Shown here: piece after piece, positions 1-64,000 of the stretch | Position numbering within the stretch: position 1 is the stretch's first letter | Layout of the letters: the number at the start of each line of letters is the position of its first letter | Assembly (NCBI RefSeq): GCF_044704955.1 | Contig: NC_091997.1 | Coordinates: 79,112,001 to 79,176,000, forward strand | Reading direction: 5' to 3' | DNA length: 64,000 bases | Origin: Pristiophorus japonicus | Taxonomy: Eukaryota | Notes under the pieces: model-generated | The model's input: the letters and a program-made list of their open reading frames with translations, nothing else | What the model was told of the DNA's origin: nothing | Databases searched by the model: none | Translations under genes and position numbers: made by a program

Positions 1-385
1 GGCGGTCTTTGGCCAGGGATTCCCAGGTGTCGGTGGGGATGTTGCACTTTATCAGGGAGGCTTTGAGGGTGTCCTTGTAATGTTTCCGCTACCCACCTTT
101 CGTTCATTTGCCATGAAGGAGTTCCGAGTAGAGCGCTTGCTTTGGGAGTCTCGTGTCTGGCTTGCGAACAATGTGGCCCGCCCAGCGGAGCTGATCAAAT
201 GTGGTCAGTGCTTCGATGCTGGGGATGTCGGCCTGGTCAAGGACGCTAACGTTGGTGCGTCTGTCCTCCCAGGGGATTTGCAGGATCTTGCGGCGACATC
301 GTTGGTGGTATTTCTTCAGCGACTTGAGGTGTCTACTGTACATGGTCCATGTCTCTGAGCCATACAGGAGGGCGGGTATTACAAG
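1..385 (-). mobile_element. RTE-clade LINE fragment (late ORF)
   Basis: ORF 104..622(-) contains VIPALLYGSETWT...QLRWAGHIVRKPDTRLPKQALYSEL, typical of the RTE C-terminal region; homologous to other RTE copies in the window. Confidence 0.85.
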
Positions 386-487
386 GTTTGCAATATACAA
401 GCTGTGGACACTTTCATGGGAGATTTCAACAGGTTTATTTGAAGCAATCAATTGTATTACAGTATGTGGGTGACAAGGTATAAAAGA

Positions 488-747
488 AAGACTTGCATTT
501 TTTTCGCACCTTTCACAACCTGAGGATGTCCCAAAGCGCTTTACAGCCAATGAAGCACTTTTTCCAAGTGTAGTCATAGTTGTAATGTAGGAAGCATGGC
601 AGCACACAGCAAGCTCCCACAAATAGCAATGTGATAATGATCAGATAATCTGTTTTACTGATGTTGATTGGGGGATAAATGTCAGCCAGGACACTGGGGA
701 TAACTCGCTGCTCTTCTTCAAAATAGTGTCAGGGGATCTTTTACGCC
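488..747 (-). mobile_element. Deu-domain SINE (SacSINE1-like), 3' part
   Basis: Reverse complement of the SINE body and tail seen full-length at 16660-17105. Confidence 0.8.
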
Positions 748-759
748 CAGGAGTGTGAG

Positions 760-1560
760 GAGCCCCATCACAATGTCACGGCCTTAGAGAGGGTGCAGAG
801 GAGAATTCTCAGAATGGTACCCAGGATGAGGAACTTCAGTTATGTGGAGAGACTGGAGAAGCTGGGTGTTATATATGCAGACTATAGATATACTCTCTGT
901 GTAGTCACTGTATAGTTGCATAAGATGGAGACTTGTTACCTGATGTATTGTCAATAAGGCTTACGCTGTGTATACACTATGCTGGCACCACTAGAGGGTG
1001 CAACTGGTGGAGACCGGGGTTTCCTGCTCCTGTGGCAGAGGCTGTCCACCAGAGGGCACTACGGTGGGAGACCTCAGGGTCACCTGCATAGATGTGCAGG
1101 GCCCAGTATATAAGGCTGCCCACCATGCTTGTGCCTCACTCTGGAGTTACAAATAAAGGACCAGGGTCACTACAGTTTGAGTACAATACATTGCCTCGTG
1201 GAGTCATTCATAAGTGCATTACAGACATAACACTGGGGTTGTTCTCCTTGGAACAGAGAAGGCTAAGGGGAGATATAATACAGGTGTTCAAAATTCTGAG
1301 GAGTTTTGATAGAGTCGATAGGCTGAAATTATTTCCACTAGCGGGAGAGTCAGTAACCAGTAAGATAATTGGCAAAAAAATAGAGGGAAGATGAGAATTT
1401 TTTTTTTACACAGCGAGCTGGGATGATCTGGAATGCACTGACAAAATGTGGTGGAAGCAGATTGAAAAGGGAATTGGATATATACTCAAAAAAGGAACCA
1501 TTTGCAGGACTATGGGGAAAGATCAGGGGAATGGGACCAATTGGATATCTCTTTCAGAGA
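760..1560 (+). mobile_element. Old CR1 LINE 3' fragment interrupted by a solo LTR
   Basis: LERVQRR...LEKLG|LFSLEQRRLRGDIIQVFKI motif is split at 866/1233. Confidence 0.75.
867..1232 (+). mobile_element. Solo LTR (366 bp) with 5-bp TSD CTGGG
   Basis: Ends TGTTA...TAACA; CTGGG at 862-866 and 1233-1237; TATATAA at 1107 and AATAAA at 1152. Confidence 0.85.
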
Positions 1561-1779
1561 GCCGGAATGGACAGAATAGTCTCTTTCTGAACTGTATGAG
1601 CAGTATTCAGTGCTTGGATTTGCAGAGAGCTGAGAGTTGTTGAAGGAAGAGAGGTGTTTGACATGAAAGAGTTAAACAAGCCTCACGGAAGCAGTTTCTG
1701 GGATGGAGGAGCAATGGGCCTCCAAGTGAGGCCAAGAATGCCAATTGACGATGAAACAATGAAGTTAAGGCCATCTAAA

Positions 1780-4290
1780 AAACTTATATTTCTGTAGCTT
1801 CTTTCACGACCACCGGACGTCTCAAAGCGCTTCACAATGAATGAAGTTCGTTTGGAGTGTAGTCACTGTTGTAATGTAGGAAACATGGCAAACAATTTGC
1901 ACACAGCAAGCTCCCACAAACAGCAATGTGATAATGACCAGATAATCTGGTTCTGCTTTGTTGATTGAATGACAAATATTGGCCTCAGGACACCGGGGAT
2001 AACTCCCCTGCTCTTAACATAGAAACATAGAAACATAGAAAATAGGTGCAGGTGCAGGCCATTCAGCCCTTCTAGCCTGCACCGCCATTCAATGAGTTCA
2101 TGGCTGAACATGAAACTTCAGTACCCCCTTCCTGCTTTCACGCCATACCCCTTGATCCCCCGAGTAGTAAGGACTTCATCTAACTCCCTTTTGAATATAT
2201 TTAGTGAATTGGCCTCAACTACTTTCTGTGGTGGAGAATTCCACAGGTTCACCACTCTCTGGGTGAAGAAGTTTCTCCTCATCTCGGTCCTAAATGGCTT
2301 ACCCCTTATCCTTAGACTGTGACCCCTGGTTCTGGACTTCCCCAACATTGGGAACATTCTTCCTGCATCCAACCTGTCCAAACCCGTCAGAATTTTAAAC
2401 GTTTCTATGAGGTCCCCTCTCACTCTTCTGAACTCCAGTGAATACAAGCCCAGTTGATCCAGTCTTTCTTGATAGGTCAGTCCCACCATCCCGGGAATCA
2501 GTCTGGTGAATCGTCGCTGCACTCCCTCAATAGCAAGAATGTCCTTCCTCAAGTTAGGAGACCAAAACTGTACACAATACTCCAGGTGTGGCCTCACCAA
2601 GGCCCTGTACAACTGTAGCAACACCTCCCTGCCCCTGTACTCAAATCCCCTCGCTATGAAGGCCAACATGCCATTTGCTTTCTTAACCGCCTGCTGTACC
2701 TGCATGCCAACCTTCAATGACTGATGTACCATGACACCCAGGTCTCGTTGCACCTCCCCTTTTCCTAATCTGTCACCATTCAGATAATAGTCTGTCTCTC
2801 TGTTTTTATCACCAAAGTGGATAACCTCACATTTATCCACATTATACTTCATCTGCCACACATTTGCCCACTCACCTAACCTATCCAAGTCACTCTGAAG
2901 CCTCATAGCATCCTCCTCGCAGCTCACACTGCCACCCAACTTAGTGTCATCCGCAAATTTGGAGATACTACATTTAATCCCCTCGTCTAAATCATTAATG
3001 TACAATGTAAACAGCTGGGGCCCCAGCACAAAACCTTGCGGTACCCCACTAGTCACTGCCTGCCATTCTGAAAAGTACCCATTTACTCCTACTCTTTGCT
3101 TCCTGTCTGACAACCAGTTCTCAATCCATGTCAGCACACTACCCCCAATCCCATGTGCTTTAACTTTGCACATTAATCTCCTGTGTGGGACCTTGTCGAA
3201 AGCCTTCTGAAAGTCCAAATATACCACATCAACAGGTTCTCCTTTGTCCACTTTACTGGAAACATCCTCAAAAAATTCCAGAAGATTTGTCAAGCATGAT
3301 CTCCCTTTAACAAATCCATGCTGACTTGGACCTATCATGTCACCATTTTCCAAATGCGCTGCTATGACATCCTTAATAATTGATTCCATCATTTTACCCA
3401 CTACTGAGGTCAGGCTGACCGGTCTATAATTCCCTGTTTTCTCTCTCCCTCCTTTTTTTAAAAGTGGGGTTACATTGTCTACCTTCCACTCCATAGGAAC
3501 TGATCCAGAGTCAATGGAATGTTGGAAAATGACTGTCAATGCATCCGCTATTTCCAAGGCCACCTCCTTAAGTACTCTGGGACGCAGTCCATCAGGCCCT
3601 GGGGATTTATCGGCCTTCAATCCCATCAATTTCCCCAACACAATTTCCCGACTAATAAAGATTTCCCTCAGTTTCTCCTCCTTACTAGACCCTCTGACCC
3701 CTTTTATATCCGGAAGGTTGTTTGTGTCCTCCTTAGTGAATACTGAACCAAAGTACTTGTTCAATTGGTCTGCCATTTCTTTGTTCCCCGTTATGACTTC
3801 CCCTGATTCTGACTGCAGGGGACCTACGTTTGTCTTTACTAACCTTTTTCTCTTTACATACCTATAGAAGCTTTTGCAATCCGCCTTAATGTTCCCTGCA
3901 AGCTTCTTCTCGGACCCCATTTTCCCTGCCCTAATCAAACCCTTTGTCCTCCTCTGCTGAGTTCTAAATTTCTCCCAGTCCCCAGGTTCGCTGCTATTTC
4001 TGGCCAATTTGTATGCCACTTCCTTGGCTTTAATACTATCCCTGATTTCCCTAGATAGCCACGGTTGAGCCACCTTCCCTTTTTTATTTTGACGCCAGAC
4101 AGGAATGTACAATAATGCCGTGGGATCTTTTACGTCCACCTGAGAGAGCAGACAGGACCTCGGTTTAACGTCTCGTCCGAATGACAACACCTCCGACAGT
4201 GCAGCGCTCCCTCAGCACTGCAGGGAGTGTCAGCCTGGATTTTTTTGTGCTCAAGTCCCGAGAGTGGAACTTGAACCCACAGGCAAGTGT
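1780..4290 (-). mobile_element. Deu-domain SINE split into about 1780-2015 and 4115-4290 by a CR1 insertion
   Basis: The two halves are consecutive parts of the SINE consensus. Confidence 0.75.
2017..4112 (-). mobile_element. Young 5'-truncated CR1 LINE with uninterrupted RT reading frame
   Basis: ORF 2118..4190 has KSPGPDG, NYRPVSLTS, YLDFQKAFDKVPH, SGVPQG and FADDTKL; (TTTCTATG)n tail. The first ~27 aa of the ORF are read-through from the SINE. Confidence 0.95.
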
Positions 4291-4340
4291 GCCATAGCTG
4301 ACCATCGGGAAAGAAGTGTGACATAATAGAGGAAAATAAG

Positions 4341-4830
4341 CTTTGAGTACAGGGGCAGGGAGGTGTTACTACAGTTGTACAGGACCTTGGTGAGGCCACA
4401 CCTGGAGTATTGTGTACAGTTTTGGTCTCCTAACTTGAGGAAGGACATTCTTGCTATTGAGGGAGTGCAGCGAAGGTTCACCAGACTGATTCCCGGGATG
4501 GCGGGACTGACATATCAAGAAAGACTGGATCAACTGGGCTTGTATTCACTGGAGTTCAGAAGAATGAGAGGGGATCTCATAGAAACGTTTAAAATTCTGA
4601 CGGGTTTAGACAGGTTAGATGCAGGAAGAATGTTCCCAATGTTGGGGAAGGCCAATTCACTAAATATATTCAAAAAGGAGTTAGATGTAGTCCTTACTAG
4701 GGGGATCAAGGGGTATGGCGAGAAAGCAGGAATGGGGTACTGAAGTTGCATGTTCAGCCATGAACTCATTGAATGGCGGTGCAGGCTCAAAGGGCCGAAT
4801 GGCCTACTCCTGCACCTATTTTCTATGTTT
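4341..4830 (+). mobile_element. CR1 3' fragment with a short internal deletion
   Basis: ORF 4363..4743 [15 protein letters not shown]; near-identical to the copy at 2017-4112 but in opposite orientation. Confidence 0.9.
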
Positions 4831-5599
4831 CATGTCAGCAGTCTCAGGAATAGAGGAAGGATAAGGTTCCAAGTTGAGGCCAAGAATGCCAAGTGATGAT
4901 GAAGCAATGAGATTGTAACTATTGGGTTTGACTTGCCAGAGCTGTGAGGCAATTGTGCCATTGAAGAATTGGAAGAGACGAGATTGTCACTGTCCCATTG
5001 GAAGGCATACCGGATGTCTAGATGCATTGAACTAGTCACTGGTCTATGCTCTGAAGTTGATTAATGTGGAGTGGAAAAGAATGGGTGGTTAATGCCCTCA
5101 GTGCGGGCCAAGTCTTTATTTCCGCAATGTCTCGAAATGCTCGCCTAATAGAAACTGAAACGTATTCGCCATAAACAACCAACTGAACCTGGATTTATCG
5201 GAGGACCATTTTGTTTTTATATACAGTCTGCTCTTTATTCAAGTTGCATGACAATTCATCTTTTTTGGCAATACTTTCGAACTTTATCTTGCTTAATTCA
5301 ATTTATTTGAATAATTCAAGTTGTTATTAGCACTAAAAAAAAAAGGATTTCGGATTTTGGCAGCTGGAATATTCTGAACCGGCATGGGACCTGTAAGATT
5401 TCATGCCAGTTCATTTCAATCAGGATTATTAAAGCCTGTTCCAGATTGTTTATAAGCAATGCGCCCTGCTATATCTGTGGCAATAAATTCCTGGGGCATA
5501 GGTTGGGCAGGAATCGGTTGAAATTCAGGCTTCTTTGGGTATATGTTGAGACATGAATATACACCTGTCAGATAGCAGGGCACCGAAAATAGGAGCTGC

Positions 5600-5772
5600 A
5601 ACTATTTTAGTAGAAACTTTAAATCGAGTGCCCCCTCGAACCCACAAATGAACAACTTAACACTGTAACAAAAAACCTTAATCAAATTAGAATTTGGTTG
5701 CCGGGGGTGATGATGCACTCCAGTCCCTCCGGCGCCCACCTCTCGCGGAAGGCCGCGAGCGTACCGGTGGAG
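5600..5772 (-). mobile_element. Tx1-like L1-clade 3' fragment
   Basis: GTLAAFRERWAPEGLECIITPGNQILI* matches the copy at 18346-18667. Confidence 0.6.
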
Positions 5773-6673
5773 CTGTAAGCCGCAGGAACAATGTGTTTTA
5801 TTGGCTTGGAGCTGCGTTGCTGTCGTCGATGCTGAGCCCTATTTAATGGGTATGTATCTTGGACTTGGCTGAAAATCAACGCCACAAGCAACTCGGCTTA
5901 GTCATTGTGACGCAGAATAAATTATTGCGATGAAGCCGGGCTCGGAACCTCCCCGGGGCTCAGTGGTTTTTCTTCAGCCCTTAGATTGGAACCGGTTCCA
6001 AGGGGTGTCCGGTTTGGTTGCCAGTCTGTCCTGAGTTAGGTGATTTGAGACAGAATGTTGGCAATTGTTTTCAGCATTCCTAGCCAAGGAAGGTGTGGAA
6101 GGGTGGGTGGGGGGGGGGGGGTGGGGGGACCCTTAATTGCTCGTTGGAAAGTGTGCATCAGGTGAGGACGGTGTCGGTCTGGGCTGTGCTGCCCCCACAG
6201 TCGAGCAGCCTGTCAGCACACACTGTCACACGTGAAGGATGGACACTTCAATGAGGGAATAGAATGGGTTTCCAAAAAGAACAAGTGTGGCTGAAAGATA
6301 TTTTGCAAACATTAAGAGCTTTGTATAAAGACATGCATTTATAGAACACCTTTCACGACCACCGGAAGTCCCAGAGCACTTTGCAGCCAATTTTTTTGAC
6401 GTGTAGTTACTGTTGTAATGTAGGAAATGAGACAGTCAATTTGCGTACAGCAAGCTCCCAAAAACAGTAATGTGATAATGACCAGATAATCTGTTTTAAT
6501 GAAGTTCATTGAGGGATCAATATTGGCCAGGATACCAGGGATAACTCCCCTGCTCCTTCCTCAAAATAGTGCCATGGGATCTTTTACATCCTCTTGAGAG
6601 AGCAGACAGGGACTCGGTTTAATGTCTCATCCGAAAGACAGCACCTCCGACAGTGCAACACTCCCTTAGCACT

Positions 6674-7231
6674 CATCATCATCATCATAAGCAGTCCCTC
6701 GGAATCGAGGAAGATTTGCTTCCACTCCTGAAGTGAGTTCTTTGGTGGCTGAACAGTCTAATGTGAGAGCCACAGTCCCTGTCACAGGTGGGACAGATAG
6801 TCGTTGAGGGAAGGGGTGGGCGGGACTGGTTTGCCGCACGCTCTTTCTGCTGCCTGCGCTTGATTTCTGCATGCTTTCGGTGACGAGACTCGAGGTGCTC
6901 AGCGCCCTCTCGGATGCACTTCCTCCACTTAGGGCGGTCTTTGGCCAGGGACTCCCAGGTGTCAGTGGGGATGGTGCACTTTATCAGGGAGGCTTTGAGG
7001 GTGTCCTTGTAGTGTTTCCGCTGCCCACCTTTGGCTCGTTTGCCGTGAAGGAGCTCCGAGTAGAGCACTTGCTTTGGAAATCTCGTGTCTGACATTCGGA
7101 CTATGTGGCCTGCCCAGCGGAGCTGATTGAGTGTGGTCAGTGCTTCGATGCTGGGGATGTTAGCCTGAGTGAGGACACTGATGTTGGTGCGCCGGTCCTC
7201 CCAGGAGATTTGTAGGATCTTGCGACGACAT
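6674..7231 (-). mobile_element. RTE LINE 3' segment with (ATG)n tail
   Basis: ORF 6685..7095 DTRFPKQVLYSEL...CPTCDRDCGSHIRLFSHQRTH; TATGATGATGA tail. Confidence 0.9.
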
Positions 7232-9204
7232 GCAGGCCGTGATCCTTACCAATGGATCCATCACAGACCCAATTCAAGTCCGGACCGGAGTCAAACAGGG
7301 CTGCGTCATCACCCCAACCCTCTTCTCAATCTTTCTCGCTGCCATGCTCCACCTCACAGTCAACAAGCTCCCCGCTGAAGTGGAACTAAACTACAGAACC
7401 AGTGGGAACCTGTTCAACCTGCGCCATCTCCAGGCCAGATCCAAGACCACCCCAACCTCTGTCGTCGAGCTACAGTACGCGGACGACACCTGCATCTGCG
7501 CACATACAGAGGCAGAGCTCCAGGACATAGTCGACGTATTTACTGAGGCGCACAAAAGTATGGGCCTTATGCTAAACATCCGTAAGACAAAGGTCCTCCA
7601 CCAGCCTGTCCTCACCGCACAGCACTGCCCCCCAGTCATCAAGATCCACGGCACGGCCCTGGACACCGTGGACCACTTTCCATATCTCGGGAGCCTCCTA
7701 TCAACAAGAGCAGGCATCGACGACGCAATCCAACACCACCTCCAGTGCACCAGTGCAGCCTTCGGTCGCCTGAGGAAAAGAGTGTTTGAAGACCAATTTG
7801 AAGACTAATTTACTGGAATTCTTTGAGGATATAACGAGCATGGTGGATAGAGGTGTACCGATGGATGTGGTGTATTTAGATTTCCAAAAGGCATTCGATA
7901 AGGTGCCACACAAAAGGTTACTGCAGAAGATAAAGGTACGCGGAGTCAGAGGAAATGTATTAGCATGGATCGAGAATTGGCTGGCTAACAGAAAGCAGAG
8001 AGTCGGGATAAATGGGTCCTTTTTGGGTTGGAAATCGGTGGTTAGTGGTGTGCCACAGGGATCGGTGCTGGGACTACAACTGTTTACAATATACATAGAT
8101 GACTTGGAAGAGGGGACAAAGTGTAGTGTAACAAAATTTGCAGATGACACAAAGATTAGTGGGAAAGCAGGTTGTGTAGAGGACACAGAGAGGCTGCAAA
8201 GAGATTTAGATAGGTTAAGCGAATGGGCTAAGGTTTGGCAGATGGAATACAATGTCGGAAAGTGTGAGGTCATCCACCTTGGGAAAAAAAACAGTAAAAG
8301 GGAATATTATTTGAATGGGGAGAAGTGCAGAGGGACCTGGGGGTCCTTGTGCATGAATCCCAAAAAGTTAGTTTGCAGGTGCAGCAGGTAATCAGGAAGG
8401 CGAATGGAATGTTGGCCTTCATTGCGAGAGGGATGGAGTACAAAAGCAGGGAGGTCCTTCTGCAACTGTATAGGGTATTTGTGAGGCCGCACCTGGAGTA
8501 CTGCGTGCAGTTTTGGTCGCCTTACTTAAGGAAGGATATACTGGCTTTGGAGGGGGGTACAGAGACGATTCACTAGGCTGATTCCGGAGATAAGGGGGTT
8601 ACCTTATGATGATAGATTGAGTAGACTGGGTCTTTACTCGTTGGAGTTCAGAAGGATGAGGGGTGATCTTATAGAAACATTTAAAATAATGAAAGGGATA
8701 GACAAGATAGAGGCAGAGAGGTTGTTTCCACTGGTCTGGGAGACTAGAACTGGGGGGCACAGCCTCAAAATACGGGGGAGCCAATTTAAAACTGAGTTGA
8801 GAAGGAATTTCTTCTCCCAGAGGGTTGTGAATCTGTGGAATTCTCTGCCCAAGGAAGCAGTTGAGGCTAGCTCATTGAATGTATTCAAGTCACAGATAGA
8901 TAGATTTTTAACTATTAAGGGAATTAAGGGTTATGGGGAGCGGGCGGGTAAGTGGAGCTGAGTCCACGGCCAGGTCAGCCATGATCTTGTTGAATGGTGG
9001 AGCAGGCTCGAGGAGCTAGATGACCTACTCCTGTTCCTAATTCTTATGTTCTTATGTAAGACCAGACCCTCCAAACCGCCACCAAGCTCATGGTCTACAG
9101 GGCTGTAGTAATACCTGCCCTCCTGTATGACTGAGAGACATGGGCCATGTACAGTAGACACCAAGTTGCTGGAGAAATATCACTAAAGATGTCTCCGCAA
9201 GATC
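7232..9204 (+). mobile_element. Inverted 5' segment of the same RTE (7232-7795 and 9058-9204), interrupted by CR1
   Basis: ORF 7230..7808 has TGVKQGCVITPTLF and LQYADD; resumes after the CR1 and ends at the RKIL breakpoint. Confidence 0.85.
7800..9057 (+). mobile_element. CR1 LINE 3' fragment
   Basis: TNLLEFFED...FADDTKI...NFFSQRVVNLWNSLP; (TTCTTATG)n tail. Confidence 0.92.
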
Positions 9205-9488
9205 CTCAGCACTGCAGTGGGAGTGTCAGCCTAGATTTATGTGCTCACGTTCCTGGAGTGGGACTTGAAGCCACAACCTTCTGACTCAGAGGCAAGAATG
9301 CTACCCACTTAGCCAACAATAAAATGCCATCATTTGTTCAAGGTAATCTGCAGGATATTTTCCAATGTTCATCTCTATATGAGTATCTTTTTGAGTCAGT
9401 GTCTCAGCCTAGATATCTACATTCACCCCTCACCCCCCGCCCCTTTAAGCCAGAACAAATTTAAAATTGGCGCTAACATTTGGATATA

Positions 9489-10181
9489 GGCCCAGAAATC
9501 CCGGCCTCCCCAGGTCCGTACGGAGTGTGTACGGACCCGGGAAGGCATACAATGCGCATGCGCTGAAAACCAGCTTTTCCGATCTGTCAAGCTGGAGCTC
9601 GACAGATCGCACGCATATCGGGAGCGAGGACAGGATTGCGGGATTTATCCCTATCTTGCCCAACAAATGTCCTCAAAACTCTCGCGCCTGTTAAAACATA
9701 CAAAAATACACTTAAATTAAATTTTAAAAAACACATTTTATTGTTAAAAACCCTGCCTAATAAGGTAAGTTTATTTTAACCCTAATTACAAAACTTTGTT
9801 TTTTAAATTGGAAATGTTATTTTTTTCTAAAGCATTTATTAACTTTAATTTCAATGAATTTTAATTAAGTGAGGTGTGCTTATTTTTTTATTGGTGTTTA
9901 GTGTGTTTGGTTCTTTTTTCTCATTAATGGCAATGAGAATTCGTAGATACGGAGTTCCCATTGCTATTAATGAGAAAGCTGTGGAATACTGTAACTGATT
10001 GGCTGAGCAGTCACACGTGACTGGATCGTCTCCATGGGAACCTGGAGGACGGGAGCGCGTCCCACACGCGGGAAGAGAAGGCCTCCCCACCACAATCCCA
10101 CGCTCCTCCGGGACCACCAGGTACTTTCGTAGAAAGGTTTCAGGTTGGAGGCATCTGCCCTCCGACTGCAATTTCTGGGCC
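9489..10181. mobile_element. Non-autonomous DNA transposon (MITE, PIF/Harbinger-like ends)
   Basis: Perfect 11-bp TIR GGCCCAGAAAT / ATTTCTGGGCC; body homologous to 38947-39350. Superfamily assignment is inferred. Confidence 0.7.
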
Positions 10182-11185
10182 ATGCATGGGCGGTGGTTTT
10201 TCACAACAGTGTGAAGAATCCTTCTGCCGTCTCTCTGGCCCAGAATTTGTGGTCAGCGGCAAAGCAAAGACAATTGCCGTGGACCCCGAAGTAAGCTTCG
10301 CACACAGATCTTCCGACCTCTCTGTCTAGAAGTTCAGGTTTTCCGAACGTTATTCAAACCAAAGAACTATAGTGGGGATCCCCTCGTGCGAGCTGCCGTG
10401 TCGTCAACAAGCTGCCCGAGTAGCCAATCAAAAGGCAAAGTTCTCACTATCAGCAAAGCGAGTGAGCTCTTAGAATTCTAACTAATGCTAGAGAGCGGAA
10501 AATAAAGATTGGGGCGCTCACATGGGGAAAATGCAAACCTGAAATAATGAACAAACTTCAAAAAAAATTAAAACATTGTTTAAAAAAGTTTCTTCTGGCT
10601 CTGTTGTGCGGGACAGGGTGGGGGGGGGGGGGGGGAGGAGGAGAGAAAGTGGTGGTTAAGGGAGGAAAGAAGGGGGGGGTGTTAAGGGGATGGGAATTGG
10701 GGAGAAGGGGGGATTGAGGGGAAAGATAAGGAGGGTTAAGGGGGTGGGAAAGGAGGGTTAAAGATGGGGAAAGGGTAAAGATAAGGGGGGGTTAAGGGGG
10801 TGGGACCAGGAGGGGGAGGGGAGCACAGCGAAGCCTGTGGGAGCAGTGAACGACACATTGCAACTTGCGATTCCCCGCACCTGCCAAATCCCAAAGTTGC
10901 GCTGTTTCAAAGGCGGAATGATGGGGAGCGCTGTCAGTTTGCCCTCATCCCCACCGCAGATTCCGGGTCAATGTTTCAGGCCGATGACCTTTCATCAGAA
11001 TGCTCATTGGTTCAAGCAATTTAAAGTTGATTAATCCGAAGGATCCGACAACTCAAGTTTGTCAGCACGAACTTCCTGACAGCCTTTCAGAAGTTGTGAA
11101 TGTGCCAGTCGAGAATCAAAGAAAGAGGCCATTCGGCCCATCGTGACTGTGCTAACCAATTAAACCCATTCCCATGACACAAAGT

Positions 11186-11875
11186 GTCACCTGTGGGTTG
11201 CACTCTCGCCTCTGAGTCAGAAGGTTGTGGGTTCAAGTCCCACTCCAGGGACTTGAGCGCATAAATCTCGGCTGACACTCCAGTGACACTTCTAGGTGTC
11301 CTGGCCAATATTTATCCCTCAATCAACATAACAAAAACAGATTATCTGGTCATTGTCATGATGGTGTTTGTGGGAGCTTGCTGTGCACAAATTGGCTGCT
11401 GTGTTTCCCACATTACAATAGTGACCTCACTCCAAAAAGTACTTCATTAGCTGTAAAGCGCTTTAAGACATCCGGTGGTCATGAAAGAAACATAGAAAAT
11501 AGGTGCAGGAGTCGGCCATTTGGCCCTTCTAGCCTGCACCGCCATTCAATGAGTTCATGGCTGAACATGCAACTTCAGTACCCCATTCCTGCTTTCTCGT
11601 CATACCCCTTGATCCCCCTAGTAGTAAGAACTACATCTAACTCCTTTTTGAATATATTTAGTGAATTGGCCTCAACAACTTTCTGTGGTAGAGAATCCCA
11701 CTGGTTCACCACTCTCTGGGTGAAAAAGTTACTCCTCATCTCGGTCCTAAATGGCTTACCCCTTATCCTTAGACTGTGACCCCTGGTTCTGGACTTCCCC
11801 AACATTGGGAACATTCTTCCTGCATCTAACCTGGCTAGACCCGTCAGAAAGGCGCTATATAAATCCAAGTCTTTT
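11186..11875 (+). mobile_element. Deu-domain SINE (internally deleted) with a minus-strand CR1 3' fragment inserted at about 11488-11847
   Basis: SINE tail GTCATGAAAG|...|AGGCGCTATATAAAT is split by the CR1 3' end. Confidence 0.8.
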
Positions 11876-12787
11876 ACATTTATTAAAACATCTCGACTGC
11901 TGAACCATCTCAATCATTCAAATAACTTCATGCCCAAGTAGCCAGTTACAAATCCCAGTAACTGAAACTCCTTGACATGGTCAGCGCGGACACGATGGGC
12001 CAAAATGGCTTCCTTCTGTGCTGTAAATGTCTCATGAGTCTATGGTTAGTGCGAGAGTATTGCACAGAAGAGTTTGTTTGGTGCAATTTAAAATGACACC
12101 TGTATTGAAACATTGGTGCAGCAGAAGCCAGTCCCTGCTGGGGAAACGCTAATGTTTTATCAATTCCCAGACCATTCAGTGTTGATATAGTCAATCACAC
12201 GGCTGTACATTGAAGTTCATTACAGCGTTGCAGCAGTTAGTCGAGTGTTTTTTAAATTTCCAATTATGAAATGTTAAGCTTGTGAGAATAATTCTGGGTG
12301 ATCTCGAGGTTAACTGGGAGTTGTCAATTCAGCGGTTTCTGCACAGAAGCTGTGCAGGATTGGCCTCAGTTTCAACAACCTTCATTTTTCCAACCAATGC
12401 AATTGGATTTGACGGGCTGGAAACGAACACTGGCTCTCTGTCAGATAAATGTAAATAGTGACGGAGCTGAAACAGTGGGAGTGCTGGACTCCTGTAACAC
12501 CACCGACTCGCTGTGCAGTGCTCCTTGTGGTCTTTTAAAAACTGTTACCAACCAATATTTTCCTGCATATACAGATGTAGGCACTATAGTTCGGTATCAA
12601 TTTAGCCGTTGCAATCTCTCACCCCAGGTGCTCTTACAGAGAGCCGGCTCAGGCTCGACGGGCCGAATGGCCGCCTTCTGTGCTGTAACCATTCCATGAT
12701 TCTATGAAATCGAGTGGCCCCTCTATATGATCTTCATGGAGTACTACCACAGAAAATAAAGGAACTGTACCTGGGTATCTACACACA

Positions 12788-13395
12788 ATAGGATGGAGTA
12801 TAAAAGCAGGGAAGTCATGCTACAGTTACACAAGGTATTGATGAAGCCACACCTGGAATACTGCGCGCAGTTTTGGTTTCCATATTTACGAAAGGATATA
12901 CTTGCTTTGGAGGCAGTTCAGAGAAGGTTCACTAAGTTGATTCCGGGGATGAGGGGGTTGACGTATGAGGTTGGGCCTCTGCTCATTGGAATTCAGAAGA
13001 ATGAGAGGTGATCTTATCGAAATGTATAAGATTATGAGGGGGCTTGACAAGGTGGATGCATAGAGGATGTTTCCACTGATGGGGGAGACTAGAACTAGAG
13101 GGCACGATCTTAGAATAAGGGGCCGCCTATTTAAAACTGAAAAGAGGAGAAATTTCTTCTGAGGGTTGTAAATCTGTGGAATTCACTGCCTCAGAGAGCT
13201 GTGGAAGCTGGGACATTGAATAAATTTAACACAGAAATAAACAGATTCTTAAACGATAAGGGGATAAGAGGTTATGGGGAGTGGGCAGCAAAGTGGACCC
13301 GAGTCCATGATCGGATCAGCCATGATCTTATTGAATGGCGGAGCAGGCCCGAGGGGCCGAATGGCCGACTCCTGTTCCTATTTCTTATGTTCTTA
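12788..13395 (+). mobile_element. CR1 3' fragment
   Basis: MEYKSREVMLQL...PHLEYCAQFW; CR1 tail. Confidence 0.88.
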
Positions 13396-13892
13396 CAATG
13401 GGCCAAGACTTATTGCGATTGTAGAGAGTGAGTGTTGGCAGACTACGGGACCACAGGACGCACTGGGGAGAAGGCAGGAGTGGGAACCCTGGTTGATTAA
13501 TCCAGGGCAGAGACCAAACGTGGGGTCCGACTGTCACCGTGGCGATGATGGGCGAACTCAAACACAGACTGGCGATCGCTTCTGGGCCCTTTCTGGTCCG
13601 TATGGTCCAGTCACTCATTTGACAAAAGTTATTGCGCCATCAGCGAAGTGTGCTTTTCTGTAGTGTTTGCACTTGTTCAGATACTCACGGCATTTTAGCA
13701 GAAAATGCAAAAGGTTTGCTTCTGCCTGTTGCCAATTTGAATTTCACATTCGGAAAGTGGCACTGGTGCTGGTACCCTATTGTAACCTGCGCCAATGTCA
13801 TCAATTTCCAGTGCACTTCCCACCAATTACACACACACACACACACACAGACTGAAATAGAAGCTCCCTCAGCACATTTAGTAACCAAAAAG

Positions 13893-14910
13893 ACATAGAA
13901 TCACAGAATGATTACAGCACAGGAGGCCATTCGGCCCGTCAAGCCTGTGCCGGCTCTCTGCAAGAGCACCTCAGCTCGTCCCACTCCCCCGCCCTTTCCT
14001 CTGATTCTCAACCGTTCTGCCAATGGCAACAGTTTTTCTTCATCTGGATTGGTGTTATCACCCTGTGTGTGAAGCAGCACTTTCTAACATCACTCCTGAA
14101 CGGCCTGGCTCTAATTTTAACAGAAAATATTCCCTCTTGTTCGAGACTCTTCCCACCAAAGGAAATAGTCTGTTCTCTATCTACCTTAACAACTCCTTTA
14201 ATCCTTTTCAAATGTGTATATCCACATCTGCCATGCCTTCTCCACTATGGTCCAAAAGTTGGACACATATTTCCATTGGTGGAGGGGTCTATTACGAGGG
14301 GACATAGCTTTAACGTGGTTGGTGGAAGGTTTAGAGGGGATCTGAGGGGAGGGCTTCTTTACGCAGAGGGTTGTGGGGATCTGGAACTCACTGCCTGGAA
14401 GAGTGGTGGATGCAGAAACCCTCACCACTTTTAAGAGATGGTTGGAAGGACACTTAAAGTGCCGTAACCTGCAGGGTTATGGACCTAGAGCTGGTAATTG
14501 GGATTAGACCTTTTGTTGGACAGCGCAGATATAATGGCAAGTGCTGCAGGGAATCGAATACGGCCAGGGTGATCTCCTGGAATAGTTTCGATCACCTGGA
14601 TGGGTCGGAATTTTCTCAGATTTTTTCTCCCTAAATTAGCCTGGGTTTTTAATCTGGTTTTTGCCTCTCCCAGGAGATCCCATGACTCCGGTTGGGGTGG
14701 AGTGTAGAATGTTTCAGTATAAGGGGTGTTGCAGTGGTGTGAGGCCAGCAAGGTGCTCTTTACCTTTCCGCCATTGTTCATTGTTCATAGGTTTATATGT
14801 AACCTTCAGGGCTGCTGACCGAGGGCCGAGCGGCTCTTTGTCGGCCGGCGCGGACACGATAGGCCGAAATGGCCTCCTCCTGCGCTGTAAATTTATGTGT
14901 TTCTATATTT
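13893..14910. mobile_element. Two CR1 3' fragments: minus at about 13893-14210 and plus at about 14255-14910 (long 3' UTR variant)
   Basis: TRGH / F..RVV.IWN motifs and CR1-type terminal hairpin GGCCGAA.TGGCC. Confidence 0.7.
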
Positions 14911-15002
14911 AGGACAAATCAGAAGACGTTTTGAAGCCAATACGTGGAATTTTTGTTTGAAGAAGTGTAAACCGCGTGGGAGACAGACACAAGCAGTTGA
15001 TG

Positions 15003-15008
15003 TTTATT
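15003..15008 (-). terminator. Candidate polyadenylation signal of the ZC3H10-like gene
   Basis: AATAAA on the minus strand about 690 nt past the stop codon, at the end of a repeat-free stretch. Confidence 0.5.
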
Positions 15009-15690
15009 TGCTGGTGGGGTTCTTAAACTGCAGAATTTACAAGATCATCTTCTAAACACAAGGTTCACTTTGACATTAGGGTCCATAGAAGTGGTGGAAC
15101 ATACGCAGGCTGTAAACGGACAGGCATGAGGCGTGAGAAAAACGTTAAAAATCACACTCAAACTCTTCATATACGCTAACAGAAAATAGACACGCTGCAC
15201 AATGCACTGAGCATTTTTGAAAAGGGGGACAGAAGATCTTTTGGAAGCTGCATGCCAAAGTTTACACTTGAACTCAAATGTTCTGGGCTACGGATCACGG
15301 TCCGCGCGTTGTTAAAGTGGGAACGTGGGAGCTCGCCGTGTCCATGGAGATTGCACCTGTACACCAGCCGGCTGGTACCACGCAGAGGCTCGGGATGGTG
15401 TGGCACGGAGTTGAAATGTTGTTGTGGGCTGAGCCGGGCTCAATGGCACGTGGGGCGACACACAGTATTCAACCCCGACCCCGCAAAGTCAGAGCGGGAA
15501 ATGTTATGGGCATCCGGGGTGGAGTTGGACGCTTGCAGCAGTGGTAAAATGGAGGGGTTACCGGGATCGGGAATTACCGCAGCGAATGCTAAGCACGCTG
15601 GGATTCTATCGATGAAGGTGCGCGGAGCGGTGGTTGCAGTCGAGCTCGGCGGTGAAACACTGCAGCGAGCTAGCCGTGGGTTGGCTCTTC

Positions 15691-16587
15691 TTAGAGGGGC
15701 AACGCCGTGATCCGCATGCTCTGCGAGGCGATGGCGTAGCTGACCATGGGCGTGGTGGCGTGGCTCATGGTGAGGCAGGGGATGGGCTGGGCGATGGAGA
15801 CGGTGACGGGCGCCATGGAGACGGGGGTGGCCAAGGTCTGGGCCAGGGTTTGGGCCAGGGCCAGCTCGGAGGTGAGGTGGGGGCCGGGGGCAGCGCTGGC
15901 TGGGGGGTGGGGCCCGGCGCCGGCTGACGGCACACCGCCCAGCTCGGACCGGCTCAGCGACGGCTGGCCACCCAGCGGGTTGTGGGCCTGCACGATGGTG
16001 TGGTTGTAGTCGCCGACGGCGGGCAGAGTCAGCCGGGGCTCGCCAGCGGCCGCCAGCGTCACCACCTTGGGCTGGCACCGGTAGTGGGCGTTCTGCTCCA
16101 GCAGCATCTCGTTGGTGGCCATCAGGTTGGACGCCTGCTTGTGCAGCTCCTCCACCCGCCTGCGCAGCATCAGGTTCTCTTCCTCCAGGTAGCGGTAGTC
16201 GACGGGAAAGGGCCGCGGCACGCCATAGTCGTACGAGTCGAAGCGCAGGCTCTCCACCGCCCGCCGCCGCTTCAGCAGCGGGTCGCCCAGATCGCCGGCA
16301 CCGAACGGCTCGAAGCGGGCCAGACTGCCGGCGCCCTCCGGCTCAAGGTGGCGGAACTTGCAGCTGCCGCCCCGCTGGCAGTCGCCGTTCTGGTGGTCGC
16401 GGCAGACGGGCACCTCCCCCCGGCCGGCGGGCAGCTCCTCTGAGCCCGGCTCGCCCAGCTCCGGGTGCTGGTACTTGCAGCGCTTGCCCCGCTTGCAGAC
16501 ATTGCGCAGGAAGTCGCGGCACACGTTGGTCGCGCTGTGGCCGGCCGTGTCGCCGCCGCTGGTGAAGGCACCGTCCTTCTCCGGCAT
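15691..16587 (-). CDS. ZC3H10: Zinc finger CCCH domain-containing protein 10-like (single coding exon, 298 aa)
   Basis: CRDFLRNVCKRGKRCKYQH and VPVCRDHQNGDCQRGGSCKFRH fingers; coiled coil LEEENLMLRRRVEELHKQASNLMATNEMLLEQNA; C-terminus MSHATTPMVSYAIASQSMRITALP; splice acceptor ttctttttcag at 16637-16638. Confidence 0.9.
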   Translation of the reverse strand: MPEKDGAFTSGGDTAGHSATNVCRDFLRNVCKRGKRCKYQHPELGEPGSEELPAGRGEVPVCRDHQNGDCQRGGSCKFRHLEPEGAGSLARFEPFGAGDLGDPLLKRRRAVESLRFDSYDYGVPRPFPVDYRYLEEENLMLRRRVEELHKQASNLMATNEMLLEQNAHYRCQPKVVTLAAAGEPRLTLPAVGDYNHTIVQAHNPLGGQPSLSRSELGGVPSAGAGPHPPASAAPGPHLTSELALAQTLAQTLATPVSMAPVTVSIAQPIPCLTMSHATTPMVSYAIASQSMRITALPL

Positions 16588-16659
16588 TCTGGTTTGTATA
16601 TTTATTGCAAAGTAGAGTATTGCCGCTCTCCGCAGTCTGAAAAAGAAAGAAGGAAAGTT

Positions 16660-17105
16660 TCAGCTCTCGTGGCTCAGTGGGCAGCACTCCCGCCTCTGAG
16701 TCAGAAGGTTGTGGGTTCAAGTCCCACTCTAGAGACTTCAGCACATAAACCTAGGCTGACACTCCCAGTGCAGTGCTGAGGGAGCGCTGCACTGTCGGAG
16801 GTGCCGTCTTTTGGACGAGACATTAAACCGAGGCCCCGTCTGCTCTCTCAGGCAGCTGTAAAAGATACAACGGCACTATTTCGAAGAAGTGCAGGTGAGT
16901 TATCCTCGGTGTCCTGGGACCAATATTTATCCCAGAATTATCTGGTCATTATTACATTGCTGTTTGTGGGAGCTTGCTGTGCACAAATTGGCTGCCGCAG
17001 TCCTTCATTACAAGTGACTGCACTCCAAAGTTACTTCATTGGCTGTAAAGTGCTTTGAGACATCCGTTGGTTGTGAAAGGTGCTATATAAATGCAAGTCT
17101 TTTTT
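16660..17105 (+). mobile_element. Full-length tRNA-derived Deu-domain SINE (SacSINE1-like)
   Basis: A box TGGCTCAGTGG, B box GGTTCAAGTCC, Deu-type core GAGACATTAAACCGAGG...AAAGAT...GGCACTATTTCGAAG, L2-like tail GCTATATAAATGCAAGTC. Confidence 0.85.
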
Positions 17106-17268
17106 AAACTTTTGAGAATGTGGTGGGGAGTTCCCCCCCGCAGAGGATCCACTCAAAAGAAACACCCGATTTTACAAGGAAAATGAGCACAGTATTTTAA
17201 TTAGAGTACCCCTCCCCATCCTTCTTGCTTTCTCTCTCTGTATCCCTCCCATCCGTCAACAACCGAGC

Positions 17269-17567
17269 TCTCCTCCCCAACCTTCCACCCTCCCTCTCTC
17301 CTCTCTCTCTCCTCCCCAACCTTCCACCCTCCCTCTCTCCTCCCCAACCTTCCACCCTCCCTCTCTCCTCCCCAACCTTCCACCCTCCCTCTCTCCTCCC
17401 CAACCTTCCACCCTCCCTCTCTCCTCTCTCCTCCCCAACCTTCCACCCTCCCTCTCTCCTCTCTCTCTCCTCCCCAACCTTCCACCCTCCCTCTCTCCTC
17501 CCCAACCTTCCACCCTCCCTCTCTCCTCCCCAACCTTCCACCCTCCCTCTCTCCTCCCCAACCTCCC
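17269..17567. repeat. 28-bp C/T-rich minisatellite running into an assembly gap
   Basis: Unit CCCCAACCTTCCACCCTCCCTCTCTCCT, about 10 copies. Confidence 0.95.
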
Positions 17568-17800
17568 NNNNNNNNNNNNNNNNNNNNNNNNNNNNNNNNN
17601 NNNNNNNNNNNNNNNNNNNNNNNNNNNNNNNNNNNNNNNNNNNNNNNNNNNNNNNNNNNNNNNNNNNNNNNNNNNNNNNNNNNNNNNNNNNNNNNNNNNN
17701 NNNNNNNNNNNNNNNNNNNNNNNNNNNNNNNNNNNNNNNNNNNNNNNNNNNNNNNNNNNNNNNNNNNNNNNNNNNNNNNNNNNNNNNNNNNNNNNNNNNN
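17568..17800. other. Assembly gap (233 N)
   Basis: Run of N. Confidence 1.
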
Positions 17801-17984
17801 AGTGTCGGGAGGCCTGTCTCCCAGGGACCCCGCGGCCTGAGGGACAGAGATGGGGGTTCGCGGTCCTGTGCACCCCCTCCTATCCCGGGGCTCTCTCTCT
17901 CCCCCCTCCCCCTATCCCGAGGGTCTCTCTCTCCCCTCCCCCTATCCCGGGGGTCCCGGGCCCACAACAACAACAAAGACGCGG

Positions 17985-18130
17985 CCCTACCCGCCGAGCG
18001 ATTCCTCCGGCGCCAAAGAGCCGCTTCCGCTCCTCCCAGCCAAGAGGGACCTCCGACAGCCGCGCGGAACTCCCGCGCCAACGAGCACCGCTGTGGTCCT
18101 CCAGCCAAGAGGTGCCGCACTCCCAAACCC
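17985..18130 (-). promoter_or_regulatory. CpG-rich candidate promoter and non-coding first exon of the ZC3H10-like gene
   Basis: CpG cluster, ETS-like GCGGAAGCG, and minus-strand donor GG|GTAGGG at 17990-17985. Confidence 0.5.
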
Positions 18131-18345
18131 CTCAGTTGTTGTTGTTGTTGTCCATGGGCATCCATGGGGTCAGGGGTCAGACTGAGCTGGGCCTGAGGGA
18201 GCAGATTGAACAGTAACTTGCAAAAAAAAGGCAATTGGATCAAAGACTTGCATTTATATAGCGCCTTTCATGACCACCAGGCGTCTCAAAGGGCTTTACA
18301 GCCAATGAAGTACTTTTGGAGTGCGGTCACTGTTGTAATGTGGGA

Positions 18346-18667
18346 CTGCTCCTGGGCCTGGCCAAGGGGGCCATCAGCCGGTCCAGGCAGCGGGCGGTCG
18401 AGGGGGTTGTTCAGCCCGACTGCCTGCCTCTCTTCCACGGTTACATCCGAGCCAGGGTGTCCCTGGAGATGGAGCACGCGGTGACCACCAGTACGCTCGC
18501 GGCCTTCCGCGAGAGGTGGGCGTCGGAGGGACTGGAGTGCATCATCACCCCCGGCAACCAAGTTCTAATTTGAACCATTATTGTAAAAAGTTAATTTTGT
18601 TTAATTTGTCGGTTTTAGTGCCCCTTTAATAAGGGGGCACTTCATTTATTGTTTTACCAAAAATAGA
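18346..18667 (+). mobile_element. Tx1-like L1-clade 3' fragment inserted in a minus-strand SINE (about 18245-18830)
   Basis: LLLGLAKGAI...AFRERW C-terminus; 12-bp TSD TGTAATGTGGGA at 18334-18345 and 18668-18679. Confidence 0.75.
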
Positions 18668-19199
18668 TGTAATGTGGGAAACGTGGCAGCCAATTTGCGC
18701 ACAGAAAGCTCCCACAAACAGCAATTCGATAATGACCGGATGATCTGCTTTAGTGGCGTTGGTTGACGGATAAATATTGGGGATCCCACTTGGGAGGGCA
18801 GACGGAGCCTTGGCTTTACATCTCAGCCAAAAGACGTTAAATGAAGATCACCAACAACTGCACAGAAAACCTGACACGTGCGCTAAATAAGGTGAAACCG
18901 AAGAGCAGCCCTGATGAGTCAAACCATGTAGATTCCTGAGCGTTGTAACTTACGCTGTCAATATACACAACAGATATATTGGAGGAAAACAAACACCAGT
19001 TCCTGAAAGGCTGAAGGGGGTAAATATTGATGTTGCAATTCTAGGGACTCCGGGAGCTCTTCCTGGAGTATTTTTAATGATTGCATTAAAACTTCTGCCT
19101 AATTTTGATCACTTTTACACAATGCAATTTTTAATCTTGAAAGCAAAACAGCGATATTTGGATTTTCAAGCAGAACACCGCTCCTCCAGAAAGTACCTC

Positions 19200-20030
19200 A
19201 ACAACAACAACTTGTATTTATATAGCGCCTTTAACGTAGTGAAACGTCCCAAGGCGCTTCGCAGCAATATTATGCGATAAAAATTTGACACCGAGCCACA
19301 TAAGTAGAAATTAGTGCAGGTGACTAAAAGTTTGCTCAAAGGTAGGTTTTAAGGAGTATCTTGAAGGAGGAAAGAGAGGTATCGAAGCAGAGAGGTTTAG
19401 GCAGGGAGTTCCAGAGCTTGGGGCCTAGGCAACAGAAGGCACGGCCACCGATGGTTGAACGATTATAATCAGGGATGCTCAAGAGGGCAGAATTAGAGGA
19501 GCGCAGACATCTCGGGTGGGGGGGGGGGGGGCGTTGTGAGGCTGGAGGAGATTACAGAGATAGGGAGGGGCGAGGCCATGGAGGGATTTGAAAACAAGGC
19601 AGAGAATTTTGAAATCGAGGCGTTGCTCAACCAGAAGCCAATGTAAGTCAGCGAGCACAAGGGTGATGGGTGAGCGGGACTTGGTGTGAGTTAGGACACG
19701 GGCATCCGAGTTTTGGATCACCTCTAGTTTACGTAGGGTAGAATGTGGGAGACCAGCCAGGTATGTTGGAATAGTCAAGTCTAGTGGTAACAAAGGCATG
19801 GATCAGGGCTTCAGGAGCAGATGAGCTGAGGCAGGGGCGGAGACAGGCGATGTTACGGAGGTGGAAATAGGCGGTTTTAGTTATGCTGCGGATATGCAGC
19901 AGGGTCAAATATGACACCAAGGCTGCAAACAGTCTGGTTCAGCCTCAGGCAGGAGTTGGTGAGGGAGAAGGATGGAGTCAGTGGCTGGGGAACGGAGTTT
20001 GTGGCGGGGACCTAAAACAATGGCTGTCTC
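19200..20030 (-). mobile_element. L2-clade LINE 3' fragment
   Basis: AYFHLRNIACLRP...LIHAFVTTRLDYSN; ITLVLADLHWL...FKIL; (TTG)n tail. Confidence 0.85.
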
Positions 20031-20690
20031 TCTCATCCAGTCCTTTCCACTCCACTTCACAGTGGCACTCTCTATGCCCATCAGGATCCCAACCACTCCC
20101 GTTTCACAGAGCACTTTCCCCCCCCCCTCCCCTACAACACATCCTGTCAATACTGGCACTCTGCTCCTTCACCACCTCAATTCAACCTGCCACCCATCTC
20201 CCCTTCTTCATTCATGCAGGTACTTTCCCCTCTCCCGTCAGTTATATTTCTTTTCTCACCCTCCCCAGTCCGTGATGTCACCCCAGCCACCGCAGAGAGC
20301 CGGCTCCGCTTAGCGGGTGACCCGAAATGGGACTGGCGCTTGCCAGTCGGGACGGGAGGTAGAGATGGAGCGATGGAGCAGTGACAGGTGTGGGGCAAGG
20401 GTGACCATGGACTAGAGGGCAAGGGGAATGGGGTTTATAGGGTGGTGGGGGGAGGGGGTAGAGAGTGGCAGCGGACTGGGGATCGTAAATGGGGGTTCAG
20501 GGGCAGAGAGGGAGACTGGGAATTTGGGGGTTGAGAGGGAGGTTGGGGGAGGATAGAGGGAGACCGGAGAATGGGGGTCAGGAGATGTGGATTTAGGGGA
20601 GAGGTAGACTGCGGAATATGGGCTAGGAGGAGAGAGGGAAGCTAGTGATTAAGGTTTGGGGTATAGGAGGAAGGGAGACGGAGGGATAGA

Positions 20691-20990
20691 GAGGGAGACT
20701 GGGTGATTGGAGCTTGGGTTGCGGGGGAATAGAGAGGGAAACTGGGTGATTGGAGCTTGGGTTGGGGGGATAGCGAGGGAGACTGGGTAATTGGAGCTTG
20801 GGTTGGGGGGATAGCGAGGGAGACTGGGTGATTGGAGCTTGGGTTGGGGGGATAGCGAGGGAGACTGGGTGATTGGAGCTTGGGTTGGGGGGATAGCGAG
20901 GGAGACTGGGTGATTGGAGCTTGGGTTGGGGGGATAGCGAGGGAGACTGGGTGATTGGAGCTTGGGTTGCGGGGGAATAGAGAGGGAAAC
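20691..20990. repeat. 41-bp G-rich minisatellite (about 7 copies)
   Basis: Unit GAGGGAGACTGGGTGATTGGAGCTTGGGTTGGGGGGATAGC. Confidence 0.95.
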
Positions 20991-21048
20991 TGACAAATCG
21001 GTGGGTGTGGAACCCAGCATTTCCTGCAGAGCCGGGAGCAGCAGCAAC

Positions 21049-21051
21049 ATG
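21049..21051 (+). CDS. COMMD4: COMMD4 candidate exon 1a (ATG only)
   Basis: GCAGCAGCAACATG|GTGAGT; exon 2 starts in phase 0 with RFRFCG and needs an upstream Met. Confidence 0.5.
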
Positions 21052-21694
21052 GTGAGTGGGAGCGGCAGTGAGAGAGCAACCACCCATAATTGGATTATCG
21101 AAACCCAGGGACTTCACTGTGGGGAAACAGATTGTTCCCACTGGTGGGCGAGTGGGGAATAAGGGGACCGAAGATTCTAGCGAGGAATAACAAAGGGGGA
21201 AGTAATGGTTTTAACCAGTGCTATTCGACCATGAGATGCTTCACCACAAGTGGCTATGGAGGCAGAGACTGGAGCATCATATAAAAGGGAATGCACTAAC
21301 GATTTGAAATAGGGAATATAAAAGTATCGGAGGAGAATGCGGCTCCAGGAGGGACAGCCAGCACAGGCATTGGGGGCCGAATGGCCTTCTCCTGTGCTCT
21401 AATTTCTAGAAATCTATTGAAACTCTCCCTTTATTGAGTACGGGCACAAGGAGCGGTTTAGAAATGTTGGTGCTGAGTTGCCTTTAGGACAGAAGTTGGG
21501 GAGAGGGATGGAGCCAGTGGTTAGGGAACGGAGTTTGTGACAGGGGCTTTGGTCTTCCCAATATTCAATTCTGCTCATCCAGAACTGGATGTGGGACCAG
21601 CAGTCTGACAGTTTAGAGACCATGGAAGGGTCTATCAGTGGGTTATAGGATTACTACTAGTTACAGGTAGGATATCAGGTCATTGCACTTGAGG

Positions 21695-22017
21695 GTATGG
21701 GGCCAGAAGAGCCGAGGGCCCAGGGGCAGCACGGGGCCAGCCCACACTGCAATATTTGTGCGCACTAGGTCCATGCAGCAGAGCAGGTCTCCAGTCATCT
21801 TGGTTAACCCTTGCCACTGGACTAAGACCTAGCTCTGTCAAGCCCGTGTGGTGGCTGATGTGCAACGGTCACCCCACGTTAAAAAAATCCACGCACAGGC
21901 ATCTTCCACCCCCTCAACTGGAGTTCAGGACTGGAACATCGGGTACTTCATTGAAACATCTGTGAACTCGTGTGGAAGCAAGTCATCCTCGTTCCAGGGC
22001 CCGCCTATGATGATGAT
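21695..22017 (+). mobile_element. Non-autonomous RTE-tailed element (SINE-like)
   Basis: Ends TGGAAGCAAGTCATCCTC...GCCTATGATGATGA like the RTEs; homologous copies at 29947, 30900, 36768 and 62724. Confidence 0.75.
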
Positions 22018-22361
22018 CAGTTCCTTATAGATTATCAGTGAGTTACTGTATTACTGTTATGGGGGTCTCTAAGTGTTACAAATATTACTATTAATTATTG
22101 GTGCACATTCAGTGAGTTACCAGTGGAATCAAAGTTCCTTGGACCTCTGGTTTTCCCATCCTTAGTGTCCCTTCTTTCGCTACTCACAGGTGACCTCTTG
22201 GGTTCTCAGAACTTCTCGGACACCAGCTGCTGGCCGGAAACCATAAGCAAAGGAACTAAGCGGCAGGGGACCCAACCTTTACACCGTGAATGCAATAACA
22301 TCCGCAAACATCTCATGGTCAGGGGTCACGTGGTCGGATGTCACGTGATCAAAGCTCCTGG

Positions 22362-22840
22362 AACATAGGAACAGGAGGAGACCATTCAGCCCCTGGAGCC
22401 TGTTCTGCCATTCAATGAGATCAAGGCTGATCTGCGATCTAACGTCTTTGCACCATATCTCTCAATACCTTCAGTTAACAGAAAGCTATCAATCTCCGAC
22501 TTGAAATTAACAATTGATCGATTGCCGTTTGCGGACGAGAGTTCCAAACTTCTACCACCCTTTGTGTGTGGAAGTGTTTCCTAATTTCACTCCTGAAAGG
22601 TCTGGCTCTAATTATTAGACTATGCCCCCCTAGTCCGAGAACCCCCAACCAACAGGAATAGTTTCTCTATATCTACCCCATCTGTTCCCTCTGATATCTT
22701 GAAAACTTCAATCAAATCACCCCTTAACCCTATAAATTCTTGGGAACACAACCCCACTGAGTGTAATCTCTCCTCAAAATTTAACCATTGGAGTCCGGGT
22801 ATCATTCTGGTAAACCTACGCTGCACTCCCGCCAAGGCCC
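22362..22840 (-). mobile_element. CR1 3' fragment
   Basis: GVQRRFTRMIPGL...RGDLIEVFKI...RTRG. Confidence 0.8.
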
Positions 22841-22926
22841 ATAACAACAACAACCAGTAATTATATAGCACCTTCAATGCAGTAAATCATCCCAAGGTGA
22901 GTCACAGGAGCATTGTCAAACAAAAT

Positions 22927-23360
22927 GTCAGCCAGTGGCTCAGTGGGCAGCACACTTGCCTCTGTGTCAGAAGGTTGTGGGTTCAAGTCCCACTCCAGGG
23001 CCTTGAGCACAAAAATCTAGGCTGACACTCCCAGTGCAGCACTGAGGGAGTGTCTTTCGGATGAGACGTTAAAATGAGGCCCTGTCTGCTCTCTCAAGTG
23101 GACATAAAAGATCCCATGGCACTGTTTCGAAGAAGAGCAGGAGAGTTATCCCCGGTGTCCTGGCCAATATTTATCCCTCAATCAACATAACAAAAAAACC
23201 CCAGACTATTTGGTCATTATCACATTGCTGTTTGCGGGAGCTTGCTGTGCGCAAATTGGCTGCCGCGTTTCCCACATTACAACAGTGACTGCACTTCAAA
23301 AGCGCTTTGAGATGTCCGGTGGTCTTGAAAGGCGCTATATAAATGCAAGTCTTTCTTTTT
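22927..23360 (+). mobile_element. Deu-domain SINE, near full-length
   Basis: A and B boxes, Deu core and tail. Confidence 0.85.
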
Positions 23361-24105
23361 AAGCCGCACACTTGCGCCCCCATGCAGTAATGGGCAAGGT
23401 CCTGCGCAGGTCGCACACCGGGTTTAACATTGTAAATCCCGTGCATGCCTGGAAATTTAAAGGGACCGCGCATTGAAAGAAACATGCCCCGCCCCCGCAG
23501 AACAAAGGGCAGCTTGCAGGGGTCATTGATCTTAGTTCGTCATTCCGTGTCCAGAAACCCTTATTTCTTTGATGCATCTACAAATTCTCTCCAATAAATG
23601 ATAACCGAACCGTTCCTCTTGTGGCCTGATTCACAATTTAGACTTCTTGACGTTGCAAAGAGCTCACACGGGAGCAAAATTCAGCTGCTGCAGCATTTTA
23701 AATACGGTTGGTCTCCCCCTTTTAATTTCATAACAAAAAAAAAAATCACGATCTGGTCATTATCACATTGCTGTGTGTGGGAGCTTGCTGTGCGCAAATA
23801 GGTGTTTCCCACATTACAACAGTGACTGCACTCCAAAAAGTAGTTAACTGGCTGTAAAGTGCTTTGAGACTTGCAGTGGTCGTGGAAGGTGCTATATAAA
23901 GGCACGTCTTTATTTTAGATGACGTCTGCTGCACAGTGTAAGAGACTGTTTAAAAAAAAATTAAATACAGGCAAAGCTCATAGTTGGCCAGCCGACTGGG
24001 GCTGTTCCTGGAAAAGCAGGTGGTTGGCCAGTGACTAGGAAGAGCCAGTGCTTGTGCTCAGCTGATTGGCATCAGGTCCTGGTGGAAGTGCAGCCTGGAG
24101 GCACC

Positions 24106-24108
24106 ATG
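24106..24108 (+). CDS. COMMD4: COMMD4 candidate exon 1b (ATG only)
   Basis: GGAGGCACCATG|GTGAGT, preceded by an inverted CCAAT (GATTGG at about 24064) and GGAAGTG. Confidence 0.5.
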
Positions 24109-24929
24109 GTGAGTGTTACAGTGTACCAGGGGCAAGGGGCTGCACCCAGGCTTGTGCATCCCCTTCTGCAAGGGAGGTAGAAGCAGGCAGGCATGATGCT
24201 GCTCAGACATGCCACAAAGAAGATCAGAGGCAAAAGGCTAAACCCTTGCCCCCCAAATTGACAGCTCTGCAAGGGAGCCACTTGCAATTGAAGCTCACTG
24301 TGAATAGGGTGTGTTCCAGCGCTTGGGGCTCAGCTCACAGTGCAAAGCCAGGCTCTGGGGAGATGGGGGCAAGTCTGAATTGCAGTCTGAGTGTAAATCT
24401 GATGTCCACACCTTCAATTTTCTGTGTGTGTGTGTGTGAGAGACAGTGAAAGAGCTAGTGCAAAAGTTATCCAGCATCTAGTGTTTAAAACATTGCCTGT
24501 GTGTGTGTGTGTGTGTGTGTGTGTTGCAACACTTGCCTCTTTCCTGCTCGCAAAGTTTAACCCATTCGCTTAGGTCACGTTATGCAACTTCGAGAAAGAA
24601 AAGTGACTTGGAATCTGAAGTTCAACTGGGCTGGAGTCAGTTTCTTTAAAGGGATGTTGCCTCTTTTTTTTTTCCTGTTTCAGTTCCTTTATAAGGGCCT
24701 CTACCAACAAACTTTACAACAAAGTTCACATGGCTTCAGATGTAACGAATATTTTGTGTTTAAATGCAGTCATGATACGCGATTCAGTGTCAACTTTCAA
24801 AAGGGAATTGGATGTATACTTGAAGGGAATGAATTTGTAGGGATGAGGGCACAGAGCGGGGGAAGTGGGATTAATTGGATCGCTCTTTCAAAGAGCCGGC
24901 ACAATGGGGCGATTGGCCGCCTCCTGTAC

Positions 24930-25333
24930 TGTACCTAGAGCAAGCACTCTACTCGGAACTCCTGCACGGCAAACGAGCCAAAGGTGGAAACAACTACAAG
25001 GACACCCTCGAAGCCTCCCTGATAAAGTCCCCACCGGCACCTGGGAGTCCCTGGCCAAAGACCAGTCCGCCCTAAGTGGAGGAAGTGCATCCGGGAGGGC
25101 GCTGAGCACCTCGCGTCTCGTCGCCGAGAGCATGCAGAAACCAAGCGCAGGCAGCGGAAAGAGCGTGCGGCAAACCTGTCCGTCCCACCCACCCCTTTCC
25201 TTCAGCTGCTGTCTGTCCCACCTGTGACAGGGACTGTGGTTCTCGTATTGGACTGTTCAGCCGCCTAAGGACTCATTTTAAGAGTGGAAGCAAGTCTTCC
25301 TCGATTCCGAGGGACTGCCTATGATGATGATGA
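24930..25333 (+). mobile_element. RTE 3' fragment
   Basis: QALYSELLHGKRAKGG; (ATG)n tail. Confidence 0.88.
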
Positions 25334-25714
25334 CCTCACGAGCAACAGTCACAAGAGAATTATATTCAGCCTCTCTCACTGCACAGGATGGCTGGCCTTG
25401 AGAGAAATCCCTAGTTGCTTTTGAGAAGGTGGGTTATCGTCTTGAACTGCTGCAGCCCCTGGTAGTGATAGTGTTGGGTATTGAATTCCAGGATTTTCAC
25501 CCGGCGATGATGAAGGGACGGCGGTGCACGTCCCACACCAGCTTGGCGTGAGGCTTGGAGGCGGCGTTCTCACGATCGTGATTTCCTGCCCTCCCTGATG
25601 GCAGAGTCGTGGGCTTGGGAGGTGCTGGGGGGGGGAGGTTGGATATTGACTTGTGGTTGAGCTGTTGATCAAGCGGACTGCTTTGTGCTGGTTGGTTCCA
25701 CTATTGAAAACTGT

Positions 25715-26301
25715 GGGCTAGAAATTCGGTTGGTTGACGCCTCCCGCCCGAGCGCCGCGAACTCCAGTGACGGCTTAGCGGCGGCGTTGACTGTTTGCGC
25801 TGCGCTCGCTGGCCCCGCCCGCTGGGTGACATCACCGAGTGCGTAACACCCCCGTGGCCCTGCGTTTGCAAAATTGACTCTTTCGCCCGCGGTAGCGCCC
25901 GGCGCTGAGACCGGACGGGGAAAGCAGTCGGTCTCGCGACGATCCCCCGCCGATATCGTCCTGGGTGCAAGCTAAGGGTTGAAATTTCACTTTTTCAACT
26001 TCTGTTTATTTGCTGCAGCGGTTGGGGAAGTGTGGCTGAGGTTCACTGACATTTTCACCGGGATTTTGGTTTCCAGCTTTAGGAGTGAAGATGCCTAAAA
26101 TAAAAAACTGAGTGGGCCTCCTGCGCTATCGGTCCGTTCGCGCCCGAGGAGGTGTGTGGGACGCTTCCCTTAGTGCCCCACTCCCCTCTTGGGGCGATGC
26201 AACTGAATATCCCACTTTGAGGCGGTAAACATCGCCCGGCGCTAAACGTAGCACCCGGCACCGTCACCGCCTCACAGCGGGCGGCACCGAATTTCTCGCC
26301 C
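25715..26301. mobile_element. CpG-rich MITE (PIF/Harbinger-like ends)
   Basis: TIR GGGCTAGAAATTCGGT / ACCGAATTTCTCGCCC (15 of 16 match). Confidence 0.7.
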
Positions 26302-27062
26302 TCTATCTCGATCTCTAGTTTAATTGTTTATTTCTCGACTTTGTTGCACGTTGCATAGAATGTCCAGCCCAGAAACACGTCGCTCAGCCCCACCGCTCCG
26401 TGCCAGGGTTTATGCTCCACACCAGCCCCCTCCCACCCCTCTTCATCTCACCCCATCAACATATCCTTCTATTCCTTTCTCCCTCGTGTGTTTATCCAGC
26501 TTCCCTTTAAATGCATCGATGCCACTCGCCTCAACCACCTCCCTGTGGCAGCGAGTTCCACATTCTCACCGCTCTCTGGGGAACTTGGTATCTCCTGAAT
26601 TCCCCATTGGATTTATTAGTGACTATCTTCTATTTCTAGCCCCTAGTTTTTGACACTCCCACAAGTGGAAACATCTTCTTTATGTCTACCCTGTCAAACT
26701 CTTTCATTATCACAAAGGCCCCTATCCAGTCACCCCTCAGCCTTCTCTCTTATAGAGAAAAGAGGCCCAGCCTGTTCAGTGTTCCCTGATTGGGTATAAC
26801 CTATAACCTTGTATACATATTGTTCTGTTTCTTTTACGTGCTGTCTGTTCCAGAATATTTTCAAATCCTTAATATGAACCATTGCAATGCTCTTGCAGAG
26901 AGCTGGTGTGGGCTCGACGGGCCGAATGGCAGCCTCCGGTGCTGTACCCATTCGATGACGCTCGATGTTTGTATTTCGGATTCATGCCCTTTTAATGTTG
27001 CGTTATGACTTTCACGTGACCTGCAGAGGGAGACGCTAACGCTGTGACCTTCTACCTTGCAG

Positions 27063-27134
27063 AGGTTCCGTTTCTGTGGCGACCTGGATTGCCCCGACTG
27101 GGTCCTGGCTGAGATCAGCACCTTGGCAAAAATA
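27063..27134 (+). CDS. COMMD4: COMMD4 exon 2 ([24 protein letters not shown])
   Basis: Acceptor ccttgcag; peptide matches the COMMD4 N-terminus; atypical donor GTTGAG. Confidence 0.93.
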
Positions 27135-27253
27135 GTTGAGTATCCAACCGTCTAAATGTCTGAGGGTTGTTGTGCTGTATGCGCTAATCTAGTAACTGTG
27201 CCAAGGGAAATAGTCTTTACACTGATACCGGTTATCCAATAGTCACCCTCAAA

Positions 27254-28113
27254 TCATCATCATAGGCAGTCCCTCGGAATCGAGGAAGACTTGCTCCCAC
27301 TCTAAAAGTGAGTTCTCAGGTGACTGTACAGTCCAATATGGGGATTACAGTCTCTGTCACAGGTGGGACAGACAGTCGTTGAGGGAAGGAGTGGGTGGGA
27401 CTGGTTTGCCGCACGCTCTTTCCGCTGTCTGCGCTTGATTTCTGCATGCTCTCGGCGACGAGACTCGAGGTGCTCAGCGCCCTCCCGGATGCACTTCCTC
27501 CATTTAGGCCAGGGACTCTCAGGTGTCGATGGGGATGTTGCATTTTATCAAGGAGGCTTTGAGGGTGTCCTTGCAATGTTTCCTCTGCCCACCTTTGGTT
27601 CGTTTGCCGTGAAGGAGCTCCGAATAGAGCGCTTGCTTTGGGAGTCTAGTGTCTGGCATGCGGACGATGTGGCCTGCCCAGCGGAGCTGATCGAGTGTGG
27701 TCAGTGCTTCGATGCTGGGGATGTTGGCCTGGTCTAGGACGCTAGCGTTGGTGTGTCTGTCCTCCCAGGGGATTTGTAAGATCTTGTGGAATCACCCTCA
27801 AAGCCTCTTTGATAAAGTGCGACATCCCCCACTGACACCTGGGAGTCCCTGGCCAAAGATTGCCCTAAGTGGAGGAAGAGCATCCGGGAGGGCGCTGAGC
27901 ACCTCAAATCTCGTTGCCGAGAGCGTGCAGAAAACGAGCACAGGCAGCGGAAGGAGCATGCGGCAAACCAGTCCCACCCACCCTTTCCTTCAACCAGTCT
28001 GCCTCACCTGTGACAGAGATTGTAATTCCTGTATTGGACTGTTCATTCACCTGAGAACTCACTTTTGGAGTGGAAGCAAGTCTACCTTGATTTCGAGGAA
28101 CTGCCTATGATGA
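27254..28113. mobile_element. Two RTE 3' fragments in inverted orientation (minus 27254-27791, plus about 27792-28113)
   Basis: 11-bp TSD TCACCCTCAAA at 27243-27253 and 27792-27802. Confidence 0.85.
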
Positions 28114-28165
28114 GTCTGACGGATTCTAATCATGTGATTGGTAAACTAAATAGTTGCTCTTTAAG

Positions 28166-28720
28166 AACGTAAGAAATAGGAGTAGGAGTAGGCCATTCGG
28201 CCCCTTGAGCCTGCTCCGCCATTTAATACGATCGTGGCTGATCTTCTACCTCAACTCCACTTTCCTGCCCGATCCCCATATCCCTTGATTGCCTTACAGT
28301 CCAAAAATCTATTGACCTCTGTCTTGAATATACTCAAAGCCTGAGCCTCCACAGCCCTCTGGGGTAGAAAATTCCCTCTGAGTGAAGAAATTTCTCCTCA
28401 TCTCAGTCCTAAATGGCCGACCCCTTATTCTGAGACTGTGACCCCTGGTTCTAGACTCCCCAGCCAGAGGAAACATCCTCCCTGCATCTACCCTGTTCAG
28501 CCCTGTAAGAATTTTGTATGTTTCAATGAGATCGTCTCGCATTCTTCTAAACTCTAGAGAATATCGGCCTGGTCTACTCAATCTCTCCTCATAGGACAAT
28601 CCCCCCATCCCAGGAATCAGTCTGGTGAACCTTCGTTGCACTCCCTCTATGGCCACTATATCCTTCCTACGGTAAGGAGACCCACACTGTGCACGATACT
28701 CCAGGTGCAGTCTCACCAGG
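28166..28720 (-). mobile_element. CR1 3' fragment
   Basis: ORF 28309..28716 [16 protein letters not shown]...RTRGHSL. Confidence 0.88.
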
Positions 28721-28864
28721 GCACCTTTTTATTTGACATCAATGTAACATTTTGTCACAATCAATAATTTTACAATATTTTGTTGACAGAAATATAGAGC
28801 AATGCACTAAAATTCAAAGTGCTGCTTTGGCGCGCTCTCTTTTTTTTCATGAAAGAGATAAAGA

Positions 28865-29345
28865 ACTTGCATTTATATAGCGCCTTTCAGGGCATTCCAA
28901 TGCGCTTTACAGCCAATGAAGTACTTTTGGAGTGCAGTCACTGATGTAATGTGGGAAACGCGGCAGCCAATCTGCGCACAGCAAGCTCCCACACACAGCA
29001 ATGTGATAATGACCCAGATAATCTGTTTTAGTGATGTTGGGGATGAATATTGGCCCCAGGACACTCCTCTGCTTTTCTAACTAGTGCAGGGGGATCACAT
29101 TCACCTGTGTTTTATGTTATGTTGATTGAGGGATAAATATTGGCCAGGACACCGGGGGTAACTCTCCTGGTCGCCTTTGAAATAGTGGCCATGGGATCTT
29201 TTACAGCCACCCGGAGAGAACAGACAGAGCCTCGGTTTAACGTCTCAACCGAAAGACGGCACCTCCGACAGTGCAGCGCTCCCTCAGCACTGCACTGGGA
29301 GTGTCAGCCTAGATTTATTGTGCTCAAGTCCCTGGAGTGGGACTG
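28865..29345 (-). mobile_element. Two Deu-domain SINE fragments
   Basis: Reverse-complement SINE tail and core. Confidence 0.75.
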
Positions 29346-29946
29346 AATTAGATGTATAACCTTGCATCATTTCAAAAAGAAAATCTGTTGATACGTACAA
29401 GAAAATGGTATGATTGTTAATTTCGGGGGGCATATTAACCAATGCTGATTGTGCATCGCTTGAGGGTAGCACCCAAGCGATGCACAAAGTCTTACCAATT
29501 TTAAGTAAAGAGAGAATTTTTAAAAATGATTTTATCCTCCATTCACTGATGTTCAGCGAAGACGTCTGTAAAATGAGGTACAAGTGAATTGCTATCTAAT
29601 TAATGCAAAAATTAATTGCTCCAGCCTTGTGATGTCTAATTAAACTGACTGACATTGTTAATTTCTTGCATTTTGTCAGTTTCACTCCAAAATTAATGAT
29701 CCTGGCCGTTGCCAAGTGGGAAGTGATGGAATTGGGCAGCTGTGTCTGCCAACAAGGCAGAGGCAGGGCAAGAACTCCCCTCTCCTTATTGAAAGGAATA
29801 ATCTCTGGCTACAGCGAGCCATTCCGTTAGCATCGAATTGTAGAAGTGTTTGGCATGGAAGGAGGCCATTAGGCCCATCGTGTCTGTGCCGGCCACGAAA
29901 GAGCTATCCAGCCTCTCCAGCTTTTGATCTGTAGCCTTGTAGATTC

Positions 29947-29987
<41 letters not shown>

Positions 29988-30330
29988 AGGCAGTCCCTCG
30001 AATCGAGGATGACTTGCTTCCATGTCAAAAAGTTCACAGGTGTTTCAATGAAGGACCTAAAATTCCAGGTCCTGAACTACATCCGGAAGGATGGAAGATG
30101 CCTGTGCGTGGATTTTTTTAATGTGTGGTGACCGTTGCACACCAGCCACCACACGGGCTTGACAGAGCTAGGTCTTGGTCCAGTGGCAAGGATTAACCAA
30201 GACGACTGGAGACCAGCTCTGCTGCACGGGCCTAGTGCGCGCACACATCGCAGTGTGGGCTGGCCCGTGCTGCCCCTGGGCCCTCGCCTCTTCTGGGCCC
30301 AAACTCTCGCCTCTCCTGGGCCCCGATCAC
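29947..30330 (-). mobile_element. RTE-tailed non-autonomous element with expanded (ATG)n tail
   Basis: About 13 CAT repeats followed by the family body. Confidence 0.78.
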
Positions 30331-30607
30331 TTGTCGCTTGCAGCACTTCAAGTGCATATCCAGGTACTTTTAAAAATGCGATGAGGGTTTCTGACTTTTA
30401 AAAATGCGATGAGGGTTTCTGCCTCGACCACCCCTTCAAACAGTGAGTTGCGTGCTGTAAATTTCCGTGCTGTAAATTTCTATGATTCTGTGTCAAAGGG
30501 TTTCACATTCATGGTGGAATGGGCAATCCGTGCGTGAGGCGAATCTGAGAATGATTTTTCGATTGTGCTCCCTTGTCCATTAATATCATTGATTTTTTTT
30601 CTTGCAG

Positions 30608-30673
30608 TCTTCCGTGAAGATGAAGTTGCTGTGTGTCCAGGTACTGAAGGACCTGCTGGGAGATGGAATCGAT
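30608..30673 (+). CDS. COMMD4: COMMD4 exon 3 (SSVKMKLLCVQVLKDLLGDGID)
   Basis: ttttcttgcag acceptor, gtaaga donor, phase 0-0. Confidence 0.93.
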
Positions 30674-30899
30674 GTAAGAGGCATTGTTAAAATTTATTAT
30701 TTGACCTGTGTAGCAAAGGCCTTAAAGGGGCAATGTGCTTCAGCACTCGGTGTCTCACGCGATGGAAAGTTCCATGTTTGTGTGATGTCTTTCTGGCTTT
30801 CATTTTTACCAAGCAGCTGTGTAAATACTATCTTCCCTTCCCCCTCCCACCACCTCAGTTATATTACACTCACACTGCGCACTATGAATTCCACGTAGA

Positions 30900-31490
30900 G
30901 AGAGGTCCTGTGGGAAGGAGGGTAGTGGGAGTATGTTTGAGTTTGTGTGCGTGTATTGGCACATGCGGAGGAGCCTGGTCTCCAGTCGTCTCGAACCCCC
31001 TTGCCACTGGACCAAGACCTCGCTCCGTCGAGTCCGTGTGGTGGCTGATGTGCAACGGCCACCACACGTTAAAAAGATTCACGCACAGGCATCTTCCACA
31101 GTTTACCTTGAGTTCAGCAGTCACCTGAGTACTCATTTTTAGTGTGGAAGCAAGTCATCCTTGACCCCGAGGGACTGTCTATGATGATTGCACCATAACC
31201 CGCGACCTCTACCACCTAGAAGGACATTGGGAGCGAGGGAACACCACCACCTCCATGTTCCCCTCCCAGTCACACACCATCCTGACTTGGAAATATATTG
31301 GCCGTTCCTTCATCGTCGCTGGGTCACAATCCTGGACCTCCCTCCCTAACAGCACTGTGGGAGCACCTTCACCACACGGACTGCAGCGGTTCAAGAAGGC
31401 AGCTCACCGCCACCTTCTCAAGGGGCAATTAGGGATGGGCAATAAATGCCGGCCTTGCCAGTGACATCCACATCCCAAGAATGAATGAAA
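30900..31490 (+). mobile_element. RTE-tailed element variant (to about 31187) followed by a non-LTR 3' end of the family also at 38515-38930, 43815-44000 and 54190-54550
   Basis: Shared sequence among the copies in the window. Confidence 0.65.
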
Positions 31491-31769
31491 AAGGAAATGA
31501 CCGTTATATAATGTACTTTATGGTTAACTCATTTGAGAAATCTACAAAATGTTTTACCCCAGGGCGATTTTGTATGGGTTCCAAAGACATCCTTCTAAAG
31601 AGGGTTGACTGTACTATACGACCGAGTGTCTGCACAGCACATAACTGCTTGTAAGCAGATCCTTTCCAAGTGTGAAGATTTTGACGGCAGATCCCTTTAA
31701 GATCATTTTTCTGTGAGCCTTCTATTTAAATTGGGGTTCTGGCCACTCGTGTAAAGGTTAGGGTTGGGT

Positions 31770-32140
31770 CAGCGGGCAGTACACTCGCCTCTGAGTCTAG
31801 AGGGTTGTGGGTTCAAGTCCCACTCCAGAGGCTGACACTGCAACTGCAGTGCTGAGGGAGCGCTGCACTGTCGGAGGTGTCGTCTTTCGGATGAGACGTT
31901 AAACCGAGGCCCCATCTACTCTCTCAGGTGGATGTAAAAGATCCCAGGGCACTATTTATCCTTCAATCAACACAACAAAACCAGATTATCTGGTCATTAT
32001 CACATTGCTGTTTGTGGGAGCTTGCTGTGTTTCCCACATTACAACAGTGACTACATCTCAAAAAGTACTTCAATGGCTGTAAAGCGCTTTGGGACATCTG
32101 GTGGTCGTGAAAGGCGACATATAAATGCAAGTTTTTCTTT
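31770..32140 (+). mobile_element. Deu-domain SINE (internally deleted)
   Basis: B box, Deu core and tail. Confidence 0.8.
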
Positions 32141-32299
32141 CTTTTACAAAAGGCACCAACATGCTCATTTCCCCCCCCCCCCCCCCACCCCCGATTGTTT
32201 ATTTTCTGCACTGGGTACTAACTTATCATTGAATCACTTCAATGTTTTAATAATATATTCTTTGAATGTGGGCAACCTGTCCCTGGTGACCCTGACCCT

Positions 32300-32780
32300 A
32301 GGTTGATTCCGGAGATGAGGGGGTTGTCTTATGAGGAAAGGTTGAGTAGGTTGGGCTTCTACTCATTGGAGTTCAGAAGAATGAGAGGTGAACGTATCGA
32401 AAGTTATGATAATGAGGGGGCTCGACAAGGTGGATGCAGAGAGGATATTTCCACTCATAGGAGAAACTAAAACTAGGGGACATAAGTCTCAGAATAAGGG
32501 GCCGCCCATTTAAAACTGAGATGAGGAGGAATTTCTTCTCTGAGGGTTGTAAACCAATGGAATTTTCTGCCCCAGAGAGCTGTGGAGGCTGGGTCTTTGA
32601 ATAGATTTAAGGTGGAGATAGACAGATTTTTGAATGATAAGGGGGAGTCGAGGGTTATGGGGAGCGGGCGGGGAAGTGGAGTTGAGTCCATGATCAGATC
32701 AGCCATGATCTTATTGAATGGCGGAGCAGGCTCGAGGGGCCGAATGGCCTAATCCTGCTCATATTTCTTATGTTCTTAAT
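32300..32780 (+). mobile_element. CR1 3' fragment
   Basis: Homologous to the other CR1 3' ends; CR1 tail. Confidence 0.85.
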
Positions 32781-32876
32781 GTCTTGTGTTTATGAGAAGC
32801 TTTCTTTGCATTAGCAACAAATTAGACTTTAGTTGTGCCAGCAATCATTTACTGTCTGTTATCTCTGTCCTTTCAG

Positions 32877-32916
32877 TATGAGAAAATTTCAAAACTCACT
32901 GTGGATGCCAAGTTTG
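32877..32916 (+). CDS. COMMD4: COMMD4 exon 4 (YEKISKLTVDAKF)
   Basis: cctttcag acceptor, gtaagt donor, phase 0-1. Confidence 0.92.
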
Positions 32917-33472
32917 GTAAGTCTGTATAAAACCTTTCCATGCATACTGACCAATTAGCTTTGCAGTGCAATGCTTAACTTATTTAAAACACGTTATGCA
33001 CTTGTACAGTGCCAAATAACGCGAATGCTATTTTCATATTGGCCAGCGAATGTTATTACCTACATGGCGAATAAGAGGCTCAGTCTGGTATCAACATGTA
33101 AAAAATGTATGGTGAGCAAAGGCCATCACATCCAGCAAGCCCACACCAGACAGGCAACAGTGCAACCATGGCCATCATTGATCAAACTGCCAACCATGGC
33201 CACTATTGATCTGACTTCCAACCATGGCCACTGTTGATCCAATTGCCAATCACTTAATCTCTTGGGAGATGCCAAAGACCTGTGGCCAATTAGGAAAAAT
33301 GCTAGGAACTTTCTCTCTGGCTCCGACTCTGCAGTAAGTCGCATAACCTGATGGCTGACAGTTCAATCTTCGCATGGATCTGGCTGTGTGATGAGAAATT
33401 TTGAGACCAAGGTGGGAAAATGCACTGTCCTAAACCACAGAGTTCCCAGGTTTGATTCTCAATCCGTGCTGA

Positions 33473-35270
33473 ACATAAGGAAGTCGGCCATTTGGCTCCT
33501 CGTGCCTGGTCCGCCATTTAATAAGATCATGGCTGATCTGATCTTGGCCTCGCCTCCACTTCCCTGCCCGCTCCCCATAACCCTTGACTCCCTTATCATT
33601 CAAAAATCTGTCTATCTCCACCAGTTAGCCTAACACCTGTGGTTGGGAAAATATTGGAGTCCATTATTAAAGAAGCAGTAGCAGGACATTTGGAAAAGTA
33701 AAATTCGGTCAGGCAGAGTCAGCATGGATTTATGAAGTCATGTTTGACAAATTTGCTACAATTCTTTGATGATGTAACGAACAGGGTGGATAAGGGGGAA
33801 CCGATGGATGTGGTGTATTTGTACTTCCAGAGGCATTTGGCAAGGTGCCACATAAAAGAGCATAAGAACATAAGAAATAGGAGCAGGAGTAGGCCATACG
33901 GCCCCTCGAGCCTGCTCCGCCATTTAATACGATCATGGCTGATCTGATCATGGACTCAGCTCCACTTCCCCGCCTGCTCCCCATAATCCCTTATTCCCTT
34001 ATCGTTTAAGAAACTGTCTATTTCTGTCTTAAATTTATTCAATGTCCCAGCTTCCACAGCTCTTTGAGGCAGCGAATTCCACAGATTTACAACCCCCTGA
34101 GAGAAGAAATTTCTCCTCATCTCTGTATTAAATGGGTGGCCCCTTATTCTAAGGTCGTGTCCTCTAGTTCTAGTCTCCCCGCCCCCCCCCCCCCCTCCCA
34201 TCAGTGGAAACATCCTCTCTGCAACCACCTTGTCAAGCCGCCCCCTCATAATCTTATACATTTCGATAAGATCACCTCTCATTCTTCTGAATACCAATGA
34301 GTAGAGGCCCAACCTACTCAACCTTTCTTCATAAGTCAACCCCCTCATCCCCAAAATCAACCTAGTGAACTTTCTCTGAACTGCCTCCAAAGCAAGAATA
34401 TCTTTTCATAAATATGGAACCCAAAACTGCACGCAGTATTCCAGGTGTGGCCTCACCAATACCTTATATAGCTGTAGTAAGACTTCCGTGCTTTTATACT
34501 CCATTCCCTTTGCACTAAAGGTCAAGATACCATTGGCTTTCCTGATCACTTGCTGTACCTGCATACTATCCTTTTCTGTTTCATGCACAAGTACCCCAGG
34601 TCCCGCTGTACTGCAGCACTTTGCAATCTTTCTCCATTTAAATAATAACTTGCTCTTTGATTTTTCTGCCAAAATGCATGACCTCACACTTTCCAACATT
34701 TTACTCCATCTGCCAAATTTTTGCCCACTCACTTAGCCTGTCTATGTCCTTTTGCAGATTTTTTGTGTCCTCACACATTGCTTTTCCTCCCATCTTTGTA
34801 TCGTCAGCAAACTTGGCTACGTTACATTCAGTCCCTTCTTCCAAGTCGTTAATATAGATTGTAAATAGTTGGGGTCCCAGCACTGATCTCTGCCGCACCC
34901 CACTAGTTACTGGTTGCCAACCAGAGAATGAACCATTTATCCCGATTCTCTGTTCTTTGTTAGTTAGCCAATCCTCTATCCATGCTAATATATTATTCCC
35001 AACCCCATGAACTTTTATCTTGTGCAGTAACCTTTTATGTGGCACCTTGTCAAATGCCTTCTGGAAGTCCAAATACACCACATCCACTGGTTCCCCTTTA
35101 TCCACCCTGTTCGTTACTGCACAAGATAAAAGTTTATGGCGATGTCATCAGCATGCTTTACATAAGCAATAGGAGCAGGAGCAGGCCACTCAGCTGCTCG
35201 AGCCTGCTCCGCCATTCAATAAGATCATGGCTGATCTGATCCCGGTCTCAACTCCACTTCCCCGCCCGCT
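33473..35270. mobile_element. Nested CR1 cluster; main copy on the minus strand at about 33860-35116
   Basis: RT ORF pieces 34701..35105, 34406..34732 and 33956..34390 flanked by plus-strand CR1 pieces. Confidence 0.85.
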
Positions 35271-35435
35271 CCTTGTCTAGTTTAAAACACTTAATTTCGC
35301 AACTGTTTTTAGTTTTTCTTCAGAGTTATTTACTTTTTGCAAATGTTCTATTACAATGAGTTGGGCAAAGAACATTCAATACTCTGAAAAAAAATTAATT
35401 GCATCTTTTTATTTTTTTCCATTTGTGAATTTCAG

Positions 35436-35555
35436 AAACCAGTGATATCAAGGCCACTATTGCGGTGCTAAACTTTGTTTTCTCGAGTGCTGCCAAGTAT
35501 GGAGTTGACGGTGAATCGTTGTCCAGTGAATTACAGCAACTCGGTCTGCCAAAAG
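35436..35555 (+). CDS. COMMD4: COMMD4 exon 5 ([40 protein letters not shown])
   Basis: tttcag acceptor, gtattg donor, phase 1-1. Confidence 0.95.
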
Positions 35556-35839
35556 GTATTGTTGTTCCACCTGTCGCGATAATAGTTGCACTTTTAATTT
35601 AAGAAACTCGATTCGTGTAATCGTTAATAAATCAGAGAGGGAATTCAGGAGAAACTTCTTTACCCAGAGATTGGTTAGAATACGCCAATGGTGGGGCGAA
35701 GGGAGAGGGGGCGATGCACAGGGGAGCAGAGTCAGAGGAATAGAGGGGAGGGTTGTAAAGCTGGAGATTGTTAGACCATTTTGGACCGTCGCTGAAGCCC
35801 TTCAGCGATCTCCCCTCAGCCTTGATGCCCGATGGCGAA

Positions 35840-36185
35840 ATGCTTGGACGAACTGCGACATACAGAATGGATTCCCTATCGAGGGCCCCACAGTACAACC
35901 TGAAGGATCAAACCTTCCTCGCAAACAGTGGACAACCATCAACTGCCTCAGAACCGGTCACGGTCGATGCTGCCACCTTCTCCATAGGTGGAAGGTTAAA
36001 ACCTCCCCATCATGTGACTGTGGAGCTCCTAATCAGACCCTGGAGCCCATCGAGCACTGCCCTCAGAGAGAATTCACAGGCAGCCTACAGGATATCCACG
36101 CTGTTACACCGGAAGCTTTGGCCTGGATATCCAACTTGGATATTGATGTTTGATTTGCTTTGCTACTAGCATACGGAAGAAGAGG
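35840..36185 (+). mobile_element. Vingi/Ingi-like LINE 3' fragment
   Basis: LPRKQWTTINCLRTGHGRC..LLHRW...PSCDCG...QT...EHCP C-terminal zinc-knuckle motif; CATACGGAAGAAG end. Confidence 0.7.
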
Positions 36186-36530
36186 AGTTTGGGAATGAAG
36201 GATGAGGCTAAGAAGGGATTTAAACACTAGGGTATACATCTGCACAAGTATAATCAGACTTTCCTTTTGCAAAGATTGCAAAGGGACGCATTATTAGCTT
36301 CCAGCATTTTCTGTTTTTAATTTCCCAGTCATTCTTTAAGAGCGATTTTCAGTTTTCTGTCAATATGACCGCCTCCTTGTGACAATAATTGGGAGTGTTT
36401 CGGATTAGTGGGCTGGTTTGAACAGTGCGCTGTCATAACGAGCATTCCACTGTACTCTCTAAACGGCCTCTGATATCTTTAATACGGGGCCAGGGATCTC
36501 CTTTACTGTATCTCCTGTTTAACATTGCAG

Positions 36531-36611
36531 AACATGCTGCTGCACTCTGTAAATCCTACGAAGACAAACAGCCTGCCCTTCAAGATCGACTCCGGGACAG
36601 CAGCCTCCGGC
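36531..36611 (+). CDS. COMMD4: COMMD4 exon 6 (EHAAALCKSYEDKQPALQDRLRDSSLR)
   Basis: ttgcag acceptor, gtaagt donor, phase 1-1. Confidence 0.94.
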
Positions 36612-36767
36612 GTAAGTGGCATTTTCCTTGGCAATAAGTCGGTTATTTGGACTTGTTCCAACTGAGCACCGCGTGATCGAGATGTTCTCGAGCGCAGTAG
36701 ACAGTTTCAAGGGTCGCGGGAGTGGATAGGAATTTTTTTTTCTCCCCTCTCCTTTTGTAAACTGTGT

Positions 36768-37320
36768 CATCACAGGCAGTCCCTCGTATCGAGGATGACT
36801 TGCTTCCACGCCAAAAAGGGAAGAGTTCACAGGTGTTTCAATGAAGGCCCTAATATTCCAGATCCCGAACTACATCCTGAAGGGTAGAAGATGCTGGGTG
36901 CGTGGATTTTTTTAACATGGGGTGGCCGTTGCACACCAGCCACCACACGGGCTTGACAGAGCCAGGTCTTGGTCCAGTGGCAAGGGTTGACCAAGGCGAC
37001 TGGAGACCAGCTCTGCTGCACGGGCCTAGTGCGCGCACATATCGCAGTGTGGGCTGGGCCCTCGTCTCTTTGGGCCCCGAACTCTCGCCTCTCCCGGGCC
37101 CCGATCACATCCCGCTCCTTCGCCCCGACTTTGTCGCCCCTGCTGTACCTGCCCACGCTCCAATCAGCGACCTGGACCTTGATGACGTCGCTCTTCGCTG
37201 CCGTCGCCCTCCTGCACCAGCTCTCGCTGTGCCTTGCTGTGGTACGCCACCACGCTGCCCGGGGGACTCCGCTCGCCCCTCCTTTTATGGCCTCGACCTG
37301 CCGCTGGTGGTCCCTCGCAG
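36768..37320 (-). mobile_element. RTE-tailed non-autonomous element, longest copy
   Basis: Family body plus an extended GC-rich 5' part. Confidence 0.72.
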
Positions 37321-37368
37321 GTCGGGGCGTGACCCTAACTCGACTGACGGTATGTGCTTTGTGTGCAG

Positions 37369-37545
37369 TGAACAAGCTGGAGTCCGTGTCGTGGCGAGTG
37401 GACTGCACGCTGAGCTCCAGCGAGCTGAAGGAGGTAAATGAGCCCGTTGTTCAGCTGAAGATTAACGTTCGGAATGTGGACACCGGTGCCGTGGAGCTCA
37501 CCGCTGTTTCCATCACGGCCAACAAGTTCCGAGTCTTACTCACTG
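37369..37545 (+). CDS. COMMD4: COMMD4 exon 7 (COMM domain, LNKLESVSWRVDCTLSSSELKEVNEPVVQLK...KFRVLLT)
   Basis: WRVD..LSSS COMM motif; gtgtgcag acceptor, gtaggt donor. Confidence 0.95.
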
Positions 37546-37796
37546 GTAGGTCAGGCCTTAAACCAATGGGAGGAGGTTAGATAATCGACTGGGTCCGTTT
37601 TGTCTCTGTAAAATCTTATTTTGCACTTATTTTATAAGAACATAAGTAATCGGAGTAGTGCAGCCCTTTACAGTAACAGGAGCCCCAAATGGTGACCTTA
37701 TAGTGCAAGTTTGTGGAACTGATACCATTAACGGTTGGAGATCAAGCAACACTTCCTATGTTAAAGGTGCTATACAAATGCAAATAGTTATTATTC

Positions 37797-38285
37797 ATAA
37801 TAAGAAATAGGAGCAGGAGTGGGCCATTCGGCCCCTTGAGCCTGCTCTGCTATTCAATACGATCATTGCTGATCTGACCTTGGCCTCAGCTCCCCATCCC
37901 CGCCCGCTCCCCATAACCCTTTACTCCCTTATCGTTCAAAAATCTGTCTGTCTCCACCTTAACTATATTCAGTGACCCAGCCTCCACAGCTCTCTGGGGC
38001 AGAGAATTCCAAAGATTCACCACCCTCAGAAAAAAATTCCACCTCATCGCCATTTTAAATGGGCGGCCCCTTATCCTGAAACTATGCCCCCTAGTTCTAG
38101 ATTCCCCCACGAGGGGTAACGTCCTCTCTGCATCTACCCTGTCAAGCTCTCTCAGAATCTTATACATTTCAATAAGATCACCTCTCATTCTTCTAAACTC
38201 CAATGAGTATAGGCTCAACTTTTCTTCATGAGACAACCCCTTTTATCTCAGGAATCAGCCTAGCGAACCTTCTCTGAACTGCCTC
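37797..38285 (-). mobile_element. CR1 3' fragment
   Basis: ORF 37886..38236. Confidence 0.87.
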
Positions 38286-38946
38286 CGTCCATTTTTAAAA
38301 TTCTCCTCATCGTGTTCAAATCCCTCATGGCCTTGCCTCCTTCCCATCTCTGTAACCCTTCAAGACCTCTGTGCTCCTCCAACTCTGGCCCCTTGTGCGG
38401 CCATGCCTTCAGCTCTCCAGACCCTAAGCTCTGGAATTTGTTCCTTAAACCGTTCCACCTCTCTCATCTACTTTCAGCCGCTTGCTAAAACCTACCTCTT
38501 TTGACCAAATTCAAGAAGATCCAACACCATCCAGGACAAAGCAGCCCGCTTGATCGGCCCCCCATCCACCACCTTCAACATTCACTCCCTCCACCACCGG
38601 CGCACCGTGGCTGCAGTGTGTACCATCTACAAGATGCACTGCAGCAACTCGCCAAGGCTTCTTCGGCAGCACCTCCCAAACCAGCGACATGTACCACCTA
38701 GAAGGACAAGGGCAGCAGGCTCATGGGAACACCACCACCTCCACATTCCCCTCCAAGTCGCACACCATCCTGACTTGGAAATATATCAGCCGTTCCTTCA
38801 TCGTCACTGGGTCAAAATCCCGACACTCCCTCCCTAACAGCACTGTGGGAGCTCCTTCACCACACGGACTGTAGCGGTTCAAGAAAGCGGCTCACCACCA
38901 CCTTCTCAAGGGACACCCACATCCCAGGAACAAAAAAAAAACTTTT

Positions 38947-40913
38947 GGCCCTGAAATTCCGGCCTCCCTGGGTCCATACGGAGTTCCTACGGACCCGGGA
39001 AGGCATCGGAAATGCGCATGCGCTGGAAACCGGCACTTCCGATCTGTCAAGTTTCTGGCTTGACCGATCGCACGCGTCTCGGGAACGAGGACACGTGTAA
39101 GTGGAAATTTCCGATATTTACGCTTACAAATGTCCTCAAAAATCTTGTGCTTGAAAAAGCAGGCACATAGCCTACTGTTACAGGCGCAAGTGTTTTAAAA
39201 AAAACATCTAAAAAAATAAAGTTATTAAAATATATTTTATCATTAAAAACCCTCCCCACAACGGTAAGTTTATTTTAAAAAAACTTTAAAAAACATTGGG
39301 AAATTATTTTTTATTAAGACATTAATAACTTTAATTTAAATGAATATAGTTATTTAATTATTTTCTATTTTTTATTATTGTTTTGGGTATTTTGGGCTGT
39401 GTTTTGGGTGTTTCGTGCTCTATCACAAAATCATAGTATTGGGGGTTTAGGACCCTGCTGATCTCCTATTACTATGATACTTTACCTAATTGTAACTAGC
39501 AGAGTGGACAAGGGAGAACTAGTGGATGTGGTGTATTTGGACTTTCAAAAGACTTTTGACAAGGTCCTGCATAAGAGATTGGTGTGCAAAATCAAAGCGC
39601 ATGGTACTGGGGGTAATGTACTGACGTGGATAGAGAACTGGTTGGCATACAGGAAGCAGAGAGTCGGGATAAACGGGTCCTTATCAGATTGGCAGGCAGT
39701 GACTAGTGGGGTGCTGCAGGGCTCAGTGCTGGGACCCCAGCTCTTTACAATATATATTAACGATTTAGATGAAGGAATTGAGTGTAATATCTCCAAGTTT
39801 GCAGATGACACTAAACTGGGTGGTAGTGTGAGCTGTGAGGAGGATGCTAAGCGGCTGCAGGGTGACTTGGACAGGTTAGGTGAGTGGACAAATGCATGGC
39901 AGATGCAGTATAATGTGGATAAATGTGAGGTTATCCATTTTGGGAGCAAAAACAGGAAGACAGAATATTATCTGAATGGCGGCAGATTAGGAAAAGGGGA
40001 GGTGCAACGAGACCTGGGTGTCATGGTTTATCAGTCATTGAAAGTTGGCATGCAGGTACAGCAGGCGGTGAAGAAGGCAAATGGTATGTTGGCCTTCATA
40101 GTTAGGGGATTTGAGTATAGGAGCAGGGAGGTCTTGCTGCAGTTGTACAGGGCCTTGGTGAGGCCTCACCTGGAATATTGTGTTCAGTTTTGATCTCCTA
40201 ATTTGAGGAAGGACGTTCTTGCTATTGAGGGAGTGCAGTGCAGGTTCACCAGACTTATTCCAGGGATGGCTGGACTGTCATATGAGGAGAGACTGGATCA
40301 ACTGGGCCTTTATTCACTGGAGTTTAGAAGGATGAGGGGGGATCTCATAGAAACGTAAAAGATTCTGATGGGACTGCACAGGTTAGATGCGGGAAGAATG
40401 TTCCCGATGTTGGGGAAGTCCAGAACCAGGGGACATGGTCTTAGGATAAGGGGTAGGCCATTTAGGACTGAGATGAGGAGAAACTTCGTCACTCAGAGAG
40501 TTGTTAACCTGTGGAATTCCCTGCCGCAGAGAGTTGTTGATGCTAGTTCATTGGATATATTCAAGAGGGAGTTAGATATGGTCCTTACGGCTAAGGGGAT
40601 CTGGGGATATGGAGAGAAAGCAGGAAAGGGGGTACTGAGGGAATGATCAGCCATGATCTTATTGAATGGTGGTGCAGGCTAGAAGGGTCGAATGGCCTAC
40701 TCCTGCACCTATTTTCTATGTTTCTATGATTGGCTGCCCAGAGCCATGTGACTCCAGCTGTAGGCCTGCGCACGCGTCGACGTGCACGCGCTGCGACTGG
40801 CAGTCAGGAGAGGCCTCAGCATCGGAAAGTCCAACGTGGGCAGCAGCTTAAGGTAGGTGCGTATTTTTTTCTCTAAAATGCCCGCGGGAAGGCCAAACCG
40901 GAATTTCAGGGCC
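38947..40913. mobile_element. MITE (same family as 9489-10181) containing a CR1 insertion
   Basis: Perfect 16-bp TIR GGCCCTGAAATTCCGG / CCGGAATTTCAGGGCC. Confidence 0.78.
39490..40727 (+). mobile_element. CR1 3' fragment (RT C-terminal half)
   Basis: ORF 39474..40193 YLDFQKTFDKV...FADDTKL; CR1 tail. Confidence 0.92.
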
Positions 40914-41073
40914 CATGTCTTCTTCTTAGGCTTGGTGCCAATCTTTGTCTGATTACGCTCCTACAAAGCACATTGGGGCGTTTTACTACATGAAAGAAAC
41001 GCTATATAAATGCAAGTTATTGTTAGAGTTGATAATAGCTGATGTCTACTCTTTTTTTTTTTCCACCCCATAG

Positions 41074-41114
41074 AACTCAAGCAAGCACAAGCACTGATGA
41101 ATGCCTTGAACTAA
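41074..41114 (+). CDS. COMMD4: COMMD4 last coding exon (ELKQAQALMNALN*)
   Basis: Polypyrimidine tract plus tag acceptor; matches the COMMD4 C-terminus; TAA at 41112-41114. Confidence 0.93.
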
Positions 41115-43599
41115 ATGATTCTGTACCACAATGTTCAACTTTTCTGGTCGTGTGAGCTTGTTGGATTTACAGGACATTGGAGGGAGAGAGGGCAGATGTT
41201 CAGACATATTTATATAAAAAAAAAGACCTAGTGACTCCTGTTGCTCTGTGAAAAGGCTGCTTGGGCTGTGGATCTCAGAGTTTGAACATTCCATTTGGGC
41301 AATTGATGCAAACGATGCAGGAACGTGTTTGTTTGTTCAGAAGATTAGAACCTGAATTCGTATTTTAACAAAGCACTTTCTAGAGAATGGTTTGTGTGTA
41401 AATGATTTAGCTTTCAGCGCTGCGATATCTTGGGAATATGAATGGTACCAGCTGAATTACCACCGACTGGTATCAATGGCAACGTGAGAAATTGGAGCCT
41501 GTTCAAGGCTGCCTGAGTCCCATCAATGGGTTGCTTTAAATGGCCAAGCTGACTGACCTCTGAACTGCGGGTTGAGTGAGGTTGGCCAGATGGGTATAGC
41601 AGGTTGAAACATTCTCCATTCACTTCTGAAATCTGGATGCAAATCCAGCGGAGACAATACAGGTCAAAGCCTTCTCTCTCCAGTGGTTACTAAGGGGCAC
41701 TAAATTAAGCGTCTTAATCCAGGTTGCATGATTGATTCTTCAGCTCATGATTTCCAGAATTTTACCAGCTTCAGTTTTGTAGGATTTGGTACAGAAAATG
41801 GAAATGTCAGTTCAGCTGAGGAATTGGGACTTGAGTAGGACAATGGCGGCCGTCTCCGCGTTTAATGCTGTGCATTACCTGCGAGAGCTCAACGCTAGCT
41901 GCGAGCACAGATAATTGTTTGTGTGCCAATACTGTCATTCTTCTAATGACCACAAAACTCAGAATTAATTCATGAACTTTTGAGGTTTGCCCAAATATCT
42001 TTGGCCTCTTTTACGGTTCGAGTGAAGCGTGAGACGGTTGAGCTTTCGATCAAAAAGCCTCTGTAGCCGGAACACACTTCCATCTCTGTAATCTCCCAGG
42101 AATGTGTCGTTAGTTGGACAATCAGGGATTGTGGAGTCAGTTTGGTCTCCAACGGAAATGTTTGTTGGATCTGGATTGACACCAAGTAAAACGTTGACCT
42201 CCGAGTCGGTGTACTTTCGAGGAGTCCATGGGTTTGTTCCTGGCTGTGTGACGTTACTCTCGTGGCTTTGGGGGTAAAGGAGCTTCTCAATGAACCTGCC
42301 TTCCCAACCTTACCATGCTCGGATCTAACCACTTTCGTAACCTGGAGGAAGTTCGCCCATAGCCAAGCAGTAAATGTGACTCTTGCCACGGATTTAAAAA
42401 TAAGCTGGTTAACTTCAGCTCTCTCCGTTTAAAGTGACACAGTGGGTTACCACATTGGCTTGTGAACCTTTGTGACCTGGCGTCAGAAACAGCCAAGTCT
42501 GATACTCTGTCGTTTGGCTAAGTTGGTTCTCCAGTTCAGAAAGGTCGCAGGTCGGCTGCTGTGGGAATGGGTAACTCCCTCTGGTCCAATAGGGGCATCT
42601 TATGGGGCTGAGGGAACACATAGGGCAGAATACAGGAAGCTTCAGTCTTCAGCTACTTGTGCTGTAGTTGCTGTGCGAATGTTCGGCTCGGACCCTGGTT
42701 GCCTGAAGGTGTTCCATTTCTCAGCACCCATCCGTTCACCTCGACAAATGCAAGGATTCATTCTTAAGATCACACTCTCCAAAATAGAATCGAATACAGC
42801 TGGCATCATGAAGATGGGCTTGGAGAGTTTTTCTTCCAGGTAGATCGTAAGTTTTCCAATGGTCTGGGTGCTTTTCTTTTTGGCTTCCTACTTGCCAAGA
42901 GGGTAGGGTCTGTGCCACAGCGTAAATGGAACACAACGATTGAAGCATTTTTCACGTCCAGTTTTGAGTTTCGCTTGCTCGCAAAATCAAAAATATTTAA
43001 GCTGGTCTGAAGCAGACACACTGAGAATAGGAGACTTGGCTTCGAATTTCAGGAACAGGGCAACTGGTGATTGGAGAATTATTGCGTTTGAGTTCTCGAT
43101 ATTTATGGGATGTCGAACAATTTGTATCCTCACAGCAGAAATGTTAATGAGAATGTCCATTCCAAACTAGAATGCGTGGTGTGTAATTGTTTACATATAT
43201 ATATGTATGTTTAATTAAGTTACAGAAAAAGAGAGCGGCTCGGAAGAAATTTAAATTTGCAAGTACGTCATTTAATTTCAATTTTGTAATATTTGTTTTC
43301 AATTATATTCTGCTTCCTGCAGAAACCCATGAGGTGATATAACAAAGTGATATTGTAACTTTTCTTAATCAGGGACTATAAACATGTAGTATTGTGACTG
43401 GGTAGTATTGCTAGCCAGCTTTCATAACTAGTGTGGTCACATTCGGTCACAGTTTGAAGACCTTTCTGCGTACTACAATTCACCAGTAGGTTTATATTCT
43501 ATGTACAGATATTTTTTGTTTTTTTGCGTGCAAACTGGGGCACGAGGTGAGCACTGGTGCAGCTACTTGACAGCGGCATGTAAACTTCTAAATTGTGAA

Positions 43600-43605
43600 A
43601 ATAAA
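43600..43605 (+). terminator. Candidate COMMD4 polyadenylation signal
   Basis: AATAAA followed by a T-rich tract at the end of a 2.5-kb repeat-free stretch. Confidence 0.55.
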
Positions 43606-43999
43606 GTTTAAGTTTATCCGAACTGAGGCTCTATCTTTTCTTTTTTTTTTAATCAATTTCTTCGGTCCTTGTGTTAATGGCTGAAGCATCGGCTAACTAG
43701 AACAGGGATTTAGACAAGAGTGCCAAGGCATTGAGACCACTTGAAGTCGGCCAACTGAGCAGAAACTAGGAATTGGATCTGATCTCTCGGTTAGTGTTGC
43801 GGTACTGTAATTTATTCATTCATGGGATGTAGGCTTTGCTGGCAAGGCCAGCATTTATTGCCCATCCCTAATTGCCCTGGAAAAGGAGGTGGTGGTGAGC
43901 CACCATTTCAGAGGGCAGTTAAGAGTCAACCACATTGTTGTGGATCTGGAGCCGCATGTAGGCCAGACCGGGTAAGGGCGGCAGATTTCCTTTCCTATT

Positions 44000-46395
44000 A
44001 GAAACATAGAAACATAGAAACATAGAAAATAGGTGCAGGAGTAGGCCATTCGGCCCTTCTAGCCTGCACCGCCATTCAATGAGTTCATGGCTGAACATTC
44101 AACTTCAGTACCCCATTCCTGCTTTCTCGCCATACCCCTTGATCCCCCTAGCAGTAAGGACCTCATCTAACTCCTTTTTGAATATATTTAGTGAATTGGC
44201 CTCAACAACTTTCTGTGGTAGAGAATTCCACAGGTTCACCACTCTCTGGGTGAAGAAGTTCCTCCGCATCTCGGTCCTAAATGGCTTACCCCTTATCCTT
44301 AGACTGTGACCCCTGGTTCTGGACTTCCCCAACATTGGGAACATTCTTCCTGCATCTAACCTGTCTAACCCCGTCAGAATTTTATATGTTTCTATGAGGT
44401 CCCCTCTCATTCTTCTGAACTCCAGTGAATACAAGCCCAGTTGATCCAGTCTTTCTTGATAGGTCAGTCCCGCCATCCCGGGAATCAGTCTGGTGAACCT
44501 TCGCTGCACTCCCTCAATAGCAAGAATGTCCTTCCTCAGGTTAGGAGACCAAAACTGTACACAATACTCCAGGTGTGGCCTCACCAATGCCCTGTACAAC
44601 TGTAGCAACACCTCCCTGCCCCTGTACTCAAATCCCCTTGCTATGAAGGCCAACATGCCATTTGCTTTCTTAACCGCCTGCTGCACCTGCATGCCAACCT
44701 TCAATGACTGATGTACCATGACACCCAGGTCTCTTTGCACCTCCCCTTTTCCTAATCTGTCACCATTCAGATAATAGTCTGTCTCTCTGTTTTTACCACC
44801 AAAGTGGATAACCTCACATTTATCCACATTATACTTCATCTGCCATGCATTTGCCCACTCACCTAACCTATCCAAGTCGCTCTGCAGCCTCACAGCATCC
44901 TCCTCGCAGCTCACACTGCCACCCAACTTAGTGTCATCCGCAAATTTGGAGATACTACATTTAATCCCCTCATCTAAATCATTAATGTACAGTGTAAACA
45001 GCTGGGGCCCCAGCACAGAACCTTGCGGTACCCCACTAGTCACTGCCTGCCATTCTGAAAAGTACCCATTTACTCCTACTCTTTGCTTCCTGTCTGACAA
45101 CCAGTTCTCAATCCATGTCAGTACACTACCCCCAATCCCATGTGCTCTAACTTTGCACATCAATCTCTTGTGTGGGACCTTGTCGAACGCCTTCTGAAAG
45201 TCCAAATATACCACATCAACTGGTTCTCCCTTATCCACTCTACTGGAAACATCCTCAAAAAATTCCAGAAGATTTGTCAAGCATGATTTCCCTTTCACAA
45301 ATCCATGCTGACTTGGACCTATCATGTCACCTCTTTCCAAATGCACTGCTATGACATCCTTAATAATTGATTCCATCATTTTACCCACTACCGATGTCAG
45401 GCTGACCGGTCTATTATTCCCTGTTTTCTCTCTCCCTCCTTTTTTAAAAAGTGGGGTTACATTGGCTACCCTCCACTCCATAGGAACTGATCCAGAGTCA
45501 ATGGAATGTTGGAAAATGACTGTCAACGCATCCACTATTTCCAAGGCCACCTCCTTAAGTACTCTGGGATGCAGTCCATCAGGCCCTGGGGATTTATCGG
45601 CCTTCAATCCCATCAATTTCCCCAACACAATTTCCCGGCTAATAAGGATTTCCCTCAGTTCCTCCTCCTTACTAGACCCCCCGACCCCTTTTATAACCGG
45701 AAGGTTGTTCGTGTCCTCCTTCGTGAATACCGAACCAAAGTACTTGTTCAATTGGTCCGCCATTTCTTTGTTCCCCGTTATGACTTCCCCTGATTCTGAC
45801 TGCAGGGGACCTACATTTGTCTTTACTAACCTTTTTCTCTTTACATATCTATAGAAACTTTTGCAATCCGTCTTAATGTTCCCTGCAAGCTTCTTCTCAT
45901 ACTCCATTTTCCCTGCCCTAATCAAACCCTTTGTCCTCCTCTGCTGAGTTCTAAATTTCTCCCAGTCCCCAGGTTCGCTGCTATTTCTGGCCAATTTGTA
46001 TGCCACTTCCTTGGCTTTAATACTATCCCTGATTTCCCTTGATAGCCACGGTTGAGCCACCTTCCCTTTTTTATTTCTATGCCAGACAGGAATGTACAAT
46101 TGTTGTAGTTCATCCATGCGGTCTCTAAATGTCTGCCATTGCCCATCCACAGTCAACCCCTTAAGTATCATTCGCCAATCCATCTCAGCCAATTCACGCC
46201 TCATACCTTCAAAGTTAGCCTTCTTTAAGTTCTGGACCATGGTCTCTGAATTAACTGTTTCATTCTCCATCCTAATGCAGAATTCCACCATATTATGGTC
46301 ACTCTTCCCCAAGGGGCCTCGCACAACGAGATTGCTAATTAATCCTTTCTCATTACATAACACCCAGTCTAAGATGGCCTCCCCCCTAGTTGGTC
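44000..46395 (-). mobile_element. Young 5'-truncated CR1 LINE with an intact 752-aa ORF2 portion
   Basis: ORF 44105..46363 runs from the endonuclease C-terminal SDH motif through RT to the stop without interruption. Confidence 0.96.
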
Positions 46396-46567
46396 AGTTG
46401 GGTTTTTATGACAATCTGGTAGTTCCATGGTCACCATTACTGATACAAGCTTTTTATTCTAGATTTATTTAATTAACTGAATTTAAATTCCCCAGCTGCC
46501 GTGGTGGGATTTGATCTCGTGTCTCCGGATCATTAGTCCAGGCCAACTAGTCCTGGATTACTAGTCC

Positions 46568-46992
46568 ATCATCATCATAGGCAGTCTCTCGAAATCGAGG
46601 AAGACTTGCTTCCACTCTAAAAGTGAATTCTCAGGTGACTGTACAGTCCAATACGGGAATTACAGTCTCTGTCACAGGTGGGACAGACAGTGGTTGAAGG
46701 AAAGGGTGGGTGGGGAGTCTGGTTTGCCGCACGCTCCTTCCGCTGCCTGCGCTTGTTTTTTGCATGCTCTCGGCGACGAGACTCGAGGTGCTCAGCGCCC
46801 TCCCGGATGCTTTTCCTCCACTTCGGGTGGTCTTGGGCCAGGGACTCTCAGGTGTCAGTGGGAATGTTGCACTTTATCAAGGAGGCTTTGAGGGTGTCCT
46901 TGAAACGTTTCCACTGCCTGCCTGGGGATCGCTTGCCGTGTAGGAGTTCCAAGTAGAGCGCTTGCGTTGGGAGTCTTGTGTCTGGCATGCAT
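46568..46992 (-). mobile_element. RTE 3' fragment
   Basis: MPDTRLPTQALYLELLHGK; (ATG)n tail. Confidence 0.88.
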
Positions 46993-47454
46993 CGCACCAA
47001 CCCTCTTCTCGATCTTCCTCGCAGTAACATAGCCACCATGCTACCGTACCCAGATTGCTTTACACTTCTCTCTGCAAGCAAGCTGGACAACTCCGTTATT
47101 TTGTCTAGCTGGTAAGCTGATGCTCTAAACCCCAGATTTTCCTCTTGGCTTGATCCAGGTCCCATTCGTAGGTCCCATTCGTTACTCCCATCCATTCTCC
47201 AGCATCTGAAAGCCTGTTGCAGTCCCTGCACTGTAAGCTTTGCCCTCTGCTTCCTGCAGGTTCAAAGCTTCTGTCGGAATCTGCTTCCAAGCTGTCCTCC
47301 AGGTCCCAAACTCTTCCCCAGGGTGAAAGCGATTTGGGCAGCCATCTTGTGATGGCCCAGTGATAGCTGCTATAAAACGCCGGTTCATTCTTGTCTAAAC
47401 TGACTTTGCAGAAATAAAAAGACAATAGTTATTTAAAGAAAGGGGGAAAAAAAA

Positions 47455-47915
47455 GACTTGCATTTATATAGCGACTTTCACGACCACCGGATGTCTCAAA
47501 GCGCTTTACAGCCAATGAAGTACTTTTGGAGTGTAGTCACTGTTGTAATGTGGGAAATGCTGCAGCCAATTTGCGCACAGCAAGCTCCCACAAACAGCAA
47601 TATGATAATGACCCAGATAATCTGTTTTTGTTATATTGATTGAGGGATAAATATTGGCCAGGTCACTGGGAATAAATTCCCTGCTCTTCTTTGAAATAGC
47701 GCCATGGGATCTTTTACGTCCACCTGAGAGAGCAGACAGGGCCTCGGTTTAATATTTCATCCGAAAGACGACACATCAGACAGTGCAGCACTCCCTCAGC
47801 ACTGCACTGGGAGTGTCAGCCTAGATTTATGTGCTCGTCCCTGGAGTGGGACTTGAACCCACAACCTTCTGACTCTGAGGTGAATGTGCTGCCCACTGAG
47901 CCACAGCTGACACTG
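47455..47915 (-). mobile_element. Full-length Deu-domain SINE
   Basis: Complete reverse-complement copy from head to tail. Confidence 0.88.
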
Positions 47916-47984
47916 TTAAAGATAAGATCAAGGTGACTTTGTCCAGATATCTAATTTGTTTCGCTAAATGAGATGAGTAAGTAG

Positions 47985-48330
47985 TTCTCTGTAACCTCTT
48001 CCAGCCCTACAACTCCCCCCCCCCCCCACCTCTCGAGATCTCTGCACTCCTCCAATTCTGGCCTTTTGTGCATCCCTGATTTTCATCGCTCCACCATTGG
48101 TGGCTGTGCCTACAGCTGCCTGGGCCCCAAACTCTAGAATTCCCTCCCTAAATCTCTCTGCCTTTCTCTCCTTTAAAATGCTCCTTAAAGCCTACCTCTT
48201 TGACCAAGCTCTGCCCTAATATCTCCTTATGTGGCTCGGTGTCAAATTTTGTTTGACAGCGCTCCTGTGAAGCGCCTTGGGACAGTTTTACTACTTTAGA
48301 GGAGCTACATATATATATACAAGTTGTTCA
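47985..48330 (+). mobile_element. L2 3' fragment
   Basis: Homologous to 19200-19570. Confidence 0.75.
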
Positions 48331-49187
48331 CCGATTCATGCCAAAGCCCCTCCAAAAAAGACATATACAAATTAATTACAATATCCAAGAATTATTCAGT
48401 GGATATTATTGTATGAAGAATTTAAATCTGCTGATCAATACACCAGATTAAGCCTCAAAATGAACATTTCTTGGAGAACATGTCCCCCCCGATACACAAT
48501 ACACTGACTTGCATAACTGATATGGGACCATGAATCATTGACTTCAGGCAGAATGTTTGGGAGTGTATTTATAAAACGCCTATCACTTCCTCAGGACATT
48601 GTAAAATATTTTACAATCAATGAATTACTTGTTAGAGTATGGTCAGACTTGTAATGCAAGCAAGCATGCCATTCTGCACACAGCAAGATCCCACAAACAG
48701 CAATGAGGTGAATGGCTAGTTGATGATGTACTTTGGTGGTGGTGGTTGAGAGATTTTGCCTGGGATTCCAGAAGAACTCGCCTACTCCTTGCCAAACAAT
48801 TCCACGAGGGTCTTTGCGTCCGCTAGGGTTGCCAATCCAATTTTTCTGGGGTCTTCAGGGTTTAAAGATTAAGTTGCCGGGAACTGCTGTGAGCAACCTT
48901 TTCTGATGATCTGCCTGCGGTGAGAGTATCCGGGAGAAACATCGCTGGGAAAAGACCTGCCAAGGGGAGAACATAAGAACAAAAGAAGTAGGAGCAGGAG
49001 TAGGCCATTCGGCCCCTCGAGCCGGCTCCACCATTCAATAAGATCATGGCTGATCATCGACCTCAACTCCACTTTCCTGCCCGATCCCCATATCCCTTGA
49101 TTCCCTTGCCCAACAACAATCTATAGCATTGTATCCCTGAGAGTGAACACTCACCTTTACAGTAGAAGAACTCGGCATTGAATGATA

Positions 49188-49602
49188 CAACAACAACAAC
49201 TTGTATTTATATAGCGCCTTTAACATAGTGAAACATCCTAAGGCGTTTCACAGGAGTATTATTCGATAAGAATTTGACACCGAGCCGCATAAGTAGAAAT
49301 TAGCGCACGTGATCTAAACCTTGGTCAAAGAGGTAGGTTTTAAGGAATGTCTTGAAAGAGGAAAGAGAGGTAGAGAGGCGGAGAGGTTTAGGGAGGGAGT
49401 TCCAGAGCTTGGGGCCCAGGCAGCTGAAGGCACGGCCACCGATGGTTGAGCGATTATACTCAGGGATGCTCAAGAGGGGCAGAATTAGAGGAGTGCAGAC
49501 ATCTCGGTGGGGTTTGTGGGGCTGGAGGAGAGTACAGAGATAGGGAGGGACGAGGCCCATGGAGGGATATGAAACCAGAGATGAGAAGTTTGAAATCGAG
49601 GC
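49188..49602 (-). mobile_element. L2 3' fragment
   Basis: GGRAFSCLGPKLWNSLP...FKTFLKTYLF. Confidence 0.85.
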
Positions 49603-49904
49603 AGCGCAGAAGGATGTCGTTCAGCCCGTCGTTCCTGTGCCGGCTCTTTGCAAGGGCATATTCCGTTTGTTCATGCGTTGGTAAGCTGCAGAGCAAGCAG
49701 GCGCCCTGCGGCACTCCCTCACCCACGGAGTTCCCGAGCGCCGAGCACTCACTGGCGCTCTGTCCGCCCACCGCGGCGATCGAGCAAGGTGACTTCTCTG
49801 TCCCATGGAGCTGATAACACGCTGCTGCTTGCTGGCCGGCGGGAGCAGCCCCTCATGTCCTCCTGCATGCTGCATGGATGGCCTTTATCACAAGAGGATA
49901 AGAA

Positions 49905-50620
49905 TAAAGACGTCTTACTGCAATTATATAGGGCCCTGGTGAGACCGCACCTGGAGTGTTGGGAACAGTTTTGGTCTCCTTACCCCAGGAAGGATATACT
50001 TGCCATAGAGGGAGTGCAATGAAGGTTCACCAGACTGATTCCTGGGATGGGGGGGGATTGTCCTATGAGAAGAGATTGAGTAGACTGGGCCTATATTCTC
50101 TAGTGTTTAGAAGAATGAGAGGTGATCTCATAGAAACATACAAAATTCTTACAGGGCTTGATAGGGTAGATGCAGGGAGGCTGTTTCTTCTGGCTGAGTA
50201 GTCTAGAACCAGGGGTCACACAGTCTCAGAATAAGTGGTCGGCCATTGAAACAAAGAAACATAGAAATTTACAGCGCAGAAGGAGGCCATTTCGGCTCAT
50301 CGTGTCCGCGCTGGCCGACAAAGAGCCGCACGGCCCTCGGTCAATAGCCCTGAAGGTTGAGGACTGAGATGAGGAGAAATTTCTTCATTCAGAGGGTGGT
50401 GAATCTTTGGAATTCTCTACCCCAGAGGGCTGTGGAGGCTCAGTCATTGAGTATATTCAAGACAGAGATCGATAGATTTTTGGATATTAAGGGAATCAAG
50501 GGATATGGGAATAGGGCAGGAAAGTGGAGTTGAGGTCGAAGATCAGCCATGATCTTATTGAATGGCGAAGCAGGCTCGAGGGGCCGAATGGCTGACTCCT
50601 GCTCCTAATTCTTAATGTTC
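49905..50620 (+). mobile_element. CR1 3' fragment with a small nested CR1 tail at about 50250-50360
   Basis: LLQLYRALVRPHLE...; CR1 tail. Confidence 0.85.
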
Positions 50621-51211
50621 TCCCCTTGACCCGACGCTTGGTGGGTCTTTTTCCGGCGATGCTTCTGCCAGACTCTCTCACCGCGGGGAAGTCACATGAC
50701 GCAACATCCCTGAATCCAATCAGAGTTGGCAACACTCCATCTGCCCGCAAACGGGTTGGGGGAGGGGACTATGGTTTCACGTCTCATTGGAAAGACTTAT
50801 AACAATCCAGCACTGCCTCTGGTCTGCACTAAATTGTTAGCCTAGATGAAGCGCTCAAGTCATGGTTTGAACTTTCTGACTTAGAGTTCTAGCCAAGATG
50901 ACACACATGAACAGGAGGAGGCCATTCAGTTCCTCGGGGCAACTTCGCCATTCAAACAGTTCAGGGCTGATCTGTACCTCAACTCCATGTTCCTTTGCTC
51001 CGTATCCCTTGATATCCTTGCATAACAAAAAAATTGTCTCAATCTTGAAATCTCCAATTGACACACAAAATCCACTGGGGGGGCGAGAGTTCCAGTTTCC
51101 TCCTACCCTTTTTGTGAAAAAATGGTTCACGCAATGGAGGAGCCGGAGAGCTCAAAATCCTTTTTAAAAACAACCGTCCATTGGTATTGGTCATATTTTG
51201 TTTTAATGTAA

Positions 51212-51665
51212 TGTCAGCCGTGGCTCAGTGGGCAGCACCCTCGCCTCTGAATCAGAAGGTTGTGGGTTCAAGACCCACTCCAGAGACTTGAGCACATAAA
51301 TCTAGGCTGACACTCCAGTGCAGTACCGATGGAGCGCTGCACTGTTGGAGGTGCTGTCTTTCAGATCAGATGCTAAATCAAGGCCCTGTCTGCTCTCTCA
51401 GCTGGATATAAAAGATCCCATGGCACTATTTGGAAGAAAAGCGAGTGAGTTCTCGCTGCCCAATATTTATCCCTTGATCAGCATAAAACAGATCATCTTG
51501 TCATTGTCACATTGCTGTTTGTGGGAGCTTGCTGTGCGCAAATTAGCTGCTGCATTTCCTACATTACAACAGTGAATATACTTCAAAAAGTTATTCATTG
51601 GCTGTAAAGCGCTTCGGGATATCCTGTGGTTGTGAAAGGCGCTATATAAATGCAAGTCTTTCTTT
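51212..51665 (+). mobile_element. Full-length Deu-domain SINE
   Basis: A and B boxes, core and tail. Confidence 0.88.
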
Positions 51666-51769
51666 TAAGTACAGTACTGCATTGGCTGTAAATCACTTTG
51701 GGACGTCCAGTGGTCGTGAAGGGCGCTATATAAAGACAAACCTTTGCTTTATTTCCTTTTTATACTCTG

Positions 51770-51827
51770 TCCCTTTAAGACTGAAGGGACTACAAGTCCC
51801 AGATTGCATCACTGAGAAACGGTGAGG
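51770..51827 (+). promoter_or_regulatory. Candidate NEIL1 promoter and first-exon end with a ZNF143/SBS-type motif
   Basis: ACTACAAGTCCCAGATTGCA at 51789-51808; CCCTTTAAG at 51771; donor-like ACG|GTGAGG at 51822. Confidence 0.55.
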
Positions 51828-52287
51828 AAGTGAAACCCACATTGGAAGAGGCACTGATTCTGTTCGGGGGTTTGTTCAGACTAAAAGTTGCATTGCAAAC
51901 TCATTTGATGCAACTGCACCGGTCTTTTCTCACGCGTGTGTGCTTTGGTCGGTATCATTGTGGTCTTGTTGCATTCTTTGCGCTGTTTTGCAACAAAGTT
52001 GCTCACGTGTCGGACCCGACAGGCATTTCATTGCAAAGGCTGGGAAATTCCCTGGCTAGAAAGGGAGGTCTATATAACTTCATCTTCCAGCAGCCGTGCT
52101 TAATCCAACCACTTTTACTTGCTGCACTGTTGTGAAGCAACACTGCATATGTGACAGTGTCACTATCCAGCCTACCCCGAGCGAAGGGTTAGTGTGTGTG
52201 TGAGTTAGGTTCCTGTCGCTTTGTTGGACAGCTTATGCACATCGTAATGACCATATTTACTATATACCAGCCTCGATTTAAGGTGAC

Positions 52288-52720
52288 ACCTGAGTCAGAA
52301 GGTTGTGGGTTCAAGTCTCACTCTAGAGATTTGAGCACAAAAATCTAGGCTGACACTCCCATTGCAGTACTGAGGGAGCGCTGCACTGTCGGAGGTGCTG
52401 TCTTTCGGATGAGACGTTAAACCGAGGCTCCGTCTGCTCTTATCAGGTGGACGTAAAAGATCCCATGGCCACTATTTCGAAGAAGAGCAGGGGGAGTTAT
52501 CCCCGGTGTCCTGGCCAATATTTATCCCTCAACCAACATCGCTAAAACAGATTATCTGGTCATTATCATATTGCTGTTTGTGGGAGCTTGCTGTGCGCAT
52601 GTTGGCTGCTGTGTTTCCCACATTACAACAGTGACTACACTCCAGAAGTACTTCATTGGCTGTAAAGCACTTTGAGAAGTCCGGTGGTCATGACAGGTGC
52701 TATACAAATGCAAGTCTTTT
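52288..52720 (+). mobile_element. Deu-domain SINE
   Basis: B box, core and tail. Confidence 0.85.
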
Positions 52721-53009
52721 TATTGCAACAGTGGCTACTCTTCAAAAAGTAATTCATTGATTGTAAAGCGCTTTGTGATATCCTGAAGCCGTGAAAGATA
52801 CTATACAAATGAAAGTCTTTACTGGTGTAGATTTTCAACTTGGGCTTAAAGGTTTAGATGTGGATTAGATGCTAATTATTGAGACCGTCCAGATTTAATT
52901 TCCATTGATTTTTCTAGGCATAAATGGAATGAATTGCCAGAGTTCAGGAGCTGAATGAGGCCTGTGGCTACATGTGAAACATTGCTGTATAATCCATACA
53001 TCTTTTCTT

Positions 53010-53926
53010 GGTTGTCTTATGAAGAAAGGATGAGCGGGTTGGGCCTATACTCATTGGCGTTTAGAAGAATGAGAGATGATCTTGTTGAAACGTGTAAGAT
53101 TCTGAGGGGGCTTGACAGGGTAGATGCAGAGAGGATGTTTCCCTCGTGGGGGAATCAAGAATTAGGGGGCATAATCTCAGAATAATGGGTCGCCCATTTA
53201 AAATGGAGATGAGGAGGAATTTCTTCTCGCAGAGGGTGGTGAATCTGTGGAATTTTCTGCCCCAGAGAGCTGTGGAGGCTGGGTCATTGAATATATTCAA
53301 GGTGGAGATAGACAGATTTTTGAACGATAAGCGAATTAAGGGTTATGGGGAGCGGGTAGGGAAGTGGAGCTGAGGGCAAGATCAGATCAGCCATGATCTT
53401 ATTGAATGGCGGAGCAGGCTCAAGGGGCCAAATGGCCTACTCCTGATCCTATTTCTTCTGTTCTTATGATGTATAATGATGTATGATGATATATTGAGTA
53501 GACTGGGTCTTTACTCGTTGGAGTTCAGAAGGATGAGGGGTGATCTTATAGAAACATTTAAAATAATGAAAGGGATAGACAAGATAGAGGCAGAGAGGTT
53601 GTTTCCACTGGTAGGGGAGACTAGAACTAGGGGGCACAGCCTCAAAATACGGGGGAGACAATTTAAAACCAAGTTGAGAAGGAATTTCTTCTCCCAGAGG
53701 GTTGTGAATCTGTGGAATTCTCTGCCCAAGGAAACAGTTGAGGCTAGCTCATTGAATGTATTCAAATCACAGATTTTTAACCAATAAGGGAATTAAGGGT
53801 TATGGGGAGCGGGCGGGTAAATGGAGCTGAGTCCACGGCCAGATCTGCCATGATCTTGTTGAATGGCGGAGCAGGCTCGAGGGGCTAGATGGCCTACTCC
53901 TGTTCCTAATTCTTATGTTCTTATGT
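53010..53926 (+). mobile_element. Two tandem CR1 3' fragments
   Basis: Tails at about 53467 and 53926. Confidence 0.87.
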
Positions 53927-54549
53927 TAACAACTACTTGCATTTGTATAGCACCTTTAACGTAGAAAGCGTTGCTTGATCTCCAACTGTTAATGGTATCA
54001 GTTGCACAAACTTGCACTATAAGGTAACGATTTGGGGCTCCTGTTACTGTGAAGGGCTGCACTGTATTGATATTTCCGTGTTATATTGTGACATTAGGCA
54101 GGCAGTGTTTTTTGGATAGTGTATCATGCATGTTGTATGCAACAAGACTGAGTACTCATAGAGGGACTGTTTACCAAGTATATATATTTTATTCATTCAT
54201 GGGATGTGCGTGTCGCTGGCAAGGCCAGCATTTATTGCCCATCCCTAATTGCCCTTCAAGAAGGAGGTGATGAGCTGCCGCCTTGAACCGCAGAGGGACA
54301 GTTAAGAGTCAGCCACATTGCTTTGGGTCTGGAGTCACACATAGGCCAGACCGGGTAAGGGCGGAAGATTTCCTTCCCTAAATTACATTAGTGAACCAGA
54401 TGGGTTTTTACGACGATCTAGCTGTTTCATGGTCACCATTACTGATACTAGCTTTGTTAATTCCAGATTTATTTAATTAACTGAATTTAAATTCCCCTCA
54501 GCTGCCGTTGTAGGATTTGAACTTGTATCCCTGGATCATTAGTGCAGGT

Positions 54550-55120
54550 CATAGAATCATAGAAATTTACAGCAGGGAAGGAGAACATTTCGCCCATCGT
54601 GTGCGTGCCGGCCGACAAAGAGCTATCCAGCCTAATCCCACTTTCCAGCTCTAGGTCCGTAGCCCTGCAGGTTACGGCACTTCAAGTGCACATCCAAGTA
54701 CTTTTTAAATGTGGTGAGGGTTTCTGCCTCTACCACCCTTTCAGGCAGTGAGTTCCACACCCCCACCACCCTCTGGGTGAAGTCATTTCCCCTCAAATCC
54801 CCTCTAGACCTCCTACCAATTACTTTAAATCTATGCCCCCTGGTTGTTGACCCCTCTGCTAAGTCAAATAGGTCCTTCCTATCCATTCTATCTCGACCTC
54901 TCATAATTTTATACACCTCAATGAGGTCTCCTCTCAGCCTCTTCTGTTCCAAAGAAAACAAACCCAACCTATCCAATCTTTCCTCATAGCTAAAATTCTC
55001 CAGTCCAGGCAACATCCTGGTAAATCTCCTCTGTACCCTCTCTCGTGCCATCACATCTTTCCTGTAATGTGGTGACCAGAACTGCACACAGTCCTCTAGC
55101 TGTGGCCTAACTAGTGTTTT
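54550..55120 (-). mobile_element. CR1 3' fragment (short 3' UTR variant)
   Basis: ORF 54632..55180 LVRPQLEDCVQFWSP...WNSLPERVV. Confidence 0.88.
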
Positions 55121-55239
55121 AAGCCTCTGGATTACTAGCCCAGTAACAACCACTATGCTACCGTACCCACTGTGTGACAAATGGGCAGCATTTGAGATAT
55201 TTAGAGGCTTTTCTGTCCGTGAGTAACCAGGGTAAATTG

Positions 55240-55895
55240 TGTCAGAGACCAGAGAAGCTGGGATTGTGGTCTTCAGAGCAGAGAAGGTTAAGAGGAGATT
55301 TAATCAAGGTGTTCAGTGTTGGAATAGATCAGAAGAAACGGTTTCCACTGCCAGAAGCCTCGGCAACCAGAGGAGGCGGATTTAAAATAATTGGCAAAGG
55401 AACCAGGAGGGAAATTAGCTGTGATCTGGAATTCAGTGCCTGAAACATAGAAACATAGAAAATAGGTGCAGGAGCAGGCCATTCAGCCCTTCTAGCCTGC
55501 ACCGCCATTCAATGAGTTCATGGCTGAACATGAAACTTCAGTACCCCCTTCCTGCTTTCTCGCCATAACCCTTGATCCCCCGAGTAGTAAGGACTTCATC
55601 TAACTCCCTTTTGAATATATTTAGTGAATTGGCCTCAACTACTTTCTGTGGTAGAGAATTCCACAGGTTCACCACTCTCTGGGTGAAGAAGTTTCTCCTC
55701 ATCTCGGAAGGTGTGGTGGGAGCAGATTCAATTGTAACATTCAAAAGGGAGTTGGTTAAATACTTGAAAAGGAGACATTTGCAGGACTATGGGGAATGAG
55801 CAAGGGAGAGTGCAACTAATTGGATAGCTCTTTCAAAGAGCTGGCACGGGCACGATGGGCCGAATGGCCTCCTTCTGTGCTGCAAGATTCTGTGA
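55240..55895. mobile_element. Old plus-strand CR1 fragment with a young minus-strand CR1 3' end inserted at about 55443-55707
   Basis: The insert is near-identical to 2025-2286. Confidence 0.8.
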
Positions 55896-56027
55896 TCAGG
55901 GAATTACATGCAGGGCAGCACGCCTGGGATTTCCCGGCCAGCCAGTGTGGCTTTTCGCTGGCCGTGTGGCTTTGGAAAATTGGCTCCATTGTTTCAACCG
56001 CAGTCCTGCACTGTAAAAATAAAGAAA

Positions 56028-56467
56028 AACTTGCATTTATATAGCGCCTTTCACAACCACCGGACGTCTCAAAGCACTTTACAAGCAATTTGGAGTGTAG
56101 TCACTGTTGTAATGTGGGAAACACGGCAACCAATTTGCGCACAGCAAGCAGCAATGTGATAATGACCAGATAATCTGTTTCTGTTCTGTTGATTGCGGGA
56201 TAAATATTGGCCCCAGCACACCGGGGATAACTCCCCTGATCTTTTTCAAAATAGTGCCCTGGGATCTTTTACATCCACCTGAGAGAGCAGACGGGGCCTC
56301 GGTTTAACATCTCCGAAAGACGGCACCTCCGGCAGTGCGGCGCTCCCTCAGCACTGCACTGAAGTGTCGGCCTAGATTTATGTGCTCAAATCCCTGGAGT
56401 GGGACTTGAATCCACAACCTTCTGACCCAGAGGCGAGAGAGTGCTACCCACTGAGCCACAGTTGACA
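56028..56467 (-). mobile_element. Full-length Deu-domain SINE
   Basis: Reverse-complement copy. Confidence 0.85.
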
Positions 56468-57257
56468 CATATAGCTTGTAATCCTCAACCACTCAGCGAC
56501 ACAGCCCACGCCCAAACAAGCTTTGCATGTAACTCGAATGCATCTTGAGAATCAAAAATATGGACCTGCAGTGACTGAAACTAGGTTTAAATATATCTAA
56601 TGGAAAATTTAATCATCTTTTAAGAAACCTCAGAAGGCTGAGACATCTGGCAAATGTTGCGAATTGAGTGGGGGTTCCAGCAATGAAGGGTCTTGCACCT
56701 TTCCTCATGTTCCTATGGCATTCTTTGTAAAATCCAGTTATTAAGTTTGCATTTTGATGCGTTTCAGTTATCTTTGTGCTAATTTTACTGGCAGCTCAGT
56801 GACATAGAGCAGTACGTTTCCCACATTACAACAGCGACCACACTCCAAAAGTACTTCATTGGCTGTAAAGCGCTTTGAGACGTCCGGCAGTCGTGATAGG
56901 CGCTATACAAATGCAAGTATTTATTTTTTACCTTGCACTTTAAAAAGATATTCTGTGTAGGTATTTGCCCCTGCCTCATCCGTTGAAACCCTCATCCATG
57001 CCTCATCTGCTAAATAACAGAGCATCTGGTCATTGTCACATTGCTGTTTGTGGGAGCTTGCTGTGCGCAAATTGACAGCCGCGTTTCCCACATGACAACA
57101 GTGACCACACGTCAAAAATTACTCAATTGTCTGCAAAGCGCTTTGCGGCATCCAGTGCTTGTGAAAGGCGCTATATAAATATTTCTTTTTTTATATATGG
57201 CCTTCTGTCCTGATCACTGTTTTTTCTTTAAATTATTCATCTAGATTGTCTTCTAAA

Positions 57258-57718
57258 ATGCCTGAAGGACCCGAACTTCACTTGGCAAGCCGGTTTGTTA
57301 ACCGAGTCTGCAGTGGCGCCGTGTTTTCAGGCAAAGTGGAAAAGTCGGCAGTGAGCAAAAACTGCGAGGTGCCTTTTGAGTGCGACGCTTACGTCATCTC
57401 CGCCGCCTCGCGAGGGAAAGAGGTCAAGCTGACTCTCACCCCCATCAAGGAGGAGGACGTCAAGCCACCTGCGCTGGAGCGCACAAAGGGATTGCCCGGT
57501 CCCATGGACATCGTCTTCCGCTTCGGGATGTCGGGGTCCTTCAAACTGACGAGCGAGGAAGAGGTCCCCAAACACGCCCATCTCAAGTTCTTCACCAACG
57601 GGAGGCCCAGGCAGGTGCTGTGCTTTGTTGATGCGAGGCGGTTCGGGAGCTGGGAGGTCCACGGGACCTGGCAGCTGGACAGAGGGCCTTGTGTGATGTT
57701 TGAATATGAAAAGTTCAG
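57258..57718 (+). CDS. NEIL1: NEIL1 (endonuclease VIII-like 1 DNA glycosylase), first coding exon
   Basis: MPEGPELHLAS catalytic N-terminus, SRGKE, FRFGMSGSF, PKHAHL, LCFVD.RRFG; acceptor ctag ending at 57244, donor gtatga at 57719. Confidence 0.96.
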
Positions 57719-57802
57719 GTATGATTGTGTTTCTTTTCTCTCCTAATTTCTGTGAGAGGGGGAGGCTGGCCAAAGGCTGTCCTTGTCCATTTGCCCTATC
57801 CT

Positions 57803-58824
57803 CATCAACGTAGGCAGTCCCTCGAAATCGAGGAAGACTTGCTTCCATTCTAAAAGTGAGTTCTCAGGTGGCTGTACAGTCCAAGACGAGAACCACAGTC
57901 CCTGTCACAGGTGGGACAGATAGTTGTTGAAGGAAAGGGTGGGTGGGGAATCTGGTTTGCCGCACGCTCCTTCCGCTGCCTGCGCTTGTTTTCTGCATGC
58001 TCTCGGCGACGAGACATAGAAACATAGAAAATAGGTGCAGGAGTAGGCCATTCGGCCCTTCAAGCCTGCCCCACCATTCAACAAGATCATGGCTGATCAC
58101 CCACCCCAGCACTCCCCCCCCCCCCCCCCCCACCCACAACCCCCCCCCCAATCCCCCCAGCCGCAAGGACCACATCCAACTCCCTCCCGAACACATCCAA
58201 TGAACTGGCATCAACAACTCTCCGCGGCAGGGAACCCCACGGGCCAACAACTCCCTGAGTGAAAAAGTCTCTCCCCATCCCAGCCCCAAACAGCCCACCC
58301 CCCCACCCAACACCGGAAACACCCCCCCCCCGCACCCAACCCGCCCCGTCCCGTCAGAATCCTTCCCAAATGCCGAATACCCCCGGATGTCGAGCCCCCA
58401 GCCCCGGCCACCCCGGAGCCACACCCCCGCGACGCCAACCACACCACATCCACCAACCGCCATCTACGCAGTCAACCCGTCCACCCCCACTCCGAATACT
58501 CCCCGCACCGAGGCACAGAAACTCGAGGTGTTCAGCGCCCTCCCGGATGCTCTTCCTCCACTGAGGGCGGTCTTTGGCCAGGGACTCCCAGGTGTCGGTG
58601 GGGATGTTGCATTCTATCAAGGAGGCTTTGAGGGTGTCCTTGAAACGTTCCCTCTGCCCACCTTCCGAGTTCCGAGTAGAGCGCTTGCTTTGGGAGTCTC
58701 ATGTCTGGCATGCGGACGATGTGGCCCACCCAGCGGAGCTGGTCGAGTGTGGTCAGTGCTTCGATGCTGGGGATGTTGGCCTGGCCGAGAACGCTAACGT
58801 TGGTGCGTCTGTCCTCCCAGGGGA
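57803..58824 (-). mobile_element. RTE 3' fragment split by a CR1 insertion
   Basis: CGACGAGAC|...|ACTCGAGGTG halves are contiguous in the RTE consensus. Confidence 0.87.
58014..58519 (-). mobile_element. Internally deleted, A-to-G hypermutated CR1 copy
   Basis: Intact CR1 tail; ungapped alignment to 40461-40600 dominated by A>G changes; degenerate APE endonuclease N-terminus. Confidence 0.88.
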
Positions 58825-59218
58825 CCTATCCTATGGTCCAGCTGAACAGACGTGATTATCTGAGCCGCAACCTTCTCTGACCTAGTTCTGATCCTAGTGC
58901 GACAACTTGAGTCTTGCTAGCTTTGAGAGGGAATGCTTCACTCCTGTGCGTTGTATAGCAGCCCTGTCGAGTATTCTGTATTCGACCAAAGGTAAGTGAA
59001 TTGTCTGATTGCCTTGGATTGGGAGCCTGGTACTCGTATCTAACTTGTGTGGGGCAGTACTTTGAGTTTACAGTGCCCTGCTGAACAGAAACCTAACATC
59101 ATAAACTGTAATAGGTCCAGTATATCACTGAGCGCATTCCTTCCAATATTAGCATATTGCACTGTCCTCCCACACGCAGGAACTTTGTATTTAAAAGAAA
59201 GAAATGACTTGGCACAGA

Positions 59219-59660
59219 GTGTCAGCCGTGGCTCAGTGGGCAGCACACTCGCCTCTGAGTCAGAAGGTTGTGGGGTCAAGTCCCACTCCAGGGACTTGAG
59301 CACATAAATCTAGGCTGACACTCCCAGTGCAGTGCTGAGGGAGTGCTGCGCTGTCGGAGGTGCCGCCTTTTGAATGAGCCATTAAACCGAGGTGGATGTT
59401 AAAGAACCCAGGGCACTATTTCAAAGACGAGCAGGGGAGTTCTCCTTGGTGTCCTGGCCTAAAATTCATCCCTCAACCAACATCGCTAATATCAGACTTT
59501 CTGGCCGTTTACATTGCTGTGAGTGGGAGCTTGCTGAGAGCAAATTGGCTGTCTCATTTCCTACATTACAACAGTGACCGCACTTTCAAAATGTTCTCAA
59601 TTGGCTGTAAAGCGTCTTGCGATGTGTTAAGAGTGCTATATAAATGCAAGTCCTTCTTTC
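59219..59660 (+). mobile_element. Deu-domain SINE
   Basis: A and B boxes, core and tail. Confidence 0.85.
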
Positions 59661-59814
59661 GTGGCAATTATTCCCATTTCCCTCCTCTCCTAAAGCATTG
59701 ACTCTTTGTGGGGCTACAGTTACAGGCAGAGTTTACATGGGTGCTGGCCATTTAGTCAAACGCAAGTCTTGACAGTGACTCCTGCTCCTAATTTTTATGT
59801 TCTTATATTCTAAT

Positions 59815-60110
59815 TAGGGGGCACAGGATAAGGGGTGGGCCATTTAAAGCAGAGGTGAGGAGCAATTTCTTCACTCAGAGGGTGGTGAATCTTTGGAATT
59901 CTCTGCCCCGGAGGGCTGTGGATGCTGAGTCTCTGAATATATTCAAAGCAGAGATCGATAGATTTTTGAAGGAGTCTCGGGAAATCAAGGGATCTGGAGA
60001 TAGGGCGGGAAAATGGAGTTGAGGTCGAAGATCAGCCATGATCTTATTCAATGGCGGGGCAGGCTCAAGGGGCCGTAGGACCTACTCCTGCTTCTGTTTC
60101 TTGTGTTCTG
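59815..60110 (+). mobile_element. CR1 3' fragment
   Basis: NFFTQRVVNLWNSLP region and tail. Confidence 0.82.
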
Positions 60111-61026
60111 AAGAATGTTGGCAGACTGTTACCACACACGTGTGCCATTCCACCAGGAGTTGCTGGATAATGATCAAGAATAGGGATCCCAGCCCATTGT
60201 CTCCTCATTAGGGCGAGGGTGCTGAGGCTAATTGTGCAACTGTCCAGACTGAGATCAACCAACTCGGCACAATCCAGAGATTGAAGCTGGGGTCATCAGG
60301 GCCAAATGGCGCAGCTACTGGCTGGCTAGGCCTAGGGATGGGGATGGGATGGGGACGAGGTCAAAGGAGAGCTCTGTGCACAGCTTTATTTTTGAACTCG
60401 AGAGGAGCATCAACCCTGAGCATGGACCAATTGGGCCGAATGGCCGGTTCCTGTGTATTATGTACAATATTGGCGGACGAGCCCCTTTCTTGCAGGAACT
60501 AGGCTGAGCGTTTGGTCTTTGGCCAATATTTATCCCTCAATCACCATAACACAAAACAGATTATCTGGTGATTCTCACATTGCTGTTTGTGGGAGCTTGC
60601 TGTGCGTAAATTGGCTGCCGCGTTTCCCACATTACAACAGTGACTACACTTCAAAAGTACCTCGTTGGCTGTAAAGCGCTTTGAGACGTCCGATGGTTGT
60701 GAAAGGCGATATATAAATCCAAGTCTTTTTAATCTAGCCTTCAACTCGAGATCTCTACACTTTGAGGCTCTTTTCTTTGTCTATCCATTAATCCACCCTG
60801 TGCCAAGGAGGATTGAAAGCTGCACAGGCCCGAAAGAGATCCCACCAATCTTGTCTGTTGTGGGCTCCAAGTCTACTGATTCAGATCTGTTTTTTCTCAA
60901 GAGCAATGTCTGATGTTGTCAAACCAAAATTTCCGTGGACATCCCATTCTGGAATTGACCGTCCACAATAGTCCATGTGAGCTCTCCATCACTGGCATAA
61001 ACTGCATAGCCAAACAACATTTGTTG

Positions 61027-61670
61027 GAAGGCCAATGGTATCTTGGCCTTTATTGCAAAGGGGATAGAGTATAAAAGCAGAGAAGTCTAGCTACAGTTAT
61101 ACAAGGTATTGGTGAGGCCACACCTGGAATACTGCGTGCAGTTTTGGTTTCCATATTTACGAAAGGATATACTTGCTTTGGAGGCAGTTCAGAGAAGGTT
61201 CACTCGGTTGATTCCGGTGATGAGGGGGTTGACTTATGAGGAAAGGTTGAGTAGTGGGGCTTCTACTCATTGGAATTCAGAAGAATGAGAGATGATCTTA
61301 TCGAAACTTATAAGATAATGAGGGGGCTTGACAAGGTGGATGCAGAGAGGATGTTTCCACTGATGGGGGGAGACTAGAACTAGAGGGCATGATCTTAGAA
61401 TAAGGGGCCGTCCATTTAAAACAGAGATGAGGAGAAATTTCTTCTATCGGAGGGTTATAAATCTGTAGAATTCGCTGCCTCAGAGAGCTGTGGAAACTGG
61501 GACATTGAATACATTTAAGACAGAAATAGACAGTTTCTTAACCGATAAGGGACTAAGCGGTTATGGGGAGCAGGCAGGGAAGTGGATCTGAGTCCATGAT
61601 CATATTAAATGGCGGAGCAGGCTCGAGGGGCAGTATGGCCTACTCCTGCTCCTATTTCTTATGTTCTTAT
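61027..61670 (+). mobile_element. CR1 3' fragment
   Basis: Same subfamily as 12788-13395 and 33860-35116. Confidence 0.87.
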
Positions 61671-62021
61671 ATTCCTTTTTTAAAGCAGTTATTTTTCCCT
61701 TCTCAACAATGGATAGAAATAAATGGTGATCCTTGTGCTGTTGACTTTGCTCTCTTTGTGTGTCCCCTCCATCCTTCATCCTTCACCCCACTATTGGCGG
61801 CCGTGCCTTTAGCTCCCAGACTCTGGAATTCCCTCCCTAAACTCCTCTGCCTCTCCACCTCCACCTCTACCTCTATTGACCCTCCTAAAATGCACCTTTG
61901 CCACCAAGCTGTTGGGCACCCCCACGCTAATCTCTCCTTTGGCTCAGCATCCATTTATCATACACGGAATGTACAGCACAGAAACATGCCATTCAGCCTA
62001 ACTGGTCCGTGCCGGCGTTTA

Positions 62022-62570
62022 CTACAACAACAATGACTTGTATGTATATAACGCCTTTAACGTAGTAAAATGTTCCAAGGCGCTTCACAGGAGTGTTTTA
62101 AGACAAAACAAATAAGTTTGACACTGAGCCAAATAAGGAGAAATTACGGCAGATGACCAAAAGCTCGGTCAAAGAGATAGGTTTTAAGGAGCATCTTAAA
62201 GGAGGAAAGAGAGATAGAGAGATAGAGAGGTGGAGAGGTTTAGGCAGGGAGTTCCAGAACTTGGGGCCCAGGCAACAGAAGGCACGGCCACCGATGGTTG
62301 GGCGACATTAATCATGGATGCTCAAGAGGGCAGAATTAGAGTAGCGCAGATATCTCAGGAGGTTTGTGGGGCTGGAGGAGATTACAGAGATAGGGAGGGG
62401 CCAGGCCATGGAGGGATTTGTAAACAAGGATGAGAATTTTGAAATTGAGGCCTTGTTTAACCGGGAGCCAATGTAGGTCAACGAGCACAGGGGTGATGGG
62501 TGAGCGGGACTTGGTGCGAGTTAGGACACGGGCTGCCGAGATTTGGATCACCTCTAGTTTACGTAGGGTT
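62022..62570 (-). mobile_element. L2 3' fragment
   Basis: IQISAARVLTRTK...ITPVLVDLHWLPV. Confidence 0.85.
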
Positions 62571-62723
62571 AAGCTCCACACGAGCCTCCTCCCACCCTTC
62601 ATCGAACCCCATCAGTATAACCTTCTGTTCCTCGCTCCCTCATGTGATTATCTAGCTTCCCCTTAAATTACACCTCTGTGAGGTGCCTTGGGGTGTTTTT
62701 CAGTGTTCAAGGTACTTTAAGGT

Positions 62724-63150
62724 ATCATCATCATCATCATCTTAGGCGGTCCCTCGAACGAGGATGACTTGCTTCCACAAGAGTTCACAGATGTTTCAAT
62801 GAAGGACCTGATGTTCCGGTCCTGAACTCCAGTTGAAGGGTGGAAGATGCCTGTGCGTGGATTTTTTTAACGTGGGGTGACCGTTGCACACCAGCCACCA
62901 CACGGGCTTGACAGAGCTAGGCCTTTATCCAGTGGCAAGGGTTAACCAGGACGACTGGAGACCTGCTCTGCTGCACGGACCTAGTGCGCGCACATATCGC
63001 AGTGTGGGCTGGCCCGTGCTGCCCCTGGGCCCTCGGCTCCTCTGGGCCCCATACCCTCATTCGCCGCTCCTCCGCCCACGATGTTCAAGGGCCTGGCGCT
63101 CCAGCTCTATTTATAGCCCCGGCCTGCGATGGTGTTCTCACACAGGTCGG
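62724..63150 (-). mobile_element. RTE-tailed non-autonomous element
   Basis: (CAT)n followed by the family body, closest to 21695-22017. Confidence 0.75.
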
Positions 63151-63243
63151 GGCGGCCCACGATTTATGTAAGTTGATGTTAGTGACACTGCCTGCGATGT
63201 AGCTACAAGTTTAATATTTAACTTTGCTTTTCACCTATCCCAG

Positions 63244-63363
63244 ATTGAATGTGCTATCAAATTTGTCAGACAAAGCCTTTGACAAGCCAATCTGCGAGGT
63301 TCTATTAAACCAAAAATACTTCAACGGTATTGGGAATTATCTCCGAGCAGAGATTCTATTCAG
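63244..63363 (+). CDS. NEIL1: NEIL1 second coding exon (H2TH motif); the gene continues beyond the window
   Basis: RLNVLSNLSDKAFDKPICEVLLNQKYFNGIGNYLRAEILFR; cccag acceptor, gtgagg donor, phase 2-2. Confidence 0.96.
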
Positions 63364-63434
63364 GTGAGGCAGACTTCATTTTATTTTCATTCTTCCCCAA
63401 CTCCCACTTCCTTCTTCACCGGAAATGATTGGGT

Positions 63435-63655
63435 AGGATAGTCCGGGCCTGTCGGGATAGTCCGGGCCGGTCGGGCCTGTTGGATAGCCTGGGCCGGTCG
63501 GGATAGCCTGGGCCGGTCGGGATAACCTGGGCCGGTCGGGATAGTCTAGGCCTGTCGGGATAGTCCGGGCCTGTCGGGATAGTCTAGGCTTGTCTGGATA
63601 GTCTGGGCCTGTCAGGGACAGTCCGGGACGGTCAGGACAGTCTGGGCCTGTAGGC
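63435..63655. repeat. 19-bp minisatellite (about 11 copies) just downstream of the NEIL1 exon
   Basis: Unit TCGGGATAGTCCGGGCCTG. Confidence 0.9.
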
Positions 63656-64000
63656 CTCTCCACAGTCACTGAGTAAATCCTTCCTGTGTCCCACCCTTGT
63701 GAGACGGGGGGTACTCTCACCGCACTCTGTGTCACGGTTCAACGCGGATCGTAAGTGCTTGAATGACGTGCGTAGGTGTTTGCTCAAGGCTTGAAGTTGA
63801 ACCCCGGTTCAGAGTTCAGCTGTTGAGTCCTGCATCTGACATTTTCTTTAATATAAATTCGTTTATCTTTAGAGGCCAAAGCCACAGAGAGAGCTGTGGC
63901 TCGGTGCCTTAGTGCCTGTCGGGATATTATCTTGGAAAGAGTATAGAGTGGAATGGCGTGGATGATTTACTGGCTGCAGGAGTTTGCAGTGAGGAAATAT

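Follow-up and report, generated by a model that had tools for sequence, protein, structure and literature searches.

One-strand A-to-G hypermutation of a CR1-derived element in a NEIL1 intron of Pristiophorus japonicus, and the dispersed family to which it belongs

Why should a short fragment of a CR1 retrotransposon differ from another copy in the same region almost entirely by A>G changes on one strand? The question was raised by an element within a window of 64,000 nucleotides (the whole stretch of DNA analysed here; Pristiophorus japonicus, GCF_044704955.1, NC_091997.1:79,112,001–79,176,000). A first-pass annotation, made from the letters of the window alone, had read the element as the genomic fossil of a CR1 RNA that was hyper-edited by an ADAR-type enzyme and then retrotransposed in the germline. 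ADARs edit adenosines with a 5' neighbor preference of U>A>C>G, which gives such a reading a recognizable pattern of contexts. We therefore asked what the element is, where it came from, and which process wrote A>G into it.

The copy in the NEIL1 intron

The element is antisense to NEIL1, within the intron that follows the gene's first coding exon (Table 1), and the next exon lies inside the reading frame at 63215–63367. Exons were thus identified on either side, in agreement with its original placement inside a NEIL1 intron. Short tandem repeats directly follow the second of these exons (63376–63740). The insertion interrupts a host repeat that we take to be an RTE-like LINE. The peptide of this repeat was without a match in a Pfam search, and GT is either duplicated at the insertion joint or common to the tail.

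Table 1. Features at and around the insertion, in window coordinates
Feature	Position	Strand	Remark
NEIL1 first coding exon (host gene)	57258..57719	+	PDB match, E 3.5e-50
Host repeat, 3' part	57802..58013	-	Also joints skipping ~507 nt in sequencing runs
Edited non-autonomous CR1-derived family, 5'-truncated copy	58014..58519	-	Family positions 382-889 of 899
Unedited CR1 3' terminus: stem-loop and 8-nt tail repeat	58014..58081	-	Consensus A converted 0/14
A>G-edited CR1 RT coding-region end and most of the 3' UTR	58082..58358	-	
GAT microhomology at the ~2.7-kb internal deletion, endonuclease start joined to RT end	58359..58361	-	
A>G-edited CR1 ORF2 start (endonuclease)	58359..58519	-	
Same interrupted host repeat, 5' part	58520..58824	-	
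Parent CR1 subfamily, unedited 5'-truncated comparison copy	39498..40731	+	

The bias that drew attention to this element was reproduced on recounting. The reverse complement of 58151–58290 aligns without gaps to 40461–40600, and the 24 differences comprise 20 A>G, two T>C, one C>T, one G>T and no G>A, with 20 of 37 A converted. The original tally by 5' neighbor stood for A (5/6) and G (5/17) and was off by one site elsewhere, T being converted at 8/9 rather than 8/8 and C at 2/5 rather than 2/6. The edited endonuclease peptide is present as described, and the unedited parent peptide, for which the annotation had used a CR1 consensus, was recovered from the genome's own full-length CR1 copies. 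The start of the parent ORF2 matched the Pfam domain Exo_endo_phos (E 2.4e-06), and the edited peptide was without a match in the same kind of search.

The most 3' edit of the window copy is at 58082, so that 58014–58081 is free of edits and the end of the CR1 tail was indeed spared. This terminus probably acts as the recognition site for the CR1 reverse transcriptase. Its stem-loop has a z-score of -2.8 in the family consensus and of -1.4 in the mutated window copy, the latter not being significant.

A dispersed family with a shared edited body

Searching the 5.92-Gb genome with the 506-nt window copy returned 3,845 candidates. The 39 candidates that were scored, excluding the window copy itself, matched at 87–91% over nearly the full length and across the join between endonuclease and reverse transcriptase (RT) sequence. 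A 25-mer spanning this join had 673 exact matches, 316 forward and 357 reverse, and its reversed control had none. Correcting for decay, with a chance of an exact match of 0.41, gives a family of about 1,600 copies. Use of the 5' unique part as query returned 1,627 candidates.

Longer copies revealed the layout of the element. They begin with a 37/38-nt tandem array (1–107 units), continue with an unedited segment of about 190 nt that carries a palindrome and intact TA dinucleotides, and then enter CR1. The CR1 portion consists of 334 nt from the edited inter-ORF region and the edited ORF2 (endonuclease) start, a deletion of about 2.7 kb at GAT microhomology common to the family, the RT end, the 3' UTR and the tail. 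Similarity to the parent CR1 begins only in the inter-ORF region; because the head is an unrelated array and palindrome, the family works like a short internally deleted element (SIDE) but is composite. We presume this composite head to be comparable to that of SVA. In one copy, the unedited 5' segment (L004:1160–1335) contains a hairpin of about 25 bp and has a diverged repeat match at L062:6844–6931 (79%), and is possibly a MITE-like piece.

All copies have the same tail, and they differ in their flanks and 5' ends. The 5' truncation points of 46 copies fell in the array (30), the unique part (6) or the CR1 part (10), which together with the differing flanks and shared tail is the anatomy that target-primed reverse transcription (TPRT) predicts. 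At non-CpG sites, divergence was 2.9% for the family versus a median of 2.7% for parent copies, which had been picked for closeness. The family amplified at about the same time as its partner CR1 and was dispersed with TPRT anatomy. Some family copies have identical flanks (L018, L022–L024, L028 and L029 on C23 and C3501; L002, L003, L006 and L007 on small contigs), i.e., these were multiplied in segmental duplications or tandem blocks and not by new insertion. Three others (L008, L010 and L012) retain an edited segment between G runs that most copies have lost, and the family therefore has deletion variants. No master locus or true 5' end was found among 22 long copies; each of them stops within the array, which has up to 107 units, or downstream of it, and these copies share no upstream sequence, chance repeats aside. 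An Rfam search for a SINE-type head (derived from tRNA, 5S or 7SL RNA) with two loci having long arrays gave no match, a result that applies to sequence 3' of the true 5' end, as every copy examined was truncated in the array or later.

To quantify the changes, we compared a family consensus from 22 of 30 loci, eight having been dropped as segmental duplicates, with a parent consensus based on seven long and thirty 3'-end unedited CR1 copies. The bias held against this true source subfamily: 137 of the 150 differences were A>G, corresponding to conversion of 137/205 A, while T>C occurred at 0/120 and G>A at 2/191 sites (Fisher test of A>G versus T>C, p = 5e-40). All other changes amounted to 13 of 611 aligned sites. 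APOBEC editing was rejected on the same comparison, as sense-strand clusters of G>A are absent. Conversion by 5' neighbor was 29/29 for T, 53/68 for A, 27/41 for C and 28/65 for G, and depletion of 5' G relative to the rest was significant (p = 8e-7). There was no preference for a 3' G in the family consensus (46/66 before G and 48/68 before A). Edits start at the CR1 boundary and spare both the 5' unique part and the tail, with all 14 A kept in the last 76 nt of the consensus. Editing lowered the A content of the body from 34% to 11%, raised its CpG count from 10 to 36 and reduced TA from 33 to 0; the edited body has four G-quadruplex motifs. It also has a stop-free frame, which we set aside because the loss of every TA alone abolishes TAA and TAG.

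Against this background the status of the window copy is clear. Of 83 sites edited in the founder, 79 carry G in this copy; it shows 21 mismatches in 496 nt and is cut off at family position 382. It is an ordinary truncated descendant of an edited founder and not the edited molecule itself. What survives of the original proposal is the process, A-to-I-type editing of CR1 RNA followed by germline retrotransposition, which is supported genome-wide; what does not is the identification of this copy as its immediate product. Its further suggestion that the locus records the inactivation of a LINE was not supported, the edited founder having instead grown into a family of about 1,600 copies. The location in NEIL1, whose mRNA had been mentioned as an ADAR target, is due to chance since family copies are scattered over the chromosomes.

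Edited CR1 insertions elsewhere and their unedited sources

We next looked for editing in CR1 insertions outside the family. The probe was a 29-nt RT motif from the region missing in the family, with its four TA set to TG. It had 20 matches in the genome and none for the control, compared with 124,744 for the unedited motif and two for the complementary T>C version. The first-pass annotation had proposed that an excess of sense-strand A>G clusters with 5' G depleted would support a genome-wide phenomenon, and the motif matches show such an excess over the T>C version. All 20 matches are edited tracts of 61–1,597 nt whose pairwise agreement is at most 0.74 (152 pairs). These 20 edited CR1 insertions are independent, none being copied from another.

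Rates were taken from a fixed interval around the motif, which is the fair count; picking tracts skips 5'-G sites and inflates the non-G rates. With the motif sites omitted, A>G occurred at 689/1582 sites in the 20 edited copies versus 31/2667 in 30 ordinary copies. By 5' neighbor, conversion in the edited copies was 126/197 for T, 271/458 for A, 140/428 for C and 152/452 for G. There was a weak effect of a 3' G (G 262/492, A 239/478, C 81/216 and T 107/349). The last 60 nt of the edited insertions were near background (9/222 in 19 copies). The raw rate of edited insertions is 0.016% (20 versus 124,744), which we infer to be about 0.04–0.1% once the need for all four TA to be edited is allowed for. 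Roughly 1 in 1,000–6,000 CR1 insertions is edited, and those examined are single-copy.

One of these insertions (L130) contains two inverted CR1 arms, both with A>G on the same strand, and its unique spacer led to an unedited source on another contig. The source (C6:19975644–19982174) and the daughter (C22:17897321–17903850) differ at 386 positions, of which 360 are A>G. The daughter is 6,530 nt long, 5'-truncated, ends at the CR1 tail and interrupts an older CR1. A>G was found at 279/574 sites in the stem, 0/74 in the loop, 2/521 in the spacer and 0/140 in the terminal CR1; the 2.9 kb outside the stem and the distal arm total 2/735, and the last edit is 4 nt from the end of the stem. By 3' neighbor, stem conversion was 99/164 for G versus 42/108 for C and 62/150 for T. 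The distal arm was also edited (79/526), and its only partner is located beyond the tail in the source, which suggests that the RNA extended past the tail and was either primed internally or cut after editing. A third locus, in the G000:C36:31504100 region (L146 and L148), has the 2.6-kb unique spacer and the CR1 3' end at 97%. The block at C6 interrupts an antisense CR1, so that C6 looks like a transduction from C36 and the chain would run C36 -> C6 -> C22. The truncation points of the daughter (G000:C22:17897321) and the window copy (at 58519) almost coincide within the start of CR1 ORF2, reflecting either chance or a preferred site.

The second source-daughter pair came from one of the two matches to the T>C control (L133), which is edited on the antisense strand. 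Source (C8:1761978–1763819) and daughter (C10:98263719–98265552) differ by 174 changes, 136 of them A>G, and these fall in the stem arm (134/281) rather than the 3' end (2/175; p = 1e-32). The source is unedited and has the same fold-back layout as the one on C6, so that this control match represents one half of an edited fold-back, namely its second arm. The remaining control match (L132; G000:C5:221125385–221128413) has the same layout, with an antisense CR1 piece (62/87 edits) followed by the unedited sense CR1 end of another subfamily. In the C8/C10 pair, 72 nt opposite a gap in the partner arm were edited at 12/20 sites. Despite being able to pair with the loop, the terminal CR1 end was left unedited in each of the two pairs; early formation of a nested stem, combined with selection for a readable tail, could account for this.

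In these two pairs, which are other insertions of the same CR1 group, A>G is confined to long double-stranded RNA (dsRNA). Edits that fill the stems and spare loop, spacer and 3' end are characteristic of dsRNA editing and speak against polymerase error. Depletion of 5' G with preference for 5' U or A was seen in the family, both stems and the 20 independent copies. A higher rate after C than after G holds for the family and both stems but fails in the fixed interval of the 20 copies.

Origin of the founder and relation to known systems

Given these results, we think it highly probable that a CR1 founder was edited by ADAR and was then amplified into the family. The observations underneath this reading are one-strand A>G, a shared founder, dispersed amplification and stem dependence in two other insertions. 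A CR1-containing RNA would have formed a duplex hundreds of nucleotides long, its most likely partner being an inverted CR1 copy carried on one and the same read-through transcript. It would have been hyper-edited A-to-I, presumably by ADAR and at a germline or early embryonic stage. Six contigs contain A_deamin (ADAR-family) genes. The CR1 reverse transcriptase would then have started at the 3' tail, which had stayed intact, copied inosine as G and integrated the product. The A>G changes are fixed in DNA, and the tail, 5' truncation and target-site overlap point to this route of insertion. One product, internally deleted and located behind the 37/38-nt tandem array, would have become a transcribed master, from which the parent CR1 would have made about 1,600 copies in trans. 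The amplification itself is observed, while the promoter was probably supplied by the array or sequence upstream of it, and the parent CR1 is the likely mobilizing enzyme. Neither the unedited source of the founder nor its partner arm was recovered in the genome searches, and editing of the founder in dsRNA is therefore probable by analogy with the two source-daughter pairs.

Was the founder edited in one event? We scored 96 locus alignments (65 + 1 + 30, with a few loci repeated), and all were mostly G at the founder-edited sites. Copies carrying the same edits imply that one founder was edited and then amplified. Alignments L001, L078, L081 and L092 reach into flanks or are old, and L081 and L092 were excluded from the pooled test. 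Across 28 of the 30 junction-picked copies, G was lost at similar rates from edited non-CpG sites (66/2899) and from sites that had been G in the parent (85/4676; p = 0.18). Alternatively, ADAR editing could have built up over several rounds in the master lineage. A conversion of 67% in the family, exceeding the 48–49% of the two single-event stems, counts against a single event, 7 of 30 copies in two samples have A at one edited site, and change of retained A to G was slightly more frequent than T to C (24/1736 versus 20/3135, p = 0.011). However, no partly edited intermediate was found among the 96 alignments, single-copy tracts reach 159/250, 180/274 and 114/154 (score-picked and thus upward-biased), and A-to-G beside G runs may be slippage or alignment noise. 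We consider several rounds improbable.

Searches for an unedited precursor of the family recovered none. A query with A at one junction site had five matches, all back-mutated edited members, and the unedited 5' junction had one, an edited member with A at 4/134 sites. With the 5' unique part, the best 30 fetched of 1,627 candidates all (30/30) run into edited CR1. The sensitivity of these searches for a copy diverged by about 3% is roughly 0.4 and 0.8 (the latter by arithmetic), and a precursor may therefore have been missed.

Polymerase error would generate the same changes with no RNA editing, either through an error-prone polymerase during top-strand synthesis (Pol iota placing G opposite template T, or Pol eta at WA) or through reverse transcription under dNTP imbalance. 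When T is the template, Pol iota is reported to insert G more readily than A (PMC10779026). Conversion is highest in the contexts TA and AA, and the two antisense-edited copies also carry top-strand A>G. Nevertheless, A>G tracks the inverted-repeat pairing of the RNA in both source-daughter pairs, and a polymerase on a linear template would not see pairing. The C6/C22 pair has three A>T and no A>C against its 360 A>G, and Pol iota is described as very distributive (PMC10779026), yet the tracts extend up to 1,597 nt. The two pairs largely refute polymerase error, which we hold to be very improbable.

An artefact of base calling, polishing or assembly, or a comparison with the wrong subfamily, is scarcely credible and already refuted at the family level: no contig crosses the whole window locus and G runs are error-prone, but the 673 junction matches occur on both strands, each checked copy has its own flanks and decay, only the 13 of 611 sites noted above show other changes relative to the parent, and sequencing runs from three studies contain the edited endonuclease part. 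Independent reads had been proposed as a check, and three of four runs confirm the edited sequence for the family, if not for the entire locus. The three (X1, X5 and X8) span two organism labels, and X1 may be the assembly's own sample. In X8, a 268-nt contig matches 58302–58519 with seven other letters. The fourth run (X10, organism D, about 61% read) had no cover of 58356–58519, which does not imply absence. X8 (organism B) is a second organism label with edited family sequence; provided that this label is correct, the founder could be older than a split between species.

With an ADAR-edited founder as the preferred reading, it is conceivable, although rather doubtful, that editing made the element succeed, its RNA being better transcribed or escaping silencing aimed at the parent CR1 with the tail still usable. 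A-rich LINE sense strands are poorly transcribed according to PMC9099904, and a gain from editing is therefore possible. If true, a host defence would have created a new mobile family in one step.

Each component has precedents. Depletion of G upstream of the edited A is an established mark of ADAR (PMC4365171, PMC8586724), and A>G hyper-editing is recorded in the avian retroviruses RAV-1 and ALV after reverse transcription (PMC8586724). Both there and here, A>G is clustered on one strand, avoids 5' G and was written to DNA by a reverse transcriptase. The present elements differ in being non-LTR and germline-fixed; unedited sources persist in the genome, and one product has multiplied about 1,600-fold. 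Alu pairs and similar hyper-edited inverted-repeat RNAs (PMC4365171) also have dense A>G with upstream G depleted, but theirs are transient RNA changes and here we see DNA copies of such RNAs. Screens of genomes for edited retroelements report G>A (PMC4866542, PMC3880073, PMC2873906). These APOBEC fossils are likewise heritable deaminase scars in retroelements (PMC4866542, PMC3880073) and similarly rare, at 0.26% of lizard L1 (PMC3880073) versus 20 of 124,744 (raw) here. CR1 SIDEs, e.g., Persaeus/Zenon, are known and rare (PMC6740152); they too are non-autonomous, internally deleted and equipped with the 3' end of a similarly timed active partner CR1. The family differs from them in having a hypermutated CR1 body and a head of tandem array and palindrome in place of the parent's 5' end. 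Our literature search, mostly without subscription papers or supplements, found neither germline-fixed ADAR tracts in LINEs with source loci nor a family founded by an edited RNA. Both kinds are known, and their combination, ADAR hypermutation with a non-autonomous LINE derivative, was not found in print.

If ADAR edited the founder, the marks of RNA editing have become heritable in this genome, and one of the edited RNAs gave rise to a spreading family. Inherited traces of deaminases in retroelements have so far been credited to APOBECs. ADARs are held to control LINEs mostly by means other than editing, and L1 RNA editing by ADAR1 was not detectable in human 293T cells (PMC5224506). The genome keeps DNA copies of hyper-edited fold-back RNAs alongside their unedited sources. 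Such copies would be natural single-molecule records of A-to-I editing in the germline or early embryo, datable by decay and requiring no RNA sample. They also indicate that the CR1 machinery copies host read-through RNAs, and in one case the priming site was apparently an internal tail. The family, for its part, indicates that a successful element can arise from an edited RNA. Ordinary repeat finders would mis-annotate the G-rich body of the family; hence, the same history may lie behind other G-rich families, and searches in three-letter space could test this in any genome. In the window itself, two 2.1-kb CR1 copies in opposite orientation (2016–4113 and 44003–46100), 96% identical and 40 kb apart, are a potential long dsRNA if transcribed together.
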